Below the pieces are notes generated by a model, which made no database searches, had not been told where the DNA came from, and saw only the letters and a program-made list of their open reading frames with translations. A DNA stretch of 64,000 nucleotides from NCBI GenBank assembly GCA_951406725.2, contig OX597817.1, positions 33,170,001 to 33,234,000 on the forward strand, in the 5' to 3' direction. The DNA is from Octopus vulgaris (Eukaryota). Shown here piece after piece: positions 1 to 64,000 of the stretch (position 1 is its first letter; every line of letters begins with the position of its first letter). Made by a program: the position numbers and the translations under genes.

Positions 1-224
1 TAATCTCTATTGAAGTAACTGTTTGATCTGTCTTGGTACATTTGCATGTAAGTATGTGTAAATTAACGCATGTGTGAGTATATTAATATGCTTCCTAGTT
101 TTAATACTTGTAGTAAGTAGTTTTATGATATTAATTTCTCAAACAACTACATTTTCTAAATTAAACCTATATGTTATATTTCATTTATTGTTTTATATCT
201 TCTCAATACAAAGAAATTAAAAAG

Positions 225-520
225 AAATATTATTTATATTATTCTTGCATTTAGGGATGGTCATACTGCCAGTTTAGCCAATAAAAATACTCGCACTATA
301 TATTTGGTGTTAATTTGCTTCAGCTTTATTCTGTTTTATACATTAATCTTATTTTGGCCAGAGTTCTTTCGTCACACTTCTGTGACCTCATCAGTGGTCC
401 TTTGCTTTCTTCTTTCTTATTTGTGTGTCTCTCCTTACTAACGATCAGCCATTTTGTATTATTTATATTAATTTATTTTGTAATTATTTATTTTGCAATT
501 ATTTTGTATTATTTATATTA
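225..520 (-). mobile_element. Penelope-like element fragment (pLTR region: HHR followed by ORF start MTIPKC...)
   Basis: 241-310 is homologous to 55930-56005, which adjoins a GIY-YIG fragment. Minus-strand ATG at 264 reads MTIPK. An HHR lies at 356-400. Confidence 0.65.
356..400 (-). ncRNA. Minimal type I hammerhead ribozyme, canonical core
   Basis: Minus strand reads GGACCA CUGAUGA G GUCACA-GAAG-UGUGAC GAAA G-AA-C UC / UGGCC. Stem I CCA/UGG (+GG/CC), 6-bp stem II, 2-bp stem III, CUC triplet, predicted cleavage between 361 and 360. Confidence 0.75.
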
Positions 521-526
521 ATTTAT

Positions 527-787
527 GTCTTTATTCTTTTATTCTTTTACTTGTTTCAGGTGTTTGAATGCGGTCATGCTGGAGTACTGCCTTAAAGGGT
601 TATACTCGAAGAAATCAACACAAGGACCTTTTTTATGTAAGCCTAGTGCTTATTCTATTGGTCTAATTTGTCAAACTGCTAAGTTGCAGGGACATAAATA
701 CACAAGCATTGGTTGTCAAGTGATGGTGGGAGAGGGGGGCAAACACAGACACACACACATGAATATATGCACATACATACATACATG
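527..787 (-). mobile_element. SINE family A, 3' half, diverged
   Basis: Reverse complement of the CCAGCATGGCCGCAGTCAAATGACTGAAACAAGTAAAAGA tail seen in the full copies at 4014 and 40830. Confidence 0.8.
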
Positions 788-1215
788 GTTTCTACAGCTG
801 GATACACTTCCTAACGCCGACAACTCCAAGAGTGTAATAGGTGCTTTTACGTGCTACCAGCATAGGTACCATTTGTCTGACACCAGTATTTGCCATGACT
901 GCAATTTTGCTCGGCTTGATGGGTCTTCTTCTCAAGCACAACATAATGCCAAAGGTGTCAGTCATTGCCTCCATGAGGCCCAACACTTGAAAGGAGCTCA
1001 GTGAGGGCCAACATTCAAAAGGTGCTTTTTACATGCCACTGGCATAGGTGCCAGTTATGTGACACCAGCATTGGTCACAACTACAATTTCACTTGGCTTG
1101 ATGGATTTTCTCAAGCACAGCATATTGCCAAAGGTCTCAGTCAATAGTCATTGCCACTGTGAGGCTTAAAATTCAAAGATCATGCTTCACCACTTCATCT
1201 CATGTCTCCCTGGGT
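788..1215 (-). mobile_element. RTE LINE 3' end fragment (RT C-terminus and 3' UTR)
   Basis: TTTCTACAGCTGGAT..CTTCCTAACGCC..CACTCC motif shared with other RTE 3' ends; GRPRxTWDEVV-like codons near 1190-1215. Confidence 0.7.
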
Positions 1216-1289
1216 CTCTTAGGTTCCTTGGCAGGATGTTAAACAGTTGTGGTCCCCTAAAACCCGAGCTGTTGCAATACTGGGTCCTT

Positions 1290-1745
1290 ATCTCAGATGA
1301 AGAAGATGGTATCTTTGGTAGTATGCAATGCTATCCAGTTTGGTGGTTGGTATAGCTTTTAATTCCAAAGTGGGGAGCTAGACCATCCAGGATCTTCCAT
1401 ATATATATCACTGCATACCTTTTTCACCTTCTCTCCAGACAGTAGAGCTTCAGTTCTTGTAGTCTCTCCCAGCAGTTCATCTGTTTCACTGAGCCAATCT
1501 TCTCTATGTAGTGATGCTAGATTGCCTCAAATTCTGCCATAAATTTGATGCTCTGTGGTGACCATAGTTGGAAGTAGTAATCCAGATGACTGTGGACAAA
1601 TGTCCTCCATAAGAGTAGCAAGGTAACCTTATTTCTGGTTCTGAATGATATAAGGATCCATCCAGCTATTTGCCTGCACAGTGTTACCATCTTGGCAATA
1701 TGCACATGAATTGTTGCATCACTACTTATTTGTATTGAAATATGA
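1290..1745 (-). mobile_element. CR1/L2-group LINE, RT C-terminal fragment
   Basis: ORF 1517-1789 reads GWILISFRTRNKVTLLLLWRTFVHSHLDYYFQLWSP, and continues with WERLQELKLYCLERR-like codons. Confidence 0.75.
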
Positions 1746-2302
1746 ATTATACCCATCATCAAAGTAATGAGTTGAGCCATTTTGAACACTACAACTCATG
1801 TGGTCATCAGTGAAGTAGCCGGAGGCAGATTACAAGTCTGAGGACTCCATGGATATTGTTATGAACATTGTAATGTTCATGAAAGAACCAGTCATCCAAG
1901 TGGTGCACTGTCTTGCATATTTGCAGTGCATAGCAGTCTTTGTATACTAAGCAGCATATTAAATATGAAAAGTTGCCAATAAATTGGTTGGTGCCATTGA
2001 ATGTGAGTTTAGAGCCTAGTAGCTGTGTGGTTTGGCAGATGAAGGGTCAAGTATGGCACTGGGGATAGAAAGAAGTGGAGATTTCAGGTTGATGCAACTA
2101 AAGACAAGGGTCCTTCTAACCAGAAAGTCATATAGATTCTTGTTTCTTTTGGCAGAAAGGAGTGGATAGGTGGTTCAGGAAATATAGGTGTGTTTCAGGA
2201 AAGATAGGGGCCGTTCAGGAATGATAGGAGTGGTTACATGTTTATTAACTCTTCAGTACTTACACGTGTATTAAAACCATACTGCACTTACACATGTGTT
2301 AA

Positions 2303-2523
2303 CCCTTTCATTACTGTATTTATTTTGAGATGCTCTGTGTTTCTTTCAATTATTTTAAACATAACAAAGAATTTAGTAAAATAACTTAGTTATCATTAAA
2401 CTAGAGTTAAGAATGTAAATTCTGACTAAGGTGTGGTGGAATATTTTAATTCTAAACTTATGAAAACAAGACATTTTTACCACAGAGCTAGAGCCGGTTT
2501 TGGCCGGGTTAATAACAAAAGGG
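2303..2523. mobile_element. piggyBac-like MITE
   Basis: TTAA-CCCTTT...AAAGGG-TTAA termini with TTAA duplication. Confidence 0.7.
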
Positions 2524-2629
2524 TTAAACTAGCCTTCCACACTTATATGTTTATTAAAATAGATTTCGGCATTTACACATGTACTAAACCATACTTTAAA
2601 ACATTCTTTAATCAGTTTCAATGAAATTA

Positions 2630-2875
2630 GAAATATGTTCTGTTGTGTCTGGAGAGAGTCATCTTCTTTTTGTGCCTTATAATGTAACACACTCACCGGT
2701 AAAATTTCCACTTATTTCTTATTTTTATTTTCCTAAAATTTTCATTGCATCTTGTAACCTTTTCAATAGTCTTATAAGGCACAAAAAGATGACTCTCCCC
2801 AGACACAACAGAATATGCTTCAACACATGAACTCATATAAAGAATCTTGCAAACTAAATCCAGAAACGAAATATA
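2630..2875. mobile_element. Penelope-like fragment with internal inverted duplication and HHR-like motif
   Basis: Inverted repeat 2637-2682 / 2772-2815; homologous to 7900-8073; ORF start MTLPRHNRICFNT at 2789 (+). Confidence 0.65.
2733..2769 (-). ncRNA. Minimal HHR-like motif with U3-A8 core (UUGAAAA)
   Basis: Minus strand reads CUA UUGAAAA G GUUAC-AAGAU-GCAAU GAAA A-UU U / UAG. Stem I CUA/UAG, stem II partly decayed, palindromic stem III AAAUUU. Confidence 0.5.
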
Positions 2876-4013
2876 GAAATATGTTATTAAGGGAAAATAA
2901 GAATTTAAACAATAAACACATATTTTCAAATACTGATTCACTCTAATTTTTTACATACTTGTCTTGGTGTGATCAAGGCCATCATAACAACATCACAGGT
3001 CTCTAGGCTAAGTAACATGCAGAACACCCTATATACACAAATACACCCTTCTTAGATTAACACTGGGCCCTCTTGACCTGTGCAACTGACTAGTTTATCT
3101 ATACCTTAAGACATTAATTGATGTGATAGAGATGCAGCACGGATTTTTGTCAGTGAACAGGTCGCAGATTTTAGCGACAAAAATATTTTGACAAATTAAA
3201 CTTAAATGTTGAAGTGAATCGAACGGCTTTTGTGTGTTTCTTAAATGGCTTACAAACACCTTCCACGCTGCAATTGATGTGATAGTTTTTTTAAAAAAAA
3301 GTTTCAAGTTTTTAAATGTGAATACTTATAATACCTTGTATAACTGAAGGCACTTCTTGCTGCTAAACACTCACCTGCTGTACTTAATGTCAACCTGGTA
3401 TCAACTAGACACAAGCAGAGTAAACGTGTTTTTCCTTGAAGAACATGACAATTGACTATAAGAGATTTGAAGCAGTGAGCCTTTGATCAGTAGACGTTAA
3501 ATCCTATAAACGACAGTGGGAAACAAATATAATATTTTACTCACAATCGCTTCTTTAAAGATCTACACAAGACTTTATATTATATTTATATTTTATGCCG
3601 TCCTCTATATTCTTTGTGTTACTTCTGAAATAACTCAGACAACAAAGGGAATCCAATAATGACTGAATAAACCAGCAGTTGACTCAATCACCAGAACGTT
3701 TCCACACCCATGATTGTTTAAGTCTGTCTCACTATTCATGCTTTTAGTTATTAAAAACTGTTTGTCACTTCACGTAAATGGTGTCAGAGAATTAAGTTTT
3801 AAAGAATACTCTTTATCTCCATAAACAAATGTACAGTTCTGTGTATTTACTTGGTGGTTTAATCATTATTAGCTTGATGGCCACAACTGGATTATACTTC
3901 TACTGAAGATTCCAAATAAGTGGCTTGTTTGAACCTGTTCTCCATAATTGCTGAAGATAAAAAAATATTAGGCACAAACTAAAATTATAATTATTATTAT
4001 TATTTTCAACATA

Positions 4014-4184
4014 GGTGCAGGAGTGGCTGTGTGGTAAGTAGCTTGCTAACCAACCACATGGTTCTGGGTTCAGTCCCACTGCATGGCATCTTGGGCAAGT
4101 GTCTTCTGCTATAGCCCTGGGCCGACCAATGCCTTGTGAGTGGATTTGGTAGACGGAAACTGAAAGAAGCCTGTTGTATATATG

Positions 4185-4221
<37 letters not shown>

Positions 4222-4438
4222 GTTTGTGTATCTGTGTTTGTCCCCCTAGCATTGCTTGACAACCGATGCTGGTGTGTTTACGTCCCCGTCACTTAGCGGT
4301 TCGGCAAAAGAGACCGATAGAATAAGTACTAAGCTTACAAAGAATAAGTCCCGGGGTCGATTTGCTCGACTAAAGGCGGTGCTCCAGCATGGCCGCAGTC
4401 AAATGACTGAAACAAGTAAAAGAGTAAAGAGTAAGAGT
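4014..4438 (+). mobile_element. SINE family A (tRNA-derived head, internal (TA)/(TG) tract, GTAAAAGA tail), full length
   Basis: A-box-like TGGCTGTGTGGT and B-box-like GGTTCAGTCCC; near-identical copies at 40830, 43351 and 51376. Confidence 0.85.
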
Positions 4439-4986
4439 ATTCAATAGGTACAAGTGTGGTGTGAGTATAGGTGTGGTTATAGGTGCAGACATGATTGTGT
4501 GGTTAAGAAGTTTGCATTGCAACCAGTTGGTTTGGGGTTCAGTCCTACTACTGCATGGCACTTTGAGCATTTGACTTCTACTATAGCCCTAGGCTGACCA
4601 AAGCCTTGTTAACAGATTTAGTAGTGGAAACTGAAAGAATCTCATTGTATATCATCATCATCATCATCATCATCATTTAACACCCCTGTTTGCATACTGG
4701 CATGAGCTGGATGGTTCGATATGAACAGACAACTCAGTGGATTGCACAAAATTTCAGTGTCTGCTTTGGTATGGCTTCTACAGTGTGATGTCCTTCTTAA
4801 CACCAACCACTTTACAAAGTATACAGGGTGTTTTTAATGTGGAATCAGCACTGTTGAGGTCACCAAGTACCCTCAAAATAAGATCCATTAACTGAGTGGG
4901 GTTTAGAATTAGGGATAAGAAACAAGGATAGAGGGACAAGAGCAAGTGTACATAGCTAGCCCATATAGAGAGAGAGGAAGAGAGGA

Positions 4987-5017
<31 letters not shown>

Positions 5018-5759
5018 GATGTGTGTGAGATCAGAGTACAAAGTGATTATGAGAAACAGTGCAGTGAGTGAGAATAGTGTGACAGACAACGAGAAATAGG
5101 GTATAAGTTAGATGTAGAGGATATCAGTTCAGCAGAAAGGAAGAGAGGAGTAACACAGAAGATTGATGAAAGAATAGGTGTTAGAAGATAAGTTGTTGGG
5201 GAAAGCTTGATAGAACCTCACTTCTACTGCAAAGGACAGGTCTTCACAAGCACAGCATATTGACATTTATCTCAGTACCCCATCGTTTCCTGTGAGAGGT
5301 TCAACATCCTGAGGTCAGTCTTCATCACTTTGCATCGTATCTTCCAAGGTCTTCCTTTTCCTCAGGGTCCTTCTACATTTAGCAATTGGCACTTCTTTAT
5401 ACAGCTGTCCTCATCTTTCTGCATTACATGACCATACCAGCACAATCTTCTCTCCTGAACACCACATCTGATACCACTTAATGTTCAGTTTTTCTCTCAG
5501 TACATTTGTAATTTGTTGTGCATGTACACTGTCATTATACACCGATCAGAACATACTAGTTTCATTTCTTTCTAGTCTTCACACGTCCTCTGCTTTCATA
5601 GCCCGAGTTCCACAACCATGTAGCATTGCTGCTCACATATAATCTGCCTTCCATTCCAAGTGAGATGCCTTTTGTTATCAACAGCAGCTAAGTTATGGGA
5701 ATGAAAAAACACACAAATAATGGTTGTCAAGCAGCAATGGGGTATAAACACAACTAGAT

Positions 5760-5788
5760 AGACACACACACATCTGTACACGCGCACG

Positions 5789-5881
<93 letters not shown>
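5760..5881. repeat. (CA)n microsatellite
   Basis: Direct reading. Confidence 0.95.
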
Positions 5882-5883
<2 letters not shown>

Positions 5884-6062
5884 TGAGCCTCTTTCAATTT
5901 CTGTCTACCAAATCTACTTACAAAGCTGTTTGAACCCTCTAAGTTCACATTAGGAAGATTCTCATTCTCCCATTCATTTACCACATTCAGTATCCTTTCA
6001 TAATCTCTTTTAATATAGGCACAAAGCCCAAAATTTTGGAGAGAGGAGATTAGTTAATTACA

Positions 6063-6224
6063 CTCACGGAGTGGTTGGCATTAGGAAGGGCATCCAGCTG
6101 TAGAAAAACTGCCATATCAGACTGGAGCCTGGTGCAGCCTTCTGGCTTCCCAGATCCCCGGTTGAACCGTCCAACCCATGCTAGCATGGAAAACGGACGT
6201 TAAACGATGATGATGATGATGATG
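6063..6224 (+). mobile_element. RTE 3'-tail insertion with (GAT)n, nested in a minus-strand family C SINE
   Basis: GGAGTGGTTGGCATTAGGAAGGGCATCCAGCTGTAGAAA...CCATGCTAGCATGGAAAACGGACGTTAAACGATGAT. Confidence 0.8.
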
Positions 6225-7222
6225 ACATTAACCCCAGTGTTCAACTGGTACTTATTATATTGATCCCAAAAGTCAACCACAGCAGAATTCAAACTCTTAG
6301 CAGCCTTTCATAATAGCATTTCCATGCCTCTGTCTTTATAGAATCATTAAGCGCAGGTGTGCCATTATCATTTCACTTACACTTCTCTCCCACAACTCTC
6401 AATTTTTTTCTAATACACTACCTTGCAATCTGGAACACCCTCCCCCTACTTTTGGTTCTCATGCTGTAGAATATTGGCAAACCTCCTCTTTTCTCTTTTT
6501 CTCCTTACTAAAGAGACCAATCTCTTAGCTTCTTTTCCAGCTACATGGTAAAGTTCTCTGCTGACCCCATTCTTCCAAACTTTCCAAGCCTGTCTCATTG
6601 CTTTTATGGCTCCACCTACTTCCTTATTCAACCACAACATTACCCTTGTTCTGGCTGGAATTTTGTACCAGTCACAGATTTGGTTTTCAACCTTCAGTAG
6701 GTTAGTTTTGTAAGAACTTCCAACGTCCTCTATATGCACCTATCTCTTCCTTCTTTTTGCCAAAATGCTTTAATTAGCCTGTCTCTAAATCTCTGACTGT
6801 TAGAAAGATCCCAAAGTTTCAGGATCTTCCTTTACCAGGTTGGTTTGTGTCTCTGAGATCTTCTAGTTCTAAGATTGAATTCATTAACAACTAACCTATG
6901 CTGGGTAGCATATTCTTAATCAAGAAAGGACTTTGCATTCATAAGTGTCTGCCTATCTGATTTTCTGGTGAGAATGTAGTCAATCTGACTGGTGCACAAA
7001 TCAGATTCATTGGTGATCAAGTGGCTGATAGGTTTCATGAAGTTAGTGTTGCAGATCACAGAACTCCAGTAGCCTTGTTCCTTCATCGAAATCACCAGCC
7101 ACAATTATAAAATCTTTGCCATCCACCACTGAGTTCTGCAAAAGTCCTTCTATGTTTCAGTCCAACTTGTGGAGCATATATATATATATGTATATAAGTA
7201 TATATGTATGTATATATATATC

Positions 7223-7287
<65 letters not shown>

Positions 7288-7299
7288 ACACACACATAT

Positions 7300-7553
7300 A
7301 TATCATGTGATAGTAGTAAATAAATGTCACTGTCATGCAAGCAGGGTTATTCATTTCCAATTTTCTGTAAAAACATGCTTGGTTAAGGGTGGGGGGAAAT
7401 GATCTCACTTGCAAAGAGATGAGGCTTGGCAACAGGTGAGGGTCCACACTGGCCTTAGAATATCTGCCTCAACAAATTCTGTCTGACCCATGCAAGCATG
7501 GAAATAAGGACACTAAAGTGATGATAATGATGATGATGATGGTGATGATAGTA

Positions 7554-7585
<32 letters not shown>

Positions 7586-7597
7586 AGTAATGATGAT
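7300..7597 (+). mobile_element. Short element with RTE-like 3' tail and (GAT)n (second copy 56340-56615)
   Basis: Shared TATCTGCCTCAACAAATT..TCTGACCCATG motif and GAT tail in both copies. Confidence 0.6.
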
Positions 7598-7899
7598 TTG
7601 TTCATACTTTAGCTTTTTTAATATTAAAAGGATGAAAATAATAATTTCACCCACTTAAATATCTTGCATCACTTAACTCGGATTCTTCTAATATAGAAAC
7701 ATTCAAATTCCAACTTATGTTTCTTTCTGTTATGAATCTTCTTCATTTCTATATAACTTGAATATTCCATTTCACATATAATATTTTCCATCTGTCATGA
7801 TATCATACTCAAAATGAATCTCTCACGTATATATGTTGCACTTCAAGAAAATCTAATTCTTCTTCAGCCTTTAATGGTTTGATTTTATGTAACTTTTAC

Positions 7900-8119
7900 A
7901 AAATATTTCGTTTTTGGATTTGGTTTGCAAGATTCTTTATATGAGTTCGTGTGTTGAAGCATATTCTGTTGTGTCTGGGGAGAGTCATTTTCTTTTTGTG
8001 CTTTATAATGTAACACACTCACCGGTAAAATTTCCACTTATTTCTTATTTCTATTTTTATTTTTATTTTCCTATAAGAAATAAGAAATAAGTGGAAATTT
8101 TACCGGTGAGTGTGTTACA
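7900..8119 (-). mobile_element. Penelope-like fragment with 44-bp fold-back at its 5' end
   Basis: Minus ATG at 7988 reads MTLPRHNRICFNTRTHIKNLANQIQKR; perfect inverted repeat 8009-8052 / 8076-8119. Confidence 0.65.
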
Positions 8120-8477
8120 AAATATGTTCCGCTGTTTATTAATGTCTCACCTCTCACTCAAACATACAGCCTTTCTCCCCTTCTAAGTGAATGACCATCA
8201 CCCCATCACAGCATAGTTAGAGTGTTTCCATAACATTTTAACTAACAATTATAAAATGGTAATAAATGATTAATTCATAATTATTCTGTTTCTTAGCTGA
8301 GAAATTTTTCCATTTTCATTATTAGCCAAGACATACCCCTGTTTCTTAGAGATTGCTTTTTGAATTGCTGCTAGTTGAAGGTGTGTTGTACTTAATCTTT
8401 GTAGAAAGGTAATTAGCTCCTAATGGGTGAGAGATGTAGTATTCAGTGTTGTGAAAAGGATGTTGGTAGCTGAGAGA

Positions 8478-8680
8478 TGTAGCTCCAATGGGAGTTTGTT
8501 GTTGTTTAACCCTTGGTTAACTCTGATTGACCAGACCTATAATCAAAGGCATTTCACCCATGACTATACCATTTTACTAAAAGTATCTAGAATTACACAA
8601 TCTAATTTATTATTGTCTTATTTAAAACAGCAGAGTGTTGAGACAAATTTAGACAAATAATATTTAACAAGTGGAACCCA
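8478..8680. mobile_element. Old interspersed repeat family F (other copies near 18240-18760, 31470-31630, 44160-44345, 46630-46810)
   Basis: Recurrent GTTTAACCC..GGT....CTGAT....CAGACCTAT.ATCAAAGGCATT and GATTTGGCTGCT.TTTCTAG motifs. Confidence 0.55.
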
Positions 8681-9371
8681 TGGAAGTTCCATGTATTATA
8701 AATGTTTTTATTTCTATTTTGATGCATAAATTTATAGATGTTTATACTAATGTTTCAGTGAGTTAAATATTTTGATTATATCTTCAATTTCCTTCCATAT
8801 TTTAAGGTTATTAAAATATAAGACTGATACAATTAGCATGACAAATACAATGCTATTATAAGATATTAACATCAAAGAAAGACTTGACTTGTTACACGCT
8901 TTTTGAGAATTGCTTCTAAACTATTTTAAGAACATATGGATAGATGTAATTGCCAATTAACCTCAGTTGTTCTGCTGGAGCAGGTGTATAGTGCAGTGAT
9001 AGAAGATTGAACAAAGCACTTCAATGAGATTCTAGTATATAAAACATGTTCTTTTTATTTGAAAGACTAAAGAGTTGCTGACAGGATTTAGTATCTACAG
9101 ACAAAATAATTTTGTAAAAGTTCCTTATTGGTTTATGTAAAGGTAATTTAATCATGTTAATGTTGGTGTTTGGTTCCAAATCAGACTGATTGAGCAGACC
9201 AATGATCCAAAAATGTTTCAACCTTGGCCTTTTAATTTTGTTTTTGTCAAAAGTGTGATTTAAGAGATATTTGTCTGCTCTTTGTAACTGATTAAGGAAA
9301 ACACAGATGCTTCCTTCATTGGCTCAAGAGGCAATTTAAATGGTTGGTTTGGGAATGAACATGGAACCAGA

Positions 9372-9426
<55 letters not shown>

Positions 9427-9570
9427 TAACAACATCAAAAAATACCTTAGGAATGAGAACCCAGGTTCAAAATTTCCCCCAAGACACCTGATGAAGGCTG
9501 GAGGGTATATCAGCTGAAACGTGTTAACAACAAACAAGATGAGGACAAATATCCATCAACTGTAAATAGT
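9372..9570 (+). mobile_element. (TAA)n followed by a short Penelope-like fragment containing an HHR core
   Basis: ACAC CTGATGA A GGCTG..CAGCT GAAAC GTGT at 9484-9524. Confidence 0.55.
9484..9524 (+). ncRNA. Minimal HHR-like motif (canonical CUGAUGA/GAAA; stem III/I junction appears deleted)
   Basis: Stem II GGCUG/CAGCU. The GUGU after GAAAC can serve as either stem III or stem I 3' strand, but not both. Confidence 0.5.
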
Positions 9571-9604
9571 GTAACTAATTTATAGTTTGACTAGTTGTGA
9601 TGAA

Positions 9605-12423
9605 GTTATATTTATTTTTTTATACCCAGCTGAGAGCCATACTTAGGAAAATCCCCAATTCTGATAAAGTCATTCTACTGGGAGATTTCAAAGCCAGGGT
9701 TGGAACAGACTGGCAAACATGGAACTCTCTAGAGTATTTTGGAGTAGGGAACATGAATAGCAATGGTCTCATGCTGTTGGAGCTTTGAATGAACATGGAC
9801 TTTACATCACAAGCACTCATTTTATGCACCAAGGTGGTCACACAATAACATGGATGCATCTAAGGTCTAAAGTTTGGCACTTGCTGGATTATGTCATCAT
9901 CCGCAAGCATGACATCTATGATATTTGTAATGTCCAGTCTTTTCATGGATCAGAATACTGGATGGACCTCAGACTGGTGCTAGCAAAGTGCCAGATGATG
10001 ATTTGAGTGAAAGAGAGAAGTGGGCCAGTTGGTATTACTTGGTGTCTGAATGTCCACAAGATATATGATGCTGTGTTGAGGAAAGAGCTTCAGACTTGCT
10101 TGTCCAGCATTGAAAATACTACAGTATGGGAAGATTTTCAAGACCAGGTTCTTCAATGTGCTACTGAAACACTGGGATATGCTTCTGCCAGACACAGAGA
10201 CTGGTTTGATGAAAATTATGTTGAAGTTCAGCGACTATTGGTTATATAGTGCCATGTCTACAATATATTGCTGTACAGAGGACTTTCAGCTGTGCAGTGA
10301 AATCTAGCATTTGCCTACTATAGCAGTGTAACATCACTACTGCAGCGATCTCTCAGGAAGATGCAGAACACTTGATGGGAGGATCTTGCTCGTGATGTTC
10401 AGGCTGCTGCTGATGCAAATGACAGCAAGAAGCTTTACCGTCTTATGAAGCAAATTTATGGACCTAAAAGCTCTGCATCAGCTCCTTTACTTTCCAAGGA
10501 GTCTTCTACTCTATTTACTAAATCAACAGAAATCACAGGTCACTAGATTGAACACTTCTCTGAACTCTTGAACCATAAGTCAGTTATGGATGAAACAGTG
10601 ATTGATTCTATGCAACAAATTTTTATATTCCATACCCTTAATAGATGAGGTAATGACAGCAGTAAGTAAATTGCATCTTAGTAGGGCAACTGGAAAGGAT
10701 GGAATTTGTGCTGAGGTCTTGTGATTTGGTGGCGATTACATCATGCAAGCCCTTCATAAACTTATTAGTGTATTCTGGAAGGATGGTGCAATGTCTAAGG
10801 ACTGGAAGGGTGCAATTATTCTTCCTCTCTATAAAGGAAAAGGAGCCAGAATAATGTGTGGGAACTACAGAGGTTCTACTCTCAGCTGCTGGCAAATATT
10901 CTTCTTACCCGCCTGAATAGGTGTCTTGTAAATGATATCCTATCTGAATCTCAATGTGGCTTTGAGTCTGGTAGAGGGACAATGGATATGATTTTCACAG
11001 TAAGACAGATGCAGGAGAAGTGCTATGAGCAGAATATGGATCTTGTCCAGGTATTCATTGATTTAGTGAAGGCCTTTGATACTGTGAATAGGGCCCTTGC
11101 TATGGAAAATACCTGGCAAACTTGGATGTCCGGATCACTTTGTATCTATAATTTCATGATGGGATAGAGGTTTGGGTCAATATTGGCGGTGGTATGGTGG
11201 GACCCATTCCTGTAGAGAAAGGTGTTGAGCAGAGTGACACCCTTGCCCCAACTCTCTTTCCTTTGTACTTTGCTGCTGCTTTTACTCATGATTTTGCTAA
11301 GGTTAGCTCTCTGGGAATATATTGATCTTCTGGCTGCCTCTTTAATCTGCACTGATTTACTGCCAATTCAAAAGTTTTCCTGTCACTTATTCGTGACCCC
11401 CTTTATGCAGATGACTGTAACTTAGTCACCCATACAGTGGATGACTTGCAAATACTTATGAATCGTATTTTTGCTTCTTGCAAGGCATTTGGACTCAGTA
11501 TTAGCTGGACAAGACTGTTGTAATGTTCCAGCTTGCACCAGGAAATCCATATGTGGAACCAGCTCTCTTGGTTGAAGGAACAATACTGAAAGTGGTAGAC
11601 AAGTTTGTCTACCTGGTCAGCACACTCAGCCATTTTAGCTCCCTAGATGATGAAATATCTTTCAGGTTGCAGAGAGTAACTGATTCCTTCTGGTCTCTTG
11701 AGTCTTGTGTCTGGTCCCAGCATGGCATCACAAAGCAAACAAAAATTGCTGTGTACTCTACATGTGTACTGACATCACTCCTTTACTCACATGAGTCATG
11801 GACCCTTTGCAAACGTCATATAAGAGTCCTTGAAGGCTTTCATCAGAGATGTTTGAGACACATTCTGAATGTTGGCTGGACCTTAAAAACTCCAGACACA
11901 CAGGTCCTGAGGAAAGCTGATATCTTGAGTATTGAGGCAATGGTGCACAAGCACCAGTTATGTTGGACTGGACACCTTATTAGAATGAAGGATAGCAGGA
12001 TCCCTAAACAGATGCTATATGGGGAACTTGTTTTTGGAAAGTGACCCTGTCAGAAACCAAGGCTGCAATTTAAGGACTGTGTCAAGTCCTCATTAAAGGC
12101 CTGTGGTATGCAGGGGACTGACTGGGAGAACAATGGCTGTCATCACCACAGATGGAAGAAGCAAGTTAAGGAATGGGGTTGACACCTTTGAGAGAGCATG
12201 TATTCTGCATGAAGAAGTAAAGCGTGCTGCTTGAAAGCACACTGCTAGTGTAGTGAATGGGGAAAGCTTGGTTTGCAATGTTTACAGTTGTGTACGCTTG
12301 AAAAGAGCAGGACTCATTAGCCACCAGTGGAGCTGCAAATGCAAAATATAAGTTAGTCCTAGAGTGCACAATGTTCCTAAAGGTCAGTAATGTCTTCCTC
12401 AGTCACTAGTGGATGGCCATCAT
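9605..12423 (+). mobile_element. RTE-clade LINE (BovB-like), 5'-truncated and frameshifted
   Basis: APE motifs ILLGDFKARVG and WHLLDYVI; RT motifs ESQCGF..GRGTMDMIFTVRQMQEKC, FIDLVKAFDTVNR and YADD (11404-11415); C-terminal WTGHLIRMKDSRIPKQMLYGEL. Confidence 0.92.
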
Positions 12424-12488
12424 ATGTGTGTATGTTTGTGTATATGTATATATGTATGAATGTGTGTGTGTGTATGTATATACATATA

Positions 12489-12893
12489 TAGGGTGTGATG
12501 GGTAAATTGTCGCCATTTTATATTTTTAATTTCACGCATTGTTTGTTTTTGATTTTGTTGACTACACAGTATAGTAGGGTCAGTTGGGCACCATCTGTGA
12601 GAAAAACAGCACCATGATGCAACTCATTCTGCCAAAGATTTGGAAACGACATGTTTGGCATTTGCACTGGAAGCTCCAATATGAACATTTCAGAGTGTTT
12701 GGGTGTCAATCTGAGGACAGCGCAGATGATTCGGAAAGAGCTGGATGAGTTTAATGGTGATTACAAGGGTACAGCAGCTCAGAAAACTCACTCTGATCGT
12801 TCTGATAAGAAAAGAACTCCTGATTTTGTTGGTGAGATCCAGGTCATGATTGATAACGATCCCGCCAAGTCAATCAGATGCATTGCTAGGGAC
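12489..12893 (+). mobile_element. Tc1/mariner-superfamily 5' fragment (TIR and HTH domain)
   Basis: AGGGTGTGATGGGTAAATTGTCGCC terminus after TA; ORF ISECLGVNLRTAQMIRK...KRTPDFVGEIQVMIDNDPAKSIRCIARD. Confidence 0.75.
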
Positions 12894-12926
12894 ATATACA
12901 AACTAGCAAAATGACCATTCCGAAAT

Positions 12927-12971
<45 letters not shown>

Positions 12972-13959
12972 CAACTGGAACCCTTGTCGTCATAACCAAC
13001 GGAGTACCACTTATATATAAGGCTATTGACAGACATGTTACATCAATTATGCATTGATATAAACTGTCCAATAAAGCCAGAAACATATGTACCGCTAAAT
13101 CCTTTGCATCCTGTTTTTCTTTTGATAAATATACCCTATCACCTACACCACTAACTGGCATATACAGGTGCTTACAGTTATCAAGTATTCACCCTGAATT
13201 TTTTGTACCTAACTATATATATATATATGTGTGTGTGTGTGTATTAAGGCTACCATTGGTTTCATGTAAAGAAAAATATCTTAATATCTTAACAATTTTT
13301 CAAGCTGACCACATGGAGGAATGTAGTTCATCTCCATTTTGGTGTTTTCATCCAAATTGGTGATGAACACTATTCCTCCGTGTGATCAGGTGACCTGTTT
13401 AAAATTTTCCCAACTGTCTTCTGTTTTAGGAAAAGGGAACAGGTTACAGAAACTTCAAAATAACAAGTCACTGGAGCATCAGAAATATATTCTACAATAT
13501 ATATACAATGTATTGAGTACTTCCTCATTTTTTATAACCAGTAGACACACCCACACACCCACACACATCCACACACCCAATAAAGTAAAAGGAAAAAATT
13601 CTCATTAAAACCACTCTAATTAGCTAGCTTCATATGTGTGTGTGTGTGTGTGTGTGTGTATAAACAAATGACATGGGTCATAGATGTAATTTATTACAGA
13701 GTAAAACTAATTATGAAGCAGTTTTGTTGTACAGAAGTGTTGCCAAGCATTTATTTTAAAGCCATAAATTGCTTATATTTCGTTATTAGTGGTAGATAAT
13801 CACTATTCCATAACTTCTCATTACCTACATTTCTTGTTTTAAACCATTGTTGATCGCAGACAAATAATTTACTCATATGACATGGTTCAGTATTTAAAAA
13901 AACTGAAAGGAGTGACCTGTGAGTAAACGTCGAGGAGCACTAATCTAGATCAGCACAAA

Positions 13960-14352
13960 GTCGATTCCTTATTGCTGTGTAGTGGCTTATCTACCTCAAT
14001 GAGCCTGAAAGTTATACAAGCTGAATGCAAGCACCTAGTAGGGTCTCCCATGCTGGACGGATCAAGGGATAAAGGTCAAACTAATACAGACTGCCTCTTT
14101 CCAGAGGTAAAAAGGGATTTATGTAGGGCTAATACCCAGGGCTGGCTTTAAGCCAGTTAGACAGATGTGCTCAAATTGGATCCTGTGCCAAGACATGGCC
14201 CAATTTAAACAAACATTTGGCTGGGACTGGAATACTACATGAAGTATTAAATATCAGTCTTCAGCTTTTGCAGTGTAGAGGGCTCCATTGAAAATTCTTT
14301 AAGTGGGTCCCTCACTCCCTAGTGCCAGCTCTGCTAATACCTCAACCTAGAG
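13960..14352 (+). mobile_element. Diverged RTE-type 5'-UTR-like repeat (second copy 29330-29525)
   Basis: Both copies share CTCAATGA.CCTGA..G...CCT.GTAGG..CTCCCATGCTGGA...CTAATA...AATACCTC.ACCTAGA; the RTE 5' UTR assignment is from recalled similarity. Confidence 0.45.
14137..14333. mobile_element. hAT-type MITE
   Basis: TIR CAGGGCTGGC / GCCAGCTCTG; perfect 8-bp TSD CTAATACC at 14129-14136 and 14334-14341. Confidence 0.8.
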
Positions 14353-14470
14353 AATGCAAATTTACAGAAACATTGATGAGAATTCAAAACCAACAAAACC
14401 TGTGAAAAGAAAAAAATAACATAAAGTTGAGAAAAGTTGAGGGAAATCATCAATAGCCTATGCTCTACGG

Positions 14471-14675
14471 CAGGGGTATCCAAAGTGGTTGATATCGACC
14501 CCTGGGGGTCGATAGGTCTATTCACGGGGTCAATAAATGCACATCTACTTAATTACTATTATTATTTATTTATTTATTTATTGCCAAATCAAAATGGGCC
14601 TGGTGTAGCCTTCTGCCTTCCCAGACCCCAGTTGAACCGTCCAACCCATGCTAGCATGGAAAGCGGACACTAAAC

Positions 14676-14719
<44 letters not shown>

Positions 14720-14797
14720 TGTACATGCCTGGGTATCAATGAGGGGTCAAGGATTCCATGAAGGGGGTCGATGGTCTAAAAAATTTGGGGACCCCTA
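14471..14797. mobile_element. hAT-Charlie-like MITE with nested RTE tail (14580-14712)
   Basis: CAGGGGTATCCAAA...TTTGGGGACCCCT termini; flanks CTCTACGG / CTCTAGTG resemble a decayed NTCTAGAN target. Confidence 0.65.
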
Positions 14798-15052
14798 CTC
14801 TAGTGATTAAGGTGTTGCATTCACAATTGTGAGGTTGTGGTTTCAATTCCTGGATGGGGCAGTCTGTTGTGTTCTTGAGTATAGCACTTCTTTAACACAT
14901 TACTCCAGTCTACTCTGTTGTAAATGAGTTTCAATATTAGCTAGAAAGTTAACCTCATGATGAACCAGCATCCTGTTCAGCAGAGAGTATCGTAATCTCA
15001 GTCACTTATAAACCATAGAAACTGGTTTAAGCTTTAGCCTTATAAGTCCTAG

Positions 15053-15530
15053 TGAAGGTGTATGGCTTAGTGGTTAGGAGCTGACAGAGACGTTAGCATG
15101 CCAGACGAAATGCTCAGTGGTATTTCATCTGTCGCTACGTTCTGAGTTCAAATTCCGCCGAGGTCGACTTTGCCTTTCATCTTTTCGAGGTCAATTAAAT
15201 AAGTACCAGTTACGCACTGGGGTCGATGTAATCGACTTAATCCGTTTGTTTGTCCTTGTTTGTCCCCTCTGTATTTAGCCCCTTGTGGGTAGTAAAGAAA
15301 TAGGTTAGGGTATTAGACTCATGATCAAAAGATTGTGGTTTCAATCCCTGGACTGGGTGATGTGTTGTGTTCTTGAACAAAACACTTAATTTCACATTGC
15401 TCAAGTCCACCCAACTGGCAAAAATTAGTAATCCTGTGATGGACCAGTGTCCCATCCAATGGGGAATGCCTCACAGAAACCAGGCAATGAGCCCTATGAG
15501 TCTATATGACCCAAGAAAGATCCTATCCTT
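15053..15530 (+). mobile_element. SINE family B interrupted by SINE family C (15078-15302)
   Basis: tRNA-like head TGGCTTAGTGGTTAGG resumes after the insert; GGTTAGG is duplicated. Confidence 0.75.
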
Positions 15531-16786
15531 ATGAGTCCTTGGGCTCTTAACAGACCAATACAGACCATTGCTTCCTCTCTTGTATTCTTGATGTTACTCT
15601 GTCATTCAGTTACTGTTTGTACTGCAGATTTTATCATTAAAGTGTCGTGCATAGACCCATTCCACACATCCAGCTGAAAGACAGTCATATTCAGTTTGCA
15701 AATCGTAGCTAACATTATAAAGAGTAAATAAAATAATCATATATAATTTGTATTGCAGATCATATATTTGCATCAAAGTCTGATATTCAGTTTATGTATT
15801 GCATAGATATGTAGGTGGGATTTACAGATAGATAATTTCAGCAGTTACATCCTTTACATATTATGAGACCCATTGCAGTAATGAAATATATTCAATTTCC
15901 TTTCGTCTTTCCTTGTTTTATGAATGGTTTCCTTTTAGTAGAATGTCATTTTAGATACCGGAATTTTTCAGTGATGGTAACAATTGGACATGTTTGAAAT
16001 ATCACTCATTCAACATTTCCTGAAAGCTTTACATTTCATATCAAACTTAACTTCATTACTGTTAATTCTTACCATTCCATTAACTTGTCATTTGGTTTCT
16101 CATTCAATGGCCGACAGTGGTCTAAAACTACTTGTACTCATGATTAGATGGAAACTTTGTAGAAACCCATCACTATATTCCATTAAAAGACACACTTGTG
16201 TGTGAATGTATGTGTGTGTGTGTGTGTTTGTGTGAAATGTGTGTGTGTTTTCTCTTTATCATTTCTCTTGGATCCTAGATGGCTTCTTAAATGGTTTTAT
16301 TTATGGATTACACTAACACTACACTCCTTACATCATTATATTGCTGAATAGAACCAAGTCTGGAATAATTTGCACAAGTCACAGCTACTGCATATTTTCT
16401 GACTAAATGACTAATTGACTGCATATTTTCTGACTAAATGACTAATTGACTGTTTCTAATGCAGGTATAAGGCCAAAAATTTTGGATGGAGAGGAATGGT
16501 TGAGCATATCATCCCCAGTACTTGACTGGTACTTTATTTTATAGACACCAGAAGGATGAAAGGTAAAATTGGTCTCAAATGGATTTGTACTTAAAATGTA
16601 AAGACCCACAACTAAAAACCCAAAGCATTGTCGATACTCTAATGATTATTTTTTTATTTATTTACTTACTTTCTCTTTTCCTTGTGAAGGCACATGGCCC
16701 AGTGGTTAAGGTGTTGTACTCATGATTAGATGGAAACTTTGTAGAAACCCATCATATACATGGACACACTTGTGTGTGAATGTATG

Positions 16787-16819
<33 letters not shown>

Positions 16820-17565
16820 TTGTGCATGTGTATGTGTTTGTGCATGTGTATAGGTTCAATTCTCAGACTGGGTGGTGTGTTGTGTTCTTGAGCAAAACAC
16901 TTCATTTCATGTTAGAGTATAGAGATTAACGACAACCCTAACCCTAATTTGACAGAGTGAGTTGAATTAAGTAAGAAGTACAAGAAAGATTTTTTTCAGG
17001 TCAGGACTAACTCCATTACAAGCTGATGGAAACCTGGCCCTGGTAACCATGTAATACAGTACTACCTGTTTATAGTCAAGTGATTGATTGACAGCTAAAC
17101 CAGCCCTCAACTTAACTTTGTCAGCAATGTGGCTGTGTTGGTACAAAGTGGGATTTAAAACAAAGCCATTCAAAGGCAGATGAGCTACTTAAGAGACAAA
17201 AGCACCCATACACTGGGGAGGAGATGCTTGCCACTGGAATTACCGAGATCAATGAAATATTTGCATAGAAGTTATATTAATATTTAATTCATTTAATTCT
17301 ATACTGGACAGATTGGAATTGAAATGCATAAAGAAAGGTTTTAAAAAAAAACTGAGGTGTCCTAACACAGAAGTGCCAAGGAATCAACTTGACATGACAG
17401 AAGAGAAGTCATCGTATTTCTAGTAAAGTGTGTGTGTGTTTGTGTGTGTGTGTGTAAGTGTGTGTTTGACTATTTTACGGCAGGTTAAAAACTGACTAGT
17501 GATACTTTAATTTCTGATGGTAATAAAGATGTAAATAACTTCAGTTTAGATTGAAGAATGTCTTC

Positions 17566-17773
17566 AAAATTGGTTTGGCACAAGGCCAGCAATTTTTGGG
17601 GAAGTGGTAAGTCAATTACATCAACCCCAGTTTTCAACTGGTACTTATTTTATTGACTTCAAAAGGATAAAAGGCAAAGATGATCTTGATAGAATTTGAG
17701 CTCAGACCTTAAGGACAAACGAAATGCCACTAAGCGTTTTGTCCAGCATGCTAGCAATTCTGCCAGCTCACCA
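17566..17773 (-). mobile_element. SINE family C, diverged (similar minus copies 16455-16640, 29055-29272, 40240-40457, 50140-50340, 61479-61590)
   Basis: CTGGTACTTATTTTATTGAC...GGAT.AAAGGCAAAG is the reverse of a Nin-domain-like core. Confidence 0.75.
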
Positions 17774-19066
17774 CTGTCATTGTCATTAACATTAATAATT
17801 AATATTATATGGTTATATTAGGAAAGTGGAAGAACCGGCAGAGTTGCCAACAAAATGCCTCGTAGTATTTAATTACATTCCTGGATATTATGAATCTCAG
17901 CCTTCTGGGATTGGCAAAATAACTACTAGTGAAATACTGAGATTGATATAACAAGCTGTATTCCACCCTAATAATCATTTGGGGGTATTTTAAAATTTCT
18001 TTTTGAAGATCATATTTGGGTCTGTCTCCTTGGTAGAAACAAGAGTGCATCTTTTGTTTTGTCTTCAGATCCTGTTGAAGTTGATTTCAACATTGAACAC
18101 CCAGGGATCATTTAGTAAGGTTGGTTAATTAAATATGTCTCATTACTACATTATGATCAATACATATAACTTTCTTCAAACGAAATCAATATCTGAAAAT
18201 ACTGACCTAGGATTTATTGACTTAATTCCAATTGTGGTTGTAGTTGAGGTTTAACTCCAGGTCAGCTTTGACAAAGCAGACTTTTGACCAAGGGTGTTCA
18301 AGTCATAGCTCTCTTGTCTTTTTTTTTCTTGGTATGAAATATTCTGGATTCCAATTGGATGAAGGATATTTATCTGTTATTTCTAGTTTGTTGTTAATGA
18401 TGTTAAAACTTAAATTAGTTCTCATTAAACAAATATATGATGAAAGATATTCCAGCAAGATTCGGTCTTCTTTTTAGATGCTGGAGTTTAGATGAATAGA
18501 GATATATTTAGCTACTATTTCTGAAAGGTCAAGTGACATGTAAAGGTTTCCTCACTATGAGTCTTATTTAGCTCCAAATGAATCCTAACTGAAAGATCAA
18601 TAATCAAAAGTGTTTGAGCCATGAATATGACATCTGTTTTGCCAGTCAGTGGGCACCTAGAACCACTTAATCCCAAATGCTCTCCACCTTTTAAGACAGT
18701 AGTGTGTGATTTGGTAGAAAATTTGGCTGCTGTTTTAAGTAGGTTTATTGACAATGTTGAGATTCTCTCTTTGGTTCATACTGAGTTTATTCTTTTACTT
18801 GTTTCAGTCATTTGACTGCAGTCATGCTGCAGCACTGCCTTTAGTCAAGCAAATCAACCCCGGGACTTATTCTTTGTAAGCCTAGTGCTTATTCTATCGG
18901 TCTCTTTTGCCGAACTGCTAAGTTACGGGGATGTAAACACACCAGCATCGGAGGGTAAAAGTTTTTCAATTTTCTCCTGGTTTGCGGAATTAATGTTATT
19001 TTGCGGTTAAAGCTTTTGGCTGTTATTTCTAGTGGGTGAATGGCCTATTATGGCCGTTCCTTGATT

Positions 19067-19245
<179 letters not shown>

Positions 19246-19247
19246 GT

Positions 19248-19551
19248 GGAGGCGCAATGGCCTAGTGGTTAGGGCAGCGGACTCGTGGTCGCAGGATCGC
19301 GGTTTCGATTCCCAGACCGGGCGTTGTGTGTGTTTATTGAGCGAAAACACCTAAAAAGCTCCACGAGGCTCCGGCAGGGGGTGGTGATCCCTGCTGTACT
19401 CTTTCACCACTCTTTCTCCCACTCTTTCTTCTGTTGGCCTGCTCGCTTAGCCAGCAGGGTGACGTCATTCGAAGGCTAAAACAATGCGAACGCATTGTGA
19501 CCAGCGATATGTAACAACATCTGATGGTCTGGTCGGTCACGTGATCACGTG

Positions 19552-19552
<1 letters not shown>
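19248..19552 (+). mobile_element. SINE family B (tRNA-derived head), young CpG-rich copy
   Basis: GGAGGCGCAATGGCCTAGTGGTTAGGGCAGCGGACTC...GGTTTCGATTCCC A/B boxes; related copies at 42396, 62457 and 45330 (-). Confidence 0.85.
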
Positions 19553-19600
<48 letters not shown>

Positions 19601-20730
19601 CATATATACGACAGGCTTCTTTCAGAGTCCGTCTACCAAATTCACTCACAAGGCTTTGGTCGGCCCGAGGCTATAGTAGAAGACACTTGCCCAAGGTGTC
19701 ACGCAGTGGGACTGAACCCGGAACCATGTGGTTGATAAGCAAGCTACTTACCACACAGCCACTCCACAACTTTACAAAATGAACTCAGTATGAGTTTATT
19801 TTGGGAAGTTATGGAGTAGGAGACATGTTAGAGCACCACAATATATTCCTTAGTACATCTTTCTACATTCTAATTTCTAATTTTACCAAAGTCGATTTAA
19901 TCTTTTACCATTCATTTGTCAATACTATAAAAAGATGGTAATTACTGGAGTTGATCTAATTGGTTATGTAATCATCCTTTACACATTTGTAAGTTTATGA
20001 CAATGTGAAAAATCAATATTGGATTAATTATAATTTCATTATTGAACTATGTACAATAGAATGATGTGGAGTTTTGTCTCACTTTAATAGAAAAGTATGC
20101 TTTAGTGCTATGTGTACATAGAGCAATCAAAGGGGAGATAAATGAATTACTGTAACACATTCACTTGTTTCTTCCTTCTCTAGAGTCAGATCTACAAATA
20201 GATTTGTATAACATTGGCCAATATATCATAATTGTCCGGATACATATAGCCACTTGCTAATAAAAATGAGACCTGGTGGAATCTCCTTTGCATAAACAAA
20301 GAAATATTTGCAAAAGCAGTGCCATGAGTCCCCTAGCAAAACTCTTTATCTTTGACTATAAACAAATAGCTAAATATCTGAGATGAGATATTGCTAATAA
20401 AATCATTATTTTCTGCACTGTTATCCTCATGTTTAGTATATACACATAATATTTTACATCTTTACTATGTTTCAATCAATATCATCTCTGATCACCATCA
20501 TTAAGAATGAATGGCTTAGTAGATGAACTGATGGTTGAGAAATAAGAGTTCTTAGTTTGAATCCAGCCTGGTAAAATGTACATGACCAGGAATAAAATAC
20601 TTGATGAGGATCAAAGATCAAACAGATAATAAAATGATTTTAATGTAAACTGTTGCAAATATACAGCCTAAAGGTGAGGCTAATGGTCTGATAAATTATA
20701 AAGTCATTAGTTTTAGCTACTGCATTTGTA

Positions 20731-21297
20731 TTAGGTTGACTGGAAAGTTTGTGCTGATTTATAGTAGCTTACCTTACAACTTATTTTAGAACATGTTTGA
20801 GTCCATAAAATAGAATTTGACTACATCCCCATTTAGAGCACAGTTTAAGCTGTCTTTTCGTGGAAGAAGGTTTGTGTTCCTATAACCTGTGTTAATTCTG
20901 TAACCCTTTAAAATGGAAGATAAGAAAGTTCATTTTCAGCACTTGATGCTTTGGGAACCAGACAAAAATTGCTGCAGCTCAGCTGAGATGTGTTACCCCA
21001 CCCTCCATATTCACCAGATATTGCTCCTTTGGATTTCCACTTATTCAGGTCTCTGCGGAATAGTCTTAATGGTAAAAATTTAAATTCCTTGGATTACGTA
21101 AAAAGATACCTTGATGAAATCTTTGCCACAAAACCGACCTCAATTCTGGGAAGAGGGTATTTTCAAGTTAAAGGAAAGATGGAGACGCATTGTGCAACAA
21201 AATGGTTCATATTTGGTTGATTAAAAATGTAATGGCAAGTATTTATTGACCTTTTTCTTTCCTTTAAAAATCAGCTCAAACTTTCCGGACAACCCAA
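20731..21297 (+). mobile_element. Internally deleted mariner
   Basis: TA-flanked TIRs TTAGGTTGACTGGAAAGTTTG / CAAACTTTCCGGACAACCCAA; ORF LPHPPYSPDIAPLDFHLFRSL. Confidence 0.9.
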
Positions 21298-22133
21298 TAT
21301 ATAGAAGTAGATAAAAATGATGCAAATTTTATTTTGACATTTTACAAGCTTTTCCTCTTTAATACAGCTGATCAGATGAGAAAATATAAAATAGCAATAG
21401 ATACTATAAAAGTGATGATATAATTGGCCTCTTTTAGAGACTAATTCCTGCTTAAGAGAAAAGCTGGTTTTCAAAAGGATAGAGTAAATTAGTTTTAAAA
21501 TAGTTTTTATTCAGCAAGAGTTTTAATGTAACAGATTTAAACTGAGTTGAAAACTGACTGTTATTTCACACATGAACAAATGGAGTTATGCAGTTTTATT
21601 GGCTATTTGTATTGACTTAGTGGTTGGTGTTAGGAAGGGTATCCAGCTGTAGAAATGATGCCAAAACAGACAACTGGAGCCTGCTTCAGCTTTCTGGCTT
21701 CCCAGGTCCTGCCAACCAATCCAACTCATGCCAAAATGGACATTAAATGATGATGATAATGATGATCACACACACACATACAACAGATCTAGTGTAATTT
21801 AGACATTAAGTTGCACAACAAAAATACTAGTATTTCGAAGTTCATATGTATTCCTGTTTGTGTTATTGTATTTGTACAATTTACTAGCAGAGATACCTGA
21901 CATTGCTCAGGGTTAAAATGACATAATTTTTTATTGTTTTACTTGTTTCAGTCATGTGACTGTGGCCATGCTGGAGCACCGCTTTTGGTTGAGGAAATTA
22001 ACCCCAGGATTTATTCTTTGTAAGCCTAGTACTTATTCTATCAGCGTGTATTGTTGAACAGCTAAGTTACTGGGTTGTGAACTCAGAAACATAGGTTATC
22101 AAGCGATGGGGGGAGTACAAACACAGACAGACA

Positions 22134-22172
<39 letters not shown>

Positions 22173-22507
22173 ATATACATATGTCACTCCCTAACTGTTG
22201 AAGGGACCTGTGAAAGAGGTAGACCCAGGATGACATGGGATGAGGTGGGGAAGCATGACCTTTGAACAATGGGCTTCACAGAGGCAATGACAGGAGACAC
22301 AATGTGATTGAGAAGACCTGGCAACTAAAGTGAGATCGCAGCCATGTATGTCCAGCTCTGTTAAGAGTACTCCTGATGCATCAGGCAATATGATATGCTT
22401 GAGAAGAAGAATAATTATATTGTAAATTCTACACTGCTGAAAACACTAAGACACTTAGATCAGAAATTTTGAAAATTAAAGGTGTCTATTTACTTTCTGC
22501 ATGTCTA

Positions 22508-22549
<42 letters not shown>

Positions 22550-22607
22550 TAGATATATATATATATGTATATATATATCTATATATATATATATATATAT
22601 ATATGTA

Positions 22608-22871
22608 TGACGGAAACAGAAAGAAGCCTGTCGTATATATGTATATATTTATATGTGTGTGTTTGTGTGTCTGTGTTTGTCCCCCTAGCATTGCTTGACA
22701 ACCGATGCTGGTGTGTTTACGTCCCTGTCACTTAGCGGTTCGGCAAAAAGAGACCGATAGAATAAGTACTGGGCTTACAATGAATAAGTTCCGGGGTCGA
22801 TTTGCTCGACTAAAGGTGGTGCTCCAGCATGGCCGCAGTCAAATGACTGAAACAAGTAAAAGAGTAAAGAG

Positions 22872-22872
<1 letters not shown>
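22608..22872 (+). mobile_element. SINE family A, 5'-truncated (inverted relative to the 3' half at 21928-22180)
   Basis: Matches family A body and tail. Confidence 0.85.
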
Positions 22873-22926
<54 letters not shown>

Positions 22927-22927
22927 T

Positions 22928-23474
22928 CACCATCCGAGCGTGGCCGTCCGCCAGCCTCGTCTGGCACCTGTGTCGGTGACACATAAGAAAACACCATCCG
23001 AGCGTGGCTGTCTGCCAGCCTCGTCTGGCACCTGTGTCGGTGGCACATAAAAAACACCATCCGAGCGTGGCCGTCTGCCAGCCTCGTCTGGCACCTGTGT
23101 CGGTGGCACATAAAAACACCATCCGAGCGTGGCCGTCTGCCAGCCTCGTCTGGCACCTGTGTCGGTGGCACATAAAAAACACCATCCGAGCGTGGCCGTC
23201 TGCCAGCCTCGTCTGGCACCTGTGTCGGTGGCACATAAAAAACACCATCCGAGCGTGGCCGTCTGCCAGCCTCGTCTGGCACCTGTGTCGGTGGCACATA
23301 AAATCACCCACTACACTCTCGGAGTGGTTGGCGTTAGGAAGGGCATCCAGCTGTAGAAACACTGCCACATCTGACTGGCCTGGTGCAGCCTTCGGGCTTC
23401 CCAGACCCCAGTTGAACCGTCCAACCCATGCTAGCATGGAAAGCGGACGTTAAACGATGATGATGATGATGATG
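22928..23474 (+). mobile_element. RTE 3' UTR with six tandem 62-64-bp units and (GAT)n tail
   Basis: Unit starts at 22928, 22992, 23055, 23117, 23180 and 23243, followed by the common RTE tail. Confidence 0.85.
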
Positions 23475-23509
23475 ACATATATGTACATACTTACATATAT
23501 ATGTATGTA

Positions 23510-23865
23510 TATGTGCATATATGGGTACAGGACGTCACAAAATGTAAACAACATGAAATACGAAGACAAATTTGGGTATGCAAACCAACAAGAGAAACAA
23601 ATGGAAAACAAGACAAGTAACATAAAGAATGACCCTTCATCAGTTGTCGGCTGTCCATCTACTCCCCATTTCAAGCAATTAATGAAATGGGAAGTAGATG
23701 AACAGTTGACAACTGATGAAGGGTCGCTCTTCATGTTACTTGTCTTGTTTTTCATTTGTTTCTCTTGTTGGTTTGCATACCCAAATTTGTCTTCGTATTT
23801 TATGTTGTTTTTGTATTTCATATTGTTTATACTTTGTGACGTCCTGTACACATATATGCATATAT
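23510..23865. repeat. Long inverted repeat (arms ~23510-23673 and 23683-23865), Penelope-like fragment
   Basis: GTACAGGACGTCACAAA...GACCCTTCATCAGTTGTC mirrored by GACAACTGATGAAGGGTC...TTTGTGACGTCCTGTAC. Confidence 0.85.
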
Positions 23866-24000
23866 ATATATATACATATATATATATGTAAATATGTACA
23901 TATATGTATGTATATGTGCATATATATATATGAATGAACACCATGCATCCATTTCCATGTAAGTTAATCTATCTATCAACATATATATGTATGCATATAT

Positions 24001-24400
24001 CATCATCATCGTTTAACATCCGCTTTCCATGCTAGCATGGGTTGGACGGTTCAACTGGGGTCTGGCAAGCCTGAAGGCTGCACCAGGCCAGTCAGATCTG
24101 GCAGTGTTTCTACAGCTGGATGTCCTTCCTAACGCCAACCACTCCGAGAGTGTAGTGGGTGATTTTATGTGCCACCAACACACGTGCCAGACGAGGCTGG
24201 CAGACGGCCACGCCCGGATGGTGTTTTTTATGTGCCACCGACACAGGTGCCAGACGAGGCTGGCAGACGGCCACGCTCGGATGGTGTTTTTTATGTGCCA
24301 CCGACACAGGTGCCAGACGAGGCTGGCAGACGCCCACGCTCGGATGGTGTTTTCTTATGTGTCACCGACACAGGTGCCAGACGAGGCTGGCGAACGGCCA
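24001..24400 (-). mobile_element. RTE 3' UTR with about four tandem 63-bp units; inverted twin of 22928-23474
   Basis: (CAT)n start; same variant first unit (GTGACACATAAGAAAACACC in sense). Confidence 0.85.
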
Positions 24401-24678
24401 ATGTATGTGAGATATATATGAGATAATAGTTTCACTTTAATAGTTTCAGTATTAATAGTGATGCTATTAAACTGAAAGTATCTCACATTACAATACAGAT
24501 GTTATGGTTTCACTTTTGACATGTAATACTGAAATAAGATATAAGAGATTACTCCAGGCTCGCATTAGGCAAGAAGTCGAAAAGTAAGACATGTGTAAAA
24601 TTTGAATGAAATCAGTTGGGTAGTTCTTGAGTTTTAGTGATGCACACATACAGACAGACACATTCTCAGTTTTATATA

Positions 24679-25116
24679 TTCTTTTATTCTTTTACTTGTT
24701 TCAGTCATTTGACTGTAGCCATGCTGAAGCATCACCTTTAGTCGAACAAATTGTCCCCAGGACTTATTCTTTGTAACTTTCTAAGCCTAGTACTTATTCT
24801 CTCATTTCCTTTTGCTGAACTGCTAAGTTACTGGGATGTAAGCATACAAGCGATGGTGGTGGTGGGGGGGACAAACACAGGCACACAAACACACACACAC
24901 ACATGTGCATGCATACACACACATGCACACATACATACACATGCACACAAATACATAGAGCTTCTTTCAGTTTCCATCTACCAAATCCACTCACAAGGCT
25001 TTGGTCAGCCTGAGGCTATAGCTGAAGACACTTGCCCAAGGTATTATGCAGTGGGACCAAACTCAGAACCATGTGCTTGGTAAGCAAGCTACTTATCACA
25101 CAGCCACTTCTGCACC
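24679..25116 (-). mobile_element. SINE family A, full length
   Basis: Reverse complement of head and tail. Confidence 0.85.
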
Positions 25117-26104
25117 TATATATATAGATAATGAATCCAGTTTTTCACAGAGTATATGTAGAAAATGAAATAAAACATGAAAGATTGTTTATAAGATATT
25201 TAGTTACATCATCCTACCTATATTTCATTAACACAAGGTGATTACTAGTTACATAATATAAATTACATAACCAAGACTTGTTATCAAATCATCAGAAACA
25301 TGTAACTTGTATACATAACATTGTTGATTCGTAGAAAAGTTAGCAGAATCAACAATCATGGAGATAGCAAGCAATGGTTGTTTCTGTCAGCATTTCTGCA
25401 ATCTAATATTGTTACATATAAATGTTACACATCTGTTATGATTTTGCACTAAATTTTAATTATGTAATTAACATAATGCAACTAATAACCATCTCATGTT
25501 AATAAAATGTATGTTTAAATGGTGTAACTAAATGTCTTATAAACAATCTCTCATGTTTTGTTGCATGCTGTATGTCACCATCATCATCATCATCATGTCT
25601 CCCATGCTGGATGACTTGATGATTTGACTGGATCCAACAAACCAGAGAATTGCATTGACCCCAGTTTTGGCATGGTTCCTCAAGTTGGATGTCCTTCCTA
25701 ATGCCAACCACTTTACAGAATTTACTGGGCGCTTATTCTGTGGCACCAACAATAGTGAAGTCACCAAGTATCTTACAAGACAAAGGAAGAGAGAACCCCA
25801 CCCCCAACTGAGTGAGATTGTAGTGAGGCCAGGTGCTGGTTGAGAGGCTGAAACATGATAAGTGGACGGCTATAGAGGAGATACACAGCTACTCTGCATT
25901 TCATATGTGTTGGCGAGAATAGCTGGAAAGGAGACAACGATGATCGTGACCTAGCATGTAAAAATTCACCTCTCATTACAATATTTAGTTAAGAAAATGT
26001 ATTAATAAATGTTTTTTATTGACATATTATATTACCATTTGTTGCAACTTTCGATATATTAGTTCAGTCATAAAAATCAAAATTAATTATCCCTTATTTA
26101 GCTT

Positions 26105-26573
26105 CCTTCTTGCTACTCAGCCATAGTAGCCAAGTTTGTGGAGACTGATATCAACTGTTCTGGGACTGATATCAACTTGTTCTGCTATGTCAGAGACCTT
26201 GTAATGAGGATTATCCTCCACACTGTACTTAACAAAGCAAAGGGTCCTGTCAGGGGCTTGGTCGACCTGGGCAAGTTAATGTGGACTCCTTTTCCTCTCT
26301 GGTGAATTACACAGTCACCCTTTTAACTATAGAAAGTGGGATCCCAAGGTTTCCTTGATTTTACACTGACTAGATACATCTTCAGATTGACCCACAATAC
26401 AGCGTCTTTGAAATTTGGACAGTTCCAAGGCATCTTTTGTATGTGGCATGATTAAACAGTCACATAAAGAACCTGAAATATAAAAATGTCCATTAACAAA
26501 ATATATAAACTTGAAAAAGTTTAACATAGAGCAATGTTTTATGGGGTGTCTATTTACTTCTGTCATGTCCGTG
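26105..26573 (-). mobile_element. Tc1-like 5' fragment
   Basis: TIR CACGGACATGACAGAAGTAAATAGACACCCC; ORF MPHTKDALELSKFQRRCIVGQSE; a related TIR remnant lies near 22480-22510. Confidence 0.75.
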
Positions 26574-26705
26574 TATATATAAATTGTCATCTTTCTTTCT
26601 TATTACTGCTCTATTCTAAGGTAACACTACATTCTGAAACATATGTATATTAAGTTCTACACTGGGTTATTAGTCCTGCAGAGCCTAAGCTAAATATAAA
26701 TATAT

Positions 26706-27022
26706 ATCATCATCATCATTTAACATCCATTGTTCATGCAACATGGGTTGGATGGTTTGACCAGAGCTGGAAAGCTAGAGAGCTGTACCAGACTCCCGTC
26801 TGATTTGGTGTGGGTTTCTACAGCTGGATGCCCTTCCTAATGCCAACCACTTAACATAGTGTGCTGGGTGCATTTACATGGCTCTACACAGGTGCTCTTA
26901 CGTAGCCCCATACAGGTGCTTTTACATGGCACCATATGGGTGCTTTTACGTGGCCCAGTATGAGTGCTCTTACATAGAAACGCACAGATGCTCTTACATG
27001 GCACCACCACAAGTGCTTTACA
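26706..27022 (-). mobile_element. RTE 3' tail with ~24-bp tandem units (26865-27020)
   Basis: About seven degenerate copies of GGTGCTTTTACRTGGCACC. Confidence 0.7.
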
Positions 27023-27289
27023 CTACCAGAGGTAACAATATATATGTATATATATATGAGCAAAACGCCCCACCGTCCAATGGATGGTACTGAATCATAT
27101 CTGCTGAATAAAAAGCAATCAGTGTTTTCTTTTCATTTAAAAAATAATTAAGCATGCCTTTATTTTAATATCATTTTTGGTTTTGTTAAACGAAGTTAAG
27201 GCAAAAAAAAAACTTCTTGAGAAACCAAATAGTCTTTCTTTCCGTCATGCCAACTTTGAAGAAAGTATCGCTTTTACATTTTACTTTTT

Positions 27290-27592
27290 TGGTCTCTTAA
27301 ATATACTGCACTTTGTGGCAATATTTCAAGCCAGCCGGCTTTTTTGTGCACATGCATTTTTCTCGCATACGCGTAGTATCAATTGCAACAGCTGATGTAC
27401 TTGCACGTACAAATGCACGTTCCCACGGCTTTATCAATCGCATTCTCACCTGGAATCGATTTTTGTAATTTTTTCAAAACTTTTACACGCCCTGATACTG
27501 TTGGTATCTACATATCAAATTTGAGTGCAATCAGATGGAGGATGCCCGAGATCTTAGAAGACACAGACAGAACGGATTTTATATAATAGACG
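27290..27592 (+). mobile_element. Helentron/HINE-like 3' fragment
   Basis: CAAATTTGAGTGCAATCAGATG...GAGATC...ACAGACAGAAC..TTTTATATA end motif similar to 24595-24680. Confidence 0.4.
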
Positions 27593-27640
27593 TGTATAAA
27601 TATATTTATAATCATATATATATATATAAATGTGTGTATG

Positions 27641-27722
<82 letters not shown>

Positions 27723-28560
27723 TCAAAGCTAGATGAAAACTGGTACATTTGTTCAGAAATGTCTGACTTAATTATCTTTATACCAATTTTAACTTTGGAT
27801 TTCATATCTTATGTAAACAATGAACTTAATACCAGATGAAGCACTGACATTGATATAAGAGACTAAAATCTCTTGAAGAAGCCACCCCAGCATGGCCATA
27901 GTCCAGTTACTGAAATAAGTGAAAGAAAATGTACGAGTACGGTCAGACATCTATCACAATGCATTCATCTCTAATGTCTCATTTCAACCAACTTTCTGTT
28001 CCTCTCTAGAATTAAAACAGATAGTTTTCTAGCTTGTTTTTGCTGTTATTTCCTCTCAACCTTTAATAATTGAGTCAGACTTTAAGCTAACTAGACTCGA
28101 AAATACCATAAAGAATAAAATTTGGTGCTCTACCAAATTTTGTCAGAATCTATTGACATTAAGAGCAACAATACTAAAATAGGCTGCAAACAGAAAAAAC
28201 ATTCTATGATACCAAAATAGCATACATTTGTGAACATTTTTATTATAGTTCTGAGAATATATCTGTTTCCATTTTAGAAGTAGATTTAAATAATTTTCAT
28301 CAAATACATTATTATTTGCTGGTTGAATTGATATTTGTTTATCATAGAAACAGTGAATACAATGAAGTGTCTGATTTGCTGATGAGATCATAATAATACT
28401 GAAATATACCCACAGTTGTCTCCTACATCTTTTTAAATAATGAGCTTATTTTATACAGTGCTTAGGTGCACAACTTGTCAGAAAAAGTAAATGGTGGAAA
28501 TGAAAGCAAGAATAAGTCAAGTGAAGAAAGAGCAACAATAACCAAAAATATATGTACAGT

Positions 28561-28747
28561 CGCCATGATAGATCGGTAGCCACTACACACATTTTTTTCT
28601 CTCCTTGTTTCTTTTTGTGTTCCTTTCTGTGGAAGTGTATAGGCTCGAAACATAAAAGACTTTTTCAATTCCCCAGTGTTATACTAATACATCTGTTTGT
28701 TTTCTACACCACCTGTCTTCGTCGTGTGTTTTTTCGTGAATTCTCCC
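28561..28747 (+). mobile_element. Short insertion with 12-bp TSD and degenerate HHR-like motif (28623-28658)
   Basis: TATATGTACAGT at 28549-28560 and 28748-28759; CTTT CTGTGGA A GTGT-ATAG-GCTC GAAAC AT A AAAG. Confidence 0.6.
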
Positions 28748-30035
28748 TATATGTACAGTATACAGGATAAACCCCAAGAAGACAGAAAAGTGAAGAGTAA
28801 AAGTGTTATAAAGAGGAAATAGAGTAGTGTTTGTGAATTTCAGGAAATACAGGACTTTTGATGGATGTAATGTCCTGACAGCTAACAAATAGTGTGGATG
28901 GTTTATGCCATGCTTTGACTATTATGAGCTTTTAAAAAAATGTTTCCAACATTAAAAGCTTGGTGCCGTTTTTTGATTTTATAAGCATGTCCATGGGATA
29001 TAAGCATGTCCATTGGATTTAGAGAAGGTGGCCAACATTGTTGTTGGAAATGTAATATTGGTTTCAAGTTTTGGTACAAGGCCAGCAAGTTGAGATGTGG
29101 GGGTAGGTTGATTACATTGACTCCAGTGGTCAACTGGTACTTATTTTATCAACCCTGAAAAATGGAAGGCAGATTTGACCTCGGTGGAATTTGAACTCAG
29201 TATGTGAAGATGGATGAAATGGTGCTAAGCATTTTGCCCAGTGTGCTAATGATTCTGCCAACCCATCACCTTGCTGGAAATGTAATATTAATCATTAACT
29301 GTTGGCACAGTATGGTTAGCCACCATAAGGTCCAATCTTTGTTGTAGTGTGATGGTTGGTGTGTCTCAATGACCCTGAGAGCAATGCCAATGGAATACAG
29401 GCTCCTGGTAGGTCCTCCCATGCTGGAGTGGTCAAAAGAGAGTGGCCTGACTAATATGGACCATGTGTTCTCAGAAGTAAAAATGGATTTGAATAGGACC
29501 AATACCTCTACCTAGAAAAAAATTAAAGTTACAGAAGCATCAAAGACAATTTAAAACCAACAAGACCTGTGAGAGGAAAGCTTTACCACAGGGAAAATAG
29601 AAATAACAGCCCAACGTTGAGAATACTGGAGAAAATTTGTCAATGGCCAATACTCCATAGGAAACAAATGGCTTAATGCATACAGTATGGTTAAAAAGTT
29701 CACTTTGCATTCATGAAGTCCCAGTTTCAATTCTGCTGCCAGGCAAATTGGGCAAGTATCATGTTCTGTAGCCTTGAGCCAACTCATAATTTGTAAGTGA
29801 AACTGGGAAGACAGAAACTGTGTAGAAGGTGGCGAGCTGGCAGAATCGTTAGCACGCCGGGCGAAATACTTAGCGGTATTTTGTCTGACGTTATGTTCTG
29901 AGTTCAAATTCATGTGATATGTATGGATGAGGACAGCTGTGTAAAGAAGTGTCGATCTCTAACTGTGGAGGGAACCTGTGGAAGACATGGGACAGGGTAG
30001 TAAAGCATAATCTTCATAGTAAAGAAATAGGTATT

Positions 30036-30436
30036 GTGTTCTGAGTTCAAATTCCGCCGAGGTTGACTTTGCCTTTCATCCTTTTGGGATTGATAAATTA
30101 AGTACCTATTTCTTTACTACCCACAAGGGGCTAAACACAGAGAGGACAAACGGATTAAGTCGATTATATCGATACCAGTGCATAACCAGTACTTATTTAA
30201 TCGAACCCGAAAGGATGAAAGGCAAAGTCGACCTCTGCGGAATTTGAACTCAGAACGTAGCGGCAGACGAAATACTGCTAAGCATTTCGCTCGGCGTGCT
30301 AACATTTCTGCCAGCTCGCCGCTTCGATAAATTAAGTACCAGTTACGCACTGGGGTCGATGTAATAGACTTAATCCATTTGTCTGTTCTTGTTTGTCCCC
30401 TCTATGTTTAGCCCTTTGTGGGCAATAAAGAAATAA
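30036..30436. mobile_element. Family C SINE (minus, ~30107-30324) inserted into another family C SINE (plus)
   Basis: GATAAATTAAGTACC duplicated at 30092-30106 and 30326-30340. Confidence 0.85.
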
Positions 30437-31761
30437 GAAACTGTGTAGTAGCCCATTGGATGGATTATACTAGTAATTCAATGGCCCAGCCTTGTTACAC
30501 TGCATCACACTGATTCTGTCTGGGAATTATATTAAGACTACATGTATCAGTGGAATACTCAGTCATATAGATATTGATTCAATGAGTCTGGTAGTTTGGC
30601 TCATTGACCAACAGAACGCTTCTGATTGGAAATTTTGACTGACCTCTATTTAATCATTAACTGATGTTATTTTTCCTCACTACCTAATTATGTTTACTTA
30701 ATGTTTTGATGTTAGATATATTATGTTAACACCAACTTAACAATTGTCCTTCAGATTGCTGGCCACCAAAAGTTGTTTATTCTCTAAACAATTCTAGTTT
30801 GCTGTGTCAGCCAGCATACAATCTTGTATGTTTTCTTAGCGATTCTTTTATCACTATTTCAACAACTATGGTCAAGTCTGTTCTTCACTGGCCTTTGAAT
30901 TATGAGGGAAGGGACCGTATTGTTGTTAAGCAAAGGCTGATCCATGGCTAACAGCTGCCACCACTACCACCACCACCGCCACTGCTTTGAGGCGAAAAAG
31001 AAATGCAGACTCACTGACGGAATCAAACCACATTAGCACAACAGGGTTTGTTGTGCTAAGTAAATTATATCTTGTAGATATACAAATGGGCACAAGTAAT
31101 ATATGTATATCCTCCTTCACCCGTGTTTGTACCTGTGTTTGTTCTCCTATCACCTCTTGGCAACTGGTTTGTGCATCAATGAGCTTGTAACTTAGCAGTT
31201 CAGCAAAAGAGACTGATAGAATAAGTACCAAGTACTGGGATTGCTTCATTCAACTAAAACATTCTTGATGGTGATGCACTGGCATGGTCGCAGTCTAATG
31301 ACTGAAATAAATAAAAGAATATATCATCATCATTGTTCGACCGTGGTGGAGAAAATGGTTGATGTTTTCTACTTAATAACTAAGCTTTATTACACTTTCT
31401 ACTAAGTCCTACTATGACAGGTGGAGAAATCTTATTGTAACACCTATTTTACTATGATTCTGTTGCTGGATATTGTTGTTGTTATTTTAATCCTGGTCAG
31501 TCTTGATCAAGTAGAACTAGGCTCAAAGATGTTCTAGTTGTAACAATTCCATCTTTGTTCAGACAGTGCATTCTTTAATGGGTTCTTTTAATATTGTAGG
31601 ATATTTGATATTGTCTTTTTCTTTTAATATTGAAAACAGTGAGCTGGTAGAAGCCGAGGTCGACTTTGCCTTTCATCTTTTCGGCATCAATAAATTAAGT
31701 ACCAGTTGCATTCTGGTGTTGATCTAATCGACTGGACCCCCTCCCCCAAAATTTCGGACCT

Positions 31762-32108
31762 TGCCAGCCTACCCTGGCACCTGTGCCGGTGGCATGTAAA
31801 AAGCACCATCAATACGTGGTCGATGCCAGCACCACCTTGACTGGCTTCTGTGCCGGTGGCATGTATAAAGCACCAACCGATCGTGGATGTTGCCAGCCTC
31901 CCCTGGCACCTGTGCCGGTGGCACGTAAAAAGAACCCACTACACTCATGGGGTGGTTGGTGTTAGGAAAGGCATCCAGCTGTAGAAACACTGCCAGATCA
32001 GACTGGAGCCTGGTACAGCCTCCTGGTTCCCAGACCCTGGTCGAACCGTCCAACCCATGCTAGCATGGAAAACGAACATTAAACGATGATGATGATAATG
32101 ATGATGAT
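31762..32108 (+). mobile_element. RTE 3' UTR with three diverged ~63-bp units and (GAT)n tail
   Basis: Repeated TGTGCCGGTGGCAYGTAAAAAGCACC followed by the common tail. Confidence 0.8.
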
Positions 32109-32451
32109 GTACTTAGAGTAGAAAAGAATAATGTAGGATGTCATTTGTGGGAGACTTAGCTCTACTACCATCATGTAGGCCAAGCGACTGTGTAGGTGGT
32201 GTTTCCATTAGCTCAACTGTTACTGTTTGTTTAGTTGTGGATATGAAATAATGACACCATACAGTACTAAACATGATGACCAACAACCATGGTAGGATAT
32301 GAAAAAGAGACTATTAAAATAATTATGGAGTAGTAAATGTTGAAATCAATAACCAAAATACATTTGGAAATGTCAAATTCAACAAAGTATTGATTTCTAA
32401 CATATGTACAAGGCCTCACTTTTGGGGAATGTGTAGAGTTAATTTGATCAA

Positions 32452-32730
32452 ATCCAGTATTTGGCTCATAGTAATTTTATCAACCTCAATACTTAGATGA
32501 TACTTATTTTATCATCATACCACTCAAATGGTATTTCTTTAATTAACTCCTGTACTCAACTGATCCTTGCTTTATCAGCTCCAGCACTCAGCTGATCCTT
32601 GCTTTATCAACTTTAGTACTCAGCTAGTTCTTGTTTCATCAGTTTCAGTATTCATCTGCTTTTAATTTTATTAACCCTAGTATTCAGCTAGTACTTACTT
32701 ATTTTATCTATTTCACTACTCTGCAGGTAT
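32452..32730. repeat. Degenerate ~31-bp tandem repeat derived from the family C core
   Basis: Units resemble CCAGTACTCAACTGGTACTTATTTTATCAAC. Confidence 0.6.
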
Positions 32731-32761
32731 TTATTTATTTAATTATTTATTTATTTATTTA

Positions 32762-32984
32762 TTTATTGCCCACAGGAGGTTAAACATAGAAGAGACAAAC
32801 AAGGACAGACAAAGGGATTAAGTCGATTACATCGACCCCAGTGCATAACTGGTACTTATTTAGTCGCTCCTGAAAGGATGAAAGGCAAAGTTGACCTCGG
32901 CAGAATCTGAGCTCAGAATGTAAAGACAGACAAAATACTGCTAAGCATTTCGCCTGGCATGCTAACGTTTCTGCCAGCTCGCTG
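32762..32984 (-). mobile_element. SINE family C, near full length
   Basis: Reverse complement of 57624-57856. Confidence 0.85.
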
Positions 32985-33044
32985 GTATTTATTTATTGAC
33001 CTCAGAATTATGAGAGGTAAAATTGACTCCAGCAAGGCATTCTG

Positions 33045-33253
33045 TCCAGCGCTGAAAAGTTCCTGGCTTTAAGAGTTTCGTGAAAGGCCTGGTTAGAGGC
33101 CCAACCTTCCAAGTTCTTTTACAGGACCTAAAAAAACCGAAGGACTGCAGCAAAAAATGTGTGGACCTGAATATGTTGAATAAAATCTTAATTAACTGAT
33201 CCACCTGTATTTTCTTTTACACATAGTCAGGAACTTTCCAGTATCCCCTTGTA
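33045..33253. mobile_element. mariner-type MITE (inverted second copy at 55566-55765)
   Basis: TIR core AGTTCCTGGCT / AGTCAGGAACT; the internal sequence of the two copies is reverse-complementary. Confidence 0.7.
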
Positions 33254-33294
33254 TTTCAAGGATTAAGCAAGGTTGTTTAAATCTAGTTTCTAGA

Positions 33295-33375
33295 TCATCA
33301 TCATCATCATCATCATCATCATCGTCGTCGTCGTCATCGTCATTGTCATCACCATCATCATCATAATCGCCATCG

Positions 33376-33410
<35 letters not shown>

Positions 33411-33444
33411 GTTGTCGTCATCATCATCATCATAATTGCCATCG

Positions 33445-33475
<31 letters not shown>

Positions 33476-33509
33476 CATAATCGCCATCGTCATCATCATC
33501 ATCATCATC

Positions 33510-33543
<34 letters not shown>

Positions 33544-33566
33544 CTATCACCACCACCACCACCACC

Positions 33567-33597
<31 letters not shown>

Positions 33598-33631
33598 CCA
33601 TCACCATCATCATCATCAGCATCATCATCAG

Positions 33632-33670
<39 letters not shown>
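33295..33670. repeat. Compound (CAT)n/(CAC)n microsatellite; expanded tail of the adjacent minus-strand RTE
   Basis: Direct reading; abuts the RTE tail at 33671. Confidence 0.9.
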
Positions 33671-34545
33671 TTAATGTCTGTTATCTATGCTGGCATGGTT
33701 TGGATGATTTGGCAGGAGTTGGCCAGCTGGAGACCTGCCCTGGCTCAATTTGTCTGGTTTGGCATGGTTTCTGTGGCTGGATGCCCTTCCTAATGCCAAC
33801 CACTTCTCAGAATGTGCTGGGTACTTTTACATAGCACTGATACAGGCACTTTATGTGGCTTCAACATGGGTGCTCTTCCATGGCACTGGCATGGGTGCTT
33901 TTATGTAGTACCAGCATGGGTACTTTTACATGGTATCAACACCCATGAGCCTGCAGCTGAGAGAGGGATATAGAGGACATGTCTGTATGAATGAACAACC
34001 ACAATTTCACTTAGCTTGATTTGTCTTCTCAAGCACAGCAAACTACCAGAAGTTTTGGTCCCTTTTCATCTCCTCTATGAGGCCCAACATTTGATGATCC
34101 TTCCTCACCACTTCATCCCATGTCTCCCTGGATTCCCTTGCACATGTTCCCTTCACAATTAATGATTGGTACTTCATGGTGCAATTCTCCTCATCCATAT
34201 GCTTCACATGTCCATACCAGCACAGTCTTCTCTCTTGCACACTACATCTGATGCCCCATATACCCTGTTTTCCTCCTAATAACACTTTGTCATACATGTA
34301 CACTGACATCACCCATCTAGTGGAGTATGTTGGCTTCATTTCTTTCAAGCCTTTGCATATCCTCAGTAGTCACAGCCCATGTCTCATTGACATGTAGCAT
34401 AGCTGTTCATACACAGGTATCATACGATCTGTCTTTCACCCTTAGGGAGAGGCCCTTTGTTACCAACAAAGGTAGCAGCTCTCTGAACTTTGCCAAGCCC
34501 ATTCTTATTCTAGCAGCTATGCTTTTGGAATATATATTAAGATTA
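33671..34545 (-). mobile_element. RTE LINE 3' fragment (RT C-terminus and 3' UTR)
   Basis: ORF ERRLCWYGHVKHMDEENC...TWDEVVRKDHQMLGL, then short tandem units and tail. Confidence 0.8.
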
Positions 34546-35107
34546 AATGGATGAGAGATAAATCTTCCCCTGGATAAACTGCAAGTCTATATCAATGCTT
34601 TCAAAGCATCTAGTATTCAATCTAAACTGTTAGGCAAATGTAATCAAACAGAATTATTTGGGTTGCCATCAAATACAAAACAAAACACCTGAAGTAGATC
34701 TGAACTAGAGATTATTGACCTGGGACTCTTATACCATATCCATTTATCCCTTCTACTTCTATACCTTCTAGAAATTACTTAAATATTCTATATATTAGGC
34801 CTTGTATTATTTAAATTATTTCAGTTCTTATGACTTACATTGTGCTGTGCATAAAATAAATATTGTTTAATTTGTGATGAGCTCTCAAAAACACAAATAT
34901 GCAAATTAGATTATCCATTAATGTTCTGGCCTAATTTATGATTATTTTATATAACAGCTGACCCGTACTACTGATTGGGGAAGAAAGCTAGGTATGTCTT
35001 CTCTGAAGAGTGGTCAACAAACTGTGAAAATATCCATCAGGAGAATTTATAATAATATTGAAAGAATGTGTTTATATTTTTAATTCACCTACAATGAAGC
35101 TGTGTAA

Positions 35108-35372
35108 TTAGGGGTAGGGGTCCACCAAGGATCAGTCCTCAGCCCCCACTTATTCATCATAGTCCTCCAGGCAATAACAGAGGAATTCAAAACAGGATGC
35201 CACTGGGAGCTCCTCTATGCTGATGACATGGCATTGGGAAAGGCATTCAGATGTAGAAACTTTGCCAGATCAGATTGACCTGGTGCAGCCTTCTGGCTCA
35301 CCAGTCCTCAGTCAAATCGTCCAACCCATGCCAGCATGGAAAGTGGACGTTAAACAGCGATGATGATGATGA
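35108..35372 (+). mobile_element. RTE RT-core fragment fused directly to the 3' tail
   Basis: Reads VGVHQGSVLSPHLFIIVLQAITEEFKTGCHWELLYADDM, then tail and (GAT)n. Confidence 0.8.
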
Positions 35373-35969
35373 AATAAATTTATGTGTTGTGCATAAAATA
35401 TCTTCTATATATTATTTGGTTATTGTATTTTGTTAAATCTAGTGGGACATTATTTCCTATTCCATATTTATTGAATATTTAGCTATAATAGTCCACGTAG
35501 TATTGTGGGATATTATTCAGCAATATGTCAAACAGTCAGCAGCTCCTTTCCACCAGGGATACATCAAAATATCAAACACCTGTGAAATAAAATTATATGT
35601 TATCAAGTAAATGTATTGTGTCATAGTATCTTTAATACATTCTTGTCTTCACTCATATCTTACGCTATTAAAGTGTTAATGCAAGTTAACATGGAAACAG
35701 TTGGTCAAATGTTGTGATAAAATAGTATAAATCAATAAGATATATATTGTAAATACCTTTTTTTTGTTTCACAAATTGCAGATCTAACTGGAAACAGCTT
35801 GCAAGCCCTAGCCTATTTACATGTAATTCTCTTTTAAATATATTTTAATTATAATTTCAGATGTTTATATTGGCATGTTCTATTGAGGCAAAATGAGAAA
35901 CTAGAAGCATTTCCTTTCTTAATGTGGCTCAGTTTCATTTCCATGTGATGCTTAAAATCATTGATCACT

Positions 35970-36486
35970 TGGTTGGGCGGTTTGGCGAGCCAGAAGGCTG
36001 CAACAAGTTTCAATCTGAACTGGCAAAGTTTCTACAGCTGGATGCCCTTCCTAATGCCAACCACTCCAAGAGTGTAATGGGTGCTTTTACGTACTACAGG
36101 CATGAGGGCCAGTCAGGCAGTACTAGCAATGACCACGCTCAAAAGGTGTTTCTTATGTTCCACCTGCACGGGAGCCAGTCCGGCAGCACTGGCAATGACT
36201 ATGCTCAAATGTTGTTTTCCACATGCCAGCAGTACATGTGTCAGTAAGGCGATGCTGGAAACGATCACGCTTGGATGATGCTTTTAACATTCCACTGATC
36301 GAGTGCCAATCAGGAAGTACTGTCATTGATCATGTCAACAATTTTGATTTCACTTGCTTCAAAAGGTGTTCACAAGCAAAGTTTATTGTCCAATGAATGA
36401 AGGGTATTCATAAGTGGGCTGGTTATACACCAGTGGCATAGGCCACGGGTTATGGTCTCACTTGGCTTGCTGGGTCTTCTCAAGCA
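35970..36486 (-). mobile_element. RTE 3' UTR with diverged ~63-bp units
   Basis: Same unit order as 47720-48020. Confidence 0.75.
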
Positions 36487-39400
36487 TGTGACAAAAGTGG
36501 CATGAGAGCCACTATAAAGTCAGACAGTCAGTCATTGTAGGAGGTTAGTAGTAGTGGAGTTATGAGTTTTCAGTCGGAGTCAGTGTCAGTTATGCCATAT
36601 ATACAAGTTAGATTTACTGTCAAGGTAGACGTTTCAAAGTGATTGTCTTGTGGAGCTATCAGTGATAGCATGATAGATGAGTCAAAGATAGTAAGACGCA
36701 GAATACTGCCACAACATAATAGTGGTGACAAGAATATTACAGTGCTGACAATAACATACATGTAGACAAGGATCTACTTTATAAAAGTGGCGATGAGGAT
36801 ATAAAGAATTCATGCAGACAGCACTGAAAAAAATTGTGTTTCACATGCAGACAACGTTGAAAAATTTTTCACATGGAGAAATTAAAAACTCGACAGAGAA
36901 AATAAGAAATTCTTTTGTTGTATATATTTTACAAAAAAATCTGTAAAATTATGGAAAACTTCTTAGAGGGTTTAGTTGAGTTGCAAAAACAGCAGCATCA
37001 ACAAATGTTACAGCAACAAATGCTACAACTTATGAAGTTGGTAACAAAACAGGAAAATATGTTTTCTCCAGGCCATGTAGCAAATTTAATAAATGAATTT
37101 AAATATGACCTGGAAGAAGGAATCCCTTTTGAGGCATATTACCAAAGATTGGAGCAAATTTTCAAAAAAGAATGCCGAGACTGGCCGGATGAAGTGAAAA
37201 TGCATCTAATTCTGAGGACCCTGGTGATGATAGAGCATAAGAAATACTGTAACTTTATATTGCCTAAAAATGTTTCTGATATAAATTTCATGGACACTAT
37301 TGACATTTTATATAGGACGTATACTGAAAAAACATCATTGTTTAACACATGCTGGAAGTATTTGAACACTGAGAAAAACAATGACAAAGACTTTACCACA
37401 TATGTGGTTAGAGTAAACAGAGAATGGGAGAGATTTAAACTGGATAAACTAACTCTAGACTCGTTCAAGTGCCTGATTTTTGTTCAGGGACTTACTGCTA
37501 AAAAAGGACGTAAAAGTCAACAAAAATTCTCAATAAGCTGGTAATGAACCAGGATATAACTCTTTAGAAACTATCAGAAGAGGACGATATGATATTAAAA
37601 GTAAGGCACAACAAAGAAGAAACCCAGTGTGGAAGAGCTGGATGATGGATAGAATGTTTCACAGAAAACACGATATACATCAGGAGATAAACCCATGTAT
37701 GGTATGTAGTGGAAACTACCTGAGAAAAGAGTGTCTGTTTAAAAAGAGTGAGGTGTTTTCGTTGTGAGAACACAGGATATATTAAACTGCACAACTAAGA
37801 TGACAAAAAATTGGAGCGAACACGAAAAAATAAATAGTTCGTCATCAGAAAAAAAATGTTTGTACAATGAACAGAAAATTTACCGAGGTGAGAATCGAAA
37901 CCACTTATGTCAAAATGCAATTAGATACGGGTAGTGATATCACTATCATAAATGAAGAAACATGGTGATAAATTCATAAGCCAAAATGATTTAAATTAGC
38001 ATTTAAAGTAGCATATGGTGTTACAGGAAAGAAATTATATTTCATCGGTGAATATATTTGCAATGTAACTTTTTGAGGTGAAATGAAAAGGACAATCATT
38101 TATGTGCTGAAAAATCACTAAACCTATTTGGTACAGAATGCATGGAATTATTTAAAATGTGGGACATCCCCATAAGTGTTCTCTGCGAAAATGTAGTTGG
38201 TATAGTTAGAAGTCCGAATGAAGTTGACCAACTGAGACAAAAAATTTTTAAAATTGTTTCCAAATGGTTTTTGAGGAGGATTAGGTTGTTGCACTAAAAC
38301 AAAATCAAGGATTGTGGTAAAAGAAAAGGCAACACCTGTTTTCAGGCCCAAGTGGAATGTGCCGTTTGTGGCATTGGACCAGGTCAATAAAAAGTTAGAA
38401 AGACTAGAAAACCTAGCTATAATTGAAAAAGTTGACCATTCAGACTGGGCAGCTTCGATGGTTTATGTAAGGAAAAAAGTAATAAACTAAGAGTGCGCGG
38501 ACTTTTCAACTGGATTAAATGATTGTGTACTTGAACACAATTACCCATTATCAAGCCCAGAAGAAATGTTCTGAAAACTAAATGGAGGAAAAATTTTCTC
38601 AAAGTTAGACCTCTCAGAGGCCTATCTTCAGATACAGGTAGAGGAAGACTGTGTACACCTTTTAACAATCAACACTCACTGTGGATTGTATAAATTCAAG
38701 CAGCTTCCTTTTGGAGTAAAAGTGGAACCAGCCATATTCCAACAAGTGATGGACGGAATGTTAAATGATTGCAACTTTGCTATCACTTATCTCAATGATA
38801 TTTTGATAACGAGCAAGACAGTAGAGCAACACTTTGACCATATTAAAAAGGTGTTTGGAAAAATAAATGAATACTAGTTTAGACTAGCAAAAGAAAAGTG
38901 TGAATTTTTGATGTAAAAAATCAAATATTTGGGTTAAGTAATTGATGAAAGGGGACAAAGACCAGACCCATCAAGGGCAATGCCTCCCCCAACAAATGTC
39001 AAATTGTTACAAACATTATTAGGCCAGGTAAACTACTATCAAGTATATATCCCCAACATACACAACACAAGGGCTCCACTAAACGAGCCGTTAAAAATGG
39101 ATGCCAAATGGTTTCGGTCAGAAAAAGTATGCTAAATTCAGACTTGTCACTTACATAGTTTGATCCAAAGTTGGAAATGATACTGGCAACAGATGCTAGT
39201 GAGTACGGGGTAGGTGTTGTACTCCTGCACAAATGTGAAGATGGCAGCCAAAAGGCTATAGCACATGCATCAAGGATGCTATTGCCAGTGGGAAAAAATT
39301 ATAATCAAATTGAAAAAGAGGCATTGGTAATTATATTTGGCATAAAAAGTTCCACAGGTTTACAAATGGTAGATGGTTTAGACTATAAACACTCCATTGC

Positions 39401-39788
39401 TCTTTGCTAAGGATTTATGGATCCAAAAAAGGAATCCTAGTACATACAGCAAACAGATTCCAGCAATGCAGCACCATACTACTAAGCTATGATGACGCAA
39501 TGGAATTTTTACCTTCGTAAAAGGTAGGACATACTGACGGCCTATCTAGGTTAATACCCAGAAATGGCGAATCATTCGTAGACACTGTAATAGCAGTCCT
39601 AAAAGCCGAAAGGGTAATTAAACACATAATTTGGAAATTGTATGAAGGTTATCAATAACTCTCAGGGAGATAAAGTGACACGCATCAAGAGACAAGTTCA
39701 GCGAAAGATAATAAAAAGAAGTTTCAGTAAGGAAAAACATGATGTAAACATATATTCAACATGCAATGGTGTACTGATATATGGCTAA
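36487..39788 (+). mobile_element. Ty3/Gypsy LTR retrotransposon (K02A2.6/Mag-like), decayed and 3'-truncated
   Basis: Putative LTR ~36487-36785, PBS-like TGGCGATGAGG 36788-36798, gag ORF 36951-37544, protease QLDTGSDITII ~37918, RT LDLSEAYLQI / QLPFGVKVEPAIFQ / YLNDI, RNase H LATDASEYGVGVVL...NQIEKEAL; integrase not seen. Confidence 0.9.
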
Positions 39789-39790
39789 AG

Positions 39791-39828
39791 AGGATTTGGT
39801 AGACAGAAACTGAAAGAAGCCTGTTGTA

Positions 39829-39877
<49 letters not shown>

Positions 39878-40106
39878 ATGTATATGTTTGTGTGTCTGTG
39901 TTTGTCCCTCCAACATCGCTTGACAACTGATGCTGGTATGTTTACATCCCCGTAACCTAGCAGTTCGGCAAAAGAGACCGATAGAATAAGTACTAGGCTT
40001 ACAAAGAATAAGCCCTGGGGTCGATTTGCTTGACTAAAAGGCAGTGTTCCAGTATGTCTGCAGTCAAATGACTGAAACAAGTAAAAGAGTAAAAGAGTAA
40101 AAGAGA
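39791..40106 (+). mobile_element. SINE family A, 5'-truncated, at the Gypsy breakpoint
   Basis: Matches family A body and tail. Confidence 0.85.
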
Positions 40107-40829
40107 AGAGATATTACCTCTGCAAAATCTATAAACTCCCATTCTCAACTTCTTGATCCCCATCTTCCTCTCACCAGTGTTCTAGAAAGTTCTTTGTAGT
40201 CTGTGTTACCTTCCCTCATCTTCTTTCCCAATCAATAAATATTGGTTTCAAATTTTGGCACAAGGCCTGAAATTTCGGAGGAGTTGCTAAGTCAATTACA
40301 TTGACCCCAGAGTTCAACTGGTACTTATTTTATTGACCCCAAAATGATGAAAAGCAAAGTTAACACTGGTGGAATTTGAACTCAGAACGTTAAGACTAAT
40401 GAAATGCTGCTAAGCATTTTCTCCAATATGCTAATGAGTCTGCCAGCTTGCCACCTTCTAACCAGTAAATATCTAAGTCTAGAATGACACACATTATTGA
40501 AAGAATTTTAGTGGTTAACCATCATTCCTCAGAATTCGAAAATTCTTTACCTGTCTATCTAGCCACATTGAAACTATCAATCTCCATTTTCATAGCTTTA
40601 CTAAGTAATGTTTTCCACTTGAAAACCGATTCCTTCATATTTTGTATTATTTAAGGTACTGATATTTTAGGAAGTGTTTCATTAGATCAGTTTTATTTGA
40701 AGCAAAAACCATTAAATCTAAGCTTGACTGGGGGGATGGAAAGTAAAAGTAAAAAAGCAACAAATATCTTTGGATATTTTAATTTGTCTAAAATGTAAGG
40801 ATTTAAAAAGAATCTTCTGGAATGTTATA

Positions 40830-41238
40830 GGCGCAGGAGTGGCTGTGTGGTAAGTAGCTTGCTTACCAACCACATGGTTCCGGGTTCAGTCCCACTGCGT
40901 GGCACCTTGGGCAAGTGTCTTCTACTATAGCCTCGGGCTGACCAAAGCCTTGTGAGTGGATTTGGTAGACGGAAACTGAAAGAAGCCCGTCGTATATATG
41001 TATATATATATGTGTGCGTGTGTGTGTTTGTGTGTCTGTGTTTGTCCCCCTAGCATTGCTTGACAATCAATGCTGGTGTGTTTATGTTCCCGTCATTTAG
41101 CGGTTCGGCAAAAAGAGACCGATAGAATAAGTACTGGGCTTACAAAGAATAAGTCCCGGGATCGAGTTGCTCGATAAAAGGCGGTGCTCCAGCATGGCCG
41201 CAGTCAAATGACTGAAACAAGTAAAAAAGTAAAAGAGT
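40830..41238 (+). mobile_element. SINE family A, full length, young
   Basis: CpG-rich head; flanking ATGTTAT duplicated (40822-40828, 41239-41245). Confidence 0.9.
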
Positions 41239-41324
41239 ATGTTATCAAATAAAAAGGAAAAAAAGCTCTTTTGACACCTAAAACTATTTTAAAACATTTG
41301 TTTTAGCTTTTAATGGTGTTAAGA

Positions 41325-41335
41325 AGAGAGAGAGA

Positions 41336-41409
<74 letters not shown>
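41325..41409. repeat. (GA)n microsatellite
   Basis: Direct reading. Confidence 0.95.
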
Positions 41410-41412
<3 letters not shown>

Positions 41413-41760
41413 CTTGAGAAATAATTTGTATAATTGTATAATTTTGTTAGCTACATAAACACATATTTTAGCTATTGTTAAGCCATTAAATTACCACTCT
41501 GAAAAAGTTTGCTATTTCTAGATAACTTTTAATAAACTAAATCTTACTAAAATAATTTACACTAACTAATTAGTCTGCCAAATTAATAGACTTTTTGATT
41601 ACCAGCCAAAATGTTGATAGTTTGGGACAAGTTAATGTTATTATGTTTGTCATTAGTCTGCTTGATCAGAGGTGACCTTGGGCTAAACATCAACCTGAAG
41701 TATTTAGCATTAATTTGAAGATCATGCATAGATACAACACACACACACACAAACACACAC

Positions 41761-41860
41761 ATGAAGGGACCTAGAAAGGCATGGGATGAAATGAAGATAA
41801 TCTCTAGATGAAGGGACCTAGAAAGGCATGGGATGAAATGAAGACAATCTCTAGATGAAG
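41761..41860 (+). repeat. 47-bp tandem duplication within an RTE C-terminal remnant
   Basis: ATGAAGGGACCTAGAAAGGCATGGGATGAAATGAAGAYAATCTCTAG x2; PRKAWDE-like codons. Confidence 0.8.
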
Positions 41861-42395
41861 AGCCCTGCAAAAAAGATGACAATGAATTGTGAAAATTGGT
41901 GATGTGATGTTGGAGAAGATCAGCTTATTTGTGATAGCATGTTGAAATGCACATTAAGAGGGCATTAGTGATGTCTAATAGCACAGAAGGGATGACAAAA
42001 GAGGAAATAAGATACAAGCAAACCTAATGCAATTCCTTATAATTCAAAAATAGGATTTATCAAGTAGTTAGCGTGAAAAACCTCATAAGAGGAAAAAAAA
42101 ACCCATCAATTTTTTTCTTTTAAATGTATTCATTTTTATTTTATAGAGGGCATTATTATACATAAATGCCTCATGCTAGGAGGGACTTTCAAAGTTGCCC
42201 TCTATAAAATAAAAAGCAATTCCTTATACATACATATGAGAGAGGGAAGGGGGATAAGGATTGTGGTAAGGAGTACTGAATATAATTACTTCCACTACCA
42301 TCATTCACTTCACAGACAGCAGTTGTTGGTACGGCACAGTAAATATGAGAAAGTGATTGCCATCCCTAGTCAAAGAGACAGCATATTAGAGTGAA

Positions 42396-42606
42396 GAGGC
42401 GCAATGGCCCGGTGGTTAGGACAGCGGACTCGCGGTCATAGGATTGCGGTTTCGATTCCCAGACCGGGCGTTATGAGTGTTTTTGAGCGAAAACACCTAA
42501 AGCTCCACGAGGCTCCGGCAGGGGATGGTGGTGATCCCTGCTGTACTCTTTCACCACAACTTTCTCTCACTCTTACTTCCTGTTTCTGTTGTACCTGTAT
42601 TTCAAA
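42396..42606 (+). mobile_element. SINE family B
   Basis: Close match to 19248-19430. Confidence 0.85.
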
Positions 42607-43350
42607 ATTGATAGCCCCCTTATTTGGCCCATCCCTGTTACAATGATAATGAAATTATTGTATACAGTGCTCAGATGCACCACAATCTATAACTCAATCC
42701 TCTCTCTTTAGCAAACATGTAGCTGCCATCACTGAGTCTCTTCCATTACTCCTTGTTTCTACTGTCTCCCATTTTGGCCACACTGTCTCTCCTCCATTAA
42801 TCCTTCCTCCACCATCAGCTCACCACACCTACCCTGTTTCTTTCATCATACTTGCATTCTAGCTCTATTCTTCCCTCTTCATCCTGATTTTTTCCTTTGT
42901 CATTACTTCAGATCCTATCCACCCTCTTTGTCACATTACTGAGAATAAATGGAGACACCCAAAGAGTGGTTGTGATCCTGTAGTCTTGTGAGCACAATGC
43001 AACTTTATTACAGCTGGTACCAGTCCACCCTGCATACTCTGTAAAGTGGTTTGTGAATGAGTGGCGACAATGTTGGGTTGAGAAAACCTTTTAGTCTAGC
43101 CAAGAGCCTGTGAACTCCACCAGTGCTGGTGCTTTGAGAAAATGCACCCAGGATACTGTTTAGTGGTTGATGTTTGGAAGGGCATCCAGCTATAGAAACA
43201 ATAGCAAAACAGAACTTTCAAGTGAGACATGGTCCTCTGAACCCTCTAGAAAAGCAGTAACTCTCAGTAAGCTCTAACTTGGATGTAATAGTCTGTCCAG
43301 TCCATGTCACCATGGAAAGCAGGTGTTAAAATGATATATATATATATATA

Positions 43351-43758
43351 GGTGCAGGAGTGGCTGTGTGGTAAGTAGCTTGCTTACCAACCACATGGTT
43401 CCGGGTTCAGTCCCACTGCGTGGCACTTTGGGCAAGTGTCTTCTACTATAGCCTCAGGCCGACCAAAGCCTTGTGAATGGATTTGGTAGACGGAAACTGA
43501 AAGAAGCCCATCATATATATGTATATATATATGTGTGTGTTTGTGTGTCTGTGTTTGTTCCCCCAACATCGCTTGACAACCGATGCTGGTGTGTTTACGT
43601 CCCCGTAACTTAGCGGTTTGGCAAAAGAGACCGATAGAATAAGTACTAGGCTTCCAAAGAATAAGTCCTGGGGGGCGATTTCCTCGACTAAAGGCGGTGC
43701 TCCAGCATGGCCGCAGTCAAATGGCTGAAACAAGTAAAAGAGTAAAAGAGTAAAGAGT
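43351..43758 (+). mobile_element. SINE family A, full length
   Basis: Head, body and GTAAAAGA tail. Confidence 0.9.
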
Positions 43759-44607
43759 ATATGTATGTATTAAAAGTGGGGAAGGCTGGTTTATGGAATT
43801 ACCCTGGGTTTCCCATCCATAAAGAGTTTAACTTTGTGGGATGACATACCATAAAGCTAAACCCTTTATGAAGTAGTAAAAGTTATTTTAAACTGTTGTG
43901 TTTTATTGATTGACCTTCTTACAAAATGCACATTATATATTTATTGCAATTGTTCCATTTGCATTTAAAGCAGCCAATCCTAAAATATTTCCCTGCAGTT
44001 TTCTCATTTGCTTTTGTTTTGGTTAAAATACATATCAAGAAATCTGATACCCCTTGCGTTGACATTTCATAAAACTTGTGTCAAGTTGAATGTCTTTGAA
44101 AACAAAAGTATTTCTGTATTTACATCAAAAATGAATGCACAGACATGAACATGCAATTGTTGTTTAAGCCTGTGTTAACTTTGATTGAGCTCAACTGTGA
44201 CTAACTGATCTAAGGTATAGTGTACCTAGGACTACACTATCCAAAGTGTTCTTTCTTTTCTTTTTAAAGACAATTGAGTGTGATTTAAAGGGAATTTGGT
44301 TGCAACTTTAGCAGGTGGAGACACCATATAAAAGCTCCTACCTTATTGGTTTGCTATAAATGAGGAACTAGTTGTTATTTAAAAGGTTGATGTCTTCCAT
44401 TAGGTGTTACAAGATTGCAGTTTCATGAGTTAAGGGTATTCTAAAATAAACTAAGATCCATGATCAAAAAATGTTGATTAAATATAAGAAAGGTATGCCA
44501 TGCAGAAGAATTCAATGTGGGAGCCAGGGGTATATAGATAGGTTGTTGTGTACATCTTTGCATTCCATGCCAGCATCCAGAAAGAAAGTATTAAACTGGT
44601 GATAAGA

Positions 44608-45148
44608 ATCATCATCATCATCCTCATTGAACGTCCACTTTCCATGCTAGCATTGGTTGGACGATTTGACTGAGGTCTGGCGAACCAGATGGCTGCACCA
44701 GGCTCCAATCTTGATCTGGCAGAGTTTCTGCAGCTGGATGCCCTTCCTAATGCCAACCACTCCGAGAGTGTTGTGGGTGCTTTTATGTGCCACCGGCGGC
44801 GGCGAGCAGGCAGATTTGTTAGCAAGCCGGGCGAAATGCATAGCCGTATTTCATCTGCCGTTGCGTTCTGAGTTCAAATTCCGCCAAGGTCGACTTTGGC
44901 TTTCATCCTTTCGGGGTCGATTAAATAAGTACCAGTTACGCACTGGGGTCGATATAATCAACTTAATCCGTTTGTCTGTCCTTGTTTATCTTCTCTGTGT
45001 TTAGACCCTTGTGGGTAGTAAAGAAATCTTTTATGTACCACCGGCATGAGGGCCAGTCTGGCGGTACTGGCAACGGCCACGCTCAAATGGTGCTTTTTAC
45101 GTGCCACCTTCACAGGAATCAGTCCTGTGGCATTGGCAACGACCTCGT
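44608..45148 (-). mobile_element. RTE 3' UTR interrupted by family C SINE (+, 44798-45027)
   Basis: 18-bp TSD CTTTTATGT(G/A)CCACCGGC at 44780-44797 and 45028-45045. Confidence 0.85.
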
Positions 45149-47558
45149 CCTGCTTTGGTCACAAATGACCATGGGATTGCACCTAGAAAGTTCCCATGCT
45201 AGGCACAAGCCTGGGCAAGGTTGTTTGTGGATGACCAGCAGTTACCCATGCATACCAGCCACCCTTCTCCATGCCACCAGTGTTATCCAAGTGAAACGCA
45301 AAGACTGATACAACTTGGTACCAGTGACACCACCACTCATTTCTACAGCTGAGTGAACTGGAGCAACATGTATTAAAGTGTCTTGCTCATGAACACAACA
45401 TACAGCCCTGTCTGAGAATCAAACTCACAACCTCACAATCATAAGCTCAACGCTTTAACCACTGAGCCATGTGCCTTCACATAATAAGAATGACTATGCA
45501 AATGTTTATTACAGTAATTCACTATCTTCTGTCTTGTTATGTCAGAAATAATACAATTATTAAGGAACTCACCAAAAGATACTGAACTACTTTAATCAAT
45601 ATTTACATAATCATCCTCATTGCCTGTTTAATGCTGTTTTTCTTCATGCTGAGATAGGTTACAAAGATGTATACAATGACCTCTCTTTATACATTAAATT
45701 CATATGAATGTCTGTTTGACATAAATGTTAGGAAATATCAATAGAAGAAATATCAGAATTGTTTGTACATATTTTAACCATTCCATGCATATACTGCTAC
45801 CAAAATGCACTATTTGTATTCCCTACGCAGAAATTGTTGAGAAGACTGCAAACAATGAAATTCTTCTCTCAGTTGCCAAAATGTTGATAATAGAGTGTTT
45901 TGATCATCTAACATGAGTACATAACACCCTACCCCAACATAATACCTTGTCCCTTTCCTATGCATGGACAATCCCCAGTAATAGTGGTATAGAAAGATTA
46001 CAAAGTGGATAGTTAAACAATAACATGGAGAAGACAGAGGAAGATGGTGGAAAGCATGAGGTTGTTTGATGAAAGAGAAAAACTGAGGTGGGAAGATGTG
46101 TCTTTTACTACACACTTACAACCTCCCTTAGCTATGGATTTTGATTTGCTTGTCTAATTGATTGATTGAGTGGTTGGTTGGTTGAGTAAGCGATTCATTG
46201 ACATAGTTTTAAATTTCAGTTAATCTGAAAATAATCAAGAATTTTGAGTGTTTTTATAAAATACTTGACTTTTTCATTATTTGTAATATTATACCAGTGT
46301 CTGGAACACGAAGTAACAAAAAGCTTTTGCATAAAATTATGATAGATAGGTGTAATTTAAATAGAAACATTCTTAAAAAAGATATTTTTATATCAAAGAA
46401 CTAGAGTAGGTTGGTGTCAAAGAAGGTTAAAGAAAAGTAGATAAAAAATAACGATCTGTTGATATCCACCCTAAATGTGGGAGGAAATTTTATCCTAGAT
46501 AAATAACATACCTTTCAAAGAATGTTGAATTGTAATATATATAGTTTAACAGGCACTTTTATTGCTTCAAGGTGTGCCAATACAATACGCAAGTTGTGAT
46601 TTAGAGATGCATATATTTTATGACTGTCATAATTATTTAGCCCAAAGTCAGCCCCAAGTGAGCAGACTTATAATAAAAAAAGCATTCCAACCATGATTAT
46701 CGTGTTTTCTTAGGTATTGTATACCTAAGATTGCATTATTTAATCTATCACTCCCTTTTTAGGACCATAAAGCATATATAATTTGAGAGAGATTTAGCTG
46801 TTATTTCATGGATATGAGATGAATGTTGTAGATCACATAGGCTATTATTTGTTAATTCGCTATCATCATTTCTTTGGTTAGAATCCTATTTGTTGCGAAT
46901 AAATAAGTTTCGGTAACTATCTTATCCAAAAAGTAAGGCTGGTGCTATGCACTAGGCAAACTAGACAATTGTTAGGGGTACTAAAATTGAGAATATTACA
47001 AATAACTTACACAAAATTTCTTATTTCCAATTAAAACGTCAAAACTTAGTAACAAAGATATCAGTTGAGGTTTCACTTGGAACAAAGTAGGATGGTGAAT
47101 TTAGGTGATCAGGGAGATGATTGAGAGGTTAGTGTGGTACTGTCACATGATAGCGTTACATGTGGTACAGTCACATGACATGAAATCTTTCAAATTTCTG
47201 CAGTGGGATTTAACATGGAGCCACACTGTTGTGATGCAAATTTCTTAACCATACAGACACACCTGGTCCAGAAGAGATAGTAAAAGTCGTTGCAATGGAC
47301 AATAACTGTATTATTCTTCCTGCTCACCTCCAGTTACCTATCTTGTTTGATACATATAAAAAAAAAATCACACGAAGGGCCTGTTAATTTGTGATTTTAA
47401 CTGTGCAATAAGAAATAGTGGTGGTGGTTGAATGAAAAGAGTATGCATTTATTTTTTAACTCATCATCTGTTTTATTGTAGAAAGTTTATATAGAATGTG
47501 ATGGTTCCAAGAAAAGAAACTCAAGTCATCTCAGAAAGTTCTGTTCATTGTAGAGGGT

Positions 47559-48035
47559 CATCATCATCATCATCATCGTTTAACGTCTGCTTTCCATGCT
47601 ATCATGGGTTGGATGATTTGACTGAGGACTGGCAAACCAGATGGCTTCACCAGGCTCTAATCTGATCTGGCAGAGTTTCTACAGCTGGATGCCCTTCCTG
47701 ACGCCAACCACTCCGAGAGTGTAGTGGGTGCTTTTACATGCCACTGGCACAAGGGCTAGTCAGGTGGTACTGGCAACGGCCACACTCAAATGGTGCTTTT
47801 TATGTGCCACCTGCACAGGAGCCAGTCCAGCGGCACTGGCAACGACCTCACTTGAATGTTTTTTCATGTACCACCAGCACAAGTGCCAGTAAGGCAACGC
47901 AGGTAACGATCACTCTCGAATGGTGCATTTTACATGCCACTGGCACAGAAGCCAGTTTGTTGCTCTGGCAACGATCACCCTCAGATGGTACTCTTAGCGC
48001 TCCACTAGCACGGATGCCAGTCATCGAATTTGATT
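47559..48035 (-). mobile_element. RTE 3' UTR with five diverged ~63-bp units
   Basis: (CAT)n, common tail, repeated GGTGCTTTTTAYRTGCCAC..GCAC...GCCAGT..CTGGC. Confidence 0.8.
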
Positions 48036-48555
48036 GTGTATTAAAAAAGAAGTAAGAATATTTCTGTGAAAATGGCAATTATTTTAATGTAGACACTTCA
48101 TTTTTACAATGCAGCATTTTGATAGTCATAACTGTGAGAGTGCCAAATGCAAGAATTTGCAGGTTGTTATGCATCACTGCTTATATCATTAAGCTCCTGA
48201 CATTCAGATAGTCTACCTGTTAAACTTGTCTTTTCTCTTCAAACCTGATCTTTTTTTATATGCTCCATAACAAATCTGTCTGGTCAGATCTGTGATGAGA
48301 TTGTCACTCAAAAATCCAGGACATGTTTACTCGTAATTTCTCTGTCTGGATTTTTGCTGATGTCATTACTCAGTCTTCCAAATTTTTGGTTATTGTCTAA
48401 AACAGATTTTTAATTGAAAACCAAAAGATCGGATGTTTGAATCAATGTGTAGACCTGTAACAGCTGTTTTGATTCATTGCGACTTTAGGCATTAATTATG
48501 TAATCCAATACATTGATATATATATTTAACCACGATCTGTTGTCATTTCACACTA

Positions 48556-49817
48556 TTAGATTGCCAAGAAGGTTCTTGTGGAATTTTAAATTTTGGTTTT
48601 AAATTATGTATTTTCAAATTAATTTTCATTAAATTACTTTGACTTTATATATCATTTTAAAGCCCGGTTTTTGCTCTATCTAATTGTGTTACTCTTTTTC
48701 TTTTTGAATAATTAGGCCATTTTTTCAAGAATGTTGAAAACATGGACAAAAAGCAAATTCGCACAATTTTCTTATTCCAGTTCTCAAGCTAGCCGAAAAG
48801 CTGCTGAAACAGATCACAATATCAATAATGCATTTGGCCCAGGAACCACTAATGAATGTACAGCACAATGGTGTTTCAAGAAATTTCATAGCGGTGACGA
48901 GAGTCTTGAAGATGATAAGCATAGTGGTTGCCCATCGGTTGTTGACAACAATCAACTAGAAGCCTTAGTTGAAGCCAATCCATGCACAACTGTTTGAGAG
49001 TTTGCTTCTGAAGTAGATGTAACGTATACGACAATTTCCAACTACTTGAAAGAGATTGAAAAAACAAAAATACTTGAGAAATGGGTGCCATATGAATTGA
49101 ACAACAACCAAAAAAAAACGCTGTTTTGAAGTGTCATCTTCCCTTCTTTTACGCAACAAGAATGACCTGTTTCTCAACTGGATTGTGACCTGCGATGAAA
49201 AGTAGATTCTTTACGACAACCGGCGATGCTCAGCTCTGTGGTTGGAGGCTGACAAAGCTCCACGGCACTTCCTGAAGCCAAAGTTGCACCAAAAGAAGGT
49301 CATGGTGACTGTTTGGTTGTCTGCGGCTGGTCTCATCCATCACAGCTTTTTGGATCCAGGCAAAACCATTATGGTAGAGAAGTACTGTCAGCAAATGGAT
49401 GAAATGCATAAGAAACTCCGACAACAACAGCCAGCATTGATCAATAGAAAAGGACCAATTCTTCTCCACGACAACACTCGGCCACATGTCACACAACTGA
49501 CCCTGCAGAAGTTGAATGAATTGGGCTACAAAAAGTCTGCTTCATCCGCCATACTCACCAGACCTCTTGCCTACCAACTAGCACCTTTTTCAAGCATCTC
49601 GACAACTTCCTGCATGAGAAATGCTTCAAAAACCAAGACAATGCCAAACACACCTTCAACGACTTCATCACTACCAGAATGCAGGATTTTTATGCTATTG
49701 GCAAAAGTGTGTTGATTCTGATGGTGTTTATTTTGATTAATAAAGTTTTGTTTGAGCCGAAATATGTGCATCTGAATTTAAAGGTTAAAAACCACAAGAA
49801 CTTTTTCGACAACCTAA
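48556..49817 (+). mobile_element. Full-length-size mariner (Hsmar1/cecropia-like), transposase disrupted
   Basis: TA-flanked TIRs; ORF pieces AAETDHNINNAFGPGT, WVP, TCDEK*ILYDN, KLHQKKVMVTVW, ILLHDNTRPH, PPYSPDL; stops and frameshifts. Confidence 0.92.
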
Positions 49818-49909
49818 TACTAATCTTGTCTTTCAGTTTTTAAGAGGTAATAATGTTCTATAAGTGTTACACATCCCTTTATTGACAAATAACCAACAGT
49901 AATTCTTAA

Positions 49910-50046
49910 CCCTTTGAGCCCGTAACATTGGGTTACCAGTAGATGGCTTGTTTTTCTGAATACTGTAGTACTACTCTACCAGTGGAATACTGGTGGAGTG
50001 CCAGGTATATGGTCAAATAAGGTTCAGGAGGTCAGGGCTGAAAGGG
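49910..50046. mobile_element. piggyBac-like MITE
   Basis: TTAA-CCCTTTGAGCCC...GGGCTGAAAGGG-TTAA. Confidence 0.7.
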
Positions 50047-50400
50047 TTAAATCTTAAAATATTTATTTAACTTGCACATTTCAGCATTTAGTTAACTTTA
50101 AGAACAACACTGTGTATGTAGAATTCTATAAATGACTTCTAATTCAGGCACAAATCGAGCAATTTTGAGTGAAGGAGTTAGTCATTTGCATTTGTCTCAG
50201 TACTTAAAAGCTACTTTATTTTATTAACTCTGAAAGAATGAAAGGCAAAAGTTGACTTCAGCCAGGTTTGAACTCAGAATGCAAAGAGCAAAAACAAACA
50301 TCACAAAGTATATTTTCAATGCTCAAATGATTCTACCTATCCATTGAAAGAATATATTGACTGCAGGCTTATTTACAGAGCATTTTTCTGAGAGTTTTAT

Positions 50401-51102
50401 ATGAGGGTTGACTGAAAAGTTCATAGGCTGACCAAGATGCTCTCATGGAATGTAACCAAATGAGGTTTATTTTTCAACATAGTCTCCCTTGTGGTCTACA
50501 CACTTCTTCCATCATTTGGGCTTGATAACCTTTCATAATTGCCTCAGCACTTTTGATCAGGTCTCAGAAGATATGGTACCCAACTAGCAGAAACCTTTGT
50601 CATGCCAAGTTCATTGTGCAGAATATTCTCAACTCTCTCACAGGATATGCTGATAGCATTGACTATTTGATTTATAGTCAATTTCCTGTGATCCATTACC
50701 ATGTGGTGAACACAACATTTTCCTTTGTGGTGGCAGTTGCAGGTCATCCAGATCTTGGATAATCTTCAAGACTTTTCATTCCCCTCCTAAACTCAGTTGC
50801 CTACTTTATTTGAACGGTTGATAATACTAGAGCAATGTAGCAACCCTGTCAGCATGAATATCCTTGGGGGTCTAAACCCTTTTTATGCAAGTACTTGATA
50901 ACACCATGGTGCCAAATTTTGTCCATTTTCAAGAGAAGTCACTACTAGTTACTTTTGAAGCCTTTTTTGAACAATCAGATGTCAATTTACCCGGAAAGAA
51001 ACAATGCAGTTATTAATAAGAAGAGCTGAAAATAATGCATGATTTCACAGCTCTAGCACCACTCCTTCATAGTCAGCCTATGAACTTTGCAACCCATCTT
51101 TG
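50401..51102 (-). mobile_element. Internally deleted mariner
   Basis: TIR core AAAGTTCATAGGCTGAC / GTCAGCCTATGAACTTT; ORF ILHNELGMTKVSASWVPYLLRPDQK. Confidence 0.85.
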
Positions 51103-51375
51103 TAGAGACCTCAATGTTATAAAAGATGAGTTGATGTATAATGTAAAATCACTTGGAACTCTATTTTACAATGATTATTTCGAAGAATGGTCAGAATCAA
51201 TTATCTCTGAGAATAAACGAAAGCTGGAAGCAATAAATCTCCAGCAATAGTCTGCAATTTTAGATCTATTCTTCCTAAATGTTTTAACTTCTTCTGTCAA
51301 TCATATTTTGTTGAATCATTATTTCCTCTTTATCCATTTTGGGCTTTTTAAAAAAAATATCTCTATCGTGAGATA

Positions 51376-51788
51376 GGCGCAGGAGTGGCTGTGTGGTAAG
51401 TAGCTTGCTAACCAACCACATGGTTCCGGGTTCAGTCCCTCTGCGTGGCATCTTGGGCAAGTGTCTTCTGCTATAGCCCCAGGCTGACCAATGCCTTGTG
51501 AGTGGATTTGGTAGACGGAAACTGAAAGAAGCCCGTCGTATATATGTATAAATATGTATGCGTGTGTGTGTTTGTGTGTCTGTGTTTGTCTCCCTAGCAT
51601 TGCTTGACAACCGATGCTGATGTTTTTACGTCCCCGTTATTTAGCGGTTCGGCAAAAGAGACCGATAGAATAAGTACTGGGCTTGCAAAAAGAATAAGTC
51701 CGGGGTCGATTTGTTTGACTAAAGGCGGTGCTCTAGCATGGCCACAGTCAAATGACTGAAACAAGTAAAAGAGTAAAGAGTAAGAGAG
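51376..51788 (+). mobile_element. SINE family A, full length
   Basis: Head, body and tail. Confidence 0.9.
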
Positions 51789-52044
51789 TGAGCCTCTGGT
51801 ACTCTTCCTCACTAACAAATATTGGCTCTACTCCTAAAATCAACATTATTGTTTTATCTTTTAATAATTTCAGTTATTGAACTGCAGCTAATCTGGGACA
51901 CCACTTAGTACTTATTTTCTTTTTCAAGTTTGTTACTTATTCTATTGGCCTTTTTGGCTGAACCACTAAGTTACAGGTATGTAAAGAAATTACCACTGGT
52001 TATCAAGTGTTGAGGAGACAAACATAAACACATAAGCATGCACA

Positions 52045-52335
52045 TGCATACATACATACATACATACATACATACATACATACATACATACATACATACA
52101 TTCATACACATATACATACATACATACATACGTACGTACATATATTCGTACATACGTACATACATACATACATACATACATACATACATACATACATACG
52201 TACATACATTCATATATACATACATACGTATGTACGTACATACATACATACATACATACATACGTACATACATACATACATACATACATACATACATACA
52301 TACATACATTCATACATACATACATACATACATAT
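52045..52335. repeat. (CATA)n microsatellite
   Basis: Direct reading. Confidence 0.95.
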
Positions 52336-54105
52336 GTTTATGAATTGTTTTGCTAGATTCTTGATGGGAAATTGTGTGTTGGAACAGATTTTGTTATGTT
52401 TCAGGATGGTCATTTTCTTTCCTTGCCAAACGAACACACACAATGCATTGATTGACCCAGGGCCTTATTGCTTAAGGTGTTGTGCAATGAGACAGAATCT
52501 GAGGCCACATGGTTACTAAACTAACTTCTTAACTACACAGCCAGGCCTGCAATTATATTTGTGATTTTCATCTAAAATTTTACAACACATCATCTGTATT
52601 CTGGTTTAATTTATAAAGTCCAGGCAGTATGAAGTTGCAGAGAGATAATAGTAGTTCAGAATAAATGATATTTTTCAATAAGGTTATGGCTGTGTGGTTA
52701 AGAAGATTGCTTTGTAACCACGTGGTTTCAAGTTCGGCCCCTCTGTGCAACACCTTGGGCAAGTATCTTTTCTCTATAGCTCCAGGCCAACTAATGCCTT
52801 GTGAGTGAATTTGCTAAAGGGAAACTGTGTAGAAGCCTATCATATGTATACATGTGTGTGTGTGTCTTTGTGACCGTGTTTGTCCCCACCACCACAACCA
52901 CCACCATAAAATATAAAATAAGTCCTGGGGTGATCTATTCAACTAAAACATTTTAAGACAGTGCTAGAGAATGGTCATAAGACAGTTCTCTAGAATGGTC
53001 ACAATCCAATGACTAAAATAATAAAAGAAAGAAAAGAAGGAGTTATTGCACCTGAGTGGTTTTTGCTACCTTCTTCACATAGACAAGAAATCCAAAATGC
53101 ATCTAGATTGTTTGGTATCTATTTGGAGAAATTAAACGAACGAAGGCAAATATAAGAGAATGCATTTTAAAAATCATCATCATCATTAGCAGCAGCATTT
53201 AATTTCCATTTTCCATGCTGGAATGGGTTTGATGGCTTGATAGGAACTGGCAAGGCCAGGGGCCACACCAAGTTTCATAGTCTGTTTTGGCTTAGTTTCT
53301 ACAGCTTGATGCCCTTCCTAATGCCCACCACCTTACAGAGTGTGCTGGGTACTTTTAACATGGCACCATCACTAGTGCTTTTTACATGGTACCACCACCC
53401 AGGTAGATATAAGAGGTTAAGATGAAATTTTATTGGTGGGGAAATGGCAGAACCCCAGTATTAGATTTACTTTCATGGAATTTATGTCTCTGTCCTATTT
53501 TGCTGCAAGGTTGACTAAAACATATTTATTTATTCACCAACAAATTTACAGTGTCCAAATGCTTGCAAAAGAGTAAATACTGCTAAGGCCACCCAAGGGT
53601 CAAGTGGTAGTGTAAAACCAGGAGATGGTCAAAGTTGGTTCTTTACAATCATTTTCATATGATCATGACCTGAGAATTAACCCAAATCAATCCTATATGA
53701 GATATTGCTGCTGTCACACCCCCACAAGTATGAGAGACAGTATAAAAATGCCCTGAATGATTAACAAATATGCACTCCCTGACTTGACAACTCACAGGTG
53801 TCCCATTTTGTCTATTTCTTCTACCACCGTCACAATGCCACCCACTTCTCTGAACTATCAAGTTTCAAACTACAGCCTACTCTCCTATTATTATCCAGGT
53901 GAAAGCATGGCCAAAGCATAGGTGTGGCTGCATGGCTAAAAAACCTGCTTTTTAACCCAGCAATATAATCTTGGGTTCTACTAAAGCAAAAGACACTTTT
54001 AGCTCTGGGCCAATCAAAACCTGAGTGGATTTGGTTGTCAGAAACTGAGAGCAGCCTATCTCATGCATGCATGCATACATACATACATACATAAATACAC
54101 ACACA

Positions 54106-54164
<59 letters not shown>

Positions 54165-54188
54165 GAGTGAAAAGGAACACAAGAGTTG

Positions 54189-54658
54189 ATATATATGAAA
54201 AAACAAGTCAAGATAGAAAATGCTAAAATAATTTTATAAAGAACATTTCAGTACCGGTTTTGGTCATTTTGAGACCTTTTCAACTGTAACGATTAAATAA
54301 TTAAATTTAGAAAAATTAAAAGAAAAGTTTTTTTAAAGGAATATTTGTATAGTGTTCAAATATAAGTGGCATTTTCCTTGTTTCTGCCTTTCTCTGTCTC
54401 TCTTGTTTGCACTTGTGTGTTCAAACTCTTGGTAGGGTAGAAGAAGAAGAAGGATGATGAGGAGAAGGGGTGGAAAAATTTGGGAGTGCCTTGATTGTTG
54501 TATTTTGAATGGTCAGTGGTGGCTAGCTGTTGCAGTTCAATTCAGGAGAATATTTCTATTGAAAGGTTTGTTTATGGAATTTGCTTAGGTGTTATACTAA
54601 AAAGCATTAGTGATAAAGTTAAGAAGTAGAAGGTGGGGCAGAAGAAGAAGAAGAAGAA

Positions 54659-54721
<63 letters not shown>

Positions 54722-54760
54722 GAAGAAGAAGAAGAAGAAGGAGGAGAAGAGGAAGAAGAA

Positions 54761-54792
<32 letters not shown>

Positions 54793-55171
54793 GCCTTGAT
54801 TGTTGTATTTTGAAAGGTTTGTTTATGGAATTTGCATAGGTGTTGTACTAAAAAGCATTAGTGATAAAGTTAAGAAGTAGAAGGTGGAGCAGAAGAAGAA
54901 GATGATGATGATGATGATGATGACGACGATGTTGATGATGATGAAGAAGAAGAAGAAGAAGAAGAAGAAGAAGAAGAAGAAGAAGAAGAAGAAGAAGAAG
55001 AAGAAGAAGAAGAAGAAGAAGAAGAAGAAGAAGAAGAAGAAGAAGAAGAAGAAGAAGAAGAAGAAGAAGAAGAAGAAGAAGAAGAAGAAGAAGGAGGAGG
55101 AGAAGGAAAACCAGTTCTGAAATGTTCTTTATAAAATTATTTTAGCATTTTCTATCTTGACTTGTTTTTTC

Positions 55172-55179
<8 letters not shown>
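54189..55179. mobile_element. Penelope-like fragment bounded by ~73-bp inverted repeats, containing an HHR-like motif, a tandem duplication and (GAT)/(GAA) tracts
   Basis: Inverted repeat 54189-54261 / 55107-55179; ~100-bp direct repeat at ~54560 and ~54811. Confidence 0.55.
54249..54286 (-). ncRNA. Minimal HHR-like motif with U3-A8 core, G12 mutated
   Basis: Minus strand reads CAG UUGAAAA GGUC-UCAAAAU-GACC AAAAC-CG-GU A / CUG. All three stems pair; palindromic stem III ACCGGU; GUA triplet. Confidence 0.55.
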
Positions 55180-55222
<43 letters not shown>

Positions 55223-55530
55223 GTAAAATTATATATATATATATAAAATTATATATAAAATTATAATTTAGGGTATCTAAGAGATACTACCACACTGGAA
55301 ATAGCAGCCAAAACTTGTTTCTAAAGCCACATTATATGTTCATACAGCACCAGGAGAGAAGACAAAAGGACAAAATAAACTGGCAAAAAATAACTGGATA
55401 ATTCCAGATCCCAGATTTCTGGCTCTGCATAAAAAATGCTTTGCCTTATGAGTGGAATACACACAATAATAATTATTACCTTTGAAGGTTTTTATTCCCA
55501 TGCTGGACACTCTTATCCTTATTTATATAA

Positions 55531-55567
<37 letters not shown>

Positions 55568-55764
55568 GTTCCTGGCTTTGGGTAAAAGAAAATACAAGAG
55601 GATCAGTTAATTAAAATTTTAGCCAACATATTCCCCTCTTAGATTCACACTCTTATTGCAGCAGTCCTTCAGTTTTTTTTAATTCCTGTAAAAGTTGAAA
55701 GGTTGGGCTTTTAACCAGACCTTTTGCGATACCCTTAAAGCCAGGAACTGTTCAGCACCCTATC

Positions 55765-55829
<65 letters not shown>

Positions 55830-55889
55830 ATGTATATATATGTGTATGTATATGTGTGTATATATATATGCATATATATATATATATAT

Positions 55890-56303
55890 TTGTTTTGCTA
55901 GATTTTTTATGTGAAATCATGTGTTGAAACAGATATTGTTGTATTTAGGAATGGTCATTTTACCAGTTTAGCCAATAAAAACACATGCACTATATATTTG
56001 GTGTGCTAGTATTCCATTCCAGTTTCCTATTCAGGCTAGGTTTATCTTCTATTATGTGTCTAGCTTCTGTAATTTGTCTGATTGTTGCGTGTGTTCTATG
56101 TGTGGACAAGATTTTAACTTCTATGTTGTTGATTGAGCCCCCGTGTTCCTGCTCGGTGTGTTGGTACAGAACTGAGGAGCTCTTTCCTTCCTTAAGTTCT
56201 CTCCAATGTTCGTTTACCCACTCTCCTATGCTCTGTGCCGTTTCAATCAACAACATAGAAGTTAAAATCTTGTTCACACATAGAACAGATGCAACAATCA
56301 GAC
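55890..56303 (-). mobile_element. Penelope-like element: GIY-YIG endonuclease C-terminus, following ORF restart, and 5' inversion
   Basis: 55990-56244 reads ETAQSIGEWVNEHWRELKEGKSSSVLYQHTEQEHGG...VKILSTH..ATIRQITEARHIIEDKPSLNRKLEW; inverted repeat 56076-56136 / 56243-56303; ATG 55958 reads MTIPKYNNICFNT. Confidence 0.8.
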
Positions 56304-56774
56304 ATATATATATATATTGAGTGTATGCATGTATGTATGTGTCTGTGTTTTTGTGTACCCTTGTCAAGATATCACATGGTGGTTGTAAATGAATATCATC
56401 ACCATCATACAAGTGAAGTTGTTGGTTTCCAGTCTTCTGTGGAAACATGGAAACATGTCTAGCTAGCTCCAGGGAAGATGTTGTAAATATTACCTTGCTT
56501 GGAAACAGGTGAGAGCTGGTGACAGGAAGGATGTCCAGCTGTAGATAATATGCCTCAACAAATTTTATCTGATCCATGTGAGGATGGAAGATAGGATGCT
56601 AAATGATAATGATGATAATTATGACCCTGTCTCACTACAAAAAATCCTACATTTTTTTTTTCTATTCTTCCTCCTTAAACTCTCTGGAATTCCCTCTTGG
56701 GCATGTTGACCTTGCAGATATCAAAATTCACAAGTTTAAATCAAAATATTAAATGTGCAGGCACACGCACGCAT

Positions 56775-56840
<66 letters not shown>

Positions 56841-57149
56841 GAGATAGAGAAAAAGAGTGAGATAAAGACAGAGATATAGGGTAAGATATATATACTGGTA
56901 TCTCCTGCATTTCAAAAAATTTGATTAAAGAATTCCAAATGGTTGGAATTTGTAAAGCATTTCTACAAATTTCGGAATATAACTTTAATTCCACTCTGAT
57001 GGAGACTCAAATAAATCTAAATAATTTTAAACGCCAAAATTATGTATTATTTATTTTAGAAATAGCATATATTTGACGAGAATTTTTTGACCAACATTGT
57101 CTTTATGTGATTTCTAATTTTAAGAAATTGTATGCTGAACACCTGTTTC

Positions 57150-58350
57150 AGCGGTGCTTTGAAGTCACCAAAAATACAAATCTAACTCTTCATGAGCTTT
57201 GGAAGGAGCACTACCACATGTAAACTGCCTGAAAATCATCGATATGGCCAGGCAGGGTGTAATGAGGAGAATGTTAAATTCTGCAGGGAAGAAACTGTGG
57301 CCTGACTGCATGTCCAAAAGAGACTCTGAGGGGTTTGAGTTTGAGATACCTGTAGTCGGGGAGATAGTATCTCTTGGCAAGTCTATGAGCATCGAGGTTG
57401 ATGATGGGGACATTAATGATCTAATCATGGAACACTCAGAGGAGATGATGACAGATGGACTCTTGCAGCTTCCGGAGCAGCAGCATTTGAATGCAGTGGA
57501 AGAGATTGGTTCCCTGGAGGAAGACAGTGTAGCAGAGAATTCTATCTCTATGAGTGACATAAAAGCAGTGTTGGCAAGGTGGTAGTATGTTTCTAAGGCG
57601 TATTTTAAGTATTTTAGTATTTCAAGGCGGCGAGCTGGCAGAAACATTAGCACGCCGAGCGAAATGCTTAGCGTTATTTCGTCTGCCGCTACGTTCTGAG
57701 TTCAAATTCCGCTGAGGTCGACTTTGCCTTTCATCCTTTCGGGGTCAATTAAATAAGTACCAGTTATGTACTGGGGTCGATATAAGTGACTTAATCCATT
57801 TGTCTGTCCTTGTTTGTTCTCTCTGTGTTTAGCCCCTTGTGGGTAGTAAAGAAATAGGTAGTATTTTTCTGAATTTGTTGAAAAATATCATCCTGAAAAA
57901 GCAGCTACAGGCCATGCAGCTGCTTTATTTAAAGACACTGCTCTGGTGCATTTTCGTAATATTTTGAAAGGCAGAAAAAAGCAGAATTCTCTTGATTGCT
58001 TCTAATGAAACAACCTAGAAGTATAAATAGTGAAGAAAGTGTGTCCAAAAAGCCTATAAGTGGAGTGAGAGAGAAAACGCCAGAAATTGTTCTTCCTGAA
58101 GTCTTAATAGAAGGAGAATCTCCTTGCAAACAGTAATCCTCCTCCTCCTCCCTGCCCCATCATCTTCCCCACACACAAATCATCTCGTCTTTAAGGTAAT
58201 TCAGTTAATAAAACCAGTTTACATATTTCTTTTGCATTCTCTTTTTTATAATTGTCATTTTACTTGTAACTACACCTTAACTGTTTTAAAACTCATAAAA
58301 AATTATTTTCGAGTGGTTTCTGGGGGCTGGAATGGATTAATTATATTTTA
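57150..58350 (+). mobile_element. Tigger/pogo transposase C-terminal fragment interrupted by family C SINE
   Basis: NCLKIIDMARQGV..MLNSAGKKLWPDC...EIVSLGKSMSIEVDDGDINDLIMEHSEE; 3' GGGGGCTGGAATGGATTAATT. Confidence 0.8.
57624..57856 (+). mobile_element. SINE family C (Nin-domain-like core), full length
   Basis: GCCTTTCATCCTTTCGGGGTC..TTAAATAAGTACCAG core; 14-bp TSD GGTAGTAT(G/T)TTTCT at 57581-57594 and 57857-57870. Confidence 0.85.
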
Positions 58351-58839
58351 GTTAATTTTATTATCACATTAATCATTATCATCATCGTTTAATGTCTGGC
58401 TTCTATGCTAGCATGGGTGGGGCAGTTTCGCAAGAGTCAGCCAGGCAGAAGCTTGCACCAGACTTCTGTGACTGTTTTTGGCAGGATTCTTACAGCTGGA
58501 TGCCATTCCTAACAACAACCACTCAGCAGAGTGGACTTAGTGCTTTTTATGTGGCACAAGCACAGGCGAGGTCAGGTTTGGCAAAGTTTTTACAGCTGGA
58601 TGTTCTTCTGAGCACCTAATACTTTAGAATGTGAACTGGGTGCTTTTAAGTGGCACCTGCACTGATAGGGTCACCAGGTACTTGCAAGACAAAAAAAAAA
58701 CCTTCAATAGTGGGGAGGCATTGGAGGAGGTGATCTTGAGTCAGATAATGAGAGATAGAGAGAAATAGATAGATAGATAAATAGATAAATAGATAGATAG
58801 ATAGATAGAGAGAGAGAGTGAGATAGAGAGAGAGAGAGT

Positions 58840-58917
<78 letters not shown>

Positions 58918-59399
58918 AGGAATGAAGACAGAACCAGGTGTGCTACTGCAAAGGAATAACGTGGTTACCCAACCTGAGGGAAGTGCAGAAGGAGAGACAG
59001 AGTGGGAGACAACAGGATAGAGTTGGTAGCAAAATGCTGGGCATACTCACAAGGGACGGGGATCAGAATATAAACAGAATGGCTGAGTAAAGGAAGAGAG
59101 AAGTACAGATGGTGGCAAGTGCCAGGGCATACTCTTGAGGTTGAAAATTGATTTATAAAATGAGTAAATTGAAAGATGAACTTGGTCATGGAACAAACTA
59201 AACTTGTACTGTGAAGTATCGCTGTATTATTTTCGAGCCCTAAAGTGATTGCATTACTTCTTTACCAGTCAAAATCCGTGAGAATTTTAATTTATCACGA
59301 GGAGGTCAATGTGAAAACATGTGTCATGTTATGAAATTCCATATGTTAAAGCTTTAAGGACTGCAACTTTTTTGTAATGTGGGGTATTGATGTAGGTGG

Positions 59400-59455
59400 A
59401 TAAGTAGCTAGGTAGATAGGTAGGTAAGTTGACAGATAGATAAATAGATAGATAT

Positions 59456-59515
<60 letters not shown>

Positions 59516-59587
59516 CAAGACAGATGGATAGGTAGGCAGGTAGGTAGGTAGATAGGTAGATAGGTAGATAGATAGACAGATAAATAA

Positions 59588-59647
<60 letters not shown>

Positions 59648-59750
59648 AAAGACAGATAGATAGACATACAAACAAACAGACAGACAGACAAACAGACAGA
59701 TAGATAGACAGATAGGTAAGTAAATAGATAGAGAGACAGACAGACAGATA
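59400..59750. repeat. Compound (GATA)n/(GGTA)n/(GACA)n microsatellite
   Basis: Direct reading; another (GATA)n at 27640-27722 and (GA)n at 58805-58915. Confidence 0.9.
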
Positions 59751-59969
59751 GTTCTGAATTGTATCAATTTACAACATACAGAAATCAAAGAAAGTCTCTT
59801 TTTTTGATTTTGTTATTATTTTTTTATGAAGTGTTGCCTTGGTTTCTTCTGCCACTAATCAAGAGTGCTACTGCAATTTTATTTCTGCAATTTTATTTCC
59901 ATCCATTCAATTAGAATCCTAAAAACAAATTTTATAGTCTGGTTATGTTGTTTTTTGACTTCCGTTACA

Positions 59970-60190
59970 GTCACTGCCACAACCATTGCTACCACCGCCA
60001 TCAACACTGCCGCCAACACCGCCACCAACACTGCCACAACCACCGCCGCCACCACCACCACCACCGTTACCACCCCGTCACTACCACCACCACCACTGTC
60101 TCCACCACCACCACCACCACTACCACCACCGTCACCGCCACCACCGTCACCACCACCACCACCGTCACCACCACCGTCACCATGACCACC
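59970..60190. repeat. (CAC)n-like trinucleotide repeat
   Basis: Direct reading. Confidence 0.9.
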
Positions 60191-60807
60191 AATTCAGAAA
60201 AAGGAAAGCTAGAGATTTTGTATTGATTTAAAAAATTTTTTCCAAATCAAACCATTGTTTGGTCTTAGGTTTCACAGGCTATCTGGCTGTAGATTCATTA
60301 ATATATTAAATATACTGTAACCATGTAAAACGGATTTGCAGATGTCTGTAATTCTCCACCGTAGATAGAATCTCATGTAAACAAACTGAAATTGAAATTA
60401 TATCTTTGATGAAGACATATTTAAAAGCTATCACTTCTGACTTAAGTTACGCATGAGGCCAATGCAGTGAAATATTTGCCTGATTCCTTAGCAACAGGCT
60501 TAGGAGGTAGTTTGATGAAACAGCAATAGAACATATTTCATTGGTATTATTCAAGCAGGAATTTACTCAATAAACTATTAGATATTTGCACTTGTAGAAA
60601 CCAAAGATTTTTGGCATTAGCATTCTTTCTTCATGAGGCGTAATTGCCAAATACAATTAGTAAGTTCTATTAAGCTGTTGTTTATGCAACTACCAGCATT
60701 GCCATTAGAGCACAAATTTGTGATATGATGTAAACCCATCTGATGAAATAAGGCTTTGCAATTTGCATCTGTCTATAGATCCACCAGCATCTTCAGTTAT
60801 AATGTAT

Positions 60808-61210
60808 TACTCTTTTACTCTTTACGCTTTTACTTGTTTCAGTCATTTGACTGCAGCCATGCTGGAGCCGGGACTTATTCTTTGTAAGCCCAGTACTTAT
60901 TCTATCGGTCTCTTTTTACCGAACCGCTAAGTGACGGGGACGTAAACACACCAGCATTGATTGTCAAGCAATGCTAGAGGGACAAACACAGACACACAAA
61001 CATACACGCACACACACACATATATATATATATACATACATATATACGATGGGCTTCTTTGCAGTTTCCGTCTACCAAATCCACTCACAAGGCTTTGGTC
61101 GGCCCGAGGCTATAGTAGAAGACACTTGCCCAAGGTGCCACGCAGTGGGACTGAACCCGGAACCATGTGGTTGGTAAGAAAGCTACTTACCACACAGCCA
61201 CTCCTGCGCC
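60808..61210 (-). mobile_element. SINE family A with small internal deletion
   Basis: Reverse complement of head and tail. Confidence 0.88.
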
Positions 61211-61252
61211 TGTATGTTCATGTTTATAAATGATTACAAACTTAAAGGAATT

Positions 61253-61256
<4 letters not shown>

Positions 61257-61296
<40 letters not shown>

Positions 61297-61483
61297 ATTA
61301 TTGTATACAGTGCTCAGGTGCACCACAACTTGTCAAAAGTGCGTATAAAGCATATGCAGTAATGTACAAATGTCTGGAAAGTGAACAGTGTATGAGTCAG
61401 ATACATGCTTGCGTGTGTATGGAGGGGAGAAAATCAGGTGTAGTGTTGGTGAATCTCAGGAAGCATGGAAGTTTTGAAGGATG
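61257..61483 (-). mobile_element. CR1/L2-like LINE 3' end with (ATT)n tail
   Basis: TTATTGTATACAGTGCTCAGGTGCACCACAAC also near 28445 and 42655; minus frame ends SFKTSMLPEIHQHYT*. Confidence 0.55.
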
Positions 61484-62264
61484 AAAGGCAAAGTCGACCT
61501 CAGTGGAATTTGAACTTAGAACGTAAAGACAGACAAAATACTGCTAAGCATTTTGCCCAGTGTGCTAACGATTCTGCCAGCTTGCCGCCTTATATTTAAC
61601 ATACAATTGTAATAACTATGAAATTAGTGCTTTCACTGAATTATTGAGAGAAAACTATAAAACTGGCAGAAATTTGATCTGAGTTAATGAAACGTATCCT
61701 GCGTGTATTTGTATGTATTATGGGATGATGAGGGCATTCTTTAGTTCTATAATAAAAGACAGTCCTGTCAGTGTGACAATGCTAAAATATTTAGGCCAGA
61801 TTTAAATACTTTTCTCCAGTAATTCCTTCACAAAAAATGTATCATATCATGTAGACAGATTAGTATCAACAATCTTTTCTTATTATTATTTTAATACTAT
61901 GCTTAAGAAGGAGGAGCAGTGTCCATAGCCTGGAGGGATATTTTCAGATTGAAGCAGTAACTAGATGAAGTAGAGATATATTGCTTTGAAAGATAATTTG
62001 TGATTTAGTACATGTAGGACATATACATTAACTTTGAACATAGAGAATTCTCAGGTTACTATTAATATTTGAACTCGTATTGATTGATAGATGATGATGG
62101 TATTTTAAACATCTGTTGTGTTCTGTAGTCCATTGAGCAGTTTGATCATTAGAAAGACTCCCTTTTCATGTAGTAATTAAAAGAAGAATGTACTGGGGTT
62201 GCTTTGTAGTGCTTATTTTAGACCTATTTGTGGAGTTCTAAACACAACACCTAACTAATGATAC

Positions 62265-62660
62265 AGGGGTAGCTGTGTGGTAAGAAGCTTGCTTCTCAAC
62301 CACATAGTTCTGGGTTCAGTTCTACTGTGTAGCACCTTGGACAAGTGTCTTCTACTATAGCCTTGGGCTAACCAATGCCTTGTGAGTGGATTTGGTAGAC
62401 AGAAACTGAAAGCAGCCCATTGTATATACGCATACATACATATATATATGCACAGTGGAGGCGCGTGGCTTAGTGGTTAGGATGTCAGCATCATGATCGT
62501 AAGATTGTGGTTTCGATTCCTGGACCGGGCGACGTGTTGTGTTCTTGAGCAAAACACTTCATTTCACTTTGCTCCAGTCCACTCAGCTGGCAAAAATGAG
62601 TAACACTGCGATGGACTGGCATCCCATCCAGCTGGAGAACACATACGCCATAGAAACTAG
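62265..62660 (+). mobile_element. SINE family A head followed by family B-type SINE (62457-62660)
   Basis: Two tRNA-like heads with A/B boxes. Confidence 0.8.
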
Positions 62661-63706
62661 CTTGTACATCGACATGAATTTTGGAAGAGGGGTCTTGCAA
62701 GTCTACCAGATAGATAGAAGAGCATTGTAGAAAATGAAGAAGAGTATATTTTAGATTAAAAATGAACTTTGTTTCTCCTAATTTTGAAAAATAAAAGAAG
62801 CATAAAAAACTGCATTATTTATGGGGTGACCCAAAATATTCATGTATGTTTATATATATATATATATATTTATAAAAAGTGTAGGTGGCTATTATGACCA
62901 ACGGTCACTTTCACGATTACAGCCAACGATTCTAGTCAACGCACAAGACAGCCATTATGCTCCCCACCACAAAACACCTCCATGTGGATTCAGTTGAGAC
63001 TAGTAAGAAACAATTATAAGCTTTTTTATTACACTTAACTTTTAAAAATATTTTTGATAAGGTTCGTTTTTTCAAGAAGATCCGAAATATGTAAAATCTC
63101 TAAGGGACTTGCTCTGCCACCAGACTCCCATTGTAATTCTCTTGTCCTCTAGCATGAAGCTGACCATCATGGCCACCACCCCAGGGCTTGTAGTCTGGCA
63201 AACAACAAGTGAACCTCAGTAGTGCAGGCGGCATGAAAAAAAAAAACCAGTCCATGCTGTAAAGTGGTTGGCATTAGGGAAGGCATCCAGTTATAAATCT
63301 ATGCCAAGGCAGACGTTTGAGCTATCTTTGGACACATGCGATCCTGTTGAATCATCCAGCTCATGCCAGCATGGAACATGGACATTAAATGATGATGATG
63401 ATAAAGATGATGACTGATGATGATATATTTATATATGAAAGAATAGTCTCATTCGTATAATGATGATGGTCATTTGCAGCCATCACGTGATGTACTAAAG
63501 TACACACAAACACATATATGCATACATACATACATACATACATACATACATACATACATACATACATACATACATACATACATACATACATACATACATA
63601 CATAGTTAATCCCAACATGAACAAGGAAAAAAAACAAACCACTTCGTGAGGAATTGGAATAAGTATAGTGTTATGGGACGCTCAGGAAAGGAAAGAACGA
63701 AGGAGG

Positions 63707-63741
63707 ATTTAACGTTTCGAGCTGAGCTCTTTGTCAGAAAT
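63707..63741 (-). ncRNA. Minimal HHR-like motif, G8 mutated, within a Penelope-like fragment (~63605-63890)
   Basis: Minus strand reads AUUU CUGACAA A GAGC-UCA-GCUC GAAAC-GU U / AAAU; palindromic stem III AACGUU. Confidence 0.55.
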
Positions 63742-64000
63742 ATAGAAAAAAAGAGAAAGTCCAAAGAAAGGAAAACAGAGAAAGAAAATCGCCAATGATA
63801 CACATGCGGTCACATATTGAAATGACTGGAAGGGAATGGGTGAAGAAAAAGATCTTTCAAAGACAGGAGAGTGCAAGCGAAGGAGGTATGTGTGGGTATG
63901 TGCGTGTGCGCAGGTCTGTGTGTGTGTGTGTGTGTGTTTGTACATACATACATATATGTATGCACATACAGACACACACACACACAGATACACACAGACA

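What the first reader, a model, noticed from the sequence alone, without database searches (positions are those of the whole stretch)
2733..2769. Homologous ribozymes swap the catalytic-core pair C3-G8 for U3-A8
Seen: this motif (UUGAAAA core) lies ~73 nt upstream of an MTL[PS]RHNR start, the position the canonical HHR occupies before MTIPK at 264. A second motif with different stems (54249-54286) also has UUGAAAA. Known: C3-G8 is a Watson-Crick pair in the active HHR fold, so U3-A8 is a compensatory change. Inference: cephalopod Penelope subfamilies may use a non-canonical UUGAAAA hammerhead that CUGANGA searches miss. I cannot tell whether this is already reported for these families.
Basis: partly seen in the sequence, partly recalled or inferred. 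Interest (0 to 1): 0.75.

Follow-up and report, generated by a model that had tools for sequence, protein, structure and literature searches.

The report
Swapped-core hammerheads in Penelope-like elements
This is a worn copy of a likely self-cutting RNA motif at the end of a Penelope-type jumping gene; its paired swap of two core letters is the norm for its family but is already published, while a neighbouring sister family carries a rarer flipped pair that I found in no paper searched, and cutting is untested.

Summary
Confirmed: 2733-2769 (minus strand) is a minimal type I hammerhead with U3-A8, 70 nt upstream of an MTLSRHNR start. U3-A8 is a family trait, not decay: 20 of 23 copies fetched by an anchor outside the core have it, none has C3-G8. 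Longer copies lie downstream of a GIY-YIG endonuclease, so the family is Penelope-like. This copy is worn (helix II broken). The swap is known: natural U3-A8 in Perreault 2011, and about 1,300 U3-A8 Penelope hammerheads in Schistosoma (Cervera 2014). The second motif (54249-54286) is real but belongs to a distant Penelope clade (about 25% endonuclease identity), not a sister subfamily. One clade thus holds three Watson-Crick states at 3-8. Natural G3-C8 was in no paper found, but Lunse et al. could not be read. This scan has already noted both U3-A8 and G3-C8 families elsewhere in this genome. Cleavage is untested.

The parts
2733..2769 (-). Minimal type I hammerhead motif of family B, core U3-A8; worn copy (U instead of C11.1 at 2744, helix II mismatch at 2755). 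Predicted cut between 2736 and 2735.
2635..2773 (-). Terminal-repeat fragment of Penelope-like family B: hammerhead, 5' leader, ATG at 2662 and the first codons of the reading frame
   Evidence: 96% identical over 139 nt to an intact family end; family linked to a GIY-YIG endonuclease
2772..2882 (+). Second, inverted and shorter family B end (ATG at 2789, no hammerhead), head to head with the first
3146..3195 (+). Minimal hammerhead motif of sister family D, core G3-C8 (G3 = 3153, C8 = 3158); this copy has A instead of G12 at 3179
3128..3276 (+). Terminal-repeat fragment of family D with ATG at 3245 (MAYKHLPRCN...)
355..400 (-). Hammerhead motif of sister family A, canonical C3-G8 (C3 = 394), upstream of ATG at 264
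54249..54286 (-). Minimal hammerhead motif of distant family C, core U3-A8 (U3 = 54283); this copy has A instead of G12 at 54261
63050..63096 (+). Worn hammerhead motif of family G (core UUGAUAA, U3-A8; U3 = 63054), related to family C

Best explanation
The motif is a worn genomic copy of a minimal hammerhead, likely a self-cutting RNA, in the terminal repeat of a Penelope-like retrotransposon family in which U3-A8 replaces C3-G8 in nearly all copies examined; the swap is predicted to keep the core pair and so the cutting fold. Shown: the motif, its fixation in the family, its place between the end of a GIY-YIG endonuclease gene and the start of the next reading frame, and three different Watson-Crick pairs at 3-8 in three related families (C-G, U-A, G-C). 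From established knowledge: 3-8 is a base pair of the active fold, and double swaps rescue single mutants. Inferred: two motifs pair through the palindromic helix III, probably helped by the element's own protein, and cut slowly after U17, trimming tandem transcripts; selection on that fold fixed each swap in the master element. This inserted copy is probably inactive.
For: Fixation: 20 of 23 family B copies from loci fetched with an anchor about 400 nt upstream have U3-A8, 1 has C3-A8, 2 have the 5' core deleted, none has C3-G8 or G8 (29 loci examined, 6 without a copy over the core); 29 of 29 top BLAST loci. Family C 29 of 29, family G 20 of 20 (of 30 loci chosen by endonuclease), family D G3-C8 30 of 30 chosen by endonuclease and 29 of 29 by BLAST. 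Linkage to endonuclease; Pfam GIY-YIG in D and G, RVT_1 just under its cut-off in G. A, B and D form one clade, support 99/99, 45-57% identical endonucleases, with alignable frame starts. Covariation over 12 motif types: 12 of 12 paired, 6 changed on both sides, 0 of 500 shuffles as high. Decay in B copies falls mostly on the C11.1-G12 CpG (6 and 4 of 23), where all three window variants depart. Literature: PMC4209133, PMC3088659, PMC11167929.
Against: No cleavage shown. Family B is a weak fold: 3-bp helix I, an all A-U 4-bp dimer helix III, U17. Predicted dimers of B and D did not place helices I, II and III together as in the active dimer. In C and D the predicted ground state pairs position 3 with position 17 over the cut site. 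In an Anolis element the hammerhead was not needed for insertion in vitro and no reads ended at the cut site (PMC11167929). The 12 rows were hand-picked from descriptor hits, two of them single copies, and the 5 non-paired relaxed hits were left out; families are related, so 0 of 500 is no probability. Fixation within a family reflects one master copy, not many events; four of the 23 B loci share flanks and look duplicated.
Confidence: 0.8

Rival explanations
1. The hammerhead fold is kept and the 3-8 pair is selected, but the swapped families barely cut: the motif serves as a folded handle for the element's protein or as a deliberately damped ribozyme.
For: Position 3 is predicted to pair with position 17 in C (U3-A17) and D (G3-U17), like the C3-G17 trap described in PMC3884650. 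C3G/G8C rescues only partly, and cutting is dispensable for insertion in vitro (PMC11167929). Low activity of minimal hammerheads in vitro (PMC4209133).
Against: All other catalytic positions (G5, A6, A9, G12, A13, A14, A15.1-U16.1, H17 not G) are kept in the young D copies, 30 of 30, which a mere handle would not obviously need.
Confidence: 0.15
2. The swaps are neutral hitch-hikers: each family's master element lost ribozyme function and the pairing at 3-8 is coincidence.
For: Only about 6 to 12 motif types were counted, and they are related. Three family A copies of 23 carry C at position 9, so amplified copies can carry core damage.
Against: G3-C8 needs two transversions that happen to be complementary. 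Every multi-copy family seen pairs at 3-8, and helices keep pairing with different sequences.
Confidence: 0.04
3. The two changes are decay of this one copy, or the motif is a chance match in A+T-rich DNA.
For: The window copy alone does not fold better than shuffles.
Against: Family-wide U3-A8; 0 strict hits in shuffles.
Confidence: 0.01

Closest known systems
U3-A8 minimal hammerheads of Cercyon Penelope-like elements, Schistosoma mansoni (Cervera and De la Pena 2014, PMC4209133; read: parts 1-2 of 4 of the text, part 1 of 3 and a term search of supplementary file 2; file 1 not searchable)
   Same: Same core swap, same minimal type I layout (short helix I, extra nucleotide before helix II, G10.1-C11.1, palindromic helix III), same place in the terminal repeat, same single or inverted copies.
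   Different: Different host and Penelope clade. The extra nucleotide is G here (their consensus: not G). They report no G3-C8 family in what I read.
Natural U3-A8 hammerheads (Perreault et al. 2011, PMC3088659; read: passages and section 8)
   Same: Natural covariation of C3-G8 to U3-A8, described as compensatory and active in vitro.
   Different: Not tied to Penelope elements in the section read; no G3-C8 named there.
Poseidon element hammerhead of Anolis carolinensis (Frangieh et al. 2024, PMC11167929; read: parts 1-2 of 4)
   Same: Hammerhead at the start of the reading frame, copies ending at two points inside the frame start (tail). Engineered C3G/G8C partly rescues cutting.
   Different: Natural core is C3-G8; G3-C8 was only a laboratory mutant. 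There the frame starts in helix II, here 92-135 nt after position 3.
Animal non-LTR retrozymes (PMC7229834, passages; bioRxiv 10.64898/2026.07.22.740005, part 1 of 5)
   Same: Tandem repeats of about 360 nt with type I hammerheads occur in this genome, with C3-G8 (L091) and with U3-A8 (L155, L158, L056).
   Different: The motif in question is no tandem monomer; it is a piece of a coding element's end.

Membership tests
Minimal type I hammerhead (min-HHR) | Core N3-UGA-N7-N8-A and GAAA, U16.1-H17, in type I order | tested here: met
Minimal type I hammerhead (min-HHR) | Watson-Crick pair at 3-8 | tested here: met
   U3-A8 in 20 of 23 B copies; covariation between families
Minimal type I hammerhead (min-HHR) | Helix I of 3 or more pairs and helix II closed by G10.1-C11.1 | tested here: met
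   met in the family (L259 copy); degraded in the window copy
Minimal type I hammerhead (min-HHR) | Palindromic helix III half that allows a dimer | tested here: inconclusive
   palindromes present (AAUU in B, AAUAUU in D, ACCGGU in C); cofolding did not give the full active dimer for B or D
Minimal type I hammerhead (min-HHR) | Self-cleavage after position 17 | not testable with these tools
   only contigs were available
Penelope-like element with C-terminal endonuclease | GIY-YIG endonuclease with cysteine linker and internal CCHH motif upstream of the hammerhead | tested here: met
   B; A; C, D; Pfam GIY-YIG for D and G
Penelope-like element with C-terminal endonuclease | Reverse transcriptase in the same frame | tested here: inconclusive
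   not fetched for B. G: RVT_1 28.9 bits, cut-off 29.6. D: no Pfam RT hit, but DKSG and YVDD motifs and E 9e-10 to the G protein
Penelope-like element with C-terminal endonuclease | 5'-truncated and inverted copies, two end points inside the frame start, (TA)n neighbours | tested here: met
Penelope-like element with C-terminal endonuclease | Full element flanked by two direct terminal repeats | tested here: inconclusive
   none among 9 long stretches fetched for D and G showed one; all looked 5'-truncated; B not fetched
Named Penelope clade (Neptune, Nematis and others) | Place in a reverse transcriptase tree with reference elements | not tested
   no reference sequences held; the cysteine linker fits Neptune or Nematis as described in PMC8557442
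Non-LTR retrozyme | Tandem non-coding monomers each with a hammerhead | tested here: not met
   family B ends continue upstream into an endonuclease gene; the window copy is an inverted pair

The most novel reading that the evidence does not exclude
One clade of Penelope-like elements has fixed three different Watson-Crick pairs at the hammerhead's 3-8 core position, including a G3-C8 pair so far known only as a laboratory mutant, in a family that is still amplifying. The pair needs two transversions through non-pairing steps, so it shows that ribozyme folding is under selection in Penelope elements even though cutting is dispensable for insertion in vitro, and the three sister families form a natural test series.
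Probability: 0.45. Interest if true: 0.5.

Novelty: new member of a known kind. Interest (0 to 1): 0.3.

Why it matters
The U3-A8 swap itself adds a host and families to a published variant. It matters in practice: 6 of 16 strict hits in the unbiased sample, and the Penelope families with the most intact frames seen here (G, U3-A8; D, G3-C8), are invisible to CUGANGA searches, so hammerhead counts for such genomes are too low. The better lead is the series C3-G8, U3-A8, G3-C8 in three sister families. The role of Penelope hammerheads is an open question (PMC8557442; PMC11167929), and repeated compensatory swaps argue that the active fold is selected.

Tried and rejected
Rfam scan of the window: no hammerhead family among 88 matches at E up to 1; nearly all were microsatellite matches to miRNA models. 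Idea that G3 in family D is forced by a splice acceptor: rejected, since a better acceptor-like site (branch-like CTAAC, pyrimidines, AG) lies about 23 nt upstream; splicing was not shown. An acceptor-like AG directly before U3 in family C stays untested. Sequencing runs: no RNA holder listed on record; only contigs. One search is not used for B positions 3 and 8, because a known majority difference at 2755 was also not listed there. The family B copy estimate (25 of 120 stretches) was discarded, as the query ran into another repeat; one search gives 5 of 120. Pfam on a 908-residue frame in L135: nothing useful. Direction of the swaps: the tree leaves the order of A, B and D open, is rooted at the midpoint only and carries a long-branch warning; a 16-residue-shorter filter or outgroup test was not run, and 25 rows from 24 chosen loci were used. 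Papers not held: Lunse et al., Przybilski and Hammann 2007, Nelson and Uhlenbeck 2008. Look-up of earlier notes by the D sequence gave nothing.

Full report
Observation. Helix I is 3 pairs (2769-2767 with 2735-2733), the core is UUGAAAA (U3 = 2766, A8 = 2761), then one extra G, helix II (2758-2744), GAAA, a palindromic AAUU half-helix III and U17. The ATG of MTLSRHNR is at 2662, 70 nt past the motif. The motif belongs to a 139-nt piece (2773-2635), 96% identical to an intact family end, set head to head with a shorter copy on the plus strand (2772-2882). The window copy is worn: U replaces C11.1 and one helix II pair is broken, and it folds no better than shuffles (z +0.5), while an intact copy folds as helices I and II (z -2.3).

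Chance. I fetched 120 evenly spaced 10-kb stretches of the window's genome and scanned them with positions 3 and 8 free. A strict descriptor gave 16 hits, all Watson-Crick at 3-8: 10 C-G, 4 U-A, 2 G-C. They come from only 6 families (7 hits are one tandem array). Five block shuffles gave none. A relaxed descriptor gave 25 hits, 20 paired and 5 not (three of these at one ATG repeat), against 0.8 per shuffle.

Fixation. To avoid choosing copies by their core, I searched with a stretch about 400 nt upstream. Of 29 loci, 23 had a copy over the core: 20 U3-A8, 1 C3-A8, 2 with the 5' core deleted, none with G8. Four of these loci share flanks and look duplicated. The 29 top BLAST loci were all U3-A8. 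Damage falls mostly on the C11.1-G12 CpG (6 and 4 of 23), which is also where the window copies of B, C and D depart. About 5 of 120 stretches hold a family B end, roughly 10,000 loci by extrapolation.

What carries it. Longer B copies continue upstream into the end of a GIY-YIG endonuclease gene with a cysteine linker. The same holds for family A, the canonical motif at 394, and for C, the motif at 54249-54286. Copies are 5'-truncated, often inverted, end at two points inside the frame start and sit beside (TA)n, as described for Penelope-like elements (PMC8557442, passages; PMC11167929). I did not fetch a reverse transcriptase for B and found no complete element.

At 3146-3195 on the plus strand lies a further motif with G3-C8. 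Its family, D, is young: 38 of 150 scored matches had an endonuclease stretch identical to the query. All 30 loci taken from that search carry G3-C8 with the other core positions intact (a few are two ends of one inverted insertion). Helix I has 7 pairs, helix II 5, and the helix III half is a 6-nt palindrome. A 1025-residue frame holds polymerase-like motifs and a Pfam GIY-YIG domain. In contigs from four runs of three coded organisms, no other letter at 2% or more was listed at positions 3 or 8, while neighbouring positions were listed; the loose-end lines of two runs read the core intact, those of the other two depart in places with little support. A fifth family, G, has U3-A8 in 20 of 20 copies from 30 loci chosen by Pfam GIY-YIG and has many 781-residue open frames; a worn copy lies at 63054.

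Relationships. On the endonuclease region, A, B and D form one clade (99/99; 45-57% identity), apart from C and G (about 25% to B or D). Their frame starts align too. So C3-G8, U3-A8 and G3-C8 each mark one of three sister families, which needs at least two double changes. U3-A8 also occurs in C and G and in a tandem repeat of about 360 nt whose C3-G8 counterpart shares little beyond the motif. The order of A, B and D is unresolved and the tree is not rooted, so direction and number of swaps are open; independent origins of U3-A8 are an inference from C3-G8 being the general consensus. Across 12 hand-picked motif types, 12 pair at 3-8, 6 with both sides changed, and 0 of 500 shuffles reach that; the choice of rows and their kinship inflate this.

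Mechanism. C3-G8 is a pair of the active fold (PMC3884650, passages); G8C costs about five orders of magnitude and C3G partly restores it (PMC8495972, passages). In an Anolis element the single changes abolish cutting, the double change partly rescues it, cutting needs the element's protein, and insertion in vitro does not need cutting (PMC11167929). Minimal motifs cut weakly and only as dimers or with a lengthened helix III (PMC4209133). I infer that B is a slow, dimer- and protein-assisted ribozyme that trims tandem transcripts, and that selection on the fold fixed the swap. Against this: B is a weak fold, cofolding did not give the full active dimer for B or D, and in C and D position 3 is predicted to pair with position 17 over the cut site. 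No cleavage evidence could be had: only contigs were offered.

Known or new. U3-A8 in nature was reported in 2011 (PMC3088659). U3-A8 in Penelope minimal hammerheads, missed by a C3-G8 descriptor, with about 1,300 hits in Schistosoma mansoni, was reported in 2014 (PMC4209133). For natural G3-C8, searches and the 2014 supplement search (file 1 not searchable) found only engineered mutants. Lunse et al. on Penelope hammerhead variants is not held and could list it. This scan has noted U3-A8 and G3-C8 families on other DNA of this genome, and G3-C8 in a phage; those notes are unchecked and I had reached the same reading before seeing them.

Verdict. Real, family-fixed, compensatory and already described as a class; this copy is probably dead. 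Interest 0.3, carried mainly by the G3-C8 sister family and the three-state series.

Noticed in passing
window 3146-3195 (+): G3-C8 hammerhead of young sister family D; upstream of it, longer copies have an acceptor-like site about 23 nt before G3, and many short copies begin there.
   Followed up: yes
window 63054 (+), 63737 (-), 9488 (+): Three more worn hammerhead motifs of other families: G (U3-A8), E (family C3-G8, this copy C3-A8) and F (C3-G8). The window holds at least seven motif families.
   Followed up: partly
L091:2300-4560; L155:8600-9040; L158:8363; L056:766 and 1121: Tandem repeats of about 360 nt with type I hammerheads (retrozyme-like), one family C3-G8, one U3-A8; they share little outside the motif.
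   Followed up: partly
L075, L166: Three of 23 family A copies have C at position 9, perhaps a subfamily amplified with a damaged core.
   Followed up: no
window 54284-54330 (-): In family C a pyrimidine-rich tract and AG end directly before U3, as if an intron end formed helix I, as described for Drosophila virilis Penelope; splicing not shown.
   Followed up: no
window 7903-8119: Fold-back of two family B ends that lacks the hammerhead.
   Followed up: no
window 55865-56300: Family A end without hammerhead, and next to it a minus-strand piece that reads like the family A endonuclease.
   Followed up: no
L321-L323: Family G has many near-identical 781-residue frames with reverse transcriptase and endonuclease, preceded by several hundred bases of element sequence with an internal repeat; likely recently active.
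   Followed up: partly
run X18 laid on L101:8199-8322: One very deep contig of coded organism B keeps positions 3 and 8 of family D but differs in helices I, II and III.
   Followed up: no

What the first reader, a model, noticed from the sequence alone, without database searches (positions are those of the whole stretch)
8009..8119. A copy starts at the predicted ribozyme cleavage site and folds back there
Seen: the 7900-8073 copy is homologous to 2635-2735. Homology stops at TTTTCCTA (8073), so the minus-strand element begins UAGGAAAA, the first bases after the cut predicted for the 2733-2769 motif (1-nt ambiguity). A perfect 44-bp inverted repeat follows. Inference: the reverse-transcribed template was a self-cleaved RNA, which would be genomic evidence that the U3-A8 ribozyme was active in vivo.
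Basis: partly seen in the sequence, partly recalled or inferred. Interest (0 to 1): 0.7.

Follow-up and report, generated by a model that had tools for sequence, protein, structure and literature searches.

The report
Penelope retrotransposon stub at ribozyme cut
This hairpin is a short copy of a known kind of jumping gene (Penelope-like) whose main arm starts where its small ribozyme is predicted to cut; most sister copies run straight through that site, but a small excess stop exactly on it, which hints that the ribozyme likely cuts a minority of the copied RNAs.

Summary
Observation holds: perfect 44-bp inverted repeat (8009-8052/8076-8119), and the main arm begins at the predicted cut (8073). 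The locus is a young 5'-truncated end of a Penelope-like element (parent ORF: RT, CX4CxxC linker, GIY-YIG) with an 11-bp target duplication. The inverted arm is the family norm (61 of 88 unselected copies), not a ribozyme signature. The U3-A8 hammerhead looks real: a sister family has C3-G8 and a covarying stem II. The main 5' breakpoint is 42-44 nt upstream of the cut (27 of 159 arm ends, against 4 at the cut), and 83 of 104 arms that reach the site continue through the catalytic core, so most templates were uncut. Genome-wide, ends exactly at the cut are in modest excess: 22/2487 against 6/3258 at a sequence-matched control (p 0.0002-0.04 by null), about 1-2% of arms. One insertion has four ends at the cut. 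Odds that this copy came from cleaved RNA: about even. The scan noted like cases in other genomes.

The parts
7896..7906 (.). Target-site duplication, left copy (11 bp, partly microhomologous with the element 3' end)
7905..8073 (-). Main arm: pLTR plus tail of a Penelope-like element, from +1 (predicted cut) to +157; 2 substitutions from the family majority and two extra AAAAAT units
7905..7960 (-). Tail (+102 to +157), between the two usual priming sites of the family; runs on into the ORF N-terminus in longer copies
8053..8075 (.). 23-nt spacer of the hairpin: 12-nt duplication, +9 to +1 of the main arm, and 2 junction bases
8076..8119 (+). Inverted second arm, +10 to +53, identical to the main arm
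8115..8125 (.). Target-site duplication, right copy
2628..2885 (.). Second insertion of the family: 12-bp duplication (2628, 2874), inverted arm +98 to -38 on the minus strand, main arm +56 to +157 on the plus strand
2733..2769 (-). Minimal type I hammerhead motif, U3-A8 core, extra G after A9, palindromic AAUU stem III; predicted cut between 2736 and 2735; stem II of this copy carries mutations
52342..52420 (-). 3' fragment of a sister family whose longer copies carry a C3-G8 hammerhead
55888..55961 (-). Second fragment about 77% like the family 3' part, probably the sister family

Best explanation
The hairpin is a 5'-truncated, head-to-head insertion of the end (pLTR plus tail) of an endonuclease-bearing Penelope-like retroelement, likely made when two cDNAs primed at the two nicked target strands were joined at their inner ends, and its main arm likely stopped at +1 either by chance or because that template had been cut by the element's hammerhead. 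Shown: parent ORF, fixed 3' end at +157, second outer end near +101 (here the rarer +53), 11-12 bp duplication, short microhomology at junctions. Inferred: the usual template is an uncut transcript that starts at A-44 from an internal promoter (a DPE-like AGACG lies at +28 to +32 from it; an extra C follows the cDNA end in 57 of 100, as a copied cap would give). Inferred: a minority of templates, about 1-2% of arms, were cleaved by the dimeric ribozyme, giving the small excess at +1. Cleavage is therefore likely a side path and not a required step of copying.
For: Architecture: 61 of 88 unselected copies have an inverted arm; 111 of 131 inverted arms start at +92 to +106; 146 of 192 main arms end at +156/157; duplication mode 12 bp, 35 of 100. 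Parent: RT with YVDD, CX4CxxC linker, C-terminal GIY-YIG upstream of the same pLTR. Uncut majority: 83 of 104 arms reaching +3 run to -31 or beyond; 27 of 159 ends at -44 to -42, 4 at +1; 534 arms end at -44 genome-wide. Cut minority: 22/2487 against 6/3258 at a matched TAAAATTT control, 4.8-fold, p=0.00015; 20 after removing a duplicate and a mutated copy, p=0.0005; 17 after also removing three stem-I microhomology joins, p=0.003. L248 has four segment ends at +1. Ribozyme reality: 3-8 pair CG in 9, UA in 7 of 16 rows, two stem II pairs covary.
Against: Against the cleavage part: in the 367-end sample +1 is unremarkable (6 ranges; positions -27 to +24 have 1 to 11). A simulated null expects 13-14 of 100 at +1, so 22 is only 1.6-fold, p about 0.02, and the seven-position chi-square is not significant at weak microhomology. 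The six neighbouring positions are also 1.4-fold above control, and +2 is about 3-fold. Single positions in the -7 to -16 control vary from 3 to 17 (by eye). As a share of the window the curated excess has p=0.034. Classes were read by eye. Against the cap part: 7 of the 18 C cases among 30 parsed loci are joins to a partner starting at C-39 and 4 are jumps to another TC site, so microhomology can give the C; by eye only 7 of 25 sampled -44 ends had a G before them, and the one plain copy with a clear duplication had no extra base. No in vitro or RNA-end data.
Confidence: 0.7

Rival explanations
1. The end at +1 is chance. Arm ends scatter at about 0.5-1% per base, more in the A/T-rich stretch from -4 to +22, and joins through TA, CTA and single-A microhomology pile apparent ends on +1. 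The ribozyme never cuts the copied RNA.
For: No peak in the 367-end sample; neighbours also raised; about half of the 22 junctions have 1-3 nt microhomology (by eye); position-to-position noise of 3-17 in a control. Frangieh et al. (PMC11167929) found uncut RNA to be the main substrate in vitro and no RNA-seq reads ending at the cut.
Against: The matched control offers the same TA palindrome and A run yet has 6 of 79 at the analogous base and no TA fold-back; blunt joins at +1 and four +1 ends in L248.
Confidence: 0.3
2. The excess is real but structural: reverse transcriptase pauses or switches template on meeting the folded hammerhead (stem I, or the dimer helix), without any cleavage.
For: The window +3 to -4 is 1.7-fold denser in ends than -7 to -16 after simulation; three junctions join the two strands of stem I.
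Against: A pause before stem I should leave ends at +4/+3, but the peak is at +1; stem I is only 3 bp.
Confidence: 0.12
3. One reading: self-cleavage sets the 5' end of the transposition template and the fold-back follows from it.
For: This copy, L248, L249, L235 and L254 have one or both arms at the cut.
Against: 80% of arms that reach the site contain the whole core; inversions occur at all breakpoints; 534 ends at -44 against 22 at +1, with different filters.
Confidence: 0.04
4. The second arm arose by snap-back copying of the first cDNA on itself and not from a second priming event.
For: The arms of this copy are identical and share a rare G at +11; arms mostly share subfamily variants (15 of 96 discordant at +52, 48 expected if independent) and their inner ends correlate, rho 0.34. 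Arkhipova et al. (PMC3846280) proposed self-priming.
Against: The outer end is fixed near +101 next to the duplication; 15 of 96 discordant is above the roughly 3 expected from later mutation (my estimate), which suggests two RNA molecules in some events.
Confidence: 0.25

Closest known systems
Endonuclease-bearing Penelope-like elements with inverted 5' pLTR, tail and target duplication (PMC8557442 and PMC3846280, passages read; PMC2377424, passages read)
   Same: Single ORF with RT and C-terminal GIY-YIG, CX2-5CxxC linker as in Neptune/Nematis, pLTR holding the first codons, inverted truncated arm, tail on one end only, Asn-rich stretch, short duplication, DPE-like motif
   Different: Tail is about 56 nt, not 30-40; duplication mode 12 bp, not 8-10 as in the rotifer cases; short pLTR-only copies far outnumber ORF copies; clade not placed by a tree
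Minimal hammerheads of metazoan PLEs, including the U3-A8 variant of Schistosoma Cercyon (PMC4209133, results and discussion read)
   Same: Type I, short stem I, extra base after A9, G10.1-C11.1, palindromic 15.2-16.2, U3-A8 covariation, copies facing each other on opposite strands
   Different: That paper reports low in vitro cleavage and no in vivo evidence; here breakpoint counts give a weak in vivo hint; U3-A8 activity was not tested here
PAc Poseidon element of Anolis (PMC11167929, main text read)
   Same: Two internal reverse-transcription starts that bound the tail, both target strands extended, AT-rich targets, uncut RNA as main template
   Different: No RNA reads at the cut were found there; here a 1-2% class of genomic arms ends at the cut
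R2 HDV-like and Perere-3 twister 5' ribozymes (PMC3774820, PMC8501958, abstracts only)
   Same: Genomic 5' junctions used as evidence for in vivo cleavage
   Different: There the cut defines the element's normal 5' end; here it does not

Membership tests
EN+ Penelope-like element | Single ORF with RT and C-terminal GIY-YIG endonuclease linked to the pLTR | tested here: met
   665-aa open frame in L351 with YVDD; GIY-YIG passes the Pfam cut-off in the L316 copy (23.3 against 22.6 bits); RVT_1 only below cut-off (E 0.008)
EN+ Penelope-like element | pLTR with inverted 5'-truncated copy and a tail at one end | tested here: met
   61 of 88 copies inverted; outer ends +101 and +157; pLTR-tail runs into ORF in L358, L359
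EN+ Penelope-like element | Short target-site duplication in AT-rich DNA | tested here: met
   11 bp here, mode 12 bp
EN+ Penelope-like element | RT groups with PLE/telomerase RTs in a tree | not tested
   No reference PLE proteins were fetched; PDB search gave nothing useful
Neptune/Nematis clades | CX2-5CxxC linker before GIY-YIG | tested here: met
   CX4CxxC seen in L311, L316, L351; does not separate Neptune from Nematis
Minimal type I hammerhead of PLEs | Core boxes, extra base after A9, G10.1-C11.1, palindromic stem III | tested here: met
   Family profile, fold of stems I and II
Minimal type I hammerhead of PLEs | Covariation of the 3-8 pair and of stem II | tested here: met
   96.9% of 96 cells paired, 3 of 6 pairs change on both sides; this is one family-to-family contrast, not many independent events
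Minimal type I hammerhead of PLEs | Self-cleavage as a dimer | not testable with these tools
   Cofolding did not return the stem III dimer as lowest energy; needs an assay
Non-LTR retrozyme | Head-to-tail tandem units running from cut to cut | tested here: not met
   Copies are dispersed, head-to-head, and bounded by -44 and +157; one tandem array (L151) repeats an inverted unit not bounded by the cut

The most novel reading that the evidence does not exclude
The genome keeps a countable fossil record of in vivo self-cleavage by a minimal U3-A8 Penelope hammerhead: about 1-2% of copied templates were cut at the predicted bond, the rest were capped full transcripts, so cleavage is a real but minor fate of RNA inside the two-RNA transposition complex, which would also supply the dimer that the ribozyme needs.
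Probability: 0.5. Interest if true: 0.68.

Novelty: new member of a known kind. Interest (0 to 1): 0.42.

Why it matters
What Penelope hammerheads do is stated as open in the papers read (PMC4209133: no in vivo evidence; PMC8557442: function unclear; PMC11167929: no reads at the cut, cleavage not needed in vitro). A family with thousands of young copies lets the question be counted: cleavage is not what defines the template, yet a small class of ends sits on the predicted bond. If it holds, it gives a number (1-2%) and a named RNA to assay. The locus on its own is ordinary.

Tried and rejected
Rfam: no ribozyme match. RNA evidence: no RNA holder listed and no raw reads; contigs of four guessed-RNA runs cover the element but cannot show ends. 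PDB sequence search: nothing. Cofold of two motifs did not give the stem III dimer. Splice-acceptor reading of the -42 end: rejected because plain copies join flank or duplication directly at -44/-42 with no shared upstream exon (by eye). The scripted count of the base before A-44 was faulty (it matched a later motif) and is not used. enrichment let through many full-length arms with indels; these were sorted out by the parser. Sister-family breakpoints: 30 loci were too few and too diverged for a histogram. Lunse et al. (PMC5785218) is not held, so activity data for U3-A8 variants were not seen. No supplements were read; Fig. S2 of PMC11167929 and the alignments of PMC4209133 may bear on the claims. 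Searches listed no paper reporting a genomic breakpoint peak at a PLE hammerhead cut; the library lacks most subscription papers.

Full report
Numbering: +1 is the U of UAGG after the predicted cut; -1 is the base before it. 'Arm' is one continuous piece of element in one orientation; its inner (5') end is where copying or joining stopped.

Observation. The repeat is perfect over 44 bp (8009-8052, 8076-8119) with a 23-nt spacer. The minus-strand arm runs from +1 (8073) to +157 (7905); the plus-strand arm covers +10 to +53. An 11-bp duplication (7896, 8115) frames the whole, so it is one insertion. The 2635 copy is a second insertion of the same build, with a 12-bp duplication, and its inverted arm contains the ribozyme motif at 2733-2769. 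The main arm differs from the family majority at 2 of 153 aligned bases, so it is young, which fits the perfect repeat; none of 109 other arm pairs of 50 columns or more was perfect.

Family. A 23-mer has 4182 exact matches in G000. I parsed 210 loci and the 2635 copy with a jump model, dropped 10 duplicates and cut one tandem array to its first unit. The unselected set is 92 of the first 100 matches, giving 88 loci. Of these 61 have an inverted arm, 25 are plain and 2 other. Over all sets, 146 of 192 main arms end at +156/157, 111 of 131 inverted arms start at +92 to +106 and 6 at +49 to +55 as here; duplications peak at 12 bp. Junctions are mostly gapless (79 of 135) with 0-4 nt microhomology. 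Long copies continue upstream through a CA-rich stretch into an ORF ending in a GIY-YIG domain; L351 has 665 open codons with an RT YVDD motif and a CX4CxxC linker (motif names from PMC8557442 passages, YVDD recalled). In L358 and L359 the tail runs on into the ORF start. This is the layout described for Penelope-like elements (PMC8557442, PMC3846280, passages), and the two outer ends match the two internal priming sites shown for PAc (PMC11167929, main text).

Ribozyme. The motif has every feature listed for minimal PLE hammerheads, and the U3-A8 variant is already described (PMC4209133, results). A sister family found from window 52335-52425 has the motif at the same place with C3-G8 and a different stem II. 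On 16 distinct rows from both families 96.9% of cells pair and 3 of 6 pairs change on both sides; slid controls reach at most 57%. This is one contrast between two families. Activity is untested.

Breakpoint test, sample. Among 367 arm ends from 199 loci (discovery copies excluded) 29 ranges include -44 and 27 include -42, almost none lie at -46 to -50, a shoulder runs to -29, and 6 include +1. In the unselected set 65 of 159 ends lie at -47 to -29, 4 include +1, and 83 of the 104 arms reaching +3 go on to -31 or further. So the usual template held an uncut ribozyme.

Breakpoint test, whole genome. Of 2487 arms with an exact 29-nt anchor ending at +3, 103 break off within +3 to -4 under a two-base filter. 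Reading the 100 listed by eye: +3 9, +2 12, +1 22, -1 8, -2 14, -3 15, -4 20. I parsed 70 of them, all 22 of the +1 class among them: one is a mutated full-length arm, one a duplicate, three join the two strands of stem I. The same eight bases recur at +36 to +29, which gives a matched control: 79 of 3258 arms, by eye 6, 5, 6, 7, 9, 14, 32, not curated. The rate at +1 is 4.8-fold higher (p=0.00015; 0.0005 for 20; 0.003 for 17), the other six positions 1.4-fold (p=0.024), and as a share of the window p=0.006 to 0.04. A simulation with uniform ends expects 13-14 of 100 at +1 (p about 0.02). A second control at -7 to -16 has 96 of 2688, 15 being small indels, and varies from 3 to 17 per position; the cut window is about 1.7-fold denser than simulated. 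Correcting roughly for the filters, the excess is 1-2% of arms (my estimate). L248 has four segment ends at +1 in one insertion; L235, L249 and L254 have both arms at or within a base of it. This copy itself is not in the count because its extra units break the anchor. From the two nulls, 36-70% of ends at +1 are excess, hence about even odds for this copy.

The -44 end. 534 arms end at -44 under a two-base filter. It is a C/A step with AGACG at +28 to +32, the spacing of a downstream promoter element (spacing recalled; a DPE in Penelope is reported in PMC2377424, passage); the sister family has AGATG in the same loop, which may equally reflect ribozyme needs. The next cDNA base is C in 57 of 100 listed, against 12 of 69 at other T-ending sites (by eye), as a copied cap would give, but 11 of 18 parsed cases can be read as microhomology joins.

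Mechanism. Shown: two fixed outer ends, variable inner ends, duplication, parent ORF. Inferred: both nicked target strands prime on element RNA at +157 and about +101; each cDNA runs towards the RNA 5' end, usually -44; the ends are trimmed and joined head to head. Inferred and weaker: in 1-2% of cases the RNA had been cut, and the cDNA ran off at +1. Arms mostly share variants but disagree more than mutation explains, which suggests two RNAs in some events and would supply the dimer.

Verdict. An ordinary insertion of a known kind. Earlier scan notes on other genomes reached like readings; they are not counted as support.

Noticed in passing
L248 (G000:C8:109523077-109524113): One insertion with four segment ends exactly at the predicted cut, two of them blunt joins; the best single case for cleaved templates.
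   Followed up: partly
L151 (G000:C2:10306204-10308797): Tandem array of about 12 units of 218 bp, each a truncated element with its inverted arm; a satellite born from one insertion.
   Followed up: no
L056 and L409: Two copies join -25 directly to +1, dropping stem II and the GAAA box; simple microhomology would leave three more T. Possibly a jump from a cleaved to an uncut RNA, or one propagated variant.
   Followed up: no
family positions -44 to -38 and +75 to +81: The 5' end of the inferred transcript can pair over 7 bp with the first codons of the ORF, enclosing the ribozyme (fold).
   Followed up: no
L358, L359: The ORF N-terminus carries a long (AAC)-rich, Asn-rich stretch like the inserts described in rotifer Penelope elements.
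   Followed up: no
G000:C1:206652473-206734737: Six ORF copies spaced about 15-17 kb apart, probably a segmental tandem duplication.
   Followed up: no
window 22941-24400: Long inverted repeat, 97-98% over 176 and 355 nt, with internal 63-nt tandem units.
   Followed up: no
window 56106-56273: Perfect 31-bp inverted repeat upstream of the 55888-55961 fragment, possibly another inverted insertion.
   Followed up: no
L316: A second, more distant GIY-YIG/RT element lies beside an inverted long copy of this family.
   Followed up: no
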